Source of the DNA: Oscillospiraceae bacterium
GTDB lineage: Bacteria; Bacillota; Clostridia; Oscillospirales; Oscillospiraceae
Assembly: GCA_045546715.1 (NCBI GenBank)
Contig: JAZQDI010000015.1
Coordinates: 1 to 56,413 of the forward strand
Length of the DNA stretch: 56,413 bases
Direction: 5' to 3'
Shown: positions 1 through 56,413 of the stretch, in pieces
How the letters are laid out: each line of letters opens with the position of its first letter
Position numbering within the stretch: position 1 is the first letter of the stretch
Position numbers and translations under genes: made by a program
Notes under the pieces: generated by a model
Told to the model about the DNA's origin: nothing
What the model saw: only the letters and a program-made list of their open reading frames with translations
The model's database searches: none

Positions 1-76
1 CCGGTGGCGGGCCACGATGACGATATCATATCCGCGCTTCACTTCCCCCTCGTGCAGGCGATAGATCTCCCGCAGA
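1..76. repeat. Technical duplicate of 372..447 (rnpA-internal sequence) fused to a sequencing adapter; not genomic context
   Basis: The 76 nt are identical to 372..447 and are followed directly by the adapter at 77. This fits rolling-circle read-through of a circularised library insert spanning 161..447. Confidence 0.9.
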
Positions 77-160
77 AAGTCGGATCGTAGCCATGTCGTT
101 CTGTGAGCCAAGGAGTTGGGTCTAGTCATTGTCTTCCTAAGCCCGCTTGGCCTCCGACTT
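77..160. other. MGI/BGI DNBSEQ library adapter read-through (contaminant)
   Basis: The sequence is AAGTCGGATCGTAGCCATGTCGTTCTGTGAGCCAAGGAGTTG, then a 10-nt index GGTCTAGTCA, then TTGTCTTCCTAAGcCCGCTTGGCCTCCGACTT. The last part is the reverse complement of AAGTCGGAGGCCAAGCGGTCTTAGGAAGACAA with one mismatch at 142. These are the two standard BGISEQ/MGISEQ trimming sequences. Confidence 0.92.
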
Positions 161-277
161 CTCGATGGCCTGGAGCGCGTACTGTGAGCAGGTGGGGGTG
201 TAGCGGCAGGTGGGCGGCGTCAGGGGTGAGATATATTTCCGGTAGAATTTAATCAGTGCCAGAAGGATCTTCTTCAT
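161..277 (-). CDS. yidD: Membrane protein insertion efficiency factor YidD, 3' end missing (cut by adapter chimera)
   Basis: [40 protein letters not shown] matches the YidD CR(Y/F)xPTCSxY core. It lies downstream of rnpA. The ORF-track tail SEAKRA is adapter-encoded. Confidence 0.85.
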
Positions 278-632
278 CACGGCTCGGTTCCCTCCCCGCA
301 GAAAGCAGCGACAGTCTCCCAAGGGTCTTCATGAGTTCCTTCTCCAGCCGGTGATAATCCGCCTCCGCAGCCCGGTGGCGGGCCACGATGACGATATCAT
401 ATCCGCGCTTCACTTCCCCCTCGTGCAGGCGATAGATCTCCCGCAGACGGCGGCGGATGCGGTTGCGCGTGACGGCGTTTCCGATTTTGTTGGAGACGGT
501 GTAGCCGATCCGGTTCCGGTCTCTGCCGTTTTTCCGGCAGTAGCAGACCAGCGACGGTGCGGCCGCGCTCTTTCCCTTGGAGTACAGGCGCCGGAATTCA
601 TGGTTTTTCTTGAGTGTTACGGTAAATTCCAC
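249..632 (-). CDS. rnpA: Ribonuclease P protein component
   Basis: A basic RNR-type motif ([14 protein letters not shown]) is present, and the gene sits between rpmH and yidD. I prefer the GTG at 632, 7 nt after AGGAAGAGG. The ORF track extends to ATG 671. Confidence 0.85.
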
Positions 633-751
633 TTGCCTCTTCCTTACGCTAAAATCAGACTGCGAATACAAACGCTTTTAGGGCGGTTCTAAGCCCGCCC
701 GAAAAACGATGTTATTTGGTTGCAGCCGTGCTCACAGCAAACTGCTGAGAC

Positions 752-886
752 TCAGTAGCTCAGCTTTTTTCTGCCCTTCGCTCTGCGGCGGGCGAGCACC
801 TTGCGGCCGTTGGCGGTCGCCATTCTCTTGCGGAAGCCGTGCTCTTTCTTGCGCTGGCGCTTCTTGGGCTGGTAGGTACGGAACAT
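752..886 (-). CDS. rpmH: 50S ribosomal protein L34
   Basis: A 44-codon ORF read by hand, below the ORF-track cutoff: [51 protein letters not shown] lies 8 nt upstream. Confidence 0.93.
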
Positions 887-956
887 CGTCTGGACTCCTT
901 TCTTAAAATAGGATAACTCAGCAACAGGCAGGTTCTGCCTGAGGTGGACATGGTTG

Positions 957-977
957 GGCCGCCGTTTTCGGCGGCAC
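957..977 (-). terminator. GC-rich hairpin downstream of the Nudix gene
   Basis: gccgccg-tttt-cggcggc stem-loop lies between the Nudix stop (1013) and the rpmH promoter region. Confidence 0.4.
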
Positions 978-1012
978 CGGGTTGATATTATACCTTATAC
1001 CATCCTTGGATG

Positions 1013-1585
1013 TCAAGGATTTTTCGCTTCCGGAGCGGCATTTTCCCGCTCTCGATCCAGCAAAAGCCGGGTTTTCAGCACCGCGACGACGGTTTTTACG
1101 TCCGGCAATTGGCCGCTGAGGGCCAGATCCGTCAGCTCATCGAGGCTGTGTTTTTCCACATTCAGGAACTCCCCGTCGTCCAGATGGGCCTTGCCGTGCT
1201 TCAGATCTCTGGCAAGATAGACGTGCAGCACCTCGCCGCAGTAGCCGGGCGAGGCGTACTGCTTTCCGAGATACTCCAGTCTGCCGGCTTCGAGGCCGGT
1301 CTCCTCACTGAGCTCTCTTCTGGCGGCAGGCTCCGGCTCCTCCCCTTTCTCCAGCTTCCCGGCGGGGATCTCCAAAAGCAGCTCGGAAAAGGGATAGCGA
1401 AACTGGCGCACGCACCAGACCGTGCCGTCGGCCTCCAGCGGCAGCACCGCCACGCCGCCGGGGTGCTCCACCACTTCACGAAGGGCAAGACTTCCGTCCG
1501 GCAGCTGGGCCTGATCGAGCCGGGTGTTCACGATGATCCCGTGGTAGCAGGTGATGGATTTGAGGGTTTTCTCTTCCAGCTTCAT
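1013..1585 (-). CDS. Nudix hydrolase (ADP-ribose pyrophosphatase-like)
   Basis: Nudix box GKLEKGEEPEPAARRELSEETG (GX5EX7REUXEEXGU). Confidence 0.85.
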   Translation of the reverse strand: MKLEEKTLKSITCYHGIIVNTRLDQAQLPDGSLALREVVEHPGGVAVLPLEADGTVWCVRQFRYPFSELLLEIPAGKLEKGEEPEPAARRELSEETGLEAGRLEYLGKQYASPGYCGEVLHVYLARDLKHGKAHLDDGEFLNVEKHSLDELTDLALSGQLPDVKTVVAVLKTRLLLDRERENAAPEAKNP

Positions 1586-1706
1586 GACATATCATCTCCA
1601 GAGGGTATCTTACCATATTTCAGGCAGGATTGCCATATATTTTGAGTGGCGCGTTTCCGCCGCATGAAATATAATGATTTTAACTATTATGGGGAGGATA
1701 TCAATA

Positions 1707-2183
1707 ATGGTGATTGAGACCGTGACGCCCCAGGCCGTCAGTCTGCGCATCAGCCGCGCGGAGCTGGACGGGCGGCGCACCATGACCCAACAGGAGGCGC
1801 GGGAGGCCGTGCTCCGGGCATTGACAGACAGCGGGCAGCCGCCATGGCTCCGGATGGAGATCTCCCTCTTCCCCGCTGAGGAGGAGCTGCTCTTGATTGC
1901 AAGGCCAGTGTCCCCCTGCCCCTGCCGGTTTCGATTCCAGCGCTTCAACGATCTCACGGCGGCGCTGGCGTATCTGCCGACGGAGACGGACTCCGACGTG
2001 GTGTACATCGAGGGCGGCTATGAGCTGCTTTTGTATCTGGCGGAGTCAGCGCTTCCCAACGCCCTCTATGAGTTCGGTGAGCCGCTCCGCTGCACCCCGG
2101 AGCTGGCTGCCCATCTCACCGAGCAGGGGGAGTTGATCGCCCGGGAGAACGCGGTCTCGCTGCTGCAGAAGTATTTTTGCTGA
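1707..2183 (+). CDS. MecA-family adaptor protein (short form)
   Basis: The C-terminal pattern YEFGEPL..ELAAHLTEQGELIARENAVSLLQKYF resembles the MecA C-terminal domain. GGGGAGGA RBS precedes ATG 1707. Confidence 0.55.
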   Translation: MVIETVTPQAVSLRISRAELDGRRTMTQQEAREAVLRALTDSGQPPWLRMEISLFPAEEELLLIARPVSPCPCRFRFQRFNDLTAALAYLPTETDSDVVYIEGGYELLLYLAESALPNALYEFGEPLRCTPELAAHLTEQGELIARENAVSLLQKYFC

Positions 2184-2250
2184 AATCTCTTTTCTTCTTC
2201 CTAAAAGTGTGCTAAAATAGAAGTCCACTACCGCGAAAGGAGGACAGATC

Positions 2251-2715
2251 ATGCCGAGAGAAAAAGGCACCAAGCAGGCGGCGCAGAACCGCAAGGCCCT
2301 GCATGATTATTTCGTCCTGGAGCGGTATGAGGCCGGCATCGAGCTCTTCGGCACCGAGGTCAAGAGCATCCGCGCAGGCACCGTGAATCTGAAGGACAGC
2401 TTCTGCGTGGTGAAAAACGGCGAGCTCTTCGCCCACGGCATCCACATCAGCCCCTACACCCACGGGAGCTACTATAACAAAGATCCCGACCGTCCCAAGC
2501 GCCTGCTGATGCACAAGCGGGAGATCCTGAAGCTGAACGCCAAGGTCATGCAGGAGGGACTGACGCTGGTGCCCCTGAGCCTCTATTTCAAGGACGGCCG
2601 GGTGAAAGCGGAGATCGGTCTCTGCAAGGGCAAAAAGCTCTACGACAAGCGGGAGGCCGCAGCCGAAAAGTCCGCCCGGAGAGACATGGACCGGGCCATG
2701 AAAGAGAAGTATTAA
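2251..2715 (+). CDS. smpB: SsrA-binding protein SmpB
   Basis: Full-length SmpB-like sequence (NRKALHDYFVLERYEAGIELFGTEVKSIR ... KKLYDKRE). tmRNA lies about 730 bp downstream. Confidence 0.95.
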   Translation: MPREKGTKQAAQNRKALHDYFVLERYEAGIELFGTEVKSIRAGTVNLKDSFCVVKNGELFAHGIHISPYTHGSYYNKDPDRPKRLLMHKREILKLNAKVMQEGLTLVPLSLYFKDGRVKAEIGLCKGKKLYDKREAAAEKSARRDMDRAMKEKY

Positions 2716-2743
2716 AATAAACATACAGAAAGGATACCACACT

Positions 2744-3273
2744 ATGAGCAATCCCATTGTCACCATTGAGATGGAAAACGGCGGCGTCATCAAGGCGGAG
2801 CTCTACCCCGAAGTGGCACCGAATACCGTCAACAACTTCATCAGCCTCATCAAGTCCGGCTTCTATGACGGCGTGATCTTCCACCGCGTGATCCCCGGCT
2901 TCATGATCCAGGGCGGCGACCCCCAGGGCACCGGCATGGGCGGCCCCGGCTACTGCATCCGCGGCGAGTTCAGCGACAACGGCTTCAAAAACGAGCTGAA
3001 GCACACCCGCGGCGTCCTGTCCATGGCCCGCACCATGATCCCCGACACCGCCGGCAGCCAGTTCTTCATCATGCATCAGGATGCGCCCCATCTGGATCGC
3101 CAGTACGCCGCCTTCGGCAAGGTCATCGAGGGCATCGAGGTGGTCGATCAGATCGCCCGCAGCCCCGCAACATGCGCACCGACAAGCCCAATGCGGACCA
3201 GCGGATGAAGACCGTCACCGTCGATACCTTCGGCGTCGAGTACCCCGAGCCGGAGAAGCTGCCCGGCAGATAA
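2744..3273 (+). CDS. ppiB: Peptidyl-prolyl cis-trans isomerase (cyclophilin type), with an apparent 1-nt frameshift in the C4 run at 3163..3166
   Basis: Cyclophilin motifs are present (FHRVIPGFMIQGGDP, SMAR, GSQFFI). The ORF-track frame stops at 3208 with a non-homologous tail. The -1 frame continues as RNMRTDKPNADQRMKTVTVDTFGVEYPEPEKLPGR to TAA 3271..3273, which is the expected cyclophilin C-terminus. Confidence 0.85.
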
Positions 3274-3420
3274 AAGAGTACGGATTGCCACACCGGTGTG
3301 CGCACTGGTTCGCAATGACACGCTCTTTTTGAAACAAACTCAACCTTTTCACGTCTAAAACATCGAAGAACAGTTCAAGATTTCTGCAACATCGAAAAAG
3401 CCCTCATGTAGCTTTTTCAA

Positions 3421-3446
3421 AAGACAAAGGGAACCTTTGTCTTTTG
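3421..3446 (+). terminator. Hairpin with T-run abutting the tmRNA 5' end
   Basis: aaaagacaaagg-gaa-cctttgtctttt lies immediately before GGGG at 3448. Confidence 0.4.
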
Positions 3447-3447
3447 C

Positions 3448-3813
3448 GGGGATGTACCGGTTTCGACGGGGGTGTGGAGGCAGGAATAGCGGGCGGCGGC
3501 GCCTGACCGCCATAAAACGGGCATCTTATAAATTAAAGAACAACAACGATACTGTTCTTCTCGCTGCTTAATTAGCGAGCGTTCCCTCCGGGAGGCCCAC
3601 GGCCCGGATGTGGAGCGTCGATTAGTGGGGAACGTGAGTGCGCAAAGCTTTGAGTGTGCCACGCATCATGAAGCTACCGGACTTTCAGGCTTGCATGTTG
3701 GCCTGGTATGAAGGGAACGGGTAAGTTCGGCTTACCGCAACAACCTGCTGCGCCCGGAGAAGTTCCTGTTAAAGCGCTTTCGGACGGGGGTTCAATTCCC
3801 CCCATCTCCACCA
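3448..3813 (+). ncRNA. ssrA: Transfer-messenger RNA (tmRNA, SsrA)
   Basis: The 5' end is GGGGATGTACCGGTTTCGACGGGGG. The 3' tRNA-like end is GGACGGGGGTTCAATTCCCCCCATCTCCACCA. An internal tag frame ends ...DTVLLAA-TAA (stop at 3569..3571). It is adjacent to smpB. Confidence 0.95.
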
Positions 3814-3820
3814 ATTGAAA

Positions 3821-3852
3821 AAGGCACTTGCCGGTTTGGCAAGTGCCTTTTT
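3821..3852 (+). terminator. Rho-independent terminator after ssrA
   Basis: aaggcacttgcc-ggtt-ggcaagtgcctt followed by TTTTT. Confidence 0.8.
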
Positions 3853-3886
3853 CGGAATATCATAATTCATTCAGGGTGATTCCCTC

Positions 3887-4993
3887 ATGTTTAAAATCCG
3901 GACATTTTTAAAGCAGGAGCCGGTATTAATCGTTGCTTCTGCAGCAGCCATGATCAGCTGCTTTTTTATGCCTCCCGACACAAAATACTTGCAATACATT
4001 GACTGGCGAACGCTCGCGCTGCTGTACTGCCTGATGGTTGTGGTATCCGGTCTTCGCAAAGCAGGCGTATTCGCTCATTTGTCCCACGCGCTCTGTGAAA
4101 GAGCGGGCAGTGTCCGTTCACTTGGGATCATGCTTGTATTGCTTTGTTTTTTCAGCGCGATGCTGATCACAAATGATGTCGCATTGCTCACATTTGTTCC
4201 ATTTGCAATCGTTGTTTTGGGAATGATCGGTCATTCCGAAGCACTCATTCGAGTAGTCGTTCTGCAAACCGCGGCTGCAAATCTCGGCAGTATGCTGACG
4301 CCTGTCGGCAATCCGCAGAATTTGTATCTCTACTCTCATTACAATTTCTCGCTTCAGCAATTTCTGATTACTACGCTCCCCTATTGGCTTCTGAGTTTCG
4401 TGCTCGTAGTCGCGCTTTGCTTTCTTTTTCTTCCCAAGACAAAAGCAAAGCCGTTTCTCGGCGAAGAGCCGGGAATGGATCGCAAAGAACTGTGGATTCA
4501 TTCGATCCTCTTTCTGGTTTGTCTGCTGGCGGTCATTCGACTGATATCATGGCAGGTCATGCTGATCATCACAACCGTAACACTGCTGCTCCTCGATCGC
4601 AAAACGCTGAAGGACGCAGATTTTCTCCTTCTTCTCACATTTGTTGCTTTTTTCATTTTCTCAGGCAATCTGTCCAGAATCGAGTCAGTGGATACATATT
4701 TGAAGCAAATCCTGAATCGCAGGGAATTTCTCACCGCAGCGCTGACAAGTCAGGTCATCAGCAATGTTCCTGCCGCGTTATTGCTCTCGAACTTCACTAC
4801 AAAAGCAAATGAACTTCTTTTAGGCGTCAATATCGGCGGGCTGGGTACTCCCATTGCCAGTCTTGCCAGTCTCATCAGCATGAAGCTCTACTCCCACGCG
4901 AGCGGGGCGAACACCGGAAAGTACCTCCTCTGGTTCACTGCGGTCAACGTTCTGCTGCTGATTATTCTTGCGTTTTCCGTACTGTTATCCTGA
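3887..4993 (+). CDS. ArsB/NhaD-superfamily (citrate-transporter-like) anion permease
   Basis: Polytopic membrane protein of 368 aa. The motif GSMLTPVGNPQNLYLY is typical of the CitMHS/ArsB-like fold. Confidence 0.6.
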   Translation: MFKIRTFLKQEPVLIVASAAAMISCFFMPPDTKYLQYIDWRTLALLYCLMVVVSGLRKAGVFAHLSHALCERAGSVRSLGIMLVLLCFFSAMLITNDVALLTFVPFAIVVLGMIGHSEALIRVVVLQTAAANLGSMLTPVGNPQNLYLYSHYNFSLQQFLITTLPYWLLSFVLVVALCFLFLPKTKAKPFLGEEPGMDRKELWIHSILFLVCLLAVIRLISWQVMLIITTVTLLLLDRKTLKDADFLLLLTFVAFFIFSGNLSRIESVDTYLKQILNRREFLTAALTSQVISNVPAALLLSNFTTKANELLLGVNIGGLGTPIASLASLISMKLYSHASGANTGKYLLWFTAVNVLLLIILAFSVLLS

Positions 4994-5003
4994 AAAAAGA
5001 TAG

Positions 5004-5036
5004 AAAGAGCTTGCTGCTGTGCAGCAAGCTCTTTTG
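5004..5036. terminator. Bidirectional terminator between the permease and the pilus operon
   Basis: aaagagcttgctgc-tgt-gcagcaagctcttt with flanking A and T runs. Confidence 0.7.
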
Positions 5037-5052
5037 CTATTGATTGGTTTTG

Positions 5053-7971
5053 TCAGCCGCGGGAACGGCGACGCGATTTGGTCTTCAGTGTGATGAATCC
5101 AACAAGCGTAATCGCAGCGAAGAGTCCAAGCAGGAGCTCGGGTCCACGACCTGCAACAACACCTGTGACAGGGATGCTGTCAAGAACATTCTGAACCTCA
5201 ACAGTCAAATCTTCATTCAGCGTGAAATCCTGCGGATTTCCTTCCTCTTCATTCATCATCACAGTGTAATTTGAAGGAACATTCGTTTCGTTGATGGTAA
5301 CCGTCACGCCCATCGGCAGGTTCTCCAGCGTCTTTGTACCATTATCGCCCAGTGAGAATGTCTGTGCGTCAATCGACAGCGCAGGATGTCTGAAGGTAAC
5401 TTCAAACTCAAAGGTGCGGCTCTTGTTGGCAAACAAGCCATCCACATGTTTATTGACTGTCAGAGACAGTGTATCAACATGCACGACAAATGTCTCAGAA
5501 GCTGTGGTTGCAGTATGACTTGAATCGGCATCGCAGGATCGTTTGATCTTGCCCTCGCTGAAGAGCAGACCCGTCATATCTTTTCCGCCCACCGCGATGG
5601 AAACAGAAACCGGGAAATCGCTTGTCACAGCAACATACTCGGTATCATTCGCTTTCACGGTAGAATTCGTCTCTTTCGGCTTCTGCGTGATGCCGAGAGA
5701 TGGCTCGTTGCCCTCCATTACAGCAGGATCTGCAACCTTGTCGCCGCATTTCCAAACGATATCGGTCGGACGAGGATACGTAATGTCTTCACCATAATAC
5801 TTCGACTGATCTTTGAACGTCATCTCAGGCTTATAGATGAAGATGTTCATGGCAACGGCTACTTCCTTTTTATTGGAAGCATCCGCAATGTCCTGAACAC
5901 AGGAAGACAACGTATACTTATTGCCGGTCAGGTCGGGCTGAGTGTCGCCGATCCATGACCAGCTGCCACTAGTTGCGCCATGCTCCACAGTGTAAGTGCC
6001 GAGAACATTGCCATTCTCATCCTTCAATGTGAAGGAAACATCCACATTGGCGTTGTTCACACCATCAAACAGCTCGCTGAAAGAAGCGGTTTGGGCGCTC
6101 GTTCCTTCACCAATGGTAAAGCTGGTGGAACCCGTGATCAAACCGCTGACAACATTCGCGTCCTGCGTAAGGTAGACATGCTTGTCGTCCATCTTCGGCG
6201 TGACTGCCTTCAACGGGACGTTCACATCCGGAACATCATACAGCTTGACAGGCTCAGTGGCGCTTGCATTCTCATACAAGCCGGAATCCGCACCGTTGGT
6301 CTTTGTCTCACTGCCGCCCAGATAAAGCGGCTTCACAGGAACTGTGAACGTGATGACAAGCTTTTCACCACGAGGCGTTTTGGAGCCATCCGTCTGCGTC
6401 GTATAACCGACCCAGTTCTCACTGTAGTTAAAGCCGGTCACATGAAGCTTGTTGCCATCGGTGGTGGCATTGACGCCGCTTGCATCCTGCAAGGGACCCC
6501 AGCCGTCTTCGCCCTTGAAGGCAGATGTCTTCAATTCGACGCCTGTAGCGCCTTCGGGAAGCGTGAAGTACGGAGTGACAATGTCATTCACAACGGAATC
6601 ACCGGTGAGCGTAACGGAAGAACCGCCAATTTCCTGAGCGATGCTCTGAAAAATACTGTCAAGCGCTTCCGGACTGTCCACGACTGTATAATAAGTCTGT
6701 CCTTCCTTCAGGTTCGGATTTTTGTCTCCCAGCACAGCAGGAGTCGTATTACTATTCCCGTTTGCGGTAGCATTCGGATAATTGGAAGAAACACTGTTCA
6801 GGAACGTGTCAATCGCAGTACCCGTTGCATCCGGATTGCCGGTAGCATAGCTAATCGTAGCAACAGAATAAACCGTAGCGCCGGAATTGTTCTTCAATTC
6901 ATACGCAGCAGCTGTCGCTTTATTGGCATATCTCCAACCAGACTTGAACTCCAGAGGGTCTCCTGGCGGCTTAAGGTTATCCGGCGCACCGTCAGTAAAC
7001 ATGATTACAGCAGAGGGACGGCTTGTGTCGGAACGAGCTGCAAGAATGTTCCTTGCCATTACCATACCCTCATCGGTTTTGGTACCATCCGCGCCATACT
7101 TGTCCATCACAGAAACAGCATCGTAGGAGTCGCCTGTTTTGGTATAGTAATCAATCGGCTTCATAGCATTTGCAGCATCCAGATGGTTGGGAGTGACAGT
7201 CTCCGTGTTCGTAACATAGAGCGCAGAGCCGCGGAACTGAACAATAGCTACTCGGCTATCAGGATTATCAGCCTTGATTTTATCAAGGAAATTGTTTACA
7301 GCCGACTTAAGTGCTTCCAATCTTGTTCCATCGCCAAAAGATTGATCCATTGAAGTAGAAAGGTCAAGAACCAGAACAACATCAACAGGAACCGTTTCCT
7401 CGCTAATGATAGAAGAACCGGTAACATAGCTTTCCAGCTTAATCTCGACATTCTTGCCATCAGCGCTCAGAGTCGCAGTCTTGTCCAGCACAACAGGTGG
7501 TGTCGGAGTCGGTTCCGCTCTCAGCGCAGGAGCCTTCATCATCATCTTCTTGGCAGCAGGTACAGCCTGACGGATGATCGGTCCAACCTTAGTCAGGTTT
7601 GGCAGTGTGGGAACATAGGCAGTCTGCGCTTCTTCCTCAGGCACGCTTTCGTCAGGGACAGTCGCGGTGGACTCCTCAGTGGGTTCTTCCGCGTCAACCG
7701 CAATTTCGGCTTCCTGCAGGTCTTCCGCCTCATCTGCAGTTTCGACTTCCTGCACATCTTCCGTTTCAGCGGCTTCTTCAATCTGGACAACGTCCGCACT
7801 TTCGGCATCCAGAACTTCCAGATCAGTGTCTTCCTGATGCAGAATCGCAGCTTCTTCCATCAACTGCTCTTCCAATGTGGGCATTTCGCCGGCCGCAATC
7901 AGGCCAAGCGCCATAATCACGACAAGCAGGGCAGCAAGGAAACGACGCTGCCGATTATTCAGTTTACGCAT
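5053..7971 (-). CDS. Pilus tip adhesin with vWFA domain and cell-wall sorting signal
   Basis: It has a signal peptide and an acidic N-terminal repeat region. MIDAS motifs are present (VLVLDLSTSMD and MFTDGAPD). The C-terminal sorting signal is IPVTG plus a hydrophobic segment plus KSRRRSRG. Confidence 0.8.
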   Translation of the reverse strand: MRKLNNRQRRFLAALLVVIMALGLIAAGEMPTLEEQLMEEAAILHQEDTDLEVLDAESADVVQIEEAAETEDVQEVETADEAEDLQEAEIAVDAEEPTEESTATVPDESVPEEEAQTAYVPTLPNLTKVGPIIRQAVPAAKKMMMKAPALRAEPTPTPPVVLDKTATLSADGKNVEIKLESYVTGSSIISEETVPVDVVLVLDLSTSMDQSFGDGTRLEALKSAVNNFLDKIKADNPDSRVAIVQFRGSALYVTNTETVTPNHLDAANAMKPIDYYTKTGDSYDAVSVMDKYGADGTKTDEGMVMARNILAARSDTSRPSAVIMFTDGAPDNLKPPGDPLEFKSGWRYANKATAAAYELKNNSGATVYSVATISYATGNPDATGTAIDTFLNSVSSNYPNATANGNSNTTPAVLGDKNPNLKEGQTYYTVVDSPEALDSIFQSIAQEIGGSSVTLTGDSVVNDIVTPYFTLPEGATGVELKTSAFKGEDGWGPLQDASGVNATTDGNKLHVTGFNYSENWVGYTTQTDGSKTPRGEKLVITFTVPVKPLYLGGSETKTNGADSGLYENASATEPVKLYDVPDVNVPLKAVTPKMDDKHVYLTQDANVVSGLITGSTSFTIGEGTSAQTASFSELFDGVNNANVDVSFTLKDENGNVLGTYTVEHGATSGSWSWIGDTQPDLTGNKYTLSSCVQDIADASNKKEVAVAMNIFIYKPEMTFKDQSKYYGEDITYPRPTDIVWKCGDKVADPAVMEGNEPSLGITQKPKETNSTVKANDTEYVAVTSDFPVSVSIAVGGKDMTGLLFSEGKIKRSCDADSSHTATTASETFVVHVDTLSLTVNKHVDGLFANKSRTFEFEVTFRHPALSIDAQTFSLGDNGTKTLENLPMGVTVTINETNVPSNYTVMMNEEEGNPQDFTLNEDLTVEVQNVLDSIPVTGVVAGRGPELLLGLFAAITLVGFITLKTKSRRRSRG

Positions 7972-8716
7972 CGTTCTCGCTCCCTTCCTTATTCTTCTTT
8001 ATCGAAACGAACGCCGCAGTCGCAGTCATGCCGCTCAGCAGCATGAGAGAAACAACCAGAGGCACGTTTCTGTCATCGCCCGTCTTAGCAATGCCGGGCT
8101 TAGGGGTCGGCGTCGGCGCCGGCGTCGGAGTCGGCGTCGGAGTCGGGGTTGGTGTCGGCGGCGGGGTTACCGGACCGACATATACAGTGTTGAACTCCAC
8201 CTCATTGGGTTTTACATCCTGATCGTCTTCGGCGGTGAGCATTTTGAGCTTCAGCCCTTCGCCTTCGTCGTTCGCAATGTAAAATGTGACGGTGGTGGAA
8301 CGCTTCTCAAACGTGTAGCGATCCGCGTCCTTCTTCAAGTTGTCTTGATCCAAATCGGCCATGAGTTCATAAGCGTATACACCGGGTTTAGAAAAGGTGA
8401 ACGTCAGCACGCCGTTCAAGTCGAACTTGGTGTTGTCTCCGTCCTTTTCACCGGTTCCCACAACGCCCTGGAAGGAAAAGCCGCCTTTTTCGTCTGCCTC
8501 TGCGGGCAGCGGCGCGCCGTCCTTCCCGGATACGATATAGTGGAACTCGCTGTCCACTGATGTATCCGTAGTGATGAACACATGCTTATACTCCAGCTTG
8601 ACCTCCAGCGGCTCATATTCCGCAGCGCAGGCAATCATGCCGACGCTGAGCAGAGACGCCAGAATCGCCAGAACGCAAAGCACAGTCAGCACTTTGGTGT
8701 GTCGGTTTCGAATCAT
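7964..8716 (-). CDS. Basal (minor) pilin with polyproline tail and sorting signal
   Basis: It has a signal peptide and a tail [27 protein letters not shown] preceding IAKTG plus a TM segment plus a basic tail. This architecture resembles FctB/RrgC-type base pilins. Confidence 0.65.
   Translation of the reverse strand: MIRNRHTKVLTVLCVLAILASLLSVGMIACAAEYEPLEVKLEYKHVFITTDTSVDSEFHYIVSGKDGAPLPAEADEKGGFSFQGVVGTGEKDGDNTKFDLNGVLTFTFSKPGVYAYELMADLDQDNLKKDADRYTFEKRSTTVTFYIANDEGEGLKLKMLTAEDDQDVKPNEVEFNTVYVGPVTPPPTPTPTPTPTPTPAPTPTPKPGIAKTGDDRNVPLVVSLMLLSGMTATAAFVSIKKNKEGSENDA
8100..8170. repeat. Pro/Thr-encoding microsatellite-like repeat inside the basal pilin gene
   Basis: Iterated ggcgtcgg/ggagtcgg units encode (PT)n. 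Confidence 0.8.
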
Positions 8717-8722
8717 GGTAAT

Positions 8723-9643
8723 TTACTTCCTTTTTCTCTCAGGCCTGTTCCGGCCCGAAATTGTCCGGATCACGATCCATAGCAGTAATACAAATACTAC
8801 AGCAACGCTGATCCACAGCCACAGCGGCAATCCCAGAAATCTTTCCGCCTGACTAATCAGGCCAGTACCGCGATTGACTCGCGGCGCCTCCTCTTCCGGG
8901 AGGAAAGTCTCGTCCGTCAGCTTTCCGATCAGCATATACCGACCGTTGGTAATGGTACTGGTACAGGTGGAAAGCTGAATAATCTGATCCTCTGTCGTAA
9001 CGGGAATGTCCCGTCGAAAAATGGCAGTAGAATCAATCAGATCAAGGAAAGCCTGCCGATGCGCAGGATCAGTTGCCGGAGCAAACAGAGTTTCATCATA
9101 CGCATCAGTGAGCACCAAAGCAAAGAATTGAATGCCGTGATCCTTCCCCATGAAGAACAAATTTCCGTATGGGTGGGAATCAAAATATTCCTGCTCAGCA
9201 AAGTCACTGAGACTGCCGAACATTCGCTTCTTTTCCATATGGTGACCATAGATAACGCTGTTGAAATCGTCAAACGCAGGGCTGTTTCTGTAATCCAGAA
9301 AAATGGAGCCGGATAACGTGTAAGCGCCCTCGGCGTTGGTGTTAATGTACTTTTCATTGTCTCCCGCCTGAGCCATCGGGTAATCAATCGGCGTATCGAT
9401 CACCGTTAACCAAGCAAAGACATCGGGATTGAGTCTCCGAAGCTCATCGAAGCTAACTGTGTCTTCCGCTGAGGGACGATATGCGGCATAGCGGGCCGCG
9501 TCCGCCTGCTGATATACCTGATTGGAGTCCCAGAGGGAGTACGCGCCAAAGAGCAGCATAACGCACAGAACGATTTCGATTGCAATATCCGTTACCCGAT
9601 CAATGGCTCTGACGGCTTGGATGCCAAATCGTTCAAGCGTCAT
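8723..9643 (-). CDS. srtB: Class B sortase (pilus polymerase type)
   Basis: The SrtB signature is present: DTPIDYPMAQAGDNEKYINTN...GSIFLDYRN...VIYGHHM...MFGSL...QLSTCTS. There are N- and C-terminal TM segments. Confidence 0.85.
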   Translation of the reverse strand: MTLERFGIQAVRAIDRVTDIAIEIVLCVMLLFGAYSLWDSNQVYQQADAARYAAYRPSAEDTVSFDELRRLNPDVFAWLTVIDTPIDYPMAQAGDNEKYINTNAEGAYTLSGSIFLDYRNSPAFDDFNSVIYGHHMEKKRMFGSLSDFAEQEYFDSHPYGNLFFMGKDHGIQFFALVLTDAYDETLFAPATDPAHRQAFLDLIDSTAIFRRDIPVTTEDQIIQLSTCTSTITNGRYMLIGKLTDETFLPEEEAPRVNRGTGLISQAERFLGLPLWLWISVAVVFVLLLWIVIRTISGRNRPERKRK

Positions 9644-9759
9644 AAGTCATCTCTTCTCGCTTCTGACCGGTACGACCAATCCGGCCGGAGAGCACTTTCA
9701 TCTGGTTTGGATCGCCCGGTCTGCCCGAAAGACACGGGCAGACCGAATGATCAGGAAGT

Positions 9760-10842
9760 TCAGGCGTTATAAGCCTTCTTCTTGAGAGCGAGATAAGCAA
9801 CACCAGCTACGGCCACAAGGACGAGCAGCACGTAGGGCAGATTGTCAATGATCACACCAGTGGGGACGAGGTCATCGCGCTGGTTGTCGATTGAGACCGC
9901 TTCCTTCTTTACGATGGGGCCATTACCGGCAACATCAGTACGGTCACCAGCAACATAAGCGGTATCCTCAGTCTTAACAGAACCGGTAATCATGCTCTTA
10001 TACTCGCTGGCCTGCTTCTCGCTCACGGTGAAGGTGGTACCAGCAGGCAGCTTCTTGAACTCGATCTTTCCGCCATCGGCAAGATTCGCCGTGACGGTCG
10101 CGGTGGTATCGCTGGTCCAGGTGACCGTGGCGCCCTCAGCAACGACAACATCATCCTTGCTGGCAACCTTCGCGCTAGGAATCTCAATTTTCACAGTAAC
10201 AGGGAAGGTCTTCTCCTTGTTGCCGTAAGTACCGGAGATCGTCTTCGTGACGGTCAGCGCATCATCGACGACTTCCTTCAGAGTGTTCTCAAACAGGAAC
10301 TCGCTCTTCTGGTGCGTCGGGGTCTCGGTCGGGTCAACCTTAGCGCCGTTCTTTTCAACGGTCAGACCGTCAAAAGCCAGCTTGCCGTCAGCACCATTAA
10401 TCACGTATACACGCAGCGTGTAAGAACTCTGGTCCATAGTGAGAACCGCATTGTTCGCAGCAGGAGCGGCAGGAGTATCCTGTTTCTCCGTCACGGTCCA
10501 GGAATACTCACCAGCATGGCTGAACATGCCAATCGTGATAAAATCACCGAGGCAGATCGCGCCGGTAGCAAGATCATTTTCCTGCGCACCGACAGTGACA
10601 GTCTGATTCGCGATTGCAGGGCTGTCAGCGCCTTCGGAGTCCTTCAAAGAAGCAAACTCAAACACGAACTGATTCACAGTGCTGATATCAACACCGTCCG
10701 CCACATTCAGATCCTTCCGGAGGAAGGAAACATCCAGTCCATAAGTTTCAGCCTTGTCCGGTTCATCCGCGTAGGCAGAAAAAACGCCCAGCGCAAATAC
10801 GAGAACGAGAACCAAAAGAATACTAGTAATTCTCTTACTCAT
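9760..10842 (-). CDS. Major pilin (backbone subunit) with LVPTG sorting signal
   Basis: It has a signal peptide, a Thr/Val-rich beta-type sequence, and a C-terminal DDLVPTG plus TM plus KKKAYNA. It lies between the SipA-like gene and the sortase, as in FCT-type loci. Confidence 0.7.
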   Translation of the reverse strand: MSKRITSILLVLVLVFALGVFSAYADEPDKAETYGLDVSFLRKDLNVADGVDISTVNQFVFEFASLKDSEGADSPAIANQTVTVGAQENDLATGAICLGDFITIGMFSHAGEYSWTVTEKQDTPAAPAANNAVLTMDQSSYTLRVYVINGADGKLAFDGLTVEKNGAKVDPTETPTHQKSEFLFENTLKEVVDDALTVTKTISGTYGNKEKTFPVTVKIEIPSAKVASKDDVVVAEGATVTWTSDTTATVTANLADGGKIEFKKLPAGTTFTVSEKQASEYKSMITGSVKTEDTAYVAGDRTDVAGNGPIVKKEAVSIDNQRDDLVPTGVIIDNLPYVLLVLVAVAGVAYLALKKKAYNA

Positions 10843-10930
10843 TTTTCTTCTTTCCTTTCATCAAATAATAGGGTAATTTATAATCAAGCCGCGCATGGTC
10901 GTTTTGCGGCAGCTCAATTAACAAAAAATG

Positions 10931-11494
10931 TTATAAATTTCGGCGGCGAAATAAGCCAATCACCTTGCCGTCAATATCATTTTCATCAACACAGCCAAAC
11001 ACCCGGCTGTCAATCGCGTTTGGTCGATTATCCCCAAGCAGGAATACTTGTCCGGGGGGAACCGTCAGCGGAAATGTCACCTGGTTTTCAAACTGTGTGG
11101 TTTCGCCAAGCACTTCGGGTTCAACGATAACAGAACCGTTTATCTCGAGACCTTTGTCTGTTATATCAACGCTGTCTCCGGCCGTAGCTATGACTCGCTG
11201 CGGAAGCTTACGACCTTCATAAGTCACAACAACCATCTGATCAGATTGATAAGATTGAACAATGCGATAGTAAAACAGTAAATCTCCATCCTGAACTGCA
11301 GGCTGCATGTTCAGGCTCTGATTGCGGGCAAGACCAAAGATATATGAAAAAATCAGGACCGCAAGCAGACCAATCACTGCGAACTTCAGAAGGAGCATCA
11401 TCAGACTGCCGAAGAAGCTTGGCTTCCTACGTTTTGATTTTTGATCCATTGTTTGATCCGTCTGACTCACCTCTCCAAGCATATTTCCAAACAC
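10931..11494 (-). CDS. Signal peptidase I homolog lacking catalytic Ser/Lys (SipA/LepA-like pilus assembly factor)
   Basis: The S26 fold signature LLGDNRPNAIDSRVFG is present. The SM(x)PT box reads NMQPAV and the K-R-(V/I)-IG box reads QRVIATAGD. It is the first gene of the pilus operon. Confidence 0.7.
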   Translation of the reverse strand: MFGNMLGEVSQTDQTMDQKSKRRKPSFFGSLMMLLLKFAVIGLLAVLIFSYIFGLARNQSLNMQPAVQDGDLLFYYRIVQSYQSDQMVVVTYEGRKLPQRVIATAGDSVDITDKGLEINGSVIVEPEVLGETTQFENQVTFPLTVPPGQVFLLGDNRPNAIDSRVFGCVDENDIDGKVIGLFRRRNL

Positions 11495-11783
11495 AGAATA
11501 TACACATTTTATTTCTGATTAAGCGCTATGATCAATCACACTGATTAATTACCACTTTTAGTATAGCAAAGAAAAATCAACGTGTAAAGTTTGTTATGTT
11601 GACTAAATCCGTTATTTTGATAAAAAACATGATATTATTATAGAACAGACACAAAATGTAGTATCTTTTCATATTTTGTGATTATTTGTCATTTCATTGA
11701 ATCAGAGCGAAATATCTATCTTTTTACGATTTAATTTGATATGATTAAAAAGAAAATAGGATAACTGCGGAAAGGCAAAATGC
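11495..11783. promoter_or_regulatory. Very AT-rich divergent intergenic/promoter region
   Basis: About 290 bp, visibly far more AT-rich than anything else in the window. It separates the minus-strand pilus operon from the plus-strand HD/deaminase operon. A TTGACT element and several TATAAT-like elements are present. Confidence 0.5.
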
Positions 11784-12779
11784 ATGGACTTATTCATACC
11801 ATATCTAACGCAAATACCGGATTATTTGAAGAATGCCGCAGCAGCGCCGGAGATGCTGCGGCTGCGGGACGTCGGAATGAACTGCGGATGTGAATATACA
11901 TCGTTTCCGCGCTTTCAGAGACTTGCGCCATATTCCCGATTCGATCACAGTCTCGGTGTGGCGCTGATCGTCTGGCACTTCACGCAGGACCCCGCGCAGA
12001 CCCTCGCCGGACTGCTGCACGATATTGCGACTCCTGTTTTTGCTCATGTAATAGACTTTCTGAAAGGTGACTACATGGAACAAGAGGCCACCGAGGTCGG
12101 CACCGCAGAAATCATTGCCGCCTCCCCTGCCCTGCGCACTGTGCTGCGTGATCTAGGCCTGTCAGTCGAGGATGTATGCGACTATCACCGCTACCCAATC
12201 GCAGATAATCATGCGCCAAAACTTGCCGCTGATCGTTTGGAATACACACTTGGCAACTGTGTAAACTATCAAATCCGAACACCAGAGCGCGCGCTACAGT
12301 ACTATCGTGATCTGGTCGTCTCACAGAACGAGGACGGAGCCCCGGAGCTGGCATTTCAAAGCCGACACCTTGCTGAAGATTTCGCGTTTGCTGCGCTTTC
12401 CTGTTCCGAAATCTATGTCGCAGATGAGGATCGCTGGGCCATGCAGGAGCTTGCGGAACTGCTGCGTAATGCAATAGGCATCGGAGTCATTGCAGAGCGT
12501 GATTTCTTCACGACAGAGTCGGAAGTGATTGAAAAGCTGCTGAAGTCTCAATTGACCGAAGCTCGATGGAAATCTTTCCGCGCCATGAAAATGATAGAGC
12601 GAAGCGAGACGCCGAAAGATGATAGCTGGAAGATGATTCGCGCTAAGAAGCGGCGGATTGACCCCCTGATCGCAGGATACGGCAGAGTGAGCGAATACTC
12701 ACAGAAGTTCTCTGAAAAGCTTTCGGAATTTGAGAATCGAAGTCAGGATTACTGGATTCGAGCCAGAGCACGGAGGTAA
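11784..12779 (+). CDS. HD-domain phosphohydrolase (COG1078/SAMHD1-like family)
   Basis: HD metal-binding motifs are SRFDHSLGV (His about 11945) and LLHDIATP (HD at 12016..12021). The protein is 331 aa. Confidence 0.75.
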   Translation: MDLFIPYLTQIPDYLKNAAAAPEMLRLRDVGMNCGCEYTSFPRFQRLAPYSRFDHSLGVALIVWHFTQDPAQTLAGLLHDIATPVFAHVIDFLKGDYMEQEATEVGTAEIIAASPALRTVLRDLGLSVEDVCDYHRYPIADNHAPKLAADRLEYTLGNCVNYQIRTPERALQYYRDLVVSQNEDGAPELAFQSRHLAEDFAFAALSCSEIYVADEDRWAMQELAELLRNAIGIGVIAERDFFTTESEVIEKLLKSQLTEARWKSFRAMKMIERSETPKDDSWKMIRAKKRRIDPLIAGYGRVSEYSQKFSEKLSEFENRSQDYWIRARARR

Positions 12780-12783
12780 GTAC

Positions 12784-15225
12784 ATGACACAATTTGGTCA
12801 ATTCTGGTTGGACAAGGAAAAGGATATTGTGACAGAGCTGTATCGTGACGGCGAAACCCTGCATTATATCCTTCGCACACCGCACCATAACTCCGGCAAT
12901 CTCATTACCAATCTTGCGAAGCTCTGTGACCTCCCGCTCTCTGAGGACGAAAACGGACTCAAGGTAATCCGCGGCGAGATTCCCTGCTATGTCGACGGCG
13001 AAAACCGGAAGCTTTGGATCTTCCGCATGGGCAACACCAAAATCGCAAACATTTGGCCGGACGGCAGCGTGGAGATGAAGGCCTCTGTTCCCTCCATTTC
13101 CAAGGTGCTCATGAGTCAGACGAGAGACTATCAGCTGAGCGAAGCAAAAACTATCGTCAAAACTTATATTTTTAGCGACTGCAAATTTCACTCAGACCTG
13201 CACACGCACATGAGCGCAAATCTCGTGCCGGAGATTCTCATTGCACTCGGCATTCGGCATCAAATCCGCTATCCCCTTTATTACATCAAGAAGCTTCGTC
13301 TGCGCGTGACGCCGGAGCAGGAAAAGCAGCTGCTGGCTGACCGAGAAAAGGTGGCGAAGCAGTTTGTCGGCTCTCCGCTCACCGGAAAATACAGAGACCG
13401 AAAAATCGATGATCAATGCTTTCTGAATTTTGCGGAGCTGATTCTGAACAATCCTGCAGATGCGGAATACAACATCTCGAGAATCCGCATTTCTCTCGCC
13501 ATTCCGAAAGACGGGCAGGCCGTGTTTGCAGATCTGGAAAAAGTCTATCTTTATCGCTATGTGTTCACCAAGGGCGTACCCTCCGAACGGCAAATCACGC
13601 TGACCGACGACTTTTCGATCCCGAATCAGGAGGTTGCCGAGGCGCTGCATCAGATGCTGCAAGATTGCAATCATCCGGACTACTGCAGCAACACACTGTT
13701 TCAGAACAAGCTTCTCTGGATTGCACGATCGTACGCTCAAAATGGGATTTCCTACGCAGAGATTTCCGACACCGCGCTGTGCAAGTCCGGAGACGCTCCT
13801 CGTGTTCTGCAGGAAATTCACAAGGTAATGCCTGCGGTGACGCGGGAGACCGGCGTCACGCTCCGATTTCTCGCCGCAATCCGGCGCACGCCGCTGACCA
13901 TTGTGCGCGATCATGTGACGCCAAACGACTATCTGGCGGATAACTTGCGCACACTTCGCGCCGTGGCGGCCGACCCCTATGTTGCAGGAAGCGACATTGT
14001 GGGCGAGGAAATCAACGACATTTCGGAGCTGAAAAGCGTCATCCGAGAGCTCGTAAAAATCGCTGCCGAGGAACCTGACTTCGTCATACGGATTCATGCA
14101 GGTGAAAATGACAGTCTGCGAGACAATGTTGCGGAGAGCATTCGATGTGTTCGGGATGCGCTTGCGCCGGGACAGACCATGCCAAGGCTTCGCATCGGGC
14201 ACGGTCTGTACACGACAAATCTGCACTCCCCCGCCGGCACCCGTCTGCTGCGCGAAATCCGAGAGCAGCAAGTGGTACTTGAGTTTCAGATCACTTCCAA
14301 TGTACGGCTGAACAATCTCAGTGATCTCCGGCGTCATCCTCTGCGCGACTATCTTCACGCGGGCATTTTCTGCGTGCAGGGCACGGACGGCGGCGCCCTC
14401 TATGGAACGAATCCGATTGATGAACAGCTGAGTCTTGAAAAACTGCTTGGACTTACACATGCTGAATTGCTGCAAATGCGAAAAGCGGAGGACGCTATTA
14501 TAGCGAAAAGTCTGAGTGTATTTCATCGAAAGATTGCATCGTTTGCGAAAAACTGTTCCGAGAGTGTGGAATCATACTACCAGACTCAGATACAGAAAAC
14601 CGATCCGATTCAATCTGATTTATGGCTGAATGCCGGCAAACTAAAGTCCGCTGAAATCCTGAAAGCTCAAATTGAGCCGCTTCCTGACGAGGGTATTCCT
14701 GTTATCATTGCAGGCGGCAGCTTCAGCGGAGACCGCCGGACCGGGAAGCTCACAGAAGAAGGCAAGGAATTGATCGATCGACTGCTCGACCGCGCCGATC
14801 ATGAGCGCGTGTTCTTCGTCGTCGGCCATCGGATGAGCGGATACGAACGTTATCTTGTCGAGCAGAATCAGGGAAGATTTCTGATATACGCATTCGTCCC
14901 GACTGCACTCACGGCTTCTGAGTGTGACCGTCTGCAGCGAAGCGGCGTGAGAATCCGCCTGTCCATCGAAGCAAGCGGAAACGGTGTGTACAAAAGCTTC
15001 GCTTATGAGATTTTCAAGCGGCGAGACTCGGTTCTCATCGCCTTTGATGGAAAAAGCCCTGCCGCAAACCTCGTGCAGGAGGCGAAAAACGGCAGAGCAA
15101 AATGCAGGATTCTGATCAACGGACGCTCCCGCGCGCTGCGCGCAAAGGCCAGAGCCCTGGAGGGATACGTCACATTTCTGGAAAATCTGAGCGACCCGGC
15201 AGAAACAATTCTGAGCTGCATATAA
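12784..15225 (+). CDS. Multidomain adenosine/AMP-deaminase-fold protein (unknown N-domain + ADA-like amidohydrolase + C-terminal Rossmann/SLOG-like domain)
   Basis: Deaminase motifs appear in order: DLHTHM (13195..13212), IRIHAGEN (HAGE at 14095..14106), IGHG (14194..14205), FQITSN, and VQGTDGG (14379..14393). GGAGG lies 7 nt before ATG 12784, and the gap from the HD stop is 4 nt. The C-terminal 175 aa have alternating strand/helix patterns with Gly-rich loops: VIIAGGSFSG, FFVVGHRMSG, LIAFDGKSPAANLVQEA. Confidence 0.7.
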   Translation: MTQFGQFWLDKEKDIVTELYRDGETLHYILRTPHHNSGNLITNLAKLCDLPLSEDENGLKVIRGEIPCYVDGENRKLWIFRMGNTKIANIWPDGSVEMKASVPSISKVLMSQTRDYQLSEAKTIVKTYIFSDCKFHSDLHTHMSANLVPEILIALGIRHQIRYPLYYIKKLRLRVTPEQEKQLLADREKVAKQFVGSPLTGKYRDRKIDDQCFLNFAELILNNPADAEYNISRIRISLAIPKDGQAVFADLEKVYLYRYVFTKGVPSERQITLTDDFSIPNQEVAEALHQMLQDCNHPDYCSNTLFQNKLLWIARSYAQNGISYAEISDTALCKSGDAPRVLQEIHKVMPAVTRETGVTLRFLAAIRRTPLTIVRDHVTPNDYLADNLRTLRAVAADPYVAGSDIVGEEINDISELKSVIRELVKIAAEEPDFVIRIHAGENDSLRDNVAESIRCVRDALAPGQTMPRLRIGHGLYTTNLHSPAGTRLLREIREQQVVLEFQITSNVRLNNLSDLRRHPLRDYLHAGIFCVQGTDGGALYGTNPIDEQLSLEKLLGLTHAELLQMRKAEDAIIAKSLSVFHRKIASFAKNCSESVESYYQTQIQKTDPIQSDLWLNAGKLKSAEILKAQIEPLPDEGIPVIIAGGSFSGDRRTGKLTEEGKELIDRLLDRADHERVFFVVGHRMSGYERYLVEQNQGRFLIYAFVPTALTASECDRLQRSGVRIRLSIEASGNGVYKSFAYEIFKRRDSVLIAFDGKSPAANLVQEAKNGRAKCRILINGRSRALRAKARALEGYVTFLENLSDPAETILSCI

Positions 15226-15231
15226 AAGAGA

Positions 15232-15260
15232 ATACGCTTACCAATTGGTAAGCGTTTTCT
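15232..15260. terminator. Bidirectional terminator
   Basis: acgcttacc-aatt-ggtaagcgt followed by TTTTC. It lies between convergent genes. Confidence 0.7.
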
Positions 15261-15276
15261 TAATCTAAGGATAAAT

Positions 15277-16974
15277 TCAGTTTTCTTTGCCGCAGGGCGC
15301 AGCAGTTTTCGCAGCCTGCGCGTCTTTCTTCACAGCAGAATACAGCCGCCAGCCGCCGGCCAGGTGACGGCAGTCAAACCCCTCCTGCTCGAGAATGCGG
15401 CAGGCGATATAGCTGCGCAGCGCACTCTGGCAGATGAGATAGAGCGGTTTCTCTTTCGGCAGTTCAGAGAGCCGATCACGCAGATCATCGACCGGAATAT
15501 TGATTGCGCCTTCGGCGTGGCCGCGATCATACTCACCGGGTGTGCGCACGTCCACAAGACAGAGGCTCCCATCGCGCGCAAGCCCATCCAGCTCATCCCA
15601 ATAAAACTGCTTCACACGGCCCTCGATGAGGTTTTCAGCCATAAAGCCCGCCATGTTGACGGGGTCCTTGGCGGAGGAATACGGCGGTGCGTACGCCAAA
15701 TCCAGATCCTTCAGATCGATGACAGACACCCCCGCACGCAGCGCCGTCGCCAACACGTCCAAACGCTTGTCCACGCCGGAGCCGCCCACGATCTGCGCGC
15801 CGAGAAGACGGTTGGAGCCCTTTTCAAAAAGAACCTTCATCGTCATCATTTCGCCGCCGGGATAATAGCCCGCGTGGCTCATGGGAGAGAGATAAATTTT
15901 ATCATAGTCGAGTCCGGAAGCCTTCAGAGCTTTTTCATTCATGCCCGTAGAGGCGGCAGTAAGACCGAAGAGCTTGATGACGGAAGAACCCTGCGAACCC
16001 TTATAAGTGCTGTTCAGGCCGCAGATATTGTCCGCCGCGATACGCCCCTGCTTATTTGCAGGACCGGCAAGCGCAATGAGCGCAGGCTCATCCGAGACAA
16101 AATGGCGCACCTGCACGGCATCGCCCACGGCGTAGATGTCCTTGACCGAGGTCTCCATCCGGTCATTGACGAGAATGCTGCCCTTGACGCCAAGCTCCAG
16201 TCCCGCGTCTCTCGCAAGCGCGCTCTCCGGCTGAACGCCGATGGCAAGCACGACCAGATCCGCTGCGAAGCAGGGCTCGTCCTTCAGCAGGACACGAATC
16301 TCCTTTTCATCGGTCTCAAACCCAACAACGCTTCGTCCAAGCAGCAGCTGAACGCCGTTGGCACGAAGTTCGCCGTGGATAAACGCCGCCATTTCCGGAT
16401 CGATTGGGCTGAGCACCTGTTTTGGGCGCTGAATGATCGCAGCCTCCACACCGGCGTGGCGCAGATTTTCCGCAACTTCCAGACCAATAAACCCGCCGCC
16501 GATGACCGCGGCGCGCTTCGGCTGCGTTTTGGCGACGACCTCCCGAAGTGCAAACGTGTCCTCCACCGTGCGGAGCTTGAAGATGCGCTCCGAGTCAATG
16601 CCGGGGAGATCCGGCACAGTGGGTCTTGCGCCGGGCGCAAGAATCAGGCTGTCATAGGATTCCTCGAAGGACTCGCCTGTTTCCAGATTCGTAACCGAGA
16701 CAGTCTTTCGCTCCGGATGCAGCGCAGTGACATCGTGATGCACCTTCATCACAACGCGGAAGCGGGAGTAAAAACTCTCCGGGTCCTGCAGCGTGAGCTC
16801 TTCGGGATCCGTAATGACGCCGCCCACATAATAGGGCAGGCCGCAGTTTGCATAGGAAATATAGCCAGAACGCTCAAAGACAATAATTTCAGCATGCTCA
16901 TCCAACCGGCGGATTCTGGCAGCAGCCGTGGCGCCGCCGGCGACGCCGCCAACAATGACAACTTTGCGGCTCAT
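15277..16974 (-). CDS. CoA-disulfide reductase / NADH oxidase family flavoprotein with C-terminal rhodanese domain
   Basis: FAD motif VVIVGGVAGG, redox Cys SYANCGLPYY, and C-terminal rhodanese loop LICQSALRS. The start at 16974 overlaps the upstream stop (ATGA). Confidence 0.85.
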   Translation of the reverse strand: MSRKVVIVGGVAGGATAAARIRRLDEHAEIIVFERSGYISYANCGLPYYVGGVITDPEELTLQDPESFYSRFRVVMKVHHDVTALHPERKTVSVTNLETGESFEESYDSLILAPGARPTVPDLPGIDSERIFKLRTVEDTFALREVVAKTQPKRAAVIGGGFIGLEVAENLRHAGVEAAIIQRPKQVLSPIDPEMAAFIHGELRANGVQLLLGRSVVGFETDEKEIRVLLKDEPCFAADLVVLAIGVQPESALARDAGLELGVKGSILVNDRMETSVKDIYAVGDAVQVRHFVSDEPALIALAGPANKQGRIAADNICGLNSTYKGSQGSSVIKLFGLTAASTGMNEKALKASGLDYDKIYLSPMSHAGYYPGGEMMTMKVLFEKGSNRLLGAQIVGGSGVDKRLDVLATALRAGVSVIDLKDLDLAYAPPYSSAKDPVNMAGFMAENLIEGRVKQFYWDELDGLARDGSLCLVDVRTPGEYDRGHAEGAINIPVDDLRDRLSELPKEKPLYLICQSALRSYIACRILEQEGFDCRHLAGGWRLYSAVKKDAQAAKTAAPCGKEN

Positions 16975-17291
16975 CGCTCCACCTCCCCGTGATAGGCGCT
17001 GATGCCGCCGATGTTCGTGACAGCGGTATAGCCAAGACGAACCAGGAAAGACGTGGCCTGCGCGCTGCGGCCGCCGCTGAGACAATAGACGAAAACGGGC
17101 TGGGACTTGTCCGTCAGGACGGACTCCGCAGTGCGGATCTGCGAAAGGGGCAGATTAACGCTGCCGGGTACATGGCCGCCGGCATATTCATCCGGCTCCC
17201 GAACATCGACAAGCACAGCACCTTCTGTGGCGCGAAACTGGCGGACGCCCTCATCCATGTTCGGCGCATGAATTCTGTTAAACATTCCCAT
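16971..17291 (-). CDS. Single-domain rhodanese sulfurtransferase
   Basis: Active-site loop VYCLSGGRSAQA. AGGAGG lies 8 nt before ATG 17291. It is translationally coupled to the reductase. Confidence 0.8.
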   Translation of the reverse strand: MGMFNRIHAPNMDEGVRQFRATEGAVLVDVREPDEYAGGHVPGSVNLPLSQIRTAESVLTDKSQPVFVYCLSGGRSAQATSFLVRLGYTAVTNIGGISAYHGEVER

Positions 17292-17354
17292 ACTGTATAC
17301 CTCCTTCAATTTTTGGGGGCACCGGTTCTCTCTGATTGTATTCTACACAACGTA

Positions 17355-18533
17355 TCAGTCTTTATCCGTGATGAAATCACGTTCGGCAAAAAAGGACGAG
17401 ATTTCCGCCTCGGACGCTTCGCAGGAACCCTGAATCATGGAGGGCTTTCCGCCGCCCTTTCCGTGCAGCGCAGCGTTAATCTCTCTGGCACAAGCGCGGA
17501 GATCCACAGTGCGGCTGCCGATAATATAGCGGTAGCCTGTTTCATCCGAACCGGAAAACGCAGCGCAGACGCCGCCGGCGCGCTCCATGCCGACGTTCAC
17601 AAGGTCTCGCAGCGCATCCAGATCATCAAGCTGTCCTACTACACAGAGGTTTCCGTCAGTTTTGGAAAGCGCTTGCGTGTGAACGGCAACAAGCTTGCGG
17701 TCCCGGTCGGCAATGGTGCGGTGCAGCGTTTCCCGCTCAGAAAGCAGGCGCTCCACGGCAGAGACAATTTCATCTTTTGGCGCGCTGAGCAGATTGGAAA
17801 TGGATTTCACCTGCTCAAATCGGTTAACATAATCTTGATAAGCATCGATCCCGCACTGAATCGTCAGGCGCATTCCGCCACGATGACGCATGGCGTCAAC
17901 AATCTTGATCATACCGACCTGACCGGTGTGCTGCACATGCGGCGCACAGCAGGCACATACGTCATAGCCTGCAATGGTGACGAGGCGAACGTTTTCCGTA
18001 AGATCCAGCTTGCTGCGGTAGGTCAGACTCGGCAGAAGCGCAGGGTCCGGGTATTCCGCCGTAACGGGCACGTCCTGCCATACCACCCGATTGGCCTCCA
18101 GCTCCAGCGCATGAATCTGCTCTGTGGTCAGTTCGCCGCTGAGGTCCATCGTGACCGCGTCCTCTCCCAGATGGAAGCCGACGTTTTCATATCCATAGGC
18201 GCGATGTGCCAGACCGCAGAGAATGTGCTCGCCGGTGTGGTTTTGCATCCGGCGCATACGAACAGCGCCGTCCAAAACGCCCTGCACCGTCTCCCCTGGA
18301 GCCAGCGGCGCAGAGAGATAATGCGCAATACCGTCTGGCTCTTCCTGCACATCTACAACCGAAATACCGCCAAGTGTACCGGGATCTGCCGGCTGGCCTC
18401 CTCCCTCCGGGAAGAATGCAGTCTGGTCCAGAAGCACGCGCCAAAGCGCTTCCACGGGCTCACAGGAGAGCACACGAGCGGAAAAATGCCACAGAAAACT
18501 ATCGTTATCATAAAGCTTGACAGTCATTGCCAA
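17355..18533 (-). CDS. alaX: Alanyl-tRNA editing protein AlaX-L (AlaRS editing domain + DHHA1-like)
   Basis: Zinc motifs HTGEHIL and CACCAPHV are present. The N-terminal tRNA_SAD-like region and a size of 392 aa fit this family. Confidence 0.8.
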   Translation of the reverse strand: MAMTVKLYDNDSFLWHFSARVLSCEPVEALWRVLLDQTAFFPEGGGQPADPGTLGGISVVDVQEEPDGIAHYLSAPLAPGETVQGVLDGAVRMRRMQNHTGEHILCGLAHRAYGYENVGFHLGEDAVTMDLSGELTTEQIHALELEANRVVWQDVPVTAEYPDPALLPSLTYRSKLDLTENVRLVTIAGYDVCACCAPHVQHTGQVGMIKIVDAMRHRGGMRLTIQCGIDAYQDYVNRFEQVKSISNLLSAPKDEIVSAVERLLSERETLHRTIADRDRKLVAVHTQALSKTDGNLCVVGQLDDLDALRDLVNVGMERAGGVCAAFSGSDETGYRYIIGSRTVDLRACAREINAALHGKGGGKPSMIQGSCEASEAEISSFFAERDFITDKD

Positions 18534-18582
18534 CCCTCCAATTCTGTGCTATTATATCGAAGATTTTTGTAAATAGCAACAA

Positions 18583-18612
18583 TTGACAAACCCTATTACA
18601 TAGTTGTATAGT
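18583..18612 (+). promoter_or_regulatory. Sigma-A type promoter candidate
   Basis: TTGACA (18583..18588), an 18-nt spacer, then TATAGT (18607..18612). Confidence 0.45.
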
Positions 18613-18641
18613 TGGTTAACAAAGATTTCCAAACGGAAGTG

Positions 18642-19163
18642 ATGATCTTGGACCGTAATATCAAGCTTGTTGTTTATCTTTCGCTGCTTGCGGCAATCTG
18701 CTGCGTTGCAACAATGGTCATCCCCATCCCCACGCCGACCGGAGGATATCTGAACGCCGGGGATATCGTGGTCGTTTTCACCGCGCTGCTCGCCGGCCCA
18801 CTTTACGGAGGCATTGCCATGGGGCTTGGCTCCGGGCTGGCAGATCTCTTTGCCGGATACGCAATCTACGCGCCCGGGACGCTTCTGGCAAAAGGGCTCG
18901 CCGCTGTCGTGGCAGGACTGATCTTTCGCCGGACAAAGCAGAATCTGAAGGGTGCAGTCATCTCTGCAGTCTGCGGGGAGCTGGTGATGGTCATCGGATA
19001 TTTTCTCTTCGAGGCGGTTTGTCTCGGCTTTGGTGCAGGCGCCGCTGCTGAGATTCCAGGAAATTTGCTGCAGGGTACTGCCGGGGTGATCGGCGGAACC
19101 GCGCTGTATCAGGCGCTGCGGAAGGTGCCGGAGATTGAACAGTTTCAGCATCTGACATTCTAA
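18642..19163 (+). CDS. ECF transporter S component (substrate unknown)
   Basis: Small 6-TM protein with IPIPTPTGGYLNAGD and GSGLADL motifs typical of ECF S units. The start choice is uncertain (18612..18642). Confidence 0.6.
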   Translation: MILDRNIKLVVYLSLLAAICCVATMVIPIPTPTGGYLNAGDIVVVFTALLAGPLYGGIAMGLGSGLADLFAGYAIYAPGTLLAKGLAAVVAGLIFRRTKQNLKGAVISAVCGELVMVIGYFLFEAVCLGFGAGAAAEIPGNLLQGTAGVIGGTALYQALRKVPEIEQFQHLTF

Positions 19164-19165
19164 GC

Positions 19166-19199
19166 AAAAAGCACAGGTCATCAGACCTGTGCTTTTTTT
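19166..19199. terminator. Bidirectional terminator
   Basis: aaaaagcacaggtc-atca-gacctgtgcttttttt. It overlaps the stop codon of the minus-strand oxidoreductase. Confidence 0.8.
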
Positions 19200-21406
19200 A
19201 CTTCAACAAGATTGGAGTGCTGCGGATTGCCATGCGCAAAGGGCGTGGTATCCCACGTTGTGAGCACATTGATAGAGCCGTTTTGATCCACCCCATTTTC
19301 ATCCGGGAGATACCACGCGCCCTGCGCAAGTGCAGTAACGCCCGGGAATATGTCCTCTGTGACATGCGCAGTGGTGCGTGTTTTCCCACGGTCGTTGAAG
19401 ATTTCGACTGTATCTCCGTCCGCAATGCCGCGCTTTGCCGCGTCTGTCGGGTGGATCCAAAGACGCTGCACATCCAGCCGCGCAAGATCAGGATTGTTGT
19501 CATGAATGCTGTGGCAGCGGCGCTTGGTGTGATAGCCAATCAGCTGCAGAGGATAAAGCTTTCTCATGGGATCCTGCGGTCCTTCCGGGGGCGGCATGTA
19601 ACGCGGAATCGCCGGGAACGGCGCCTCCATAGGAAGCCGCTCCAGCTCCTTTGCATAGAGCGCAATCTTCCCGGACGGCGTTGGAAACGGATGATGCTCC
19701 GAATCGGAGCGCTGCTCTTCAAACGCGACGACCGGACGGTCATGCGCATAGCGGTAAACACCGGAGGCACGAAACTCCTCAAAGGAAGGCAGCTCCGGCT
19801 CGCTCTCCCGGACCTCCTCATACATCCGGCGGAGCCAGCCAACGGTATCCAGACCTTGGGTAAACGCCTGCTCGACACCGAGGTTGCGCGCAACCTCTTT
19901 GAGCCAGTCATACTCAAAGCGCCCTTCCCCTACCGGCGGCACTACCTGCTGGTTGTAGCCGAGAAAATCGCCGCATTCCCAGGGCATGGTGAGATTTTCA
20001 CACTCGAGAAAAGAAACGCCGGGAAGCAGAATGTCTGCAAACTTTGCGCTGGAGGTCATGAAAAGATCGCTGCAGAGAATAAACTCACATTTACGTTCGT
20101 CCCGCAGCAGCGCGGCCGTACGGTTAATGTCGCTGTGCTGATTCACCAGACAGTTTCCCGCAAGATTCACGATCATCTTAATATCACTCTGCAGTCGGTC
20201 TCCCCCACGTACGCCCTCCCGCTGTGTCATCAGATGGCCGTGCTCGACAGCATCCGTCCAGCGGAAAACGGGAATCTGCATGGGATAGGGATTGGGCGCA
20301 ATCGGGAGATGCGGAAGCTTATGACGGTTTACATAACCAGTTCCGGATGCCCAGCCCCCGGGAATACCCACATTGCCGGTCATGCAGGCGAGAAGGATTG
20401 CGCCGCGCACGCCCTGCTCTCCGTAGGCATGGCGCTGCGCGCCATAGCCGAGGATGAGCGCAGCCGGCTTGGCCGATGCAAAGCGGACAGCAAGGGAGCG
20501 GATCGTCACTGCCGGAACGCCGGTGATTTGCTCCGCCCATTCAGGCGTTTTGGGCGTACCATCGTTTCGGCCAAGCAAATATGAGAGCACGCTCTCCCCT
20601 GCTGCTGCAGGCGGCATATGCGCTTCGTCAAAGCCGATACAGAACTGATCGAGAAACGCTCTGTCCGCAAGCCCCTCTGTCCAGATCACATATGCCATAG
20701 CATCCAGCAGCGCCGCATCCGTGGCCGGTCGAAGTCCAACCCACTCTGCACCGAGCGACTTTACCGTATCGCTTCGGCGAGGATCGACGACAACGATCGG
20801 AATTCCCTTTTCCCGCGCCTTGCGGAGATAATACATGGTACTGTCAAACACCGTTTCTGCAGGATTGTGTCCCCAAAGGAGAATGAACTTGCTCTTGAGC
20901 CAGTTATCCCGGCTTGAACCGGTCATCTCCGTGCCATACATGAGATAGGAAACCTGCTCAATACACGGCGTAGAATAGGAATGATAATAATCCAGAAATC
21001 CCCCATCCAGTGACAGAAGGCGTTTTGCCAGGCTGCGGGGTGAAAACGCGGCGGATACTCCCGTCGCATAGTTTACATAACGTGATCCCGGTCCATAGGT
21101 ATCACGAATACGTATCCACTGCTCGCTAATCCGCTCGACTGCCTCCGACCAGGAGATAGCTCGAAACTTCCCCTCACCCCGCTCACCCACGCGAAGCAGC
21201 GGCGTCTGCAGGCGATCCGGGCGGAGAAAGGTCTTATGATATTGCATGCCGCGGGCGCAGGCGATGAGCGGCGGCGTGTCCCCAGCGGCTTCGGGTGTGT
21301 CTGTCGTAAGCCTGAGGATCTTTCCGCTGCAGACATGCGCGTGGATGAGACACCGGCCGCCGCAATTGTTGCGCCCGGTCGTATGAAATATTTGTTGATC
21401 GTTCAT
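19181..21406 (-). CDS. Molybdopterin (DMSO reductase family) oxidoreductase, cytoplasmic type
   Basis: A 741-aa protein with an N-terminal Cys cluster (NCGGRCLIHAHVC) and molybdopterin-binding family sequence throughout. No Tat signal is visible. Confidence 0.75.
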   Translation of the reverse strand: MNDQQIFHTTGRNNCGGRCLIHAHVCSGKILRLTTDTPEAAGDTPPLIACARGMQYHKTFLRPDRLQTPLLRVGERGEGKFRAISWSEAVERISEQWIRIRDTYGPGSRYVNYATGVSAAFSPRSLAKRLLSLDGGFLDYYHSYSTPCIEQVSYLMYGTEMTGSSRDNWLKSKFILLWGHNPAETVFDSTMYYLRKAREKGIPIVVVDPRRSDTVKSLGAEWVGLRPATDAALLDAMAYVIWTEGLADRAFLDQFCIGFDEAHMPPAAAGESVLSYLLGRNDGTPKTPEWAEQITGVPAVTIRSLAVRFASAKPAALILGYGAQRHAYGEQGVRGAILLACMTGNVGIPGGWASGTGYVNRHKLPHLPIAPNPYPMQIPVFRWTDAVEHGHLMTQREGVRGGDRLQSDIKMIVNLAGNCLVNQHSDINRTAALLRDERKCEFILCSDLFMTSSAKFADILLPGVSFLECENLTMPWECGDFLGYNQQVVPPVGEGRFEYDWLKEVARNLGVEQAFTQGLDTVGWLRRMYEEVRESEPELPSFEEFRASGVYRYAHDRPVVAFEEQRSDSEHHPFPTPSGKIALYAKELERLPMEAPFPAIPRYMPPPEGPQDPMRKLYPLQLIGYHTKRRCHSIHDNNPDLARLDVQRLWIHPTDAAKRGIADGDTVEIFNDRGKTRTTAHVTEDIFPGVTALAQGAWYLPDENGVDQNGSINVLTTWDTTPFAHGNPQHSNLVEVKKAQV

Positions 21407-21452
21407 AGTCTTGCCCTTCCGCTATTCATTACAGGCTGCATAGTGCTCGGGA

Positions 21453-21898
21453 TTACGTTTGCGCCCGATCTGTGCGGACGCGCCAATGGACTGTACAGAG
21501 CGCAGGCGCTATTGCTCTTTTGTTCAGCTGCACGAGGCTTTCCTCTTTCGGATAGAAGATCAAAAGTACTTCACCAGGCACGCAGGAAGACATGACTCAA
21601 ACAGCTGCATGCACACTGCAGCAGTACACGATGATCCCACACCGTCTGCGTGGAAAAGGTCAGCCACTTTTTCAGCGTAAGCTCACCAGGATTCTGCAGG
21701 CAATAGGTGTCCAGATCATGCAGGAAAAAACACTCTACAAGATCATGCTTATCCTTGAAATGGTGATAAAAAAGTACGTTGAGAGATACCGCAGTTTTTC
21801 ACAATCGCAGAGACGGTCACCTTTTCATAAGGCATTTCGCGGAGCAGATCATACAGAGATTCCAGAATCAGCTCCTTTGTAGATTTTCGTTCAATCAT
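21453..21898 (-). pseudogene. TetR-family regulator, disrupted by at least two frameshifts
   Basis: The N-terminal HTH reads MIERKSTKELILESLYDLLREMPYEKVTVSAIVKNCGISQRTF. The frame breaks at the A6 run 21768..21773, and the next frame reads YHHFKDKHDLVECFF. A second break lies near 21570..21580. The total length is not a multiple of 3. Confidence 0.7.
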
Positions 21899-22043
21899 GC
21901 GCTCGCCGCCTCCTTTTTACGCAATTATAAGCTTTTCTTTCCTTTTTCGCAACCACGGCATTTTGCGAAACCAAATTCAGGCTGTTTATGATTATAATGA
22001 AACCAATTACAATCCCTGACTTACAAAACGGAGGAAAAACAGC

Positions 22044-22644
22044 ATGAAAGCAGCTTGGTTGGAGCGATATGACAAAAATGCGGTGCATCTGACAGTCGGT
22101 GAGCGAGAAATGCCGCAGGTCGGCGCAAAGGATGTTCTCGTGCGTGTGAGTGCAGCGGCTGTCAACCCGCTGGACAATATGGTCGCACACGGCGAGGTAA
22201 AGCACTGGGCGCAGACCGATTCTTTGACTACAAAAAGGAAGTTACGCTGCGGTGCTTTCAGGGGTAGACTGTGTGATCGATTCATTGGGCGAAAAGGAGC
22301 TGGAAAAGGAATTTTCCATTCTGAAGCGCGGCGGCAAACTTGTCTCTCTGCGCGGCGGCCCGAACAAAGCCTTCGGTGAGAGAATCGGTGCGTCCGCAAT
22401 AATGAAGCTGGCGTTTGGTTTTGTCGGCAGAAAATACGACAAAATGGCGCAGAAAAATGGTCAGACATACGACTTTATCTTTGTGCATGCCGACGGCGCG
22501 CAGTTGACCGAAGCATCTGAGATTCTGACAAAGCTTCAGATTCGCCCGGCGGCGGACGGCATTTTCTCTCTGGAGGATATTAATGAGGCGATGCAGAAGG
22601 TTGCAGGCGGAGGCTCCAGAGGCAAGACAATCATCAAGTTTTAA
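22044..22644 (+). pseudogene. Zn-ADH/quinone oxidoreductase (MDR family) remnant with internal deletion and frameshifts
   Basis: The N-terminal 52 aa (MKAAWLERY...VLVRVSAAAVNPLDNMVAHGEVK) join directly to C-terminal-type sequence (ALGADRFFDYKKE / GVDCVIDSLGEKE...GGKLVSL...). The whole locus is only about 600 nt, against the roughly 1 kb expected. The nucleotide-binding core is absent. Confidence 0.7.
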
Positions 22645-22664
22645 TTATATATAGAGGAAAAGAG

Positions 22665-22705
22665 ATCATCGGCTTTTTAACAGCCGGTGATCTCTTTTTC
22701 TTGCC
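22665..22705 (+). terminator. Rho-independent terminator
   Basis: agagatcatcggct-loop-agccggtgatctct followed by TTTTTC. Confidence 0.65.
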
Positions 22706-22817
22706 TTTAAAGCACGATTAAAGCACACACTTATGTAGAGTTAAGCTGTCAGGTTTACTCTGCTCACAAAGGGCGCAGAACCGCCCGCAAAGATTCCCGA
22801 CAGGAGGAAGTATTATT

Positions 22818-23882
22818 ATGAAACCAATTGTATTGATTCCGGCCTTCCAGCCGGATGAAAGCCTGTTTCGTCTTGTGGCGAATCTGCGGCTTTATGGGCT
22901 TACGGTCGTAATCGTGGACGACGGCAGCGGAGCGGAGTATTCCCTCGTGTTTGACAGCTGCGCGGCGCACGCCGTGATTCTCACTCATCCGGAAAACCGC
23001 GGAAAGGGCGCAGCGCTGAAAACAGGATTGGATTTCATTCAGAAGTCCTTCCCTGCGCAATGCGTTCTTGTAACGGCGGATGCCGACGGTCAGCACGCGC
23101 CGGAGGACATTCTTCGCGCGGCAAACGCGGCTGTTCAGGCGCCGGAAACGCTGATTCTCGGCAGCCGAAAGATGGAGCGTACGGCGCCGCTCCGCAGCCG
23201 GTTTGGCAACGCAGTCACGCGCACTGTCTTTCGCCTCTCTACCGGTACGCGCGTCTATGACACGCAGACCGGCCTTCGCGCCTTCACATGGGAGCAGATC
23301 AGCTGGATGCGAAGTATTCCCGGCGAGCGGTATGAGTATGAGATGAACGTACTGCTGCACTGGGCGCGTGAAGGCAGACCCATTACAGAGCTTCCGATCC
23401 AGACCATTTATCAGGACGGCAACCGCAGCTCCCACTTCCGCACCGTTCAGGACTCCTGGCGGATCTACCGGGAGATTCTGCTGTTTTCCGGCGCATCATT
23501 CCTCAGCTTTCTGCTGGACTATGGGCTGTTTTGTCTGCTGCGTCTGTTCGGCGGTGCAATCGTATTTTCCAACATTACTGCGCGGCTGATCAGTGCAATC
23601 GCAAATTATCATCTGAATCGGAAAGCCGTCTTTCAAAGCGCGGCGCCGATGGCGCAGTCCGCCCTTCGCTATGCTATGCTTGCAGCGGGCATTCTCACCG
23701 TAAATACATTGATTCTGAACGGTCTTACCGCGCTTGGTCTTCCGTCTCTCGCAGCTAAGCTGCTAACAGAGCTGATGCTGTTTTCCGCGAGCTGGCTGAT
23801 ACAGCGAAGGTGGGTATTCTCACACGCGAAAATGGAAGTTCTGGAAAACCCTCCGCTTCCGGGAGAGGAGGAAGCCGCATGA
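22818..23882 (+). CDS. Family 2 glycosyltransferase fused to a GtrA-like membrane domain
   Basis: The GT2 motifs VVIVDDGSG and ADADGQH are present. The C-terminal 4-TM region carries a NYHLNRKAVF GtrA-type signature. Confidence 0.8.
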   Translation: MKPIVLIPAFQPDESLFRLVANLRLYGLTVVIVDDGSGAEYSLVFDSCAAHAVILTHPENRGKGAALKTGLDFIQKSFPAQCVLVTADADGQHAPEDILRAANAAVQAPETLILGSRKMERTAPLRSRFGNAVTRTVFRLSTGTRVYDTQTGLRAFTWEQISWMRSIPGERYEYEMNVLLHWAREGRPITELPIQTIYQDGNRSSHFRTVQDSWRIYREILLFSGASFLSFLLDYGLFCLLRLFGGAIVFSNITARLISAIANYHLNRKAVFQSAAPMAQSALRYAMLAAGILTVNTLILNGLTALGLPSLAAKLLTELMLFSASWLIQRRWVFSHAKMEVLENPPLPGEEEAA

Positions 23883-24853
23883 AAAAGCATACTGTCAGCG
23901 CGGTCTGCGCGCTCTTGAGTCTCTCACTCACAGGCTATGTGATTGCAGACACCTTCCTGCTGCGCAGCGTCTGCCAGACTAATGCTGCGACAGATACCGA
24001 AACTGCATTCACACAGGTTCAAAGCAAAATGGATGCGCAAAGCAGCACAAACTCCGAAAAGCACACCCACAGCAATCACAAGTCATCTGATTCAGGCACG
24101 CTCCCTCTGAAGGAAACTGCCTCATCGGACAGTACAGCAGACTACAGCGATGAAAATATTCAGATCACTCTGTCGGAATACACAGTGGAAAACTCTCAGG
24201 TTTACGTAGCGGATGTGACCGTTTCCTCAGCACAGTATCTGAAAACCGCCTTTGCCGAGAACACCTATGGCAGAAACATCACAGCAACAACCTCGGAGAT
24301 GGCAGAGGAAAACGACGCGGTTCTGGCAATTAACGGTGACTACTACGGTGCCCAGGAGACAGGCTATGTGATTCGAAATGGCGTTGTCTACCGGGATACT
24401 GCCGCGAAGGATACGGACATTTGCTGCATCTACGCTGACGGCACCATGCAGATCAGAAACACTGCGGACGTGACAGCACAGGAGCTCGCAGATGAAGGCG
24501 TGTGGCAGGCATTCAGCTTCGGTCCGGCACTCGTTGAGGACGGCGAAGTCTGCGTATCCCCCGGCGAAGAGGTCGGCAAGGCGATGGCCTCCAACCCTCG
24601 CACTGCCATCGGCATCATCGATGCGAACCACTATCTCTTCGTGGTATCCGACGGACGAACAAGCGAGAGCGAAGGTCTGAGTCTGAGCGAGCTTGCCGCG
24701 TTTCTGCAAAGTCTGGGCGCAAAGACCGCCTATAATCTGGACGGCGGCGGTTCCTCGACACTCTGGTATCAGGGCAGCATCATCAATAACCCGACCACCA
24801 ACGGCAACAGCATCCGAGAAAGGAGCGTGAGCGACATTGTCTATATCGGCTAA
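23879..24853 (+). CDS. Phosphodiester glycosidase (NAGPA/DUF2233) family exoprotein
   Basis: It has a signal/TM anchor and the motifs AINGDYYG, NPRTAIGI and NLDGGGSSTLW. ATGA overlap with the GT2 gene. Confidence 0.75.
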   Translation: MKKHTVSAVCALLSLSLTGYVIADTFLLRSVCQTNAATDTETAFTQVQSKMDAQSSTNSEKHTHSNHKSSDSGTLPLKETASSDSTADYSDENIQITLSEYTVENSQVYVADVTVSSAQYLKTAFAENTYGRNITATTSEMAEENDAVLAINGDYYGAQETGYVIRNGVVYRDTAAKDTDICCIYADGTMQIRNTADVTAQELADEGVWQAFSFGPALVEDGEVCVSPGEEVGKAMASNPRTAIGIIDANHYLFVVSDGRTSESEGLSLSELAAFLQSLGAKTAYNLDGGGSSTLWYQGSIINNPTTNGNSIRERSVSDIVYIG

Positions 24854-25205
24854 ACGAGCGGCGCATTATCTGATTGCAGCCGCCGTATGCGCAATCTTCG
24901 GGCTGATCTATGAGCACTTCAGCTTCGGGGTTTGGTCAAACTTCATGGGGTTTGCATTCCTTATTCCCCTGCTGCTCGGTGTTGTACCGAGCCTGCTGAT
25001 CCGGCGCGAAATCCCACGCGCTGCAGGAGAGTTTTATGGCGGGTTTGTGCTGACGCTGACGCTCGGCAGTCTCGTGAAAGGCGCGCTTGACATTTATGGA
25101 ACGACCAACGCAAAATTAATAGCATATCCGATTCTCGCGGGAATTCTGCTGACAGCGGCAGTCATCTGCGCTCACAGAAATCAGAGCAATTATAATTTAC
25201 CATAA
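24837..25205 (+). CDS. Small integral membrane protein, function unknown
   Basis: A 4-TM hydrophobic profile. A TTG start overlaps the upstream gene end. No recognisable motif. Confidence 0.4.
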   Translation: MSISAKRAAHYLIAAAVCAIFGLIYEHFSFGVWSNFMGFAFLIPLLLGVVPSLLIRREIPRAAGEFYGGFVLTLTLGSLVKGALDIYGTTNAKLIAYPILAGILLTAAVICAHRNQSNYNLP

Positions 25206-25346
25206 AAATATTATGTAAATTAAATTGCAATAGAATCAGATTGATATTTCCGCCGGCGATATGCTTTGAATTCTGAAAAACGGCAAGAAACCCGTTTCGG
25301 AAACCATTCCGAAACGGGCTTCTGCTATTAACAATAATTGGATTGC

Positions 25347-25895
25347 TCAGTGGATAGATCTGCCGAGCTCATAGGCCTGATGCAGCTCCGGTTTCCCATC
25401 AATGTCCCCGGGCTGTGTCACCCAGCCGCAGAGCACCTTGCCGAGGCTCCTCCAACCAATATGCTTTTCCAGATGATCATACCAGTGCTCGCTCTCCTCA
25501 AAGCCAGCTCCCTCGGCAGCCATGAGAAGAACGCTTTCCTTCTTCGGATTGCGATAATTCGGGTCGCACTCCGCAATAGCAAAAAGCCGGTCAAACGCGT
25601 TTTTCAGATGTCCTGAGATAAACCAGTAATACAGCGGAGAGGCAAGCACCACCACGTCTGCTTCCCGATACACCGGGTAGATCTTCTCCATATCGTCGCG
25701 CTGCACGCAGGGGTGATCCGCGTCCTTTCCGCCGTGCCAGCAGCCAAGGCAGCCGCCGATCTTCATTTTGGACAGCTGAAATTCCGTAACCGTGTGTCCG
25801 GCTTCCTCTGCGCCCTTTTTGAACTGCGCAGTCAGCGCAGATGTGTTGCCGTCAGCTCTGGGGCTGCCGTTGAGAATGATAATTTTCTTCGCCAT
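25347..25895 (-). CDS. Flavodoxin-like fold NAD(P)H-dependent FMN reductase
   Basis: MAKKIIILNGSPRADGNTS N-terminus and SPLYYWFISG motif. The start at 25895 is preferred over ORF-track 26036. Confidence 0.75.
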   Translation of the reverse strand: MAKKIIILNGSPRADGNTSALTAQFKKGAEEAGHTVTEFQLSKMKIGGCLGCWHGGKDADHPCVQRDDMEKIYPVYREADVVVLASPLYYWFISGHLKNAFDRLFAIAECDPNYRNPKKESVLLMAAEGAGFEESEHWYDHLEKHIGWRSLGKVLCGWVTQPGDIDGKPELHQAYELGRSIH

Positions 25896-25905
25896 GGCAA
25901 ATCCC

Positions 25906-26457
25906 TCAAAATTTCTCTGCAAGCGCAGCGGCATTCGCGATCCCGTCTGTCTTGTCAATATCTCCGACTGACAGGACGCCGGGCTGCAGAACTTCGCCCA
26001 CAACCGTCCACTGGTTGAGCGCGGCGGTGCGTTCAAAGGGAATGCGAACGCCGTCGAGAATGGCAGGATCCGATTCCTCGCAGCAGCAGATCAGCGCGCA
26101 CTCCTTGCCGAAGAATTCCTTCTTCTCACCGATGACAAAGCTGAACATTTTATCAATGACGGCTTTGAGCTGAGACGGAACAGAATACCAGTAAACCGGA
26201 CATGCAAACACGAGCGCGTCCGCTGCAAGGATATCATCCGCAATGGTATTGAAATCATCATCAAAGCTGCAGGGCTTGCCTGTCTTGTAACAGGTTTCGC
26301 AGGCATGGCAGAAATTCAGTTTGAGCTTTGTCGTGTCAATCACAGTTACTTTATGTCCCTTTGCCTTCGCTGCCGCAGAAAAGGCGCTGGCCATGCGATT
26401 GCTGTTTCCCTCATTTCTGGCGCTGCCGGTAAGAACAAGAATCTTTTTCCCCATCAT
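25906..26457 (-). CDS. Flavodoxin-like fold FMN reductase / iron-sulfur flavoprotein-like
   Basis: KILVLTGSARNEGNSN, a Cys cluster CHACETCYKTGKPC, and CPVYWYSVP. Confidence 0.75.
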   Translation of the reverse strand: MMGKKILVLTGSARNEGNSNRMASAFSAAAKAKGHKVTVIDTTKLKLNFCHACETCYKTGKPCSFDDDFNTIADDILAADALVFACPVYWYSVPSQLKAVIDKMFSFVIGEKKEFFGKECALICCCEESDPAILDGVRIPFERTAALNQWTVVGEVLQPGVLSVGDIDKTDGIANAAALAEKF

Positions 26458-26575
26458 AATATTCCTCCTGATCGAGATCGTTTGAATTGACTTCTGTCTA
26501 TGCTCATGGTATCATACGTCCGAACTTTCAACAAGTACTGACATTTATGTTAGGTACTTACTCAGAGGTAAGCTA

Positions 26576-26917
26576 ATGAATCAAAGAAAGATTTCCGAGG
26601 CCAGCTTCAAAGACACCGGCTACAGCTATACGCTGTCGCTGATTGCCGGAAAATATAAGCCCATCGTGCTGTATTGCCTGATGGAATATGAGCCTGTTCG
26701 GTTTAATGAAATGCGGCGTTATATAGGCAATATCGCTGACAAGACGCTGAGCCAGACGCTCAAAGAGCTCGAGCGTGACGGACTGATTCATCGGGAGATG
26801 TTTCAGGAGATCCCGCCGAAAGTGGAATACACGTTGACAGAGCGTGGGCACACTCTCGTGCAGGCACTGGATCAGCTCTGCGTCTGGGGTGAAGCGAACA
26901 GACCGGATTCCGGCTGA
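26576..26917 (+). CDS. HxlR-family transcriptional regulator
   Basis: LIAGKYKPIVLYCL...RFNEMRR...ISDKTLSQTLKELERDGLIHRE...PPKVEYTLTERG. It is divergent from the flavoprotein pair. Confidence 0.85.
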   Translation: MNQRKISEASFKDTGYSYTLSLIAGKYKPIVLYCLMEYEPVRFNEMRRYIGNIADKTLSQTLKELERDGLIHREMFQEIPPKVEYTLTERGHTLVQALDQLCVWGEANRPDSG

Positions 26918-26989
26918 AGAGCCGCTCCGCAGCCGGCAAAAAGCGAAGCTGCCACATGGCAGCGCCGCTTTTTCATATTTAGAATCAAA

Positions 26990-28135
26990 TTACATCAGCT
27001 TACGGAACAGTGCCGTGAGGGATTCCACGTCGCAGTCCTTCGGGTTGCCGGGACGGCAGGCATCGTCATAAGCGCTCTGCGCGAGGAACGGAAGATCTTC
27101 TTCCTTGAGAGCCTCGAGCTTGGCGGGGATGCCAACATCGGCGGAGAGCTGCTTGACTGCGTTCACGGCCGCAGCGCGGTACTCCTCAACGCTCATCTCA
27201 TCGACGCCCTTGACGCCCATGGCGCGGGCGATCTCGCGGTACTTCTCACCGGTGCAGTCGGCGTTATACTCCATGACGATGGGGAGCATCATCGCACAGG
27301 CGACGCCGTGCGGCGTGTCATAGACAGCGCCCAGCGTGTGCGCCATGGAATGCGCGATGCCGAGGCCGACGTTGCTGAAGCCCATGCCCGCGATATACTG
27401 GCCGAGGGCCATGCCCTTGCGGCCTTCCTCGTCGTTTTTCAGCGCGGCACGGAGGTTCGCAGAAATAAGACGGATGGCCTCGAGGTGCATCATATCGGTC
27501 ATCTCCCATGCACCGGCTGTCGTATAGCCCTCGATGGCATGGGTTAGAGCGTCCATGCCGGTGGAGGCGGTAAGTCCCTCGGGCATGGAGTGCATCATGT
27601 CGGGATCGACGACGGCAATCTCTGGGATGTCATTCACGTCCACACAGACAAACTTGCGCTTGCGCTCAACATCCGTGATGACGTAGTTGATCGTAACCTC
27701 GGCGGCGGTGCCGGCGGTGGTGGGGACGGCGATGGTGAAAACGGCGTGGTTCTTCGTCGGTGCGACGCCCTCAAGGGAGCGGACGTCCGCGAACTCGGGG
27801 TTCCGGATGATGATGCCGACGGCCTTCGCGGTGTCCATAACGGAGCCGCCGCCCACGGCGATGATGCAGTCGCCGTCAAAGGCCTTGAAGGCTTCCACGC
27901 CGGCCTGCACATTTTCGATGGTCGGGTTCGGCTTCATGTCGGTGAAGAACGTGTAGGCAATGCCTTTCGCGTCCAGCACGTCGGTGATCTTCTTGATCTC
28001 GCCGGACTTCACGACGTGGCGGCCGGAGGCGATGAACGCGCGCTTGTAGCCGCGGGCTTCGAGCTCATTGCCGATTTCCGCGACGGCACCGGAGCCGTGA
28101 TAAGAAATGGTGTTCAGTACGATGCGATTTGCCAT
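26990..28135 (-). CDS. Iron-containing alcohol dehydrogenase (lactaldehyde/propanediol oxidoreductase-like)
   Basis: The GGGSVMDTAKA motif and metal-binding His residues (HAIEG, HSMAHTLG) are present. 381 aa. Confidence 0.88.
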   Translation of the reverse strand: MANRIVLNTISYHGSGAVAEIGNELEARGYKRAFIASGRHVVKSGEIKKITDVLDAKGIAYTFFTDMKPNPTIENVQAGVEAFKAFDGDCIIAVGGGSVMDTAKAVGIIIRNPEFADVRSLEGVAPTKNHAVFTIAVPTTAGTAAEVTINYVITDVERKRKFVCVDVNDIPEIAVVDPDMMHSMPEGLTASTGMDALTHAIEGYTTAGAWEMTDMMHLEAIRLISANLRAALKNDEEGRKGMALGQYIAGMGFSNVGLGIAHSMAHTLGAVYDTPHGVACAMMLPIVMEYNADCTGEKYREIARAMGVKGVDEMSVEEYRAAAVNAVKQLSADVGIPAKLEALKEEDLPFLAQSAYDDACRPGNPKDCDVESLTALFRKLM

Positions 28136-28300
28136 GATGAAAGCCTCTTTTCGTTAAATGTTTGTCATGGTTATTTTATATCACAGGCTGATGCCCAATT
28201 CATGAAAGAAGTGTTAATTATTTCAGTGTATACCAGCTGGTCTTCCTCAATTCTGTCTTGTATGGTATGATAACAGCGAGACTTCCAGGAGGGTTTTTCT

Positions 28301-29254
28301 ATGATCAGAATCAAAAAACAGTTCTCTTTGATGATTGCAGTGCTCATATTGAGTACCTCACTGATTGCCTGCGGCAGCAGCGGCGCAGGAACCCCTGTGC
28401 CCGCTGCGGCATCGCCGATCATCACAGGCGATGCCAGAATCAGCTATCTCGGACCGGAGGGAACCTATACGGAGGAGGCTGCCCGATTTTTCTTTGAAAC
28501 CGGAACGTTTCAGCCGAAAGAAACTGTTGACAGCGCCATTGCGGACGTCACGGCCGGAAATGCAGATTACGCAGTCATTCCGCAGGAAAACACCCTAGGC
28601 GGAGCCGTTACGAATTATCTGGACGCACTGCTCGCAGAAGAGAATATCAGCGTCGTGGGCGAGATCATTCTGCCGATCAGCCAGACACTGATGGGTGTGC
28701 CCGGCGCCGCTGTCGGCGACATCCAAACCGTTTGCTCTCACGCGCAGGGCATTGCGCAGAGCGCTGAGTGGCGAAAGGAGCATCTGCCGAACGCCGTCAC
28801 AGAAGAAATGTCAAGCACTGCTGCCGCAGCCAGCTATGTTGCAGAAGCCGGAGACAGAACCATTGCCGCGATTGCAGCGCCCGGAGCGGCAGAGCTTTAC
28901 GGGCTGACGGTGCTGGCCGAGAACGTGCAGATTACGGATGCAAACAAAACACGGTTTTACGTTTTGTCCGCTTCGACGCCGAACGCACAGATTGAGTCGC
29001 AGACACACGCCGTATTTGCAGTCACCTGTGAAGCCAGCCGCATTGACGATATGATCGTGGAGATTCACAGCAGCGGCGCGGAGCTTGTTGCCATTCACGA
29101 CCGACCGGAGGGCAGCAAACTGGGTGCCTATCACTATGTCATTGAGGTAGAGAATGTCTCCGACAAGCTCATCGAAAAGCTCGGAAAAATGGACGGCGTG
29201 CGATATCTGGGATGCTTCCCTGTAGTGGAGAAGCAGAACTGCCAGCAGCCGTAA
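28301..29254 (+). CDS. Prephenate dehydratase domain + ACT-like domain protein with N-terminal lipoprotein signal peptide
   Basis: Lipobox LIAC-G follows a hydrophobic h-region. The PDT core is ISYLGPEGTYTEEAA...IPQENTLGGAV...TRFYVL, and the ACT-like tail is HDRPEGSKLGAYHYVIEV. Confidence 0.75.
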   Translation: MIRIKKQFSLMIAVLILSTSLIACGSSGAGTPVPAAASPIITGDARISYLGPEGTYTEEAARFFFETGTFQPKETVDSAIADVTAGNADYAVIPQENTLGGAVTNYLDALLAEENISVVGEIILPISQTLMGVPGAAVGDIQTVCSHAQGIAQSAEWRKEHLPNAVTEEMSSTAAAASYVAEAGDRTIAAIAAPGAAELYGLTVLAENVQITDANKTRFYVLSASTPNAQIESQTHAVFAVTCEASRIDDMIVEIHSSGAELVAIHDRPEGSKLGAYHYVIEVENVSDKLIEKLGKMDGVRYLGCFPVVEKQNCQQP

Positions 29255-29330
29255 CTGCAGATTCGGAAAAACCAGAAAGACAGAAGACAAATGAGCATTG
29301 GTTGAACACCAATTTTATTATAGACGATTA

Positions 29331-29367
29331 AAGCTGCTGTTCCGAATCCGTCCGGAACAGCAGCTTT
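29331..29367. terminator. Bidirectional terminator
   Basis: aaagctgctgttccg-aatccgt-ccggaacagcagctttt. Confidence 0.75.
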
Positions 29368-29434
29368 TATGATTTTGAGGAAGCGCTATGGTTTTTCTGC
29401 AGATCCTGATGAAGTATGGCGCCGATTTGCATTA

Positions 29435-30568
29435 TCAGCCTGCGAGTCTGGCCGCAAGAGCTGCAATCTGCACCTCGGTCATGCCGGCATTCAGCAGGAA
29501 AGTCTCGGCGCCGGATTTGAGATCAGCGGTCGTAACATCCGTCCCCTCCCCTGCAACGACCTGAATCATGGGATTGAGCACATGCTCGACAATGACGTCA
29601 TAACGGGAGATGTCACTTTCTCTGGTAATGCCATAGTAGTTGTCATAGGTAATCATATAGTCCGCGACGATCTCTCCGTAGCTCGCGCCGCAGAGCGCTT
29701 CAAGCAGGAGGCAGACGAAGCCCGTACGGTCCTTGCCCTCGGTGCAGTGGACGAGATAGGGACCGTCGCGCCCGGAGAGGGCGACAAGCCCGCCTGCAAG
29801 CTTCTGCTGAAACTCCGGCGAAGAGAAATTCATATTCAGCGCGAGCGGGATAACGTTCCCGGACTCATAGAGCGCTCGGACGTAAGGCGTATCAAAGCTC
29901 TCATCAGCAAGATAGCCCTCGATCTTCTCATCGTTGTCCGCGAGGTTCAGGATACACTGCACGCCCGCAGTCTCGATCAGATTATTGACATACACAGCGC
30001 GGTTGTGCTGATTGTCGCAGGGAGAGGCGGAGCGATAGAGCGTATTCGCAGCCAAACCCGAGACGGAGACGGCGCGGAAGTTTGCAAAGATCTCATCGCT
30101 GTCATAATCCTCGCGCGCATCGGTATAGTGAATGTCGCGCGCATTCTGAATATCCAGATACTTGCCGCGCTCGCGCAGCGTGACGGTCGCAGTGTCGTCC
30201 TCGCTCAGACCGGCAATCTCCCAGAGATCGTCTCCGTTGTTAATACAGGCTTTAATGTAATCATAGCCCGGATATGCCACGAGAAGACTCTCGCCGTTTT
30301 CCGTGTAGTAGCCGTTATAGTAAGGCTGATCGGTGAGCGCATAACCGTTGGAGAAGACAATATCCACGCTGTCGCCATACTGATAGCCGAGGGAATTGAA
30401 ATCGTCAATTCCGGAGGTGATATAAACGCCGCCGAACTCCGGCTCATGGATGAGCGCGCAGTCGGTGAGGTCTCTGGTCTTTGTCTTCCCACAAGCTGCA
30501 AGAAACGTCGCGCCGCAGAGCAGGCAAAGAACCAGCAGCAGGGAGATTGGTTTTCTCAATTGCTTCAT
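29435..30568 (-). CDS. Tyrosine-phosphatase-family (CX5R) lipoprotein
   Basis: Lipobox LAAC-G, and P-loop HCTEGKDRTG (CX5R). Confidence 0.75.
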   Translation of the reverse strand: MKQLRKPISLLLVLCLLCGATFLAACGKTKTRDLTDCALIHEPEFGGVYITSGIDDFNSLGYQYGDSVDIVFSNGYALTDQPYYNGYYTENGESLLVAYPGYDYIKACINNGDDLWEIAGLSEDDTATVTLRERGKYLDIQNARDIHYTDAREDYDSDEIFANFRAVSVSGLAANTLYRSASPCDNQHNRAVYVNNLIETAGVQCILNLADNDEKIEGYLADESFDTPYVRALYESGNVIPLALNMNFSSPEFQQKLAGGLVALSGRDGPYLVHCTEGKDRTGFVCLLLEALCGASYGEIVADYMITYDNYYGITRESDISRYDVIVEHVLNPMIQVVAGEGTDVTTADLKSGAETFLLNAGMTEVQIAALAARLAG

Positions 30569-30570
30569 GG

Positions 30571-31885
30571 TCAGTTCTCCTTTCCGTTCTCAATGAACCG
30601 CATCAGAATCATCGCGGCCTCTGCGCGCTTGGCGCTGCCCTTCGGGGAGAGCGTGGTCTCCGTGCGGCCGAGAATCAGCCCCTCCGCATTGGCCCAGCGC
30701 ATGGCATCGCGCGCCCAGGAGCTGAGGTCTGCCGCATCCTGATAAGCAGAGAGCTCGGCGGTTTTGGAGACATCTAAGCCCTGCTTCTTCGCATACCGCT
30801 GCAGCATTGCCGCGAACTGCTCGCGCATTGGCAGCGGGAAGGTCATCGTCTTCGAGGCGCTTCCGCCGCCGTAGTCGAAGTCGGCCTGAACAACAGGGCT
30901 GTCCACACCAACGAGGGTGTTGTTCGTGATGGTGGTGCTCACATAGTGCTTGCCGCCGATGAGGGTATTCGATGCGGAAAAAGAGATGTCGGCCGCCTGA
31001 ACTGCAGCGGAATTTACCACCTCGCCCGCGTCACCATCATATCGGTAGCTCGGCGTAACATCCGCTGTGATCTCGTGCTCCTTATTCAGCTTCCAGCCGG
31101 GATTGGGACGAACCCGAACATGCTCCACACGCACATCGCCGGGATAGAGCACCGCTCCGCCATGGAAATACTCCTCATAGTCCTGATCATCGACAACCTC
31201 CGTGAGCTTGACGCCGTTTTCATCGCGGAAGACATATGGGATCAGATGCTCAACGCCGTAGCCGCAGTTTTTCACCGTGAGATAGAGATCGATATACGGC
31301 GCGTTGTTCTTCACGAGATAGTCCGGGATCTGCACGTCCGAGACCACAAGTCCCCTGCTGCCGTTCTGCCGCCACATCTTGGTAACGGCGGACGGAGATT
31401 CGCCGTCCGGTGTGGTATAGGCAACGGCGAGTCCATTCGATTTAGCGGAGTTGGCGTTGAACGCAGCGGTGAAGCTGCTGACGACCTCTCCGTCTGCAAA
31501 GCAGAAGGTCAGCGGCCCGTGGAGGCTGCAGGATTTCTTTCCGGTTTCCCGGTCCCGCGTGACCGCGAGCGTGTGGATCTGGACGCGGTTTCCGGCCTTG
31601 GCGGCAGTTCCCGCCTCAACATTCACATCATAGTCCTCTATGACGCCGATGAGATAGATGGCGGCACGGTCAAAGTCCGTGACCATGGCATAGCGGTTAT
31701 CGGCAGAGACAACGCCGGAGCCGCCCGATACCTTTTCCGCCGTCCATTCATAGTCAGTGCCATCACTGCTCTTTGCGACTTTGTTCATCCAGTAAACACT
31801 GTCGCCCGCGATGGAGCGTATGCGGCAGAAGGATGCTTGACAGCATCAGCACAGCAAGAAACAGACTGACAGCTCTCTTCCGCAT
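30571..31885 (-). pseudogene. SLH-domain surface protein whose signal peptide is out of frame with the body (frameshift between 31766 and 31845)
   Basis: The signal peptide MRKRAVSLFLAVLMLSSILLP starts at 31885 in one frame. The 405-aa body ends with an SLH module (WARDAMRWANAEGLILG...SPKGSAKRAEAAMILMRF) in another frame. Confidence 0.6.
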
Positions 31886-32179
31886 GGCTTCTTGCTCTTT
31901 TCGTATTTGTACTGTTTTTACAATTTTTATCATATCACATCTGATGCACAAAACAAACACAAATTGTCATTCTAGTATAAAAAGACACCAAAAAGGCTGT
32001 TAATATGTGTTTGTTTCCATGATTTCTCAGAATATCGTTTCGTCAAATGCAGACAATAACAGCACTGCATGGCGGCCCGCGCTGTGCGGGCCGCATTTTC
32101 GCGCTCCGTATGGTCAGGGACGAACACGCAGAACACTGTCCACGGGAGAATCCCGAATCATGCAAAGGAGATGCACAAA

Positions 32180-32377
32180 ATGGCTAAAACCAGCAACAAG
32201 CTCGTGAACCCCAACGCCCGCGAGGCCATGAACCGCTTCAAGATGGAAGCCGCCAACGAGGTTGGCGTGAATCTGAAGCAGGGCTACAACGGCGACCTGA
32301 CCTCCAAGCAGGCCGGCAGCGTCGGCGGCCAGATGGTCAAGAAGATGATTCAGGCCTACGAGAACGGCATGCAGTAA
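32180..32377 (+). CDS. Alpha/beta-type small acid-soluble spore protein
   Basis: MAKTSNKLVNPNAREAMNRFKMEAANEVGV...GDLTSKQAGSVGGQMVKKMI is a canonical SASP. AAAGGAG lies 9 nt upstream. Confidence 0.9.
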   Translation: MAKTSNKLVNPNAREAMNRFKMEAANEVGVNLKQGYNGDLTSKQAGSVGGQMVKKMIQAYENGMQ

Positions 32378-32394
32378 TCATCTGCGGCACCTGA

Positions 32395-32428
32395 GAAAGG
32401 ACAGTCTCTCCGGAGACTGTCTTTTCAC
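32395..32428 (+). terminator. Rho-independent terminator after the SASP gene
   Basis: aggacagtctc-tccg-gagactgtcttt followed by TC. Confidence 0.7.
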
Positions 32429-32515
32429 ATTTACAGGATAAAATGTAGTTGCCAAGACAATAAAATTGCGGTAAAATGAAAGTTGAACAAATATTGAAAC
32501 AGGAAGGTGTTACCC

Positions 32516-33439
32516 ATGAATGTCATGTCCTATCGCTTCCCCTCTGCAACGGGCGTCTGTGATATCGCCACCAACGCCTATACTCCCGACAGCGGCGTTT
32601 TTGACACGGTTCTGGTCATCCACCACGGTATGGCTGAGCATCAGGAGCGCTATCTGGGCTTCATTGACTATCTCTGCCGCAACGGTATTGCTGTGTATAT
32701 GCACGACATGGCAAACCACGGCAAGTCCAACACGGACTATGCTCTCACCGGATGGTTTGGCGAGAAGGACGGCTGGAAGGGTCTGATTCAGGACTTCCGC
32801 CGCAATGTGCAGTTTGCCATGGAGCAGAACCCCGGCAAGAAGTTCGTGGTCATGGGACACTCCATGGGCTCCTTCATCTGCCGCTGCTATACCTCCATGT
32901 ATCCGAACGACGGTTTCTCCGGCGCGATCTACATGGGCACTGGCGGTCCCAACCCCATTGCCGGTATGGGCAAGGCTGTGGCCAGCATGATGGGCGGCGT
33001 GCAGGGCAAGAAGCACAAGAGCAAGACGCTCGACAAGATGACCTTTGGCTCCTACGGCAAGAAGTTTGAAGGCCGCACCAACTTTGACTGGCTGACCCGC
33101 GACAAGGCGATCGTGGACAAGTACATCGCCGACCCCTACTGTGGCTTCCTCTTCACCATTCAGGGCATGCACGATCTGGTTGATCTGAACGTGGCTGCCA
33201 ACACCGACGAGTGGTATGCCGGCATCCCCGCCGACGCGAAGATTCTCCTCACCAGCGGTGCGATGGATCCCGTGGGCGAATATTCCAAGGGCATCAACAC
33301 CATTTACAAGGGACTGCTTTCCACCGGTCACACGCAGGTGACGCTGAAGCTTTATCCCGACTGCCGTCACGAGATTCTCAATGAGCTCAACCGTGACGAG
33401 GTCATGGCTGACATTCTCGGCTGGATCAAGGCAGTGTAA
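32516..33439 (+). CDS. Alpha/beta hydrolase (lysophospholipase/monoacylglycerol-lipase-like)
   Basis: Nucleophile elbow GHSMGS, and a C-terminal His in CRHEILNE. Confidence 0.75.
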   Translation: MNVMSYRFPSATGVCDIATNAYTPDSGVFDTVLVIHHGMAEHQERYLGFIDYLCRNGIAVYMHDMANHGKSNTDYALTGWFGEKDGWKGLIQDFRRNVQFAMEQNPGKKFVVMGHSMGSFICRCYTSMYPNDGFSGAIYMGTGGPNPIAGMGKAVASMMGGVQGKKHKSKTLDKMTFGSYGKKFEGRTNFDWLTRDKAIVDKYIADPYCGFLFTIQGMHDLVDLNVAANTDEWYAGIPADAKILLTSGAMDPVGEYSKGINTIYKGLLSTGHTQVTLKLYPDCRHEILNELNRDEVMADILGWIKAV

Positions 33440-33528
33440 TTCCTATTATAACCGCTTATACTGCAAAGCTCCCTGCCCATACTGGCAGGGAGCTTTGCTC
33501 GTTTTATACCGCACTATATGTCGAGGAA

Positions 33529-34878
33529 TCAGGGCCCATTGGTGTTCTTTGTGCATCCGTCCAGCAGTCCGAGAACAGCCCAAAACAGAGAGGCCGGGAT
33601 AAATACACTGATGTTGAAGCCTGCCTGAATCACATAGGCCAATACCGCCGCGCCCAGAATGGCCGACGCAGGACGCTCGCGGGCAGATCGAAGCCACATC
33701 CAAAGCGCTGCGGAGAGTGCAGCTAAATTCGCCATCAGGGCAAGCAGTCCCTGATGATAGAGCACATTCAGATACTCACAGTGCGCCGTATCAATCCCGG
33801 CCTGAAGCATCACGCCAAGTTCTTCATCAAAGCGACGGAACGGTTCAATGCCCGCCATCGAAAGAGTATCCGGTCCTGTTCCGAACAGCAGATGCTCAGG
33901 GACTCTCCGCAACACCTCGCGCCAAATATAGACTCTGCCGGAATCAATCTCCCGCGGCAGCTGGCCATGGAGCAGCGCATGCAGCGCGTGAAAAGGGCCG
34001 CCAAAATCGAACAAGCAGATTGCCAAGAGCGCAAGAAACGCCGCAAGCATGAGCGCCAGCGCGATCTGCCTCCGAGTTTTTTTCTCCGCAGGAAATACAA
34101 TCGGAAGCGCAATCACAAATCCGACTGCGACGCCAACCACGCAGGACAGAACCCACATACGCGCCGCAACATAGAGTCCAAGCAGAAGCGGGATCAGATA
34201 TGCGAAACGCCACCTGGTTTTCATCCGCATCAGGGACACCCAAAGAATCGGCAGTACCAGGCAAAAATAGGCGCCAAGAAAATCCGCATTTCCGATCGTA
34301 CCAAGATAAACACCGGAATAAGACTGATTTGCATCAAAATAATTCATGCCTGCCGTATAGAGGTGCAGCGGGTTTCCGCCGCGCAGCTGAAGAATACAGA
34401 TCACACATTGAGCTGTAACCGTGATCGCAAGCAGATGAACCATCCACGCTTTCGGGCGCCCGTGCATCGAGATCAACAGACAGCTGAGGATATAAAGCCC
34501 AATGGTCAGCGCTCCCTCTTTTCTGCTGCCGCCGAGCCAAGCTTCAGTCGGATACTGCGACAATGCCGCTGAGGTCAGTGTAAAAAGCAAAAACAATACC
34601 AGAAAGCGCTGCATCCAGGAGCTGTTATTTACAGCGTTGAGAATCCGGGACACGCTGCACTCCCCGCGCAGCAATTCCACCAGATGGAGAAGGATTACAG
34701 CCCCTGTGTAGCCGGCACTGAGGAATAGAAACACAGGCCATTTCGCATTGCTCAGCTCCATATACCCAGCTTCTGACACAGTGAAGACCAGCGCGGTCAT
34801 CAGCAGAGCGAAGTATATGTCTGTCAGATACTCCTGAGCAGAACGAAAATTCAAACGAGTCATCATATCAAATCTCAC
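33529..34878 (-). CDS. O-antigen ligase/polymerase (Wzy_C) family membrane protein
   Basis: A polytopic protein of about 11-12 TM segments with an extracytoplasmic loop containing the H-rich HALHALLHG region. Confidence 0.6.
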   Translation of the reverse strand: MRFDMMTRLNFRSAQEYLTDIYFALLMTALVFTVSEAGYMELSNAKWPVFLFLSAGYTGAVILLHLVELLRGECSVSRILNAVNNSSWMQRFLVLFLLFTLTSAALSQYPTEAWLGGSRKEGALTIGLYILSCLLISMHGRPKAWMVHLLAITVTAQCVICILQLRGGNPLHLYTAGMNYFDANQSYSGVYLGTIGNADFLGAYFCLVLPILWVSLMRMKTRWRFAYLIPLLLGLYVAARMWVLSCVVGVAVGFVIALPIVFPAEKKTRRQIALALMLAAFLALLAICLFDFGGPFHALHALLHGQLPREIDSGRVYIWREVLRRVPEHLLFGTGPDTLSMAGIEPFRRFDEELGVMLQAGIDTAHCEYLNVLYHQGLLALMANLAALSAALWMWLRSARERPASAILGAAVLAYVIQAGFNISVFIPASLFWAVLGLLDGCTKNTNGP

Positions 34879-34997
34879 TTGTAAACAAAAAACTCCCGCC
34901 TTTTTGACGGAGCATCGTTCCAGTGCTGAACCAAACTCAAAAAGCAGGAAAAAAGCTATTTGATTTTATCATTTGGAGTCATGAGCGTCAATAACAT

Positions 34998-35040
34998 CAT
35001 AAAACCGTGATCTGCGCTCTGCAGATCACGGTTTTATGAT
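34998..35040. terminator. Bidirectional terminator
   Basis: ataaaaccgtgatctgc-gctc-tgcagatcacggttttat. Confidence 0.75.
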
Positions 35041-35049
35041 TCATAATTA

Positions 35050-35793
35050 TCAGGCGCGGGTATATTCCACACGAGACTCGAACTGGACAGGTGTATCCAG
35101 CGTGTCGCGGACCGTAGTATTGTCCTGATACACCTGATTGCCATAGAACGTGCCGGTGATGGCAGAAGCAGTTAGCGTCTCACCGTCATATTCATTGCTG
35201 TAGTCACGCTCAAAAACCACATCGCCGTTGCCGGCGGTCTTGACAGCATGAATCGGATCGCCGTTTTCATTGAGTTCGAACACGACCTGATAAACAACGA
35301 CAGGCGCTTCCATCTCCTCGGTCTGATAATACAGGCGCGTCACCTTCATATCACCGTTTTCGTCATAACCAAAGGCAAGATAGGTCGGCTGAACGAGCAG
35401 CGCATCAGAGTCGCTGAGCATACGGTAATAGACCTGTCTGCACTCGGTGGTGCTGACGTCTTCCATCTCAGCAAGATCACCGAGATCGATCGCGCGAGAC
35501 GCATCTGTATCACGATACTCTTCATAGTAGTGATACTCATCGGAAACGTCGCCCTCGCTGCTGAGCAAACGGCCCTGATCATCATACTGCTCAATCACAG
35601 TGAGCTGATCATTTTCATAGTATCGAGCCTCGCAGGCTACGTCCGCAGGGTTGATGACAGAAGCGCCATCGTCCACAACGTCTGCCTCTGCCGATCCCTC
35701 GGCGCTGCCGTTGGCCGCGTTCTGAGAGCCGCAGGCAGCAAAGAGAAATACCGCAGCCATGAGCAGACAAAGCAAAGCTGAAATCTTTTTCAT
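35050..35793 (-). CDS. Lipoprotein of unknown function
   Basis: MKKISALLCLLMAAVFLFAAC-G lipobox. An acidic, Tyr-rich body with no recognised catalytic motif. Confidence 0.55.
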   Translation of the reverse strand: MKKISALLCLLMAAVFLFAACGSQNAANGSAEGSAEADVVDDGASVINPADVACEARYYENDQLTVIEQYDDQGRLLSSEGDVSDEYHYYEEYRDTDASRAIDLGDLAEMEDVSTTECRQVYYRMLSDSDALLVQPTYLAFGYDENGDMKVTRLYYQTEEMEAPVVVYQVVFELNENGDPIHAVKTAGNGDVVFERDYSNEYDGETLTASAITGTFYGNQVYQDNTTVRDTLDTPVQFESRVEYTRA

Positions 35794-35936
35794 AATGTAC
35801 TCCTTTTCCAACAGAATTACCGGATTTTTTCCTAATTGGTTCACATAATATTACCGCAACCGACGTGGGATGTCAAGTCCCGGCAGAAAGATCGACGCAG
35901 GAACTGCAATTATGTTCCGCAGGAACAGAAAAGCAG

Positions 35937-35962
35937 CAGGCCGCCGGATATCCGGCGGCCTG
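35937..35962 (-). terminator. GC hairpin terminator (copy 1 of a reused hairpin)
   Basis: caggccgccgga-ta-tccggcggcctg downstream of the stop at 35980. Confidence 0.6.
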
Positions 35963-35979
35963 TTTGGCTGTATGCGTGT

Positions 35980-38481
35980 TTATTCTGCCATATCACGATA
36001 CAGGAACGTGACGATCTGTGCGCGGGTGCAGGGATTCGAGGGCGAGAACGTTGTTGCCGAGGTTCCTGCCGTGATCTCATTTTTCACCGCCCAGAGGACC
36101 GGCTGGTAGTAATACTGGTTTCTGTCCACATCCCGGAAGGGATTTGAGGTTCCGGCATTCGGCATGCCCTCCATGCGCCAGAGGAAGGTCACGGTCTGCG
36201 CACGGGTGACCGTATCGTTCGGGCTGAAGGTGGTATCGCTTGTACCGGCCGTGATTTCCTTCTCCGCCGCCCAGAGAACCGCTTTATAGAAGTAATCCGA
36301 TTTCTTTACGTCGAGAAACGGCATTTTCAAGGCGGAAGGCTCCGGCTGACCGTTCGCGCGCCAGAGGAATGTGACCATCTGCGCGCGGGTGCAGGACGTT
36401 TCGGGGCTGAATGTAACAGCTGTAGTGCCCGCCGTCACCTGCGGTGTGCGATTCACCGCCCACAGGACGGGCTCATAGTAATACTGGCCCTTTGACACGT
36501 CTCTGAAGGGATTGACCACCGGTGCAGGCGCAGCAGTGGGTACCGGCGTGGGCGTCGATGTCGGCGTCGGCGTGGGCGTCGGCGTTGGCTTCGGGGTGGG
36601 CGTCGGTTTCGGTGTGGGCGTCGGCGTTGGCTTCGGCGTGGGCGTCGGCGTTGGCTTCGGCGTGGGCATCGGCGTAGGCTTCGGCGTAGGCTTCGGCGTA
36701 GGCGTGGGCGTAGGCTTCGGTGTCGGAGCCGGGATGGTCTCGGTTTTCTGCGCACCGCACACCGTGCAGACAAAGGATTTGACGCCGTCGGTAGTCTTCC
36801 CTGCCGGGATAACGACTGTGCCGGAATCCCATGTATGCGTATGGGAATAGTGAATGGTTACCCCTTCAAAGTCAACGGCGTCGTCATTGGGAATGGCAGC
36901 CCACTGTTTCTGTGTTCCGGCATAGTAGACGTCCGTGACTCCGGTGTTCTTAATCGCGTGGTTATAAATGTTGCGAATACTGACAGGCAGATAGAGCGAT
37001 TTCATGCTTTTGTCGCCCCATGCCAGATTATAGGAGACATACTCGAATCCATCCGGAATCGCCAGCTTTTCCAGGGATGTGCAGCCGCTGAAGGCTGAGC
37101 CGCCGATCTCCGTCACAGTATCCGGTATGGTCACTTTCTTCAAATTGGTGCACTCAAAAAACGCCTCTCTGTCGAGCAGCTTCAGTCCGGTCGGGATATC
37201 GATTTGTTCGAGCGACGTGCAGTGTTCAAACGCTCTGGCCCCGATCGTTTCCAAGCCGTAAGGAAGATCGATTTCCTTGAGCGCCATGCAGTAAATAAAC
37301 GCGCTGTGGTCAATGGTTTTCAGTCCTTTGGGGAGAACGATTCGCTCAAGATTTTTGCATTCTCCAAGCGCGTAGTAACCCAGTTCTTTGACTCCCTCCG
37401 GAATCACAATTTCCTTCAGCAGCTCACACTTGCCAAAAGCGTTTTCTCCCAAAATCTCCAAACCTTCGGGAAGGATTACTTCATCCATGGATCGACAGCC
37501 TCTGAACGCGCTGTTGCCGATTTCCGTCACGCAGTCCGGAATGTCCAAAGAACGCAAGGCACTGCACGACGAAAACAGGCCTGCCGGAATCACTTTGGTC
37601 GTGCTCGGAACGTTCGCGCGCTCCACATGATTGCAGTCTGCGAATGCAAATTTGCCAAGCGTGGTAACAGACTCCGGAATCTTGATCTCCTTGAGATTAT
37701 AGTTATCCTGAAAAGCCTCTTCCCCGATCACTTTCAATCCGCTTGGAAGGTTAAGCTCAGTCATCGAATGACAATAAGCAAAAGCACCGTTTCCAATTTC
37801 TTCTAGTCCGGATGGGAAATCAAAGCCGTTCATCTGATCGCAGAAAACGAACATGCGGTTCGGTATTTGTTTCAGCCCGCTTGGCAGCTTGACAGATTTC
37901 AAGCCGCGGCAATAAGCGCAGACCTCTTCGCCAAGCGAAATATCCGTATCGGGGAAAACAATCTTCTGCAGACCGGAGCAATCACGAAATGCAGCATTTT
38001 CGATCCGAGTCACAGAGCTTGGAATCGTGACCTCCTGAAGACCTTTGCAGTACCAAAACGCATATTCCCCTATGGTTTTCAAGCTGGAAGGCAGCTTCAC
38101 CTCCGGCAGCGAAGAGCACCAGTCAAATGCATACGACCCGATTTGCGTGACTGTGTCCGGAATGGTAACGCTCGTTGCTTTCGTGCAGCCGTGAAACGCA
38201 TAATCGCCGATGCGCGTCACGCCGGGACGAATCACAATCGAGCGAAAGTCTGTGCGGTCATTCCAAAGTGACGTGACAGCGCCGCCGCCATTTGGGATCT
38301 CCTCACGATTCACCATCGGACCGGTGCCGCTGATGGTCAGCACACCGTCATCCGTCAGAACCCATGATACATTCTCGCCGCAGGAGCCGCTGTCTACAAT
38401 CTCTGCCGCGCCCGCGCCAAAGGGCAGCAGCGACAGGATCATGACCAACGCCAACAGCAGACTGAAGAACTGTTTTTTCAT
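35980..38481 (-). CDS. Cell-surface protein: BspA-type leucine-rich repeats + Pro/Thr linker + three C-terminal SLH domains
   Basis: It has a signal peptide and iterated IPxxVTxIGxxAFxxCxxLxxV units. The linker is (PTPKPTPT)n. Three SLH modules carry FRDV...YY..V.WA....ITAGTS..TFSP...TRAQ.VTFLWR. Confidence 0.85.
36520..36730. repeat. Pro/Thr/Lys-encoding tandem repeat tract inside the CDS
   Basis: Iterated ggcgtgggcgtcggcgttggcttc-type units. Confidence 0.8.
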
Positions 38482-38558
38482 ACCTCGTTCTCCTCTCACA
38501 GTGTTGTATCAATATTAGCATATCAATTCAGCTGAAACAAGTTCAGAAAAGAATCAAT

Positions 38559-38584
38559 CAGGCCGCCGGAAATCCGGCGGCCTG
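38559..38584 (-). terminator. GC hairpin terminator (copy 2)
   Basis: caggccgccgga-aa-tccggcggcctg downstream of the stop at 38600. Confidence 0.6.
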
Positions 38585-38599
38585 ACTGCATTGAATGAA

Positions 38600-40696
38600 T
38601 TATTTTGCCATATCACGGTACAGGAACGTGACAATCTGTGCGCGGGTGCAGGGATTCGAGGGCGAGAACGTGGTCGCGCTTGTGCCCTGAGTGATGCCCT
38701 GCTTCACCGCCCAGAGGACGGCGTCCGTGTAATACTGACCAGCGGGAACATCCGTGAAGGGATTCTTCGTGTCTGCCGCGGGCTTGCCCTCAGCGCGCCA
38801 GAGGAAGGTTACAGTCTGCGCACGCGTGACTGTATCGTTGGGGCTGAACGTCGTCTTGCTCGTGCCGGCGGTGATCTCCTTCTCCACTGCCCAAAGGACA
38901 GCTTTGTAGAAATAATCAGAGCTCTTCACATCTGTGAAAGGATTGGTCGTGATCGTCGGCTCCGGCTGACCGTTCGCGCGCCAGAGGAAGGTCACAATCT
39001 GGCCTCGGGTGCAGGGGTTATTGGGGCTGAAGGTATCCTTCGCCGTACCCGCCGTGATCTGCGGTTCGTGGTTCACTGCCCAGAGCACAGGCTCGGCATA
39101 ATACTGCTCCTTCGCCACATCCTTGAAGGGATTCTTCACCTCGGGCTTTGCCGTGGGCGCGGGCGCTGCAGTCGGCTTCGCCGTGGGTGCGGGCGTTGCG
39201 GTCGGCTTCGCCGTGGGCGCGGGCGTCGCGGTCGGCTTTGCCGTGGGCGCAGGCGTTGCGGTCGGCTTTACCGTGGGCGCGGGCGTCGCAGTCGGTGCGG
39301 GCGTCGCGGTCGGTGCAGGCGTCGCAGTCGGCGCGGGCGTCGCAGTCGGTGCGGGCGTCGCGGTCGGTGCGGGCGTCGCGGTCGGTGCGGGCGTAGGCTC
39401 CGGAGTTTCTTCCGGCTCAGTTTTGGCCGGGATTTCCACCTGACCAATCTTTCCGCATTCCGTACAAGCGCAGCGCTTCAGACCGGGCTCTGTATCTGTC
39501 GGCTCTACGAGCACAATGCCTTCATCCCAAGCATGCGTATGGAGGTAATGAACCTCCGTTTTCAAATCTCCTCCATTGCTGCGAAGCTCGACGCCGAGCG
39601 CCTCCCACTGCTCCTGTGTTCCGCCGAAATAAAGATCATCGGCGTTGCACGGCAGTCCCTGTCCCGGGTAAAATGCGAGTTGAGCAATGGTCTCTGCTCC
39701 AGCGGGAACATAAATGGTTTTGGGGTTCTCGGCGGTCTCCGTTGCACTCAGCACGGTTCCGATTTCTTTTGTGTTTTCAGAAAAAGCAAGGCTCTTAAGA
39801 TTCAGGGACATACTGAATGCATTGTCTTTCACAGCCTCTACGGAATCCGCCATTTCGATTGTATCAAGCTGGCAGAAAGCAAAGGCAAACGTTCCAATCG
39901 TGCGAACGCTGTCTTCAATGACAATCGTTTTGCAGTCAGACCACGGGCGCTTACTGTTCCATGCGAAATCCATCATATCGCCGGAGCCGCTGAAGGTACA
40001 AGTGGAGCCATCTTCACTGATTGTCCAGACAACATTATCGCCCTCCGCGCCGCAGAAGCCGCTTGTTTCCGGCTCTTCGGGATCGGGAGTCGTTGTGTTA
40101 AAACGAATATCCGCATTCAGCAGCGGCTCATTGCCCTCGTCAATCGAAATGCTCTTCCACTGCTCCTGCGTACCGGCATAATAAACCGTTTTCAGAGCAT
40201 TGCAGCCCTTGAACGCATCTTTCTCCACCGTCTCCAGGCTTACGGGCAGGATCACATATGCCAGATGCTCCGCTTCGAGAAACGCTTCCGACTCGATCTT
40301 GGTCACCTTTCCGGGAATCTCGACCGACTCCAGTCCAGACCACTGGAACGTGTACTGCTCAATCACGGTGATGTCTTTCGGCAGCTGCACACTCTTCATA
40401 TTTCTGCAGTCATGAAATGCGCCGAATCTGATCGCTGTGACGCTGTCAGGGATCACCACGCTGGTCAACCCGCCGGACCACTGGAACGCCCAGCCGCCCA
40501 GCTCTGTAACCGGATAGCCCTCGATGGTTTCGGGAATGACCAGATCGCCGGTCGCCTTATCCGTGTAGGTCAGAATGACATGTCCGTCCACGATCTCATA
40601 GGGATACGGGTAGGGATCGTCCGCAAGAGCGCCGAACGGCAGGAGCGTAAGCACCATGCACAGCACCAGTGCCAGACTGAATACTCGTTTTCTCAT
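38600..40696 (-). CDS. Paralogous LRR + Pro/Thr/Ala linker + three SLH domains surface protein
   Basis: Same architecture as 35980..38481. The last ~70 nt of the two genes are nearly identical at the DNA level. Confidence 0.85.
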   Translation of the reverse strand: MRKRVFSLALVLCMVLTLLPFGALADDPYPYPYEIVDGHVILTYTDKATGDLVIPETIEGYPVTELGGWAFQWSGGLTSVVIPDSVTAIRFGAFHDCRNMKSVQLPKDITVIEQYTFQWSGLESVEIPGKVTKIESEAFLEAEHLAYVILPVSLETVEKDAFKGCNALKTVYYAGTQEQWKSISIDEGNEPLLNADIRFNTTTPDPEEPETSGFCGAEGDNVVWTISEDGSTCTFSGSGDMMDFAWNSKRPWSDCKTIVIEDSVRTIGTFAFAFCQLDTIEMADSVEAVKDNAFSMSLNLKSLAFSENTKEIGTVLSATETAENPKTIYVPAGAETIAQLAFYPGQGLPCNADDLYFGGTQEQWEALGVELRSNGGDLKTEVHYLHTHAWDEGIVLVEPTDTEPGLKRCACTECGKIGQVEIPAKTEPEETPEPTPAPTATPAPTATPAPTATPAPTATPAPTATPAPTATPAPTVKPTATPAPTAKPTATPAPTAKPTATPAPTAKPTAAPAPTAKPEVKNPFKDVAKEQYYAEPVLWAVNHEPQITAGTAKDTFSPNNPCTRGQIVTFLWRANGQPEPTITTNPFTDVKSSDYFYKAVLWAVEKEITAGTSKTTFSPNDTVTRAQTVTFLWRAEGKPAADTKNPFTDVPAGQYYTDAVLWAVKQGITQGTSATTFSPSNPCTRAQIVTFLYRDMAK
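39151..39386. repeat. Coding VNTR: about 4 copies of a 30-nt unit followed by about 6 copies of an 18-nt unit
   Basis: The 30-nt unit ccgtgggcgcgggcgYYgcRgtcggcttYg begins at 39151, 39181, 39211 and 39241. 18-nt gcgggcgtcgcRgtcggt units run from 39279 to 39386. They encode KPTATPAPTA and PAPTAT repeats. Confidence 0.9.
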
Positions 40697-40800
40697 TTGG
40701 ATCTCCTTCCTAATCTTTCTTGCTTGCTTACTTCCGTGCGCAAACATGATAATATGCTATCACAGAGAACATGAGATTACAAGCACCGAATGATAAAACA

Positions 40801-40822
40801 TGCCGCCGGAAATCCGGCGGCA
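40801..40822 (-). terminator. GC hairpin terminator (copy 3)
   Basis: tgccgccgga-aa-tccggcggca downstream of the stop at 40831. Confidence 0.55.
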
Positions 40823-40830
40823 CATAATCA

Positions 40831-41835
40831 TTATTTTTCCAGTACGCTGGCAAAATCATATAACAGTGTTTTGGGTGAATGCCAAGAAGACGAATTGTTA
40901 TGTCCCTGCACGAAGTCAATATTAAAAGATCCGTCTGCGTTGATAATTGCAGTATAATAGAAGGAAACGCTGTCAGATGCGTCTGCTAAGTAGACATTCA
41001 GCTTCTTCCCGTTCAGTTCCGGAGAAGTCGTTCCCTTGATGTGAACATTCACGAGATACGGATCATAATCAACTCCATTCCATGCTTTCGGATCAGAAGC
41101 GCTGTGTTTTTCGATCAGCTCATAATAGATTTCGCTGTAATGCGCTGTGTATTTCTGTCCGTTATAGGTGAGCGGAGCATCGAATTCACCGATCGGGTTT
41201 TCAAGATAGAACTTGGTTCCGACTTCGTAGTCCTCAAAAGTCTTGTCTGAAACCTGTTCCGGCCGAACCACGCCGGCATTGATGGTCTTTCCGTCAGAAA
41301 GCGTCAAAATCAGGTTTCCGCTGTCATCGATCTTCGCATCAGACACAGAGATACCATCCTTACCATCTTTGCCGTCCTTGCCGCTCATCGGCACTGCCGC
41401 AGAAGTCACGAGAACGGCGCGGTTGGCAGCGTCCCACTCAACCTTCGCACCGAAAGCCTCCAGCACCGCACGAATCGGCAGATAGGTTCTGGAGTCCTTG
41501 ATCACTGCAGACGTATCAATCGCCTGACTCATGCCATTTACGCGAATATACTTCTGCCCAATCGTGACCGTGACGGTGACACCGTCCTTCACGACGTAGG
41601 CCGTGCGGGTATTCTGATCCCACTGGACCATGCAGCCATAGGTTTCCATGACAATCCGCAGAGGAACCAGTGTTCTGGAGTTTTCATCAATGAACGGAAT
41701 CCCGTCACTGGCGGTAAACTTTACCGGCGTTCTGTCGATCAAAACGGATACATCTGTTTTCGCGGCCGCCGCTATATTCGCAAGCGTAAACGCGAGAACT
41801 AGTACCAAGACCAAACTGATGACTCTTTTTCTCAT
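40831..41835 (-). CDS. Secreted protein with copper-amine-oxidase N-terminal (stalk) domain, short collagen-like GKD triplets and an unknown C-domain
   Basis: It has a signal peptide. The Cu_amine_oxidN1 pattern is IPFIDENSRTLVPLRIVMETYGCMVQWD...TYLPIRAVLEAFGAKVEWD. GKDGKDGKDG is encoded at 41353..41382. Confidence 0.65.
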   Translation of the reverse strand: MRKRVISLVLVLVLAFTLANIAAAAKTDVSVLIDRTPVKFTASDGIPFIDENSRTLVPLRIVMETYGCMVQWDQNTRTAYVVKDGVTVTVTIGQKYIRVNGMSQAIDTSAVIKDSRTYLPIRAVLEAFGAKVEWDAANRAVLVTSAAVPMSGKDGKDGKDGISVSDAKIDDSGNLILTLSDGKTINAGVVRPEQVSDKTFEDYEVGTKFYLENPIGEFDAPLTYNGQKYTAHYSEIYYELIEKHSASDPKAWNGVDYDPYLVNVHIKGTTSPELNGKKLNVYLADASDSVSFYYTAIINADGSFNIDFVQGHNNSSSWHSPKTLLYDFASVLEK

Positions 41836-41944
41836 TTGTTTCTCCTCTCTTTAAAACCGGATTTTTCACGAAACGCCTATACAAAAATGCGCCGTTGTGT
41901 TCATTATATCATGTCAAAACAGCAGATACAAGGAGGCAATACAG

Positions 41945-41986
41945 AAAAGCGGTATGTCACAACTGGCATGACATACCGCTTTTTTC
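41945..41986. terminator. Bidirectional terminator downstream of yebC
   Basis: aaaagcggtatgtca-loop-tgacataccgctttttt. Confidence 0.75.
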
Positions 41987-42023
41987 TTGCTTATAAACCG
42001 TTGATTTTCAATGGGTTCCGGGC

Positions 42024-42761
42024 TTACTCGTCCTCTTCCCAGTTGTGCCAGACGTTTTGGACATCGTCGTTATCCTCAAACATATCCAGCATCTTGCGGA
42101 GGTTCTTCACATCGTCCTCGCCGGTGACGGAGACGGTGTTCTGCGGGACCATCTCAGCCTGGGCGGAGAGCAGCTCATAGCCCTTGCCGGTGAGATATTC
42201 GGCGACCTCGGCAACAGCGTCGGGCGCTGTATAGATCGTGAAGATCTCCTCCTCGGTGACGAGATCGTCCGCGCCGGCCTCCATGGCGGCCTCCATGACG
42301 GTATCCTCATCCAGATCGCCGTCCTCGTTGTTCACGACGATGACGCCCTTCTTGTCAAAGGACCAGGAGACGCAGCCGGTGGCGCCGAGGTTTCCGCCGT
42401 ACTTATCGAAATAATGACGAACCTCGGAAGCAGTGCGGTTGCGGTTATCGGTCATGGTCTCAACAATGATGGCGACGCCGCAGGGACCATAGCCCTCATA
42501 GGTCATGGACTCAAAGTTATCGGTGTTGCCGGAGCCGAGCGCCTTATCGATGGTGCGCTTGATGTTGTCATTGGGCATGTTCGCCGCCTTGGCCTTGGCA
42601 ATGACGGCCGCGAGGCGGGAATTGTTCGCAGGGTCGCCGCTGCCGCCTTCCTTGACGGCCACGATCATCTCACGGGCGATCTTGGTGAAGGCCTGCGCAC
42701 GCTTGGCGTCCTGCGCGCCCTTGGTTTTCTGTATGTTATGCCACTTGGAATGTCCGGACAT
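42024..42761 (-). CDS. yebC: YebC/PmpR family DNA-binding transcriptional regulator
   Basis: MSGHSKWHNIQKTKGAQDAKR... is the canonical N-terminus. 245 aa. Confidence 0.92.
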   Translation of the reverse strand: MSGHSKWHNIQKTKGAQDAKRAQAFTKIAREMIVAVKEGGSGDPANNSRLAAVIAKAKAANMPNDNIKRTIDKALGSGNTDNFESMTYEGYGPCGVAIIVETMTDNRNRTASEVRHYFDKYGGNLGATGCVSWSFDKKGVIVVNNEDGDLDEDTVMEAAMEAGADDLVTEEEIFTIYTAPDAVAEVAEYLTGKGYELLSAQAEMVPQNTVSVTGEDDVKNLRKMLDMFEDNDDVQNVWHNWEEDE

Positions 42762-42838
42762 GGGATACAACTCCTTAGTCAAATTTTGCCCATATATTTT
42801 AGCATAAAACGACAATGATAGCAAGAGGGAAAAACAAC

Positions 42839-42876
42839 ATCACAAGGCCTGACGCAAATGCGTCAGGCCTTGTGAT
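42839..42876 (-). terminator. Hairpin terminator downstream of the SLH-YD gene
   Basis: atcacaaggcctgacgc-aaat-gcgtcaggccttgtgat. Confidence 0.7.
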
Positions 42877-42885
42877 TCTAATGAC

Positions 42886-44232
42886 TCAAAACCGGGTCTC
42901 ATGCGTCCCCTCCCAGGCAGCGGGCAGGAGATTGTTTTTCAGCGTTGTGTAGGTATAATCCACGGTGATCGTCTCGGTCGTGGTCTCACCATCAGCATTG
43001 GTGCGCGTGACGGTGCTCTGGGACTGCGAAATCAGGCTGCGGTCATAGGTGTAGGTCGTCTTCACTTCCACGGAAGTGCCGTCGGAATTGTTCGTGATCT
43101 CAGTGGCGAGATTGCCCTGATCATCATAGGTATAACGGGTATCACTCCACGAAAGCTTGCCATCGGTCCAGGTTTCCACACGGTGGAAATCCAGCTTTCC
43201 GGCGAGGTCATAGGCGTTGATCTCACGGGAGAGCAGCGTCTCGCCGGCGTAATCCTCTGCCTGCAGGAGCTCGCCCTTGGCGTTGTAGGAATTCGTGACG
43301 GTGTGGTTTTTCGTCTCGTCTGTGAAGAGATATTCCTTCGTGACGACGTTGCCCTTGGCGTCCGTCGTAAGCTTCACGGTGAAATCCGCGTGCTTCTCGG
43401 ACGTGACTTTGCCGGCAGCATCATAGGTATAGCTCACGGTCTCGCCATCAGACCGCTTGCAGGTGAGCGTGCGGCCGTCAGCGTCAAAGGTCCGCTCTTC
43501 CCAGGACTTGCCGTCCAGATCGGTGGTGCGGGTGTTATTGCCATGAGCATCATAGGTGTAAATCTCACCGACGACCTTGTCGCCGGACTTTTCTTCGCGG
43601 CGGGTCAGCAGACTGGTCTTCTGATCTTCAAGCGCACGGAACAGGAACGTGACAATCTGCGCGCGGGTGCAGGGTTCATCCGGGCTGAAATGCGTATCAT
43701 CCGTACCGGCGGTGACGTTTTTGTCGTAAGCCCAGAGGACGGCATTGTAATAGAAAGCGTTGGGATCCTTCACATCCGCGAACGGAGAGGTCGTCACGCC
43801 CGAAGCGGGCTGTCCGAGCGTGCGATAAAGAAACGTCGCCACCTGCGCGCGGGTGCAGGGCAGATCCGGGCTGAAATGTGTCTCGTCCGTGCCCTTGGTG
43901 ATGGCTTTATCATAAGCCCAGACCGCAGAGTTATAGTAATATTCCGTGGTGGGCACATCGCGGAAGGGATTGGTGATGTACATCTTCGCCGCCCCCATGG
44001 CACGCCACAGGAACGTGACAACCTGCGCGCGGGTGCAGATTTCATCAGGACCGAAGGTGGTAGGCGTGGTGCCCTTCGTAATTACGGGGTCATGCTCCAC
44101 GGCCCACTTGACCGGTTCGGCGTAATACGCTCCGGACGCGACATCGGTGAAGTCCGCCGCCATCGCGCTCAGCGGAAACAAAGAGAGCGCAAGACACAGA
44201 ACAATCAGCAGGCTGATCAGCTTTTTACTCAT
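42886..44232 (-). CDS. N-terminal triple-SLH protein with C-terminal YD/RHS-type repeats
   Basis: It has a signal peptide and three SLH modules (FTDV/FRDV/FADV ... TRAQVVTFL). YD-like repeats follow: YTYDAHGNNTRTTD, YTYDAAGKVTSEK, YTYDDQGNL, YTYD. Confidence 0.75.
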   Translation of the reverse strand: MSKKLISLLIVLCLALSLFPLSAMAADFTDVASGAYYAEPVKWAVEHDPVITKGTTPTTFGPDEICTRAQVVTFLWRAMGAAKMYITNPFRDVPTTEYYYNSAVWAYDKAITKGTDETHFSPDLPCTRAQVATFLYRTLGQPASGVTTSPFADVKDPNAFYYNAVLWAYDKNVTAGTDDTHFSPDEPCTRAQIVTFLFRALEDQKTSLLTRREEKSGDKVVGEIYTYDAHGNNTRTTDLDGKSWEERTFDADGRTLTCKRSDGETVSYTYDAAGKVTSEKHADFTVKLTTDAKGNVVTKEYLFTDETKNHTVTNSYNAKGELLQAEDYAGETLLSREINAYDLAGKLDFHRVETWTDGKLSWSDTRYTYDDQGNLATEITNNSDGTSVEVKTTYTYDRSLISQSQSTVTRTNADGETTTETITVDYTYTTLKNNLLPAAWEGTHETRF

Positions 44233-44306
44233 GAACTTTTCTCCTCTCGGTACCTTTGCGGTACACAAATCTTTATTAGTATATCATATCATCAGATTGG
44301 ATGCAA

Positions 44307-46076
44307 TCATTCTCCAAAAAGGGACGCAAGCACTTCCGGCGCCGCCATGTTCCGCAGCCCTTCCGGGTCGGAGAGCGTCTCACCGTTCCAGGAGAACACG
44401 CCCTTGACAGAGAGATACAGTCCCGGGCTCTGAAGCGTAGGAACATAGCGCGCATACCAGGCGGGATAATACGCCGAGAGATACCGCTCAATCAGACGAT
44501 ATGCCTCGCAGCTTTCGCTCTCGCCGATGGCGCCGAGCTGTGCGCCGCCGCCCTTTTGCCCGGTTCGGCTGGGGCTTGGCGTGGAATGAAGGATGACGAG
44601 ACTGCCATCGCCGCAGCGCCCGACGCAAATCCAGACATGTCCGCCGATGCTCACGACGTCGCCGGGACGAAGCGCGGCGGTATCGTAGGAAAGCGAACCA
44701 AGGCCGCGGTGGGCAAAGTCCTCCGCCTGCGCAGAGGCGGAGCCGACAAAGCCAGCGCCCAGATCCGCAGTATTCAGCGTGCGGTAGACCGCCCAGCCGA
44801 CGTAGCCTGAGCAATCAAGCCCGGCAAAATAATAAGCGTTCCAGCCATGAAAGGGATAGAAGCTCGCGGCGGGATCGGTGTTTTTATAGTTGTATTCCGC
44901 TGTCTGGCCTTGGAAAAAGCGGTTCCAGCTCTCCGGCAGAGCGACAGATCGGGTTTGATCGGAGGCGGCATTGTCCTGCCAGTTCCAGCCGCCGCCATAG
45001 ACATAGAGCGCATTGCCCACAGGCATGAGGGCGTTTGCCAGGAAGTTTCGGATCGTGCGCAGCCCGGGCTCACCGGAGACGGGAACGCTCGCATCCGGCT
45101 GCGGCTGGAGACGATAGATGAAATCTCCGTCTATCGCTGCACGGTCGCCTTCCTGCGCCGCAGCAGGAGCTGCCGCGGTATGCCCGGCCTCCAGCGCGAC
45201 AGCATAGCATTGCTTGCCTGGGAGGTCTGCATCCTTCAGCGTGACAATCTCCGCGTCGAGCAGATGCGTCAGCACGCCGCTTTCCCGGTGCAGACGATAG
45301 GCCTCGCCTTCCTCCAGATGGTTCTGGAAAGCGTAGGTGCCGTCATCCGGCGCCATGGTGCAGGTCCAGGTCTCTCCTCGGGAGAAAAAGCGGTAGCGGA
45401 AGGAATCCAGATTGCTCCGATCAGCAGCATCTGTTCCATAGCCCTCCACGCCGAGATACACAGCCGTTTCAAAGAAGTCCGCAGTGCGGTGCTCCGCGCG
45501 ATACAGCATCGTGACGATATGCGCGCGGGTAAAGCTTCCGAAGGGGGCGTACCGTCCGGCCAAAACACCATTGACCACGCCTTCTCCGTATGCCCAGCAG
45601 AGTGCGGCGCGATACCACGCGTCCGCCGGGACATCCTTGAACGGAAGCCAGGAACAGACCTCTTCCCCACCGTAGAACTTATAAAGGAAGGCTGCTCCCT
45701 CTGCTCTGGTGCATACCCGATCGGGCTCAAAGGTCTGCGGCGTGACGCCATTGGTCACGCCCTCTGCCACGGCCCATCGCACAGCAGGATAAAACCAATC
45801 GGACTCCGACACATCCTGAAAGTCAACTGCACCATCTGCCTCCGGTCGACCGGAGAGCTTCCAGAGAAAGGCCACAATCTGCGCACGTGTGCACGGCGCG
45901 TCCGGTGCAAACTCGGTCTCGGACATGCCGTCCGTCACCCGGTTTTCTACCGCCCAGGATACCGCATCGGCATAATATGCGTGATCGGGCACATCGGAAA
46001 ACACGGCGCGGGCGGACAGCGGCACGGCGCAAAGCAGCGCAGCGGCAAGCGCAAGGGCGAAAAAGCGACGGTTCAT
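44307..46076 (-). CDS. N-terminal triple-SLH protein with C-terminal NlpC/P60 cysteine peptidase domain
   Basis: It has a signal peptide and SLH modules. The catalytic segment is GLDCSGYVGWAVY with a downstream GHVWICVG His. Confidence 0.8.
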   Translation of the reverse strand: MNRRFFALALAAALLCAVPLSARAVFSDVPDHAYYADAVSWAVENRVTDGMSETEFAPDAPCTRAQIVAFLWKLSGRPEADGAVDFQDVSESDWFYPAVRWAVAEGVTNGVTPQTFEPDRVCTRAEGAAFLYKFYGGEEVCSWLPFKDVPADAWYRAALCWAYGEGVVNGVLAGRYAPFGSFTRAHIVTMLYRAEHRTADFFETAVYLGVEGYGTDAADRSNLDSFRYRFFSRGETWTCTMAPDDGTYAFQNHLEEGEAYRLHRESGVLTHLLDAEIVTLKDADLPGKQCYAVALEAGHTAAAPAAAQEGDRAAIDGDFIYRLQPQPDASVPVSGEPGLRTIRNFLANALMPVGNALYVYGGGWNWQDNAASDQTRSVALPESWNRFFQGQTAEYNYKNTDPAASFYPFHGWNAYYFAGLDCSGYVGWAVYRTLNTADLGAGFVGSASAQAEDFAHRGLGSLSYDTAALRPGDVVSIGGHVWICVGRCGDGSLVILHSTPSPSRTGQKGGGAQLGAIGESESCEAYRLIERYLSAYYPAWYARYVPTLQSPGLYLSVKGVFSWNGETLSDPEGLRNMAAPEVLASLFGE

Positions 46077-46160
46077 GGCAGCACTCCTCTCAAAACAGGA
46101 CAATAGCGTTTGACAAATAAAGGATGACCTCATACAATAGCAGACAAGGAGGCGTTACCA

Positions 46161-47042
46161 ATGTATGAGCTGATTCGTGTATCCGAGCACTGCAGTTATA
46201 TTCAGAGCCCGGCCAAAATCGGTCTGGTGGAGCTGGGCAGCGGAAACGTCTGTCTCATTGACAGCGGAAACGACAAGGAGGCCGGGCGCAAGGTGCGCCA
46301 GCATCTGGATCGCTGCAGTTGGAAGCTTACCGCGATTTACAACACCCACTCCAACGCCGATCACATCGGCGGAAACAAATATCTTCAGAATCAAACCGGC
46401 TGCGCCGTATACGCGCCGGGGATTGAACAGGATTTCACCCGGCACCCGATTCTCGAGCCGAGCTTTTTATACGGGGGATATCCCTGCAAGGATCTGCGGC
46501 ACAAGTTTCTCATGGCGCAGGAGAGCGAGGCAAAGCCGCTGACGCCTCAGGTTCTGCCGGAAGGCATGGAGCTGATCCCCCTGCCCGGCCATTTTTTTGA
46601 CATGGTGGGCTTTCGCGCGCCGGAGGGCGTGGTCTATCTGGCCGACTGCCTCTCGAGCCGGGAGACACTGGAAAAATACCGCATCGGCTTTATCTACGAT
46701 GTAAAGGCATATCTCGAGACGCTGGAGATGGTAAAGGGGCTGGAAGGCAGTCTCTTCATCCCGTCGCACGCTGAAGCGACGGAGCACATTGCGCCGCTGG
46801 CACAGCACAACATCGATCTTGTCTGGCAGATTGCCGAGGACATTCTCGCGCTCTGCCGGGAGCCGAAAACCTTTGAAGAGGTCCTGCAGGCGCTCTTTAC
46901 GAGCTACCAGCTGACGATGAACATGGAGCAGTATGTGCTGGTGGGCAGCACAGTGCGGTCTTATCTCAGCTGGCTGAAGGACGATGCTCGGCTGGAGACC
47001 GCATTTGAAAACAACCGAATGATCTGGAAAACGATCGGATGA
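46161..47042 (+). CDS. MBL-fold metallo-hydrolase
   Basis: THSNADHIGG (an HxHxDH variant) and downstream His/Asp ligands. 293 aa. Confidence 0.7.
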   Translation: MYELIRVSEHCSYIQSPAKIGLVELGSGNVCLIDSGNDKEAGRKVRQHLDRCSWKLTAIYNTHSNADHIGGNKYLQNQTGCAVYAPGIEQDFTRHPILEPSFLYGGYPCKDLRHKFLMAQESEAKPLTPQVLPEGMELIPLPGHFFDMVGFRAPEGVVYLADCLSSRETLEKYRIGFIYDVKAYLETLEMVKGLEGSLFIPSHAEATEHIAPLAQHNIDLVWQIAEDILALCREPKTFEEVLQALFTSYQLTMNMEQYVLVGSTVRSYLSWLKDDARLETAFENNRMIWKTIG

Positions 47043-47046
47043 AAGC

Positions 47047-47073
47047 AAAGCCGGAGCGAAATGCTCCGGCTTT
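47047..47073. terminator. Bidirectional terminator
   Basis: aaagccggagc-gaaat-gctccggcttt. Confidence 0.75.
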
Positions 47074-47090
47074 GTTCCGTTTTCTGTGGG

Positions 47091-47771
47091 TTACAGCTTA
47101 GAGGCTGCAGCTTCATCCAGATAGAGTGTCACATCCGTGTGCAGCTGGAGGAAAGAGGCTGGAATAAAGGTCTCCGGACGACCTTCCAGCGTTTTCTGCG
47201 CGGCGTTGGCTTTCTCCTCACCACAGGCAATCAGGAGAATGCGCTTCGCGTTCAGAAGCGTGGCAATGCCCATAGTGACGCCGTGTGTGGGGGTATCATC
47301 GAGAGAGCCAAAGTCTTCGCTCGCGTTCTTGCGCGTAACGTCAGCAAGCTTCATTGTAAAGGTGCCGCTGCCGAAATCCGCTCCAGGCTCGCAGAAGGCG
47401 ACGTGCCCGCGCTCGCCGATACCGAGCAGAACAAGGTCCAGTCCCCCGGCCTCGCGGATGGCGGCGTCATAGTCTTCACCCTCCGCCGGAACGTGTACTG
47501 CGGAAAACGGCGTTTTTTCATACAGCGCAGCGCGAAGCTTCGCGTTCTGAGAGAACGCACCGTCAGCGGCATCGCCGATATATTCGCAGGCATTGAAGCC
47601 CTGCGCCGCAGAAAAGTCCGCGCCGGACGAAGCGATCGCCTCGAGCGCACCGGCAGGGACGTCCACCGATGTGAAGCCAAAGGCGGCCTTCGGATTCTTT
47701 TCCACTGCGGCAGCAAACTCCGCCGCAATTTTCTCAAACAGTTCCTGCTGGGTTCCAATGATCTTGCGCAT
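47091..47771 (-). CDS. Glucosamine-6-phosphate deaminase/6-phosphogluconolactonase family protein
   Basis: LLGIGERGHVAFCEPG and PASFLQLH motifs are typical of the NagB/Pgl fold. Confidence 0.7.
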   Translation of the reverse strand: MRKIIGTQQELFEKIAAEFAAAVEKNPKAAFGFTSVDVPAGALEAIASSGADFSAAQGFNACEYIGDAADGAFSQNAKLRAALYEKTPFSAVHVPAEGEDYDAAIREAGGLDLVLLGIGERGHVAFCEPGADFGSGTFTMKLADVTRKNASEDFGSLDDTPTHGVTMGIATLLNAKRILLIACGEEKANAAQKTLEGRPETFIPASFLQLHTDVTLYLDEAAASKL

Positions 47772-48604
47772 CAGATTTCCACCTCTCCGTCAAAGACAAA
47801 TTCCGCGGGGCCGGTCATATAGATGAGATCTGTTTCGCGATCCCACTCAATGTGCAGCGTGCCGCCCCGCAGGCGCACATCTGCCTCATTGTCACACAAT
47901 CCCAACCGCGCCGTGACCGCAAGCACCGCGCTCGCGCCGGTGCCGCAGGCAAAGGTCTCGCCGCTGCCCCGCTCCCAAACGCGCATATTCAGCGTTTTCC
48001 GGTCAATGATCTGAACAAACTCGGCGTTGGCCCTGTCCGGGAACACCTCGTGGTTTTCAAACGCGGGACCGATGCGTTCAAAGTCAAGCGCATAGGGATC
48101 ATCCACATAAGTGACGACATGGGGATTGCCGACACTCACGGCAGAGACCGTCCATTGTTCACCGAGTACTTCGATCTCCTGCTGCAGGAAGGTCTCTCCC
48201 CCGCCGCGAACAGGCACTGCCTCCGGCCGGAAGTCCGGCGCTCCCATGCACACGCGGACAGAGCGAACCGCGCCGTCATGTACATCGAGCCAGAGTGTTT
48301 TCACGCCGGTCTGCGTGGAGACGGTGATGACGTCTTTATCCGTGAGTCCGCGGTCACGCACATACTTGCCGACGCAGCGGATCGCATTGCCGCACATGCC
48401 GGAGCGCGACCCGTCGGCATTATACATGTCCATATCAAAGTCCGCCGTGTCGGACGGGCTGATGAGCACAAGCCCATCGCCGCCGATGCCGAAATGGCGG
48501 TCAGACAGGCGGATGGAAGTCTTGCCGGGCTCAGATACGGTTTCTTCAAAGCAATTGACATAGATATAGTCATTGCCGCAGCCGTGCATTTTTGTAAACT
48601 TCAT
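47771..48604 (-). CDS. dapF: Diaminopimelate epimerase
   Basis: MKFTKMHGCGNDYIYV N-terminus, plus catalytic Cys motifs GMCGNA and FACGTGA. Confidence 0.92.
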   Translation of the reverse strand: MKFTKMHGCGNDYIYVNCFEETVSEPGKTSIRLSDRHFGIGGDGLVLISPSDTADFDMDMYNADGSRSGMCGNAIRCVGKYVRDRGLTDKDVITVSTQTGVKTLWLDVHDGAVRSVRVCMGAPDFRPEAVPVRGGGETFLQQEIEVLGEQWTVSAVSVGNPHVVTYVDDPYALDFERIGPAFENHEVFPDRANAEFVQIIDRKTLNMRVWERGSGETFACGTGASAVLAVTARLGLCDNEADVRLRGGTLHIEWDRETDLIYMTGPAEFVFDGEVEI

Positions 48605-48655
48605 GGATACCTCCGATGAATTCCGGAAAACCTATTCCGGAAGGGATGTGGTCTC

Positions 48656-49327
48656 ATGCTGGAAGCACTGTGGCGCACCGCAGTCGTCTATGCGCTGCTG
48701 CTGATTGCCATGCGTTTGCTGGGAAAACGGCAGCTGGGCGAGCTGGAGCTCTCAGAGTTGGTGGTCACCGTGCTGGTGGCGGACATCTCCGTGCGTCCGA
48801 TTCTGGAGGCGGAGCTGCCGCTCTGGGAGAGTCTCACTCCGTTGGCAGTTCTGTTCGGGTTTGAATACGCGATCTCCGTCTTGAGTCTCAAAAGCGTCTT
48901 TCTCCGGACCGCGCTCTTCGGAAAGCCAAGCGTCCTGATTCGAAATGGGCAGGTCGATCAGGCGGAAATGCGCCGCAACCGCTTCACGCTCGACGAGCTG
49001 ATGCAGGAGCTGCGAAATCAGGGCGTACAGGACCCGGGTACCGTGGCATACGCCGTGCTGGAGACGAGCGGCACGCTCAATCTTCTGCTCAAAGCCGAAG
49101 AGCAGCCCGTAACGCCGAAGCAGCTGGGTCTCAAAATCCCGGAGCCGGGATACTACACCATTCTCATCAACGACGGGCGCACGCTCTCAGAAAATCTGCG
49201 CCGGATGGGAAAAGATGAGCGCTGGCTGGAGAAGGCCGTGAAGGCACATGGCGCAAACGACGCCCGAGACGTCTATCTGTTTCTGATGAACGACGCGGGC
49301 GACGTGTGTTTTGAAAAAAAGGATTAG
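48656..49327 (+). CDS. DUF421 (YetF-like) membrane protein
   Basis: N-terminal TM helices followed by [20 protein letters not shown] and a C-terminal soluble domain. Confidence 0.65.
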
Positions 49328-49782
49328 GATCGATTGTTCAGAAGCTTCGTAAGCTCCTGCATAAAGGTATCGATGTCCTTGAACTGCCGGTAAACCGAGG
49401 CAAAGCGCACATAGGCAACCTCGTCCACATTCTTCAGACGGCTCATGACCATCTCGCCCACCTCTTCAGTGGTGACCTCGCGGTCAAGAGCACCCTGCAG
49501 ATCCTGCTCAATTTCATCGGCAATCTGCTCCAGCACCGGCAGCGGAATCTTCCGCTTGTCGCAGGCACGAACCATGCCGTTAATGAGCTTGGTTTTGTCG
49601 AAGGTCTGGCGGGTACCGTCCCGCTTGATAACCACAAGAGGCAGACTCTCTATGGTCTCATACGTGGTAAAGCGCTTGTGGCATGCCAGACACTCCCGGC
49701 GGCGGCGGATGCTGGTGCTCTCGTCTGCCGGACGGGAATCAATGACCTTGCTCTCTAAGAAACCGCAAAACGGGCATTTCAT
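49324..49782 (-). CDS. nrdR: Transcriptional repressor NrdR
   Basis: [18 protein letters not shown]...[16 protein letters not shown] zinc ribbon plus an ATP-cone. Confidence 0.93.
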
Positions 49783-49944
49783 GAAAATCTTACCTCCCGA
49801 AGTCACATTATGTAAATCATGAGAGCATTATAACACAGGAATGTCGCCAATGCACGAAAAAAATTCGGTTTCCATAAAATTTTAAGAAAAAAGTGGTAAT
49901 GTGTGGTATAATACCTGTATCTGACCGCAAGGAGGCATGAAACC

Positions 49945-50583
49945 ATGCAGTTTCCATCCGCTGATAAAGTCGCCTGGGCCGACTGGCCAAGGCAGGAAAT
50001 CTTCAACTTCTTCTCCGGAATGCCCGATCCCTTTTTTTCCGTGACCTTTACGTTGGATGTGACGAATGTAAAGGTATTTACGAAAGAGAACGGTCTTTCC
50101 TTTTACTACGCCATGGTATGGCTGTGCAGCAAAGCGCTGGATCAGGTTGACGCGGTTCACTATACTCTGCGCGGCGGTGAGCTCTACCGATTGGAAACGC
50201 GCTGGCCCAGCTTCACAGATCTCAAGCCCGGCAAAGAGCAGTTTCACATCGTAACCATGCCGGCAGGCGACGAGATCAAAACGTTCTGCCGGGATGCAAA
50301 GGAAAAGAGTATGGCGCAGGAGAACTTTATCAACATGGATGTCGAGGGTGACTTTCTCTGGTTCTGCTCCTGCCTGCCGTGGCTGCCGCTCACCGCGCTG
50401 AAAAACGAGGGCACCAGCAACAAGGATGACGCCATCCCCCGCCTCGCCTGGGGAAAGTATACGGAGGAAAACGGCAGATATACGCTGGGGCTCTCTTTTG
50501 AAGCCAATCACCGGTTCATTGACGGGCTGCACGTGGGACAGTTTTATCAGGCGCTCTGTAAATTGATTGACAATTTGGTGTAA
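49945..50583 (+). CDS. Chloramphenicol-acetyltransferase (CAT) family protein
   Basis: WPRQEIFNFF N-terminal motif and the C-terminal catalytic-His region NHRFIDGLHVGQFYQAL. 212 aa. Confidence 0.7.
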   Translation: MQFPSADKVAWADWPRQEIFNFFSGMPDPFFSVTFTLDVTNVKVFTKENGLSFYYAMVWLCSKALDQVDAVHYTLRGGELYRLETRWPSFTDLKPGKEQFHIVTMPAGDEIKTFCRDAKEKSMAQENFINMDVEGDFLWFCSCLPWLPLTALKNEGTSNKDDAIPRLAWGKYTEENGRYTLGLSFEANHRFIDGLHVGQFYQALCKLIDNLV

Positions 50584-50663
50584 AATCGTCGATTTATCTT
50601 GCATGTTTTTTCCTGCCGTGATATAGTGGAATCAACCAAAATAAAGAATTGGAGGGAAACCCT

Positions 50664-51035
50664 ATGGGCAAATTTGCAGTCAAAACCGTGAAGACCGGCA
50701 TCAAGTTCAATCTGAAAGCCAACAACGGTGAGATTATCGCCACCTCGGAGATTTACAACTCCAAGGCCGCCTGCCTGAATGGCATTGAGAGCGTGCGCAA
50801 GAACGCTCCCATCGCCCCCATTGAGGATCAGACGGTGGAAGGCTTCGCCGTGGAGAAGAACCCCAAGTTCGAAATGTATGTCGACAAGGCGGGCGAATAT
50901 CGCTTCCGCCTGAAAGCGCGCAACGGAGAAATCATTGCCGTCGGCGAGGGCTACAAGGCCAAAGCAAGCTGCAAAAACGGCATTGAATCCATCAAGAAAA
51001 ACGCCCCTGACGCGGAGATCGTCGAAGAGGAATAA
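50664..51035 (+). CDS. YegP-family (tandem DUF1508) protein
   Basis: Two repeats of F.LKA.NGEIIA.SE.Y..KA.C.NGIES.KKNAP. Confidence 0.8.
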   Translation: MGKFAVKTVKTGIKFNLKANNGEIIATSEIYNSKAACLNGIESVRKNAPIAPIEDQTVEGFAVEKNPKFEMYVDKAGEYRFRLKARNGEIIAVGEGYKAKASCKNGIESIKKNAPDAEIVEEE

Positions 51036-51160
51036 CCCGCAGAGATATGAAAAGCTCCCGGATCATTGATCCGGGAGCTTTTCACTTTGACAGGGAGTCT
51101 GCGCGAGGAGATGACCAGAACCACCAAAGCCGTTTCCGCGCAGCGCAGGCTCCCCTTTTC

Positions 51161-51955
51161 TCACTGCAGATTGAGACGTTTGGAAAGCATGAAATGCGTA
51201 ATCACATAATACACCGCAGCAACAGCAGCATTAAACGCAGTGGTGCGCCAGAGCAGCGCATTCGCCACGGTATAGGCCGCATCCTGCTCGATCAGCGACT
51301 CCAGCGAGCCTGCAACGGAGGTGAGCGTGCCGGAAAGGACAAAAGAGCTGAGAATCTGAACCACAATGTAAAACACAAAGAAGAACACCACGGTCATGAG
51401 CGTTTTGTGGCTGCGGAAGCTCTGACCGACCGACATGGCGGCGTAGAACATGAGGCACAGATTCACGCCCGTGACCAGAACGCTGCAGATCACACCGAGG
51501 AGCATGCTGCGCTGCTGCGCATCGCTGAAGCCGGACAGGTTGATGCTCGTAAAAATGTCCAGCATGTCGTTTTTATACGATACCAGCATCGCGCAGAGGC
51601 TCACCACAACTGCAGAGCAGAAAAACCACACAATGGCAACAATGAGCTTCGACCAGATGAGCTCGCCCGTGGTCACAGGAAGCGTGAACATGAGGTATCC
51701 TTCATCAGACATAAGGTTTCTCTTAAACCGCCAGATCATGAGCACAAAGCTCACGACCACGACGGCAAGCATCGCAAGCACAAAGAGGATAGACATGAGC
51801 TGCGTGAAGAAATAGAGGAAACCTCCGTCCACGCGGCCGCTCTGCAGCGCCGGTCCGAGACGGCTCAGCAGTGCAAGAAGCGCTGCCGCCACATACACCG
51901 GCAGCATCAGCCGGGCCGTTGCCCGGAAATCTTGTTTCAACAGCTTCAGGAACAT
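51161..51955 (-). CDS. ABC-2-type transporter permease
   Basis: A 6-TM hydrophobic protein that overlaps the ATPase gene end. Confidence 0.6.
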   Translation of the reverse strand: MFLKLLKQDFRATARLMLPVYVAAALLALLSRLGPALQSGRVDGGFLYFFTQLMSILFVLAMLAVVVVSFVLMIWRFKRNLMSDEGYLMFTLPVTTGELIWSKLIVAIVWFFCSAVVVSLCAMLVSYKNDMLDIFTSINLSGFSDAQQRSMLLGVICSVLVTGVNLCLMFYAAMSVGQSFRSHKTLMTVVFFFVFYIVVQILSSFVLSGTLTSVAGSLESLIEQDAAYTVANALLWRTTAFNAAVAAVYYVITHFMLSKRLNLQ

Positions 51956-52644
51956 CTGAACACCTCCCGGAACAGAGCATCCACACTCTTGCCCTCCTGG
52001 GCGCGGATTTCATCCACCGTCTTATGGAGAAGAATGTGGCCGTATTGCAGGAAAATCACATCGTCCAGCACGTTTTCCACATCAGAGATCAGGTGCGTAG
52101 AAATGATAACAGCAGCCTCGGGGTCATAGTTGCTGATGATCGTATGCAGAATATAGTCCCGCGTCGCAGGGTCCACGCCGCCGATTGGCTCATCGAGCAG
52201 ATAGAGCTTCGCGCGGCGGCTCATGACCAGAATGAGCTGCACCTTCTCTCGCATGCCCTTGGACATTTCCTTGATGTGCATCTTCGGTGTGATGTTCATA
52301 TGCTGCAGCATATCGAGCGCGCGGGCGCGGTCAAAGTCTGCGTAAAAGTCCTCGAACATGCCGATCAGCTGATCTACACGCATCCAATCGCTGAAATATG
52401 GGCGCTCCGGCAGATAGGAGACGATGTTCTTTGTTGCCTTGGATGGTTTCTTTCCGTCAATGAGAATCTCACCGCTGTCGGGCTGCAGGAGCCCGTTTGC
52501 GAGCTTGATGAGCGTGGTTTTGCCGCTGCCGTTCGGGCCCAGCAGTCCCACAATGCCTCCGGGCTGAATCTGGAGATCAATATGATCGAGGGCAGGCTGC
52601 GCGCTGTAGCGCTTGGTCAGCTGCCGACACTCTAAAATTGCCAT
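51946..52644 (-). CDS. ABC transporter ATP-binding protein
   Basis: Walker A GPNGSGKTT, signature-like MSKGMRE, and Walker B LYLLDEP. Confidence 0.88.
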   Translation of the reverse strand: MAILECRQLTKRYSAQPALDHIDLQIQPGGIVGLLGPNGSGKTTLIKLANGLLQPDSGEILIDGKKPSKATKNIVSYLPERPYFSDWMRVDQLIGMFEDFYADFDRARALDMLQHMNITPKMHIKEMSKGMREKVQLILVMSRRAKLYLLDEPIGGVDPATRDYILHTIISNYDPEAAVIISTHLISDVENVLDDVIFLQYGHILLHKTVDEIRAQEGKSVDALFREVFRCS

Positions 52645-52647
52645 GGC

Positions 52648-53022
52648 TTATTCTCCCTTCTCTGATTTCCCGCTGCTGCTGAGCATCTGCAGCGCCTCAT
52701 TCTGGTCAAACCCGAGTCGGCGCATGGTCACCCAGAAGGTCTGGATGGCAGCAGACGCCAGATGGCGCTTTGCTGCCTCCACGAGGCTGGCCTCGGATGT
52801 GACATTTCTGCCGGATGTGCGCTGCGTGAGCACAAGGCCCTCGCGCTCCAGCTCAGCAAACGCGCGCTGCATGGTATTCGGATTGACCCCGGCGTCTGCC
52901 GCCAGTTCCCGGACAGAGGGCAGCTTGGCGCCAAGCGGAAATTCCCCGGAAATGATCGCCAGCTTGATATGCTCCACCAGCTGGGAATAGACCGGCGCGT
53001 CGCTGCGGATGTTCCACCGCAT
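52648..53022 (-). CDS. GntR (YtrA-subfamily) transcriptional regulator
   Basis: The wHTH reads LPSVRELAADAGVNPNTMQRAFAELEREGLV. A short 124-aa form heads an ABC operon. Confidence 0.85.
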   Translation of the reverse strand: MRWNIRSDAPVYSQLVEHIKLAIISGEFPLGAKLPSVRELAADAGVNPNTMQRAFAELEREGLVLTQRTSGRNVTSEASLVEAAKRHLASAAIQTFWVTMRRLGFDQNEALQMLSSSGKSEKGE

Positions 53023-53147
53023 GGGCGATCCCTCCTTTTTTGTCTTTTTGTATTAGGCAATTAATACAATAGCACAGTAATACAATCTTGTCAAGAGGCA
53101 CAAAAAACAGCCATGAAAACATGGCTGTTTTATAAATCAATTTTTGA

Positions 53148-54245
53148 TTAATCCGCATTCAGCGTCACATTCAGAAGCACCGGGTTGTGGTCTGAATAGA
53201 GGAATCCGGCGTCCTGTGTCTCCACGCTGTCCAGACGGACATTGGGCGAGAGGATGAATCCGTCGATCACATAATACTGTGTGGCAGGATTCCCGGGATC
53301 ATAGGGCATGTTCAGCAGGCGGCAGGACGGCACAGAGGTATCATAGGCAAACTGCCAGCCCTCACCGGGGAGATCGGAATCATCCAGCGTGCCGGGCGCC
53401 CAGTAGTTTGCGTCCACCATGGGATAGATATTCAGACCGCCGGGGAACGTCTGGTTAAAGTCGCCGCCCGCGATGACATAGTTCCCTGCCTCATATTCCT
53501 TCGCAAGCAGCTCGGTGAGCGCCTTGGTCTGGGCAATCTTTCCCTCGCCGTCATCATAGGCCTCAAGGTGCAGATTCACCAGCACCAGCTCCTTCTCAGA
53601 ATCCGCGAGCGGGATGCGCGTGACGAGCAGACAGCGCTTGAGATTCGCCGTGGAGATTGGCCACGAGAAGGGACTCGGCAGCGCTACACGCTCAGCGCCG
53701 CTGAGTTCCTGCGCCGTGCTCAGCGTGAACAGACCGCTGGACACCTTGCCGAGCGGAGGCCACGGGAACGGCACAAAGGCACATTTATAGTTTTTGGCAT
53801 AGGCATTGATCAGCCCGGTCGCATCTGCGATCGCATCCGTCTCCAAAACGCCGTAGCTGCGCGTGGAACCGGAGTCCACCTCCTGCAGGATGCTGAAGTC
53901 CGCGTCCAAGGACTGAATTTGAGAAACAATACCGTCGAGATTCTTTTCCACCACGGCCTTACTCTCCGGACGAGTCTGCTCACCGCCGTCCATGAAGAAA
54001 TCCGACTCCTGGCCGAGTGAGCCATAGCCGATGTTCCAGCTGGCAACCGTGATGGTATCTCCGTCAGAGAAGCTGCGGCTGCTCTCGGAGCGGTCCGCCA
54101 TGAGATTCACATCCGCGCCTTCCGTATCCGGATTGAGCTGTGTGATCGTGAGGAAGGCGAAGAACGCCGCAATCAGAAGCACCAGCACCATAAGAAAGAT
54201 TCCAATTCCTTTGAGAACTTTCAAGGCAGTACACCTCTTTTTCAT
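53148..54245 (-). CDS. Endonuclease/exonuclease/phosphatase (EEP) family protein with N-terminal membrane anchor
   Basis: TVASWNIGYG, LQEVD, GDFN and SDHNPV motifs. Confidence 0.8.
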   Translation of the reverse strand: MKKRCTALKVLKGIGIFLMVLVLLIAAFFAFLTITQLNPDTEGADVNLMADRSESSRSFSDGDTITVASWNIGYGSLGQESDFFMDGGEQTRPESKAVVEKNLDGIVSQIQSLDADFSILQEVDSGSTRSYGVLETDAIADATGLINAYAKNYKCAFVPFPWPPLGKVSSGLFTLSTAQELSGAERVALPSPFSWPISTANLKRCLLVTRIPLADSEKELVLVNLHLEAYDDGEGKIAQTKALTELLAKEYEAGNYVIAGGDFNQTFPGGLNIYPMVDANYWAPGTLDDSDLPGEGWQFAYDTSVPSCRLLNMPYDPGNPATQYYVIDGFILSPNVRLDSVETQDAGFLYSDHNPVLLNVTLNAD

Positions 54246-54289
54246 TTTGATAGAAGAAGTATACCACACATGCCGTCAAATGGAAAGAC

Positions 54290-54763
54290 TCAGCGGTTGA
54301 GAAAATACACACCGAGATTGAGATAGCCTGCGAAAAGCAGCCAGAGAATATAGGGGATCTGGAGCTTTGCTGCGGTGGAACTGTGTTTTTCAAACTCGGA
54401 GACCATCTCCCCCACCAGCACCAGCAAAAGCAGCAGCCAGAAAAAAGCGAGCAGCCGGATCTTCCAGACAAAGAACAGCAGCGGCCAGATGAAATTTACG
54501 AGCAGCTGTGCGCTCCAAAACGCAACCGCACGGCGCCGATTCTCTCCCTCGCTCACGCGCCAGACCATGCCCATGCCGACTCCCATGAGCAGATAAAGAA
54601 TCGACCATGCAACCGGAAAAATCCATCCAGGCGGCGAAAGGGGCGGCTGACGAAGAGCGGAAAACGCCTCCATTTCTCCCTGTGTGAGCAGCGCGGACAG
54701 GCCGCCCACGGCAAGTGCCGCGGCAGAGAAACCGAAATACGGTCGAATTTTCGTCCACATCAA
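54290..54763 (-). CDS. tspO: TspO/MBR tryptophan-rich sensory protein
   Basis: A Trp-rich 5-TM protein with PPGWIFPVAWSILY and NFIWPLLFF motifs. Confidence 0.85.
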   Translation of the reverse strand: MMWTKIRPYFGFSAAALAVGGLSALLTQGEMEAFSALRQPPLSPPGWIFPVAWSILYLLMGVGMGMVWRVSEGENRRRAVAFWSAQLLVNFIWPLLFFVWKIRLLAFFWLLLLLVLVGEMVSEFEKHSSTAAKLQIPYILWLLFAGYLNLGVYFLNR

Positions 54764-54927
54764 TCATTCACCTCAGAATCATATTTGCCAAGATACCAAA
54801 GTTTATGCGTCTTCGCGGCCAAAAATCACGCAATTCTCCAAAAATCCCGCGGCGGCTTGCTTTTCGCGCGCAAAACAGTTAGAATGTCTTTGGATTTTTA
54901 CCATTTAACCCAAAGAATTAAACGGAG

Positions 54928-56178
54928 ATGATTCCATTGCATTACGACATTCTGAAGCACGAGGATCCGGAGCTTTTCGCCAGCATGGAGCGGGAGCTCG
55001 AGCGCCAGCGCAATCACATCGAGCTGATTGCCTCTGAGAACTTTACCAGCCGCGCAGTGATGGAGGCCATGGGCAGCCATCTGACGAACAAATACGCCGA
55101 GGGATACCCCGGCGCGCGGTATTACGGCGGCTGCGACTTCGTCGACGAGGTGGAGCGCATTGCCATCCAGCGCGCGAAGGATCTCTTCGGCGCGGAGCAT
55201 GTGAACGTGCAGCCGCACTCCGGCGCACAGGCAAACATTGCCGTTTACGCGGCGCTGCTTCAGCCGGGCGATAAGATTCTCGGCATGGATCTCGCGCACG
55301 GCGGTCATCTGACGCACGGCAGCAAGGCGAGCGTGTCCGGCCGCTACTACGAGCCGCACTACTATGGTGTGAGCAAGGAGACCGAGACCATCGATTACGA
55401 TGAGGTTGCCCGCATTGCAGACGAAGTGAAGCCCAAGCTGATTGTGGCAGGCGCAAGCGCCTATCCCCGTCTGATTGATTTCAAAAAATTCCGCGAAATT
55501 GCGGATGCCTGCGGCGCATATTTGATGGTGGATATGGCGCATATCGGCGGTCTGGTTGCCGGCGGCGTGCACCCCTCCCCTGTCCCCTATGCCGACGTCG
55601 TGACCAGCACGACGCACAAGACGCTGCGCGGCCCGCGCGGCGCGGTCATCCTCTGCAAGGAGGAGCTTGCAAAGAAAATCGACAGCGGCGTGTTCCCGCG
55701 CACGCAGGGCGGTCCGCTCATGCACATCATCGCGGCGAAGGCCGTTTGCTTCCGCGAGGCGGCAGAGCCGAAGTTCCAGGCCGATCAGGTACAGGTCGTG
55801 AAAAACGCGCAGGTTCTCGCGCAGACGCTGGTCGACGCCGGTGTGCGTCTTGTCTCCGGCGGAACGGACAACCACCTGATGCTCGTGGATGTAAACAGCC
55901 GCGGCCGTACGGGTCGGGAGATTCAGGAGCTGCTGGACATGGCGAACATCACCGCCAACAAGAACGCCATTCCGTTTGATACGCTTCCCGTGAAGGAGAC
56001 CAGCGGCGTGCGTTTGGGTACGCCTGCGAGCACGGCCCGCGGAATGAAGGAAGACGCCATGGTGCAGATCGGCAACGGCATCGTTCGCCTGATCAACGAG
56101 GGCGAGAGCGCAGTGCCGGAAGTGAAAGAGATGGTTCTCAATCTCTGCGAGCAATATCCGCTGTATCCGGAAGCATAA
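54928..56178 (+). CDS. glyA: Serine hydroxymethyltransferase
   Basis: Full-length SHMT with PLP-Lys motif [16 protein letters not shown] 54937 is an alternative start. Confidence 0.95.
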
Positions 56179-56227
56179 CTGTACAAGCGACAGAAAGCCC
56201 GGAAGCAGATCCGATTCAGGATCTGCT
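56126..56227. repeat. Genuine copy of the 102-nt segment duplicated after the adapter (glyA 3' end plus partial terminator hairpin agcagatcc/ggatctgct)
   Basis: Identical to 56312..56413. Confidence 0.9.
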
Positions 56228-56311
56228 AAGTCGGATCGTAGCCATGTCGTTCTGTGAGCCAAGGAGTTGGGTCTAGTCATTGTCTTCCTAAGACCGCTTG
56301 GCCTCCGACTT
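56228..56311. other. MGI/BGI DNBSEQ adapter read-through (contaminant), perfect copy
   Basis: The same 84-nt adapter-index-adapter string as 77..160, here with the canonical AAGACCGCTTGG. Confidence 0.93.
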
Positions 56312-56413
56312 AAGAGATGGTTCTCAATCTCTGCGAGCAATATCCGCTGTATCCGGAAGCATAACTGTACAAGCGACAGAAAGCCCGGAAGCAGATCCGA
56401 TTCAGGATCTGCT
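56312..56413. repeat. Technical duplicate of 56126..56227
   Basis: A 102-nt exact repeat that follows the adapter directly. The contig ends exactly where the first copy ends. Confidence 0.9.

Follow-up and report, generated by a model that had tools for sequence, protein, structure and literature searches.

A putative regulated purine deaminase with a C-terminal SLOG domain and its HD-domain neighbour in an Oscillospiraceae genome

The stretch of Oscillospiraceae DNA analysed here (the window; 56,413 nucleotides) encodes an 813-residue protein in which an adenosine deaminase (ADA)-type core is preceded by an unrecognised N-terminal domain and followed by a SLOG domain, a new architecture found in a widespread family of gut and rumen Firmicutes (Table 1). 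With about even confidence, this protein is considered a regulated purine deaminase, while the HD-domain phosphohydrolase gene upstream of it is considered an unrelated neighbour which is co-transcribed with it in a single lineage.

Table 1. Coordinates of the features discussed, numbered from the first letter of the window
Feature	Position	Strand	Basis
AT-rich intergenic spacer between the divergent S26 peptidase gene (-) and HD gene (+)	11495..11783	.	Sequence read
HD-domain phosphohydrolase gene, 331 aa	11784..12779	+	ORF list; Pfam HD
Shine-Dalgarno site GGAGG of the deaminase gene	12772..12776	+	Sequence read; 7 nt before ATG 12784
Three-domain protein gene (N-terminal domain, ADA barrel, SLOG domain), 813 aa	12784..15225	+	ORF; Pfam; homologues
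N-terminal domain, aa 1-133, two helices and otherwise mostly beta-strand	12784..13182	+	AF2 model; conservation
ADA-fold (amidohydrolase TIM-barrel) core, aa 134-590	13183..14553	+	Pfam; NCBIfam; invariant residues
HxH motif	13195-13209	+	D138-L-H140-T-H142
HAGE motif	14095-14106	+	H438-A-G-E441
GHG motif	14197-14205	+	G472-H473-G474
TDG motif	14383-14391	+	T534-D535-G536
SLOG-superfamily domain, C-terminal, aa about 631-813	14674..15222	+	AF2; Foldseek
Hairpin between the deaminase gene and a convergent CoA-disulfide-reductase/rhodanese gene, with a perfect 9-bp stem and T-rich runs on both strands	15234..15255	.

Architecture and catalytic core of the large protein

The TTG start called for the large protein by the ORF program (12730) is unlikely, because the homologues begin at the ATG and this is preceded by the Shine-Dalgarno site. 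The open reading frame described by an earlier, sequence-only reading is real, but its product comprises 813 rather than 814 residues, the latter number being that of the codons with the stop included. More than 5578 full-length homologues could be distinguished, the best 120 of which are typically 66-72% identical, and clustering at 50% identity reduces the family to three full-length representatives, making it very tight. Its members occur on contigs labelled Oscillospiraceae, Lachnospiraceae, Christensenellales and Erysipelotrichaceae, and are labelled 'adenosine deaminase' in the public records.

Pfam A_deaminase (PF00962) matched residues 314-567 of the protein (9.7e-17; 61.5 bits against a curated cut-off of 27), and the metal ligands, the catalytic Glu and the His of the GHG motif are all in place, as found throughout this superfamily. 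The motifs which the sequence-only reading had listed in order (HxH, HAGE, GHG, ITSN and TDG) are all present and conserved, including T504-S505-N506 of the ITSN region, and H140, H142, H438, E441, H473 and D535 do not vary among 26 divergent relatives. As every metal-binding and catalytic residue is retained, the barrel most likely catalyses the hydrolytic deamination of adenine. In classical ADA enzymes the HxH and HAGE motifs lie about 200 residues apart. The distance measured here is 298 residues, in agreement with the earlier estimate of about 300, and the segment following HxH is about 100 residues longer than in the classical enzymes; approximately 208 residues separate HxH from the remaining barrel, with 126-159 in a distant ADA-SLOG branch. 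Classical adenosine/adenine deaminases (PF00962; 6n9m, 6n91, 2pgf, 3ou8) have the same fold, the same HxH, HAGE and GHG motifs and the Asp that binds the metal, but are only about 330-370 residues long and lack the additional N-terminal and SLOG domains. The Asp/Glu-Gly that follows HxH in the classical enzymes is aligned with Ser-Ala, while the second Asp of the classical SDD motif, which binds the substrate, is replaced by Gly in TDG, and the substrate is therefore uncertain.

When the profile of the core was compared against the PDB, classical ADAs were matched at 1e-19 and Cad1 at 5e-3, with RdrB absent from the matches. The best single-sequence match of the large protein is 3ou8, deposited as an adenosine deaminase, which we take to be Pseudomonas aeruginosa PA0148, characterised as an adenine deaminase. 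All scores against the NCBIfam Add equivalogs (TIGR01430, PRK09358) fell far below the cut-off (48.7 against 216.55 bits). The large protein is thus other than an ordinary adenosine deaminase and is without a characterised close relative, and the domains proposed for it earlier, namely an ADA fold with the full catalytic set, TDG for SDD and a long insertion, followed by a Rossmann-like domain, are upheld by the profile and structure comparisons.

The Rossmann-like C-terminal domain could be assigned to the SLOG/LOG superfamily. Modelled alone with AF2 (pLDDT 89.4; pTM 0.87), it matched the N-terminal domains of TRPM4/8/2, DprA, the Moco carrier protein, LOG, YgdH/PpnN and ShosA in the PDB (Foldseek probability 1.0; TMq 0.5-0.58), including the TRPM4-ATP and TRPM2-ADPR structures. 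Conserved residues are located in the loops at the strand ends (AGGS after beta1, GHxxSGYE after beta2, VP after beta3 and DGxSPxxNLxQEA after beta4), with AGGS, GxxxxGxE and DG/GGG conserved across the alignment. No Pfam match, including to SLOG models, was obtained for the C-terminal approximately 180 residues of the window protein, while the LSDAT_prok test (PF18171/PF18139) gave weak sub-threshold matches in 7/17 relatives (best 2e-4) and none for the window domain. Motifs of the relatives, such as TGGTNxGVEK and GGGxVVRDxIQ, resemble those of the TRPM type. The modelled domain has a SLOG fold, its nearest counterpart being the ligand-binding domain of the TRPM type, and sequence comparison likewise points to the TRPM type (LSDAT) as the closest clade. 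The same fold is found in the TRPM2/4/8 N-terminal domain (LSDAT_euk/LSDAT_prok) and in ThsA of type I Thoeris, where it is fused to an ion channel and a SIR2 NADase, respectively, rather than to a deaminase. In the Thoeris effector ThsA, the SLOG domain serves as the sensor. By analogy, the SLOG domain of the window protein may be an allosteric sensor which controls the deaminase, a suggestion made tentatively and with slightly less than even confidence.

The N-terminal domain, of about 135 residues and noted earlier as bearing no recognisable motif, has an unrecognised fold. It was modelled alone with good scores (AF2 pLDDT 89.2; pTM 0.80), and no fold match was found with Foldseek in the PDB (best E 0.15, TM 0.27) or BFVD (best E 0.22), no profile match in the PDB and no Pfam match. 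The domain is very conserved (62% mean column identity), and an HMM built from it matched, among 150 representatives, only the three full-length ones of the family and P0274, another long protein. On these sequence comparisons, the domain appears to be specific to the deaminase family.

The HD gene and its pairing with the deaminase gene

The 331-residue protein encoded upstream contains an HD domain, as had been called from the sequence (Pfam HD, residues 52-135; 2.6e-5), with the motifs H55, H79-D80 and D150-R-L-E-Y; the metal tetrad H55, H79, D80 and D150 is invariant in the family alignment. The H...HD...D metal set and the motifs RF[DE]HSLGV and LLHD are shared with enzymes of the COG1078/SAMHD1 type, while D-R-L-E-Y stands where these have D-x-x-D-Y. 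The protein is also much shorter than the dNTP triphosphohydrolases, and the similarity of its family profile to PDB entries is weak (2hek at 2.6e-5, SAMHD1 at about 0.2). Sequence similarity thus suggests a distant kinship with these enzymes and a putative role as a short COG1078/SAMHD1-like phosphohydrolase. Over 2700 homologues were found, mostly at 55-61% identity, and elsewhere these have housekeeping contexts, adjoining PheRS/RsmB or flavodoxin/sigma-factor genes. The HD protein matches no PADLOC model, including that for dGTPase; no PHROG family was matched either.

The gap of 4 nt given earlier for the two genes is confirmed by the ORF ends (12779 and 12784). No terminator was found between them, and the Shine-Dalgarno site of the deaminase gene abuts the TAA stop of the HD gene (12777-12779), which argues for real co-expression in the window lineage. 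Upstream, the AT-rich spacer noted earlier was observed (GC 0.42 in 11001-12000, against a window average of about 0.55) and is presumably a promoter region; promoter-like matches were found there on the minus strand only, and no Rfam elements were detected. The terminator claimed downstream corresponds to the hairpin listed in Table 1, which is likely a bidirectional terminator. The lower GC content reported for the operon is visible over the two genes (0.515-0.526), but the dip is modest and comparable dips occur elsewhere in the window. A tmRNA gene was identified at 3448-3813 (Rfam, 146.6 bits), not reported by an ARAGORN scan, and a sortase-pilus locus lies between it and the HD/deaminase pair. 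While both elements of the supposed mobile-looking pilus locus downstream of tmRNA are thus present, no integrase or restriction-modification genes were found beside the tmRNA-proximal region.

The pairing itself is restricted to the closest relatives. Using tblastn, no HD homologue was found within 10 kb of a deaminase homologue (56-72% identical) in about 80 species. The two genes are adjacent in just two relatives, with 76% and 83% ADA identity, but not in a relative with 81% ADA identity. In one genome about 46 kb separates them (contig JAFRPG010000009), and in GCA_017429265 both are carried by one contig. Loci were retrieved by exact peptide patterns and their neighbours called with a crude ORF rule. 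The HD and deaminase genes very probably do not form a conserved module; they belong to two independent, widespread families, whose members occur separately in housekeeping surroundings. The two-gene, defence-like module proposed in the sequence-only reading does not hold, and the purine-salvage pair which it named as the mundane alternative is likewise unsupported as a pair.

Genomic context and comparison with defence systems

Homologues of the deaminase gene adjoin genes for ArgRS, SHMT, GAPDH, MgtE and DnaB/L9. Among 133 immediate neighbours of the deaminase loci no Pfam family recurs more than four times, and neither a recurrent neighbour or signal-generating partner nor a riboswitch or purine-metabolism neighbour pointing to a pathway was found. 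PADLOC matches among the same 133 neighbours are isolated, without defence enrichment, and no deaminase copies were found in IMG/VR, PLSDB, INPHARED or PHROGs; association of the family with defence islands or mobile elements was not observed. The proportion of locus pairs sharing at least two neighbour genes falls with ADA identity (100%, 50%, 25%, 7% and 1%), a smooth decay of gene order as expected under vertical descent. The deaminase gene is therefore probably not a defence gene. The surroundings of the distant ADA-SLOG branch (23-30% identity) vary, contain many hypothetical genes and in some cases include recombinases, so that these proteins may have arisen in, or may serve, biological conflict. 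The exact sensor-effector layout of the defence protein Cad1 and the use of SLOG as the sensor of ThsA likewise weigh against a purely homeostatic reading.

Cad1, the CARF-adenosine deaminase of type III CRISPR (PMC11645235; PDB 9ebt, 9ubl), similarly joins a nucleotide-sensor domain to an ADA-fold effector, and the ADA parts of the two proteins match weakly: CARF_ADA (8.4e-9, model positions 338-572) is the only PADLOC model matched by the large protein, and the PDB profile comparison agrees. The sensor of Cad1 is, however, an N-terminal CARF domain, whereas the sensor-type domain here is a C-terminal SLOG; the CARF_ADA match is confined to the ADA part, the N-terminal domain has no fold match, and no CRISPR, cas or cyclase context occurs in the window or among the 133 neighbours of this chromosomal, conserved and solitary family. 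Cad1 was rejected as an identity on these grounds. Like RADAR RdrB (PMC9994260), the window protein is an ADA-fold protein of approximately 90 kDa that is extended at its N terminus and has its catalytic core split by an insertion, but where RdrB has insertion 3 it carries a SLOG domain. No match to the PADLOC RdrB, RdrA or dGTPase models was obtained, no RdrB structure was found among the profile matches and there is no RdrA AAA+ partner, so that RADAR was likewise rejected. The pair is flanked by the convergent CoADR-rhodanese gene, and neither HAM1 nor SIR2 was found among the Pfam-identified flanking genes or the recurrent neighbour families, which argues against Kongming (KomA with HAM1 and SIR2). 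The absence of RdrA, CARF, HAM1 and SIR2 partners noted earlier is thus borne out.

Alternative explanations and proposed function

Four other explanations were weighed. The large protein is unlikely to be a stand-alone abortive-infection effector, in which the SLOG domain would sense a phage-induced nucleotide and trigger deamination of ATP/dATP to ITP/dITP as in Cad1 and RdrB, with the HD protein perhaps adding dNTP depletion in the window lineage. The sensor-effector layout and weak ADA similarity shared with Cad1, the RdrB-like size, extension and insertion, the position of the pair downstream of tmRNA and the presence of recombinases, one DNA methyltransferase and one NUDIX gene close to distant ADA-SLOG relatives are in keeping with such an effector. 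These are countered by the lack of a partner, the housekeeping neighbours, the vertical pattern of gene-order decay, the missing RdrB and dGTPase model matches, the absence of the family from phages, plasmids and viral contigs and of an integrase beside tmRNA, and a very high sequence conservation, unlike that of fast-evolving, patchy defence genes. Far less likely still is an ordinary housekeeping Add with inert decorations; the name in the public records and the best profile matches, which are classical bacterial and Plasmodium ADAs, speak for it, but the Add scores, TDG in place of SDD, the extended HxH-to-HAGE distance and the high conservation of both extra domains speak against it.

Two metabolic explanations are rated a little higher than the effector, and alike, though both are improbable. 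In a bifunctional catabolic enzyme, a SLOG domain acting as a LOG/PpnN-type N-glycosidase would free adenine or N6-substituted adenine from AMP-like nucleotides, and the ADA core would convert it to hypoxanthine. The Foldseek matches include catalytic LOG (1ydh, 5zbj) and YgdH/PpnN (9us2), the presumed adenine deaminase 3ou8 is the best single-sequence PDB match, and K737 and E766, which presumably fall close to where LOG has its Arg/Glu motifs, are invariant within the tight family. Compared with the LOG/PpnN signature (PGGxGTxxE with Arg/Glu), however, these two residues are kept in the tight family only and not across the wider ADA-SLOG superfamily, there is no Pfam Lysine_decarbox/LOG match, and the studied members of the nearest clade, TRPM type, bind rather than cleave their ligands. 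In a true metabolic operon of the window lineage, the HD protein would dephosphorylate (d)NTPs/(d)NMPs and the deaminase would take the products or the remaining pool, for purine salvage or catabolism. The tight spacing of the genes, its retention in the 76% and 83% relatives, the plausibility of nucleotides as targets of both proteins and the presence of both families in similar organisms, and on the one contig of GCA_017429265, are consistent with this, but adjacency is absent elsewhere, including the 81% relative, and neither family has purine-pathway neighbours.

On the preferred reading, in which the large protein is a regulated purine deaminase, the HD and deaminase families would be chromosomal and vertically inherited in gut and rumen Firmicutes, the two genes having come together and become co-transcribed in the narrow window lineage alone. 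The deaminase probably acts on a phosphorylated adenine nucleotide rather than on plain adenosine, and the TRPM-type SLOG domain, to judge from TRPM2, TRPM4 and ThsA, may bind a nucleotide-derived ligand and tune the activity allosterically, with assembly or a further input as candidate roles for the family-specific N-terminal domain. The physiological role of the family would then most likely lie in adenylate and purine-pool homeostasis and not in phage defence, following a logic like that of AMP deaminase in eukaryotes or AMP nucleosidase in bacteria.

The gene pair and its surroundings

Two adjacent forward-strand ORFs, separated by the 4-nt gap noted in the sequence-only reading, encode an HD-domain phosphohydrolase and, directly downstream, an ADA-fold protein (the large protein); the latter ORF is real, but its product is 813 rather than 814 amino acids long. 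The TTG start at 12730 in the mechanical ORF list was dropped in favour of the ATG at 12784, on the basis of the GGAGG sequence 7 nt upstream and the starts of homologues, with more than 100 full-length homologues of the large protein beginning at this position. The HD stop codon (TAA, 12777–12779) abuts the 3′ side of the Shine-Dalgarno site of the deaminase gene, and because this site directly precedes the stop, the two genes are almost certainly co-transcribed in this lineage.

The AT-rich upstream spacer and the tmRNA gene proposed from the sequence are both present, the tmRNA being detected by Rfam and missed by ARAGORN, which reported no tRNA or tmRNA on the whole window. A hairpin occurs where a strong terminator had been suggested, while the lower GC of the operon stretch is a dip (0.515–0.526) which is slight and not unusual for the window. 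The pilus locus between tmRNA and pair is a sortase-dependent operon, comprising genes for a 972-aa VWA/DUF5979 tip adhesin, an uncharacterised 250-aa protein, a sortase resembling class C, an FctA/DUF7601 pilin and an S26 signal-peptidase-like protein, and the same block precedes the pair in two relatives (loci L087 and L088). The next gene after the tmRNA encodes a CitMHS-type (citrate-type) transporter, and neither an integrase nor a restriction-modification gene is present between the tmRNA and the pair. Genes 3′ of the pair code for a fusion of CoA-disulfide reductase and rhodanese, for an AlaX-like protein and for a molybdopterin oxidoreductase. The start of the fusion gene is overlapped by a distinct ORF of 112 aa lying immediately upstream, which was judged rhodanese-like from its sequence by eye.

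Features of the window and domains of the large protein
Feature	Position	Strand	Details
tmRNA gene	3448–3813	+	Rfam 146.6 bits, full-length model
Sortase-dependent pilus operon	5053–11494	-	Upstream of the HD-deaminase pair
AT-rich spacer	11495–11783		5′ of HD gene
HD ORF	11784–12779	+	331 aa
Shine-Dalgarno site (GGAGG) of deaminase gene	12772–12776	+	7 nt 5′ of ATG 12784
Deaminase ORF	12784–15225 (ATG to stop)	+	813 aa; 4 nt beyond HD ORF
N-terminal domain	12784–13182 (aa 1–133)	+	62 % mean column identity, diverse alignment
ADA-fold barrel	aa ~134–590	+	Pfam and invariant residues
C-terminal domain	aa ~631–813	+	Rossmannoid model, pLDDT 89.4, pTM 0.87
Hairpin	15234–15255		3′ of deaminase gene
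CoA-disulfide-reductase-like pyridine-nucleotide-disulfide oxidoreductase and rhodanese domain fusion	15277–17309	-	602 aa

Domain architecture of the two proteins

The sole Pfam match of the large protein is to A_deaminase (9.7e-17; residues 314–567). All of the deaminase motifs recognised by eye are present and conserved (DLHTH, 138–142; HAGE, 438–441; GHG, 472–474; TSN, 504–506; TDG, 534–536), as is the long HxH-to-HAGE spacing of 298 residues, and the original observation was thus correct. No substitution of D138, H140, H142, H438-A-G-E441, G472-H473, S505-N506 or D535-G536 occurs in 26 relatives with identities as low as ~22 %. With its metal site and its catalytic Glu and His thus preserved, the large protein should be active as an enzyme. 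The second Asp of the classical SDD motif is Gly in all 26 relatives compared, while in the alignment the HxH motif is followed by Ser-Ala, as opposed to the Asp/Glu-Gly of classical ADA. In the classical enzymes the Asp following HxH contacts the ribose 5′-OH, and AMP deaminases carry Ser-Ala at this position. Because of this replacement, we tend to favour a phosphorylated substrate. The stretch linking HxH to the remainder of the barrel comprises ~208 residues, compared with 126–159 in a distant branch of relatives.

The N-terminal domain is modelled as beta-rich with two helices (pLDDT 89.2), and no significant match to its fold was obtained in profile searches against PDB or in Foldseek searches against PDB and BFVD. 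The weak top matches, to type III secretion chaperones (TM ~0.27–0.30), were not accepted. When its HMM was run on 150 representatives, the domain was found in the three full-length members into which the close homologues of the large protein (the tight family) fall on clustering at 50 %, and in one further long protein (P0274). This domain may represent a new fold.

The Rossmann-like domain seen at the C-terminus is placed by its model and Foldseek in the SLOG superfamily, to which all of its matches belong (probability 1.0, TMq 0.5–0.58). These include the N-terminal domains of TRPM4/8/2, among them ATP-bound TRPM4 and ADPR-bound TRPM2 structures, as well as DprA, Moco carrier protein, LOG, YgdH/PpnN and ShosA. 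The C-terminal domains of relatives carry TRPM-like motifs and weakly match LSDAT_prok and LSDAT_euk, the Pfam models of TRPM-type SLOG domains, and in the model the conserved residues fall in the loops after beta1 to beta4, the usual ligand crevice. Structure was required for this assignment, with profile comparison against PDB yielding a lone, spurious match to BAG6. No description of an ADA-SLOG fusion was found in the literature searched.

The HD protein matches Pfam HD (2.6e-5; residues 52–135), and its metal tetrad of H55, H79-D80 and D150, the last within D-R-L-E-Y, is invariant. Among solved structures, its sequence matches only Aquifex 2hek (2.6e-5) and, at a marginal level, SAMHD1 (~0.2); on this basis it may be assigned loosely to the COG1078/SAMHD1 lineage, in agreement with the JGI label of 'HD superfamily phosphohydrolase'. 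It matched none of the PADLOC models, defence dGTPases included.

Pairing with the HD gene is specific to one lineage

Database relatives of the large protein number more than 5,578 (over 5,500 clusters when grouped at 90 % identity), the best 120 of which are full length and 66–99 % identical. A scan of species-representative genomes yielded 80 deaminase loci with 10-kb flanks (56–72 % identity), on contigs labelled, with the imprecision that may attach to MAG taxonomy, as Oscillospiraceae/Ruminococcaceae, Lachnospiraceae, Christensenellales, Erysipelotrichaceae/Solobacterium and others; one derives from the cultured isolate Lachnospiraceae bacterium FE2018. No HD homologue was found near the deaminase gene by tblastn in these 80 loci, even at E <= 10, and among all 127 loci the HD gene adjoins it in just two, both from close relatives (76 % and 83 % ADA identity) with the same pilin/S26 gene order. 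The HD gene is not adjacent in a relative of 81 % ADA identity, and in contig JAFRPG010000009 both genes are present ~46 kb apart. The HD family itself (more than 2,702 matches, mostly 55–61 % identical) occurs elsewhere, without a nearby deaminase, beside genes for PheRS and an RsmB-type methyltransferase or for flavodoxin and a sigma factor. The proposed two-gene, defence-like module is thus not supported, its adjacency being confined to two close relatives.

For 85 loci, every ORF up to 6 kb away from the deaminase gene, called by a simple longest-ORF rule, was clustered all-against-all, and no recurrent partner emerged, with no neighbour in more than 11 of the 85; the loci used throughout were fetched by exact peptide patterns and so are biased towards closer relatives. 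The commonest neighbours (~10–11/85 loci; L001–L011 and others) are an MgtE magnesium-transporter gene and a downstream gene for a ~500-aa protein, which is arginyl-tRNA synthetase in L001; their recurrence probably reflects residual gene order shared by related species and not a functional link. Among 133 immediate neighbours, 110 Pfam families were counted, each in at most four proteins and mostly housekeeping (peptidoglycan enzymes, GGDEF, pyruvate kinase, FemAB), with just six isolated PADLOC model matches at E <= 1e-10, and wider contexts include ArgRS, SHMT, GAPDH, MgtE, DnaB and ribosomal protein L9. When loci are compared in pairs, the proportion of pairs in which two or more neighbours are shared falls from 100 % at >=95 % ADA identity to 50 % (85–95 %), 25 % (75–85 %), 7 % (68–75 %) and ~1 % below this, a smooth decay of the kind expected where genomes rearrange around a chromosomal gene passed on by vertical descent. 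The tight family was not found in viral contigs (two IMG/VR scans), plasmids (PLSDB) or phages (INPHARED; PHROGs), and a mobile-element origin was rejected on the negative IMG/VR, PLSDB and INPHARED results. The deaminase gene is thus solitary and chromosomal, and no evidence was found that it lies in a defence or mobile setting.

Rfam analysis of the window and 16 homologous loci revealed no riboswitch upstream of the deaminase gene. In L034, a ZMP/ZTP riboswitch (1414–1524, minus strand; 39.6 bits against a gathering threshold of 39) occurs ~0.9 kb 5′ of the deaminase homologue but is encoded on the other strand, and presumably regulates another gene.

Function of the large protein and the wider ADA-SLOG superfamily

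Beyond the tight family, the superfamily includes proteins of 700–1,000 aa which combine an ADA core with a SLOG domain at 23–30 % identity and have other N-termini. One distant branch, the P0295 family (L093, L094, L095–L126), occurs on contigs labelled Alphaproteobacteria, Ignavibacteriales, Clostridia and Bacilli, in variable contexts with many hypothetical genes, one with recombinases and one with an N6/N4 DNA methyltransferase. A PGDYG-domain protein and a ~150-aa uncharacterised protein are each encoded in 7/33 metagenomic loci of this family. This branch may be conflict-related, possibly an undescribed conflict system, and may be the relative that gave rise to the family of the window, which has the look of an ADA-SLOG derivative that became fixed in the chromosome. 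A large NUDIX protein (619 aa) is encoded at one P0295-family locus, and P0298 (1016 aa; Ignavibacteriales MAG) carries a C-terminal nucleoside 2-deoxyribosyltransferase-like domain (PF15891, 1.5e-5) in addition to ADA-SLOG.

Several alternatives bear on what the large protein does. As an ordinary Add enzyme it would be expected to resemble the classical bacterial and Plasmodium ADAs, which are indeed the best PDB matches of its family profile (1e-19 to 1e-15), but it falls far below all cut-offs of the NCBIfam Add equivalogs. A stand-alone defence effector of the Cad1 or RdrB kind is a further alternative; PADLOC (2023 version), run on both proteins and ten distant relatives, matched only the ADA portion of CARF_ADA, and the same family profile matches Cad1 at 5e-3 only and leaves RdrB unmatched. 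In its domain layout the large protein is a variant new to the ADA superfamily, in a large uncharacterised family which databases call just 'adenosine deaminase' though its architecture is unstudied.

A bifunctional protein, in which a LOG-like nucleosidase is joined to an adenine deaminase, would draw on the LOG and YgdH/PpnN matches of the C-terminal domain, which stand beside those to the ligand-bound TRPM structures. The two genes could also form a true metabolic operon in this lineage, a reading compatible with their layout. The reading as a defence pair is for the most part refuted, so that a false lead can be dropped.

Because TRPM4-ATP and TRPM2-ADPR structures are among its matches, and the SLOG domain of ThsA binds 3′cADPR, we infer by analogy that the SLOG domain would bind a nucleotide-derived ligand. 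Such binding would control the deaminase, making the large protein a regulated adenine-nucleotide deaminase serving purine and adenylate homeostasis. A more far-reaching possibility, which we consider rather unlikely, is that the family acts as an adenylate deaminase switch that is fixed in the chromosome, consists of a single protein and is gated by a ligand. Its TRPM-type SLOG domain would then respond to a nucleotide, either endogenous or induced by infection (for example ATP itself, (p)ppGpp, ADP-ribose or a cADPR isomer), and trigger conversion of ATP/AMP to ITP/IMP, so that growth would stop or the energy charge would be reset. If this were true, it would correspond in bacteria to Cad1 and ThsA but be assembled from other parts, among them an N-terminal fold not seen before, and would be a free-standing enzymatic relative of the ligand-binding module in animal TRPM channels.

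The enzyme is unstudied and abundant, and combines a predicted TRPM-type sensor domain with an unrecognised N-terminal fold, in a family that is plentiful in rumen and gut Firmicutes, a cultured Lachnospiraceae isolate included. Should its SLOG domain gate the deaminase, the family would reveal how these abundant anaerobes control their adenylate pool, and would offer a soluble and tractable system in which to study how TRPM-type SLOG domains recognise ligands.
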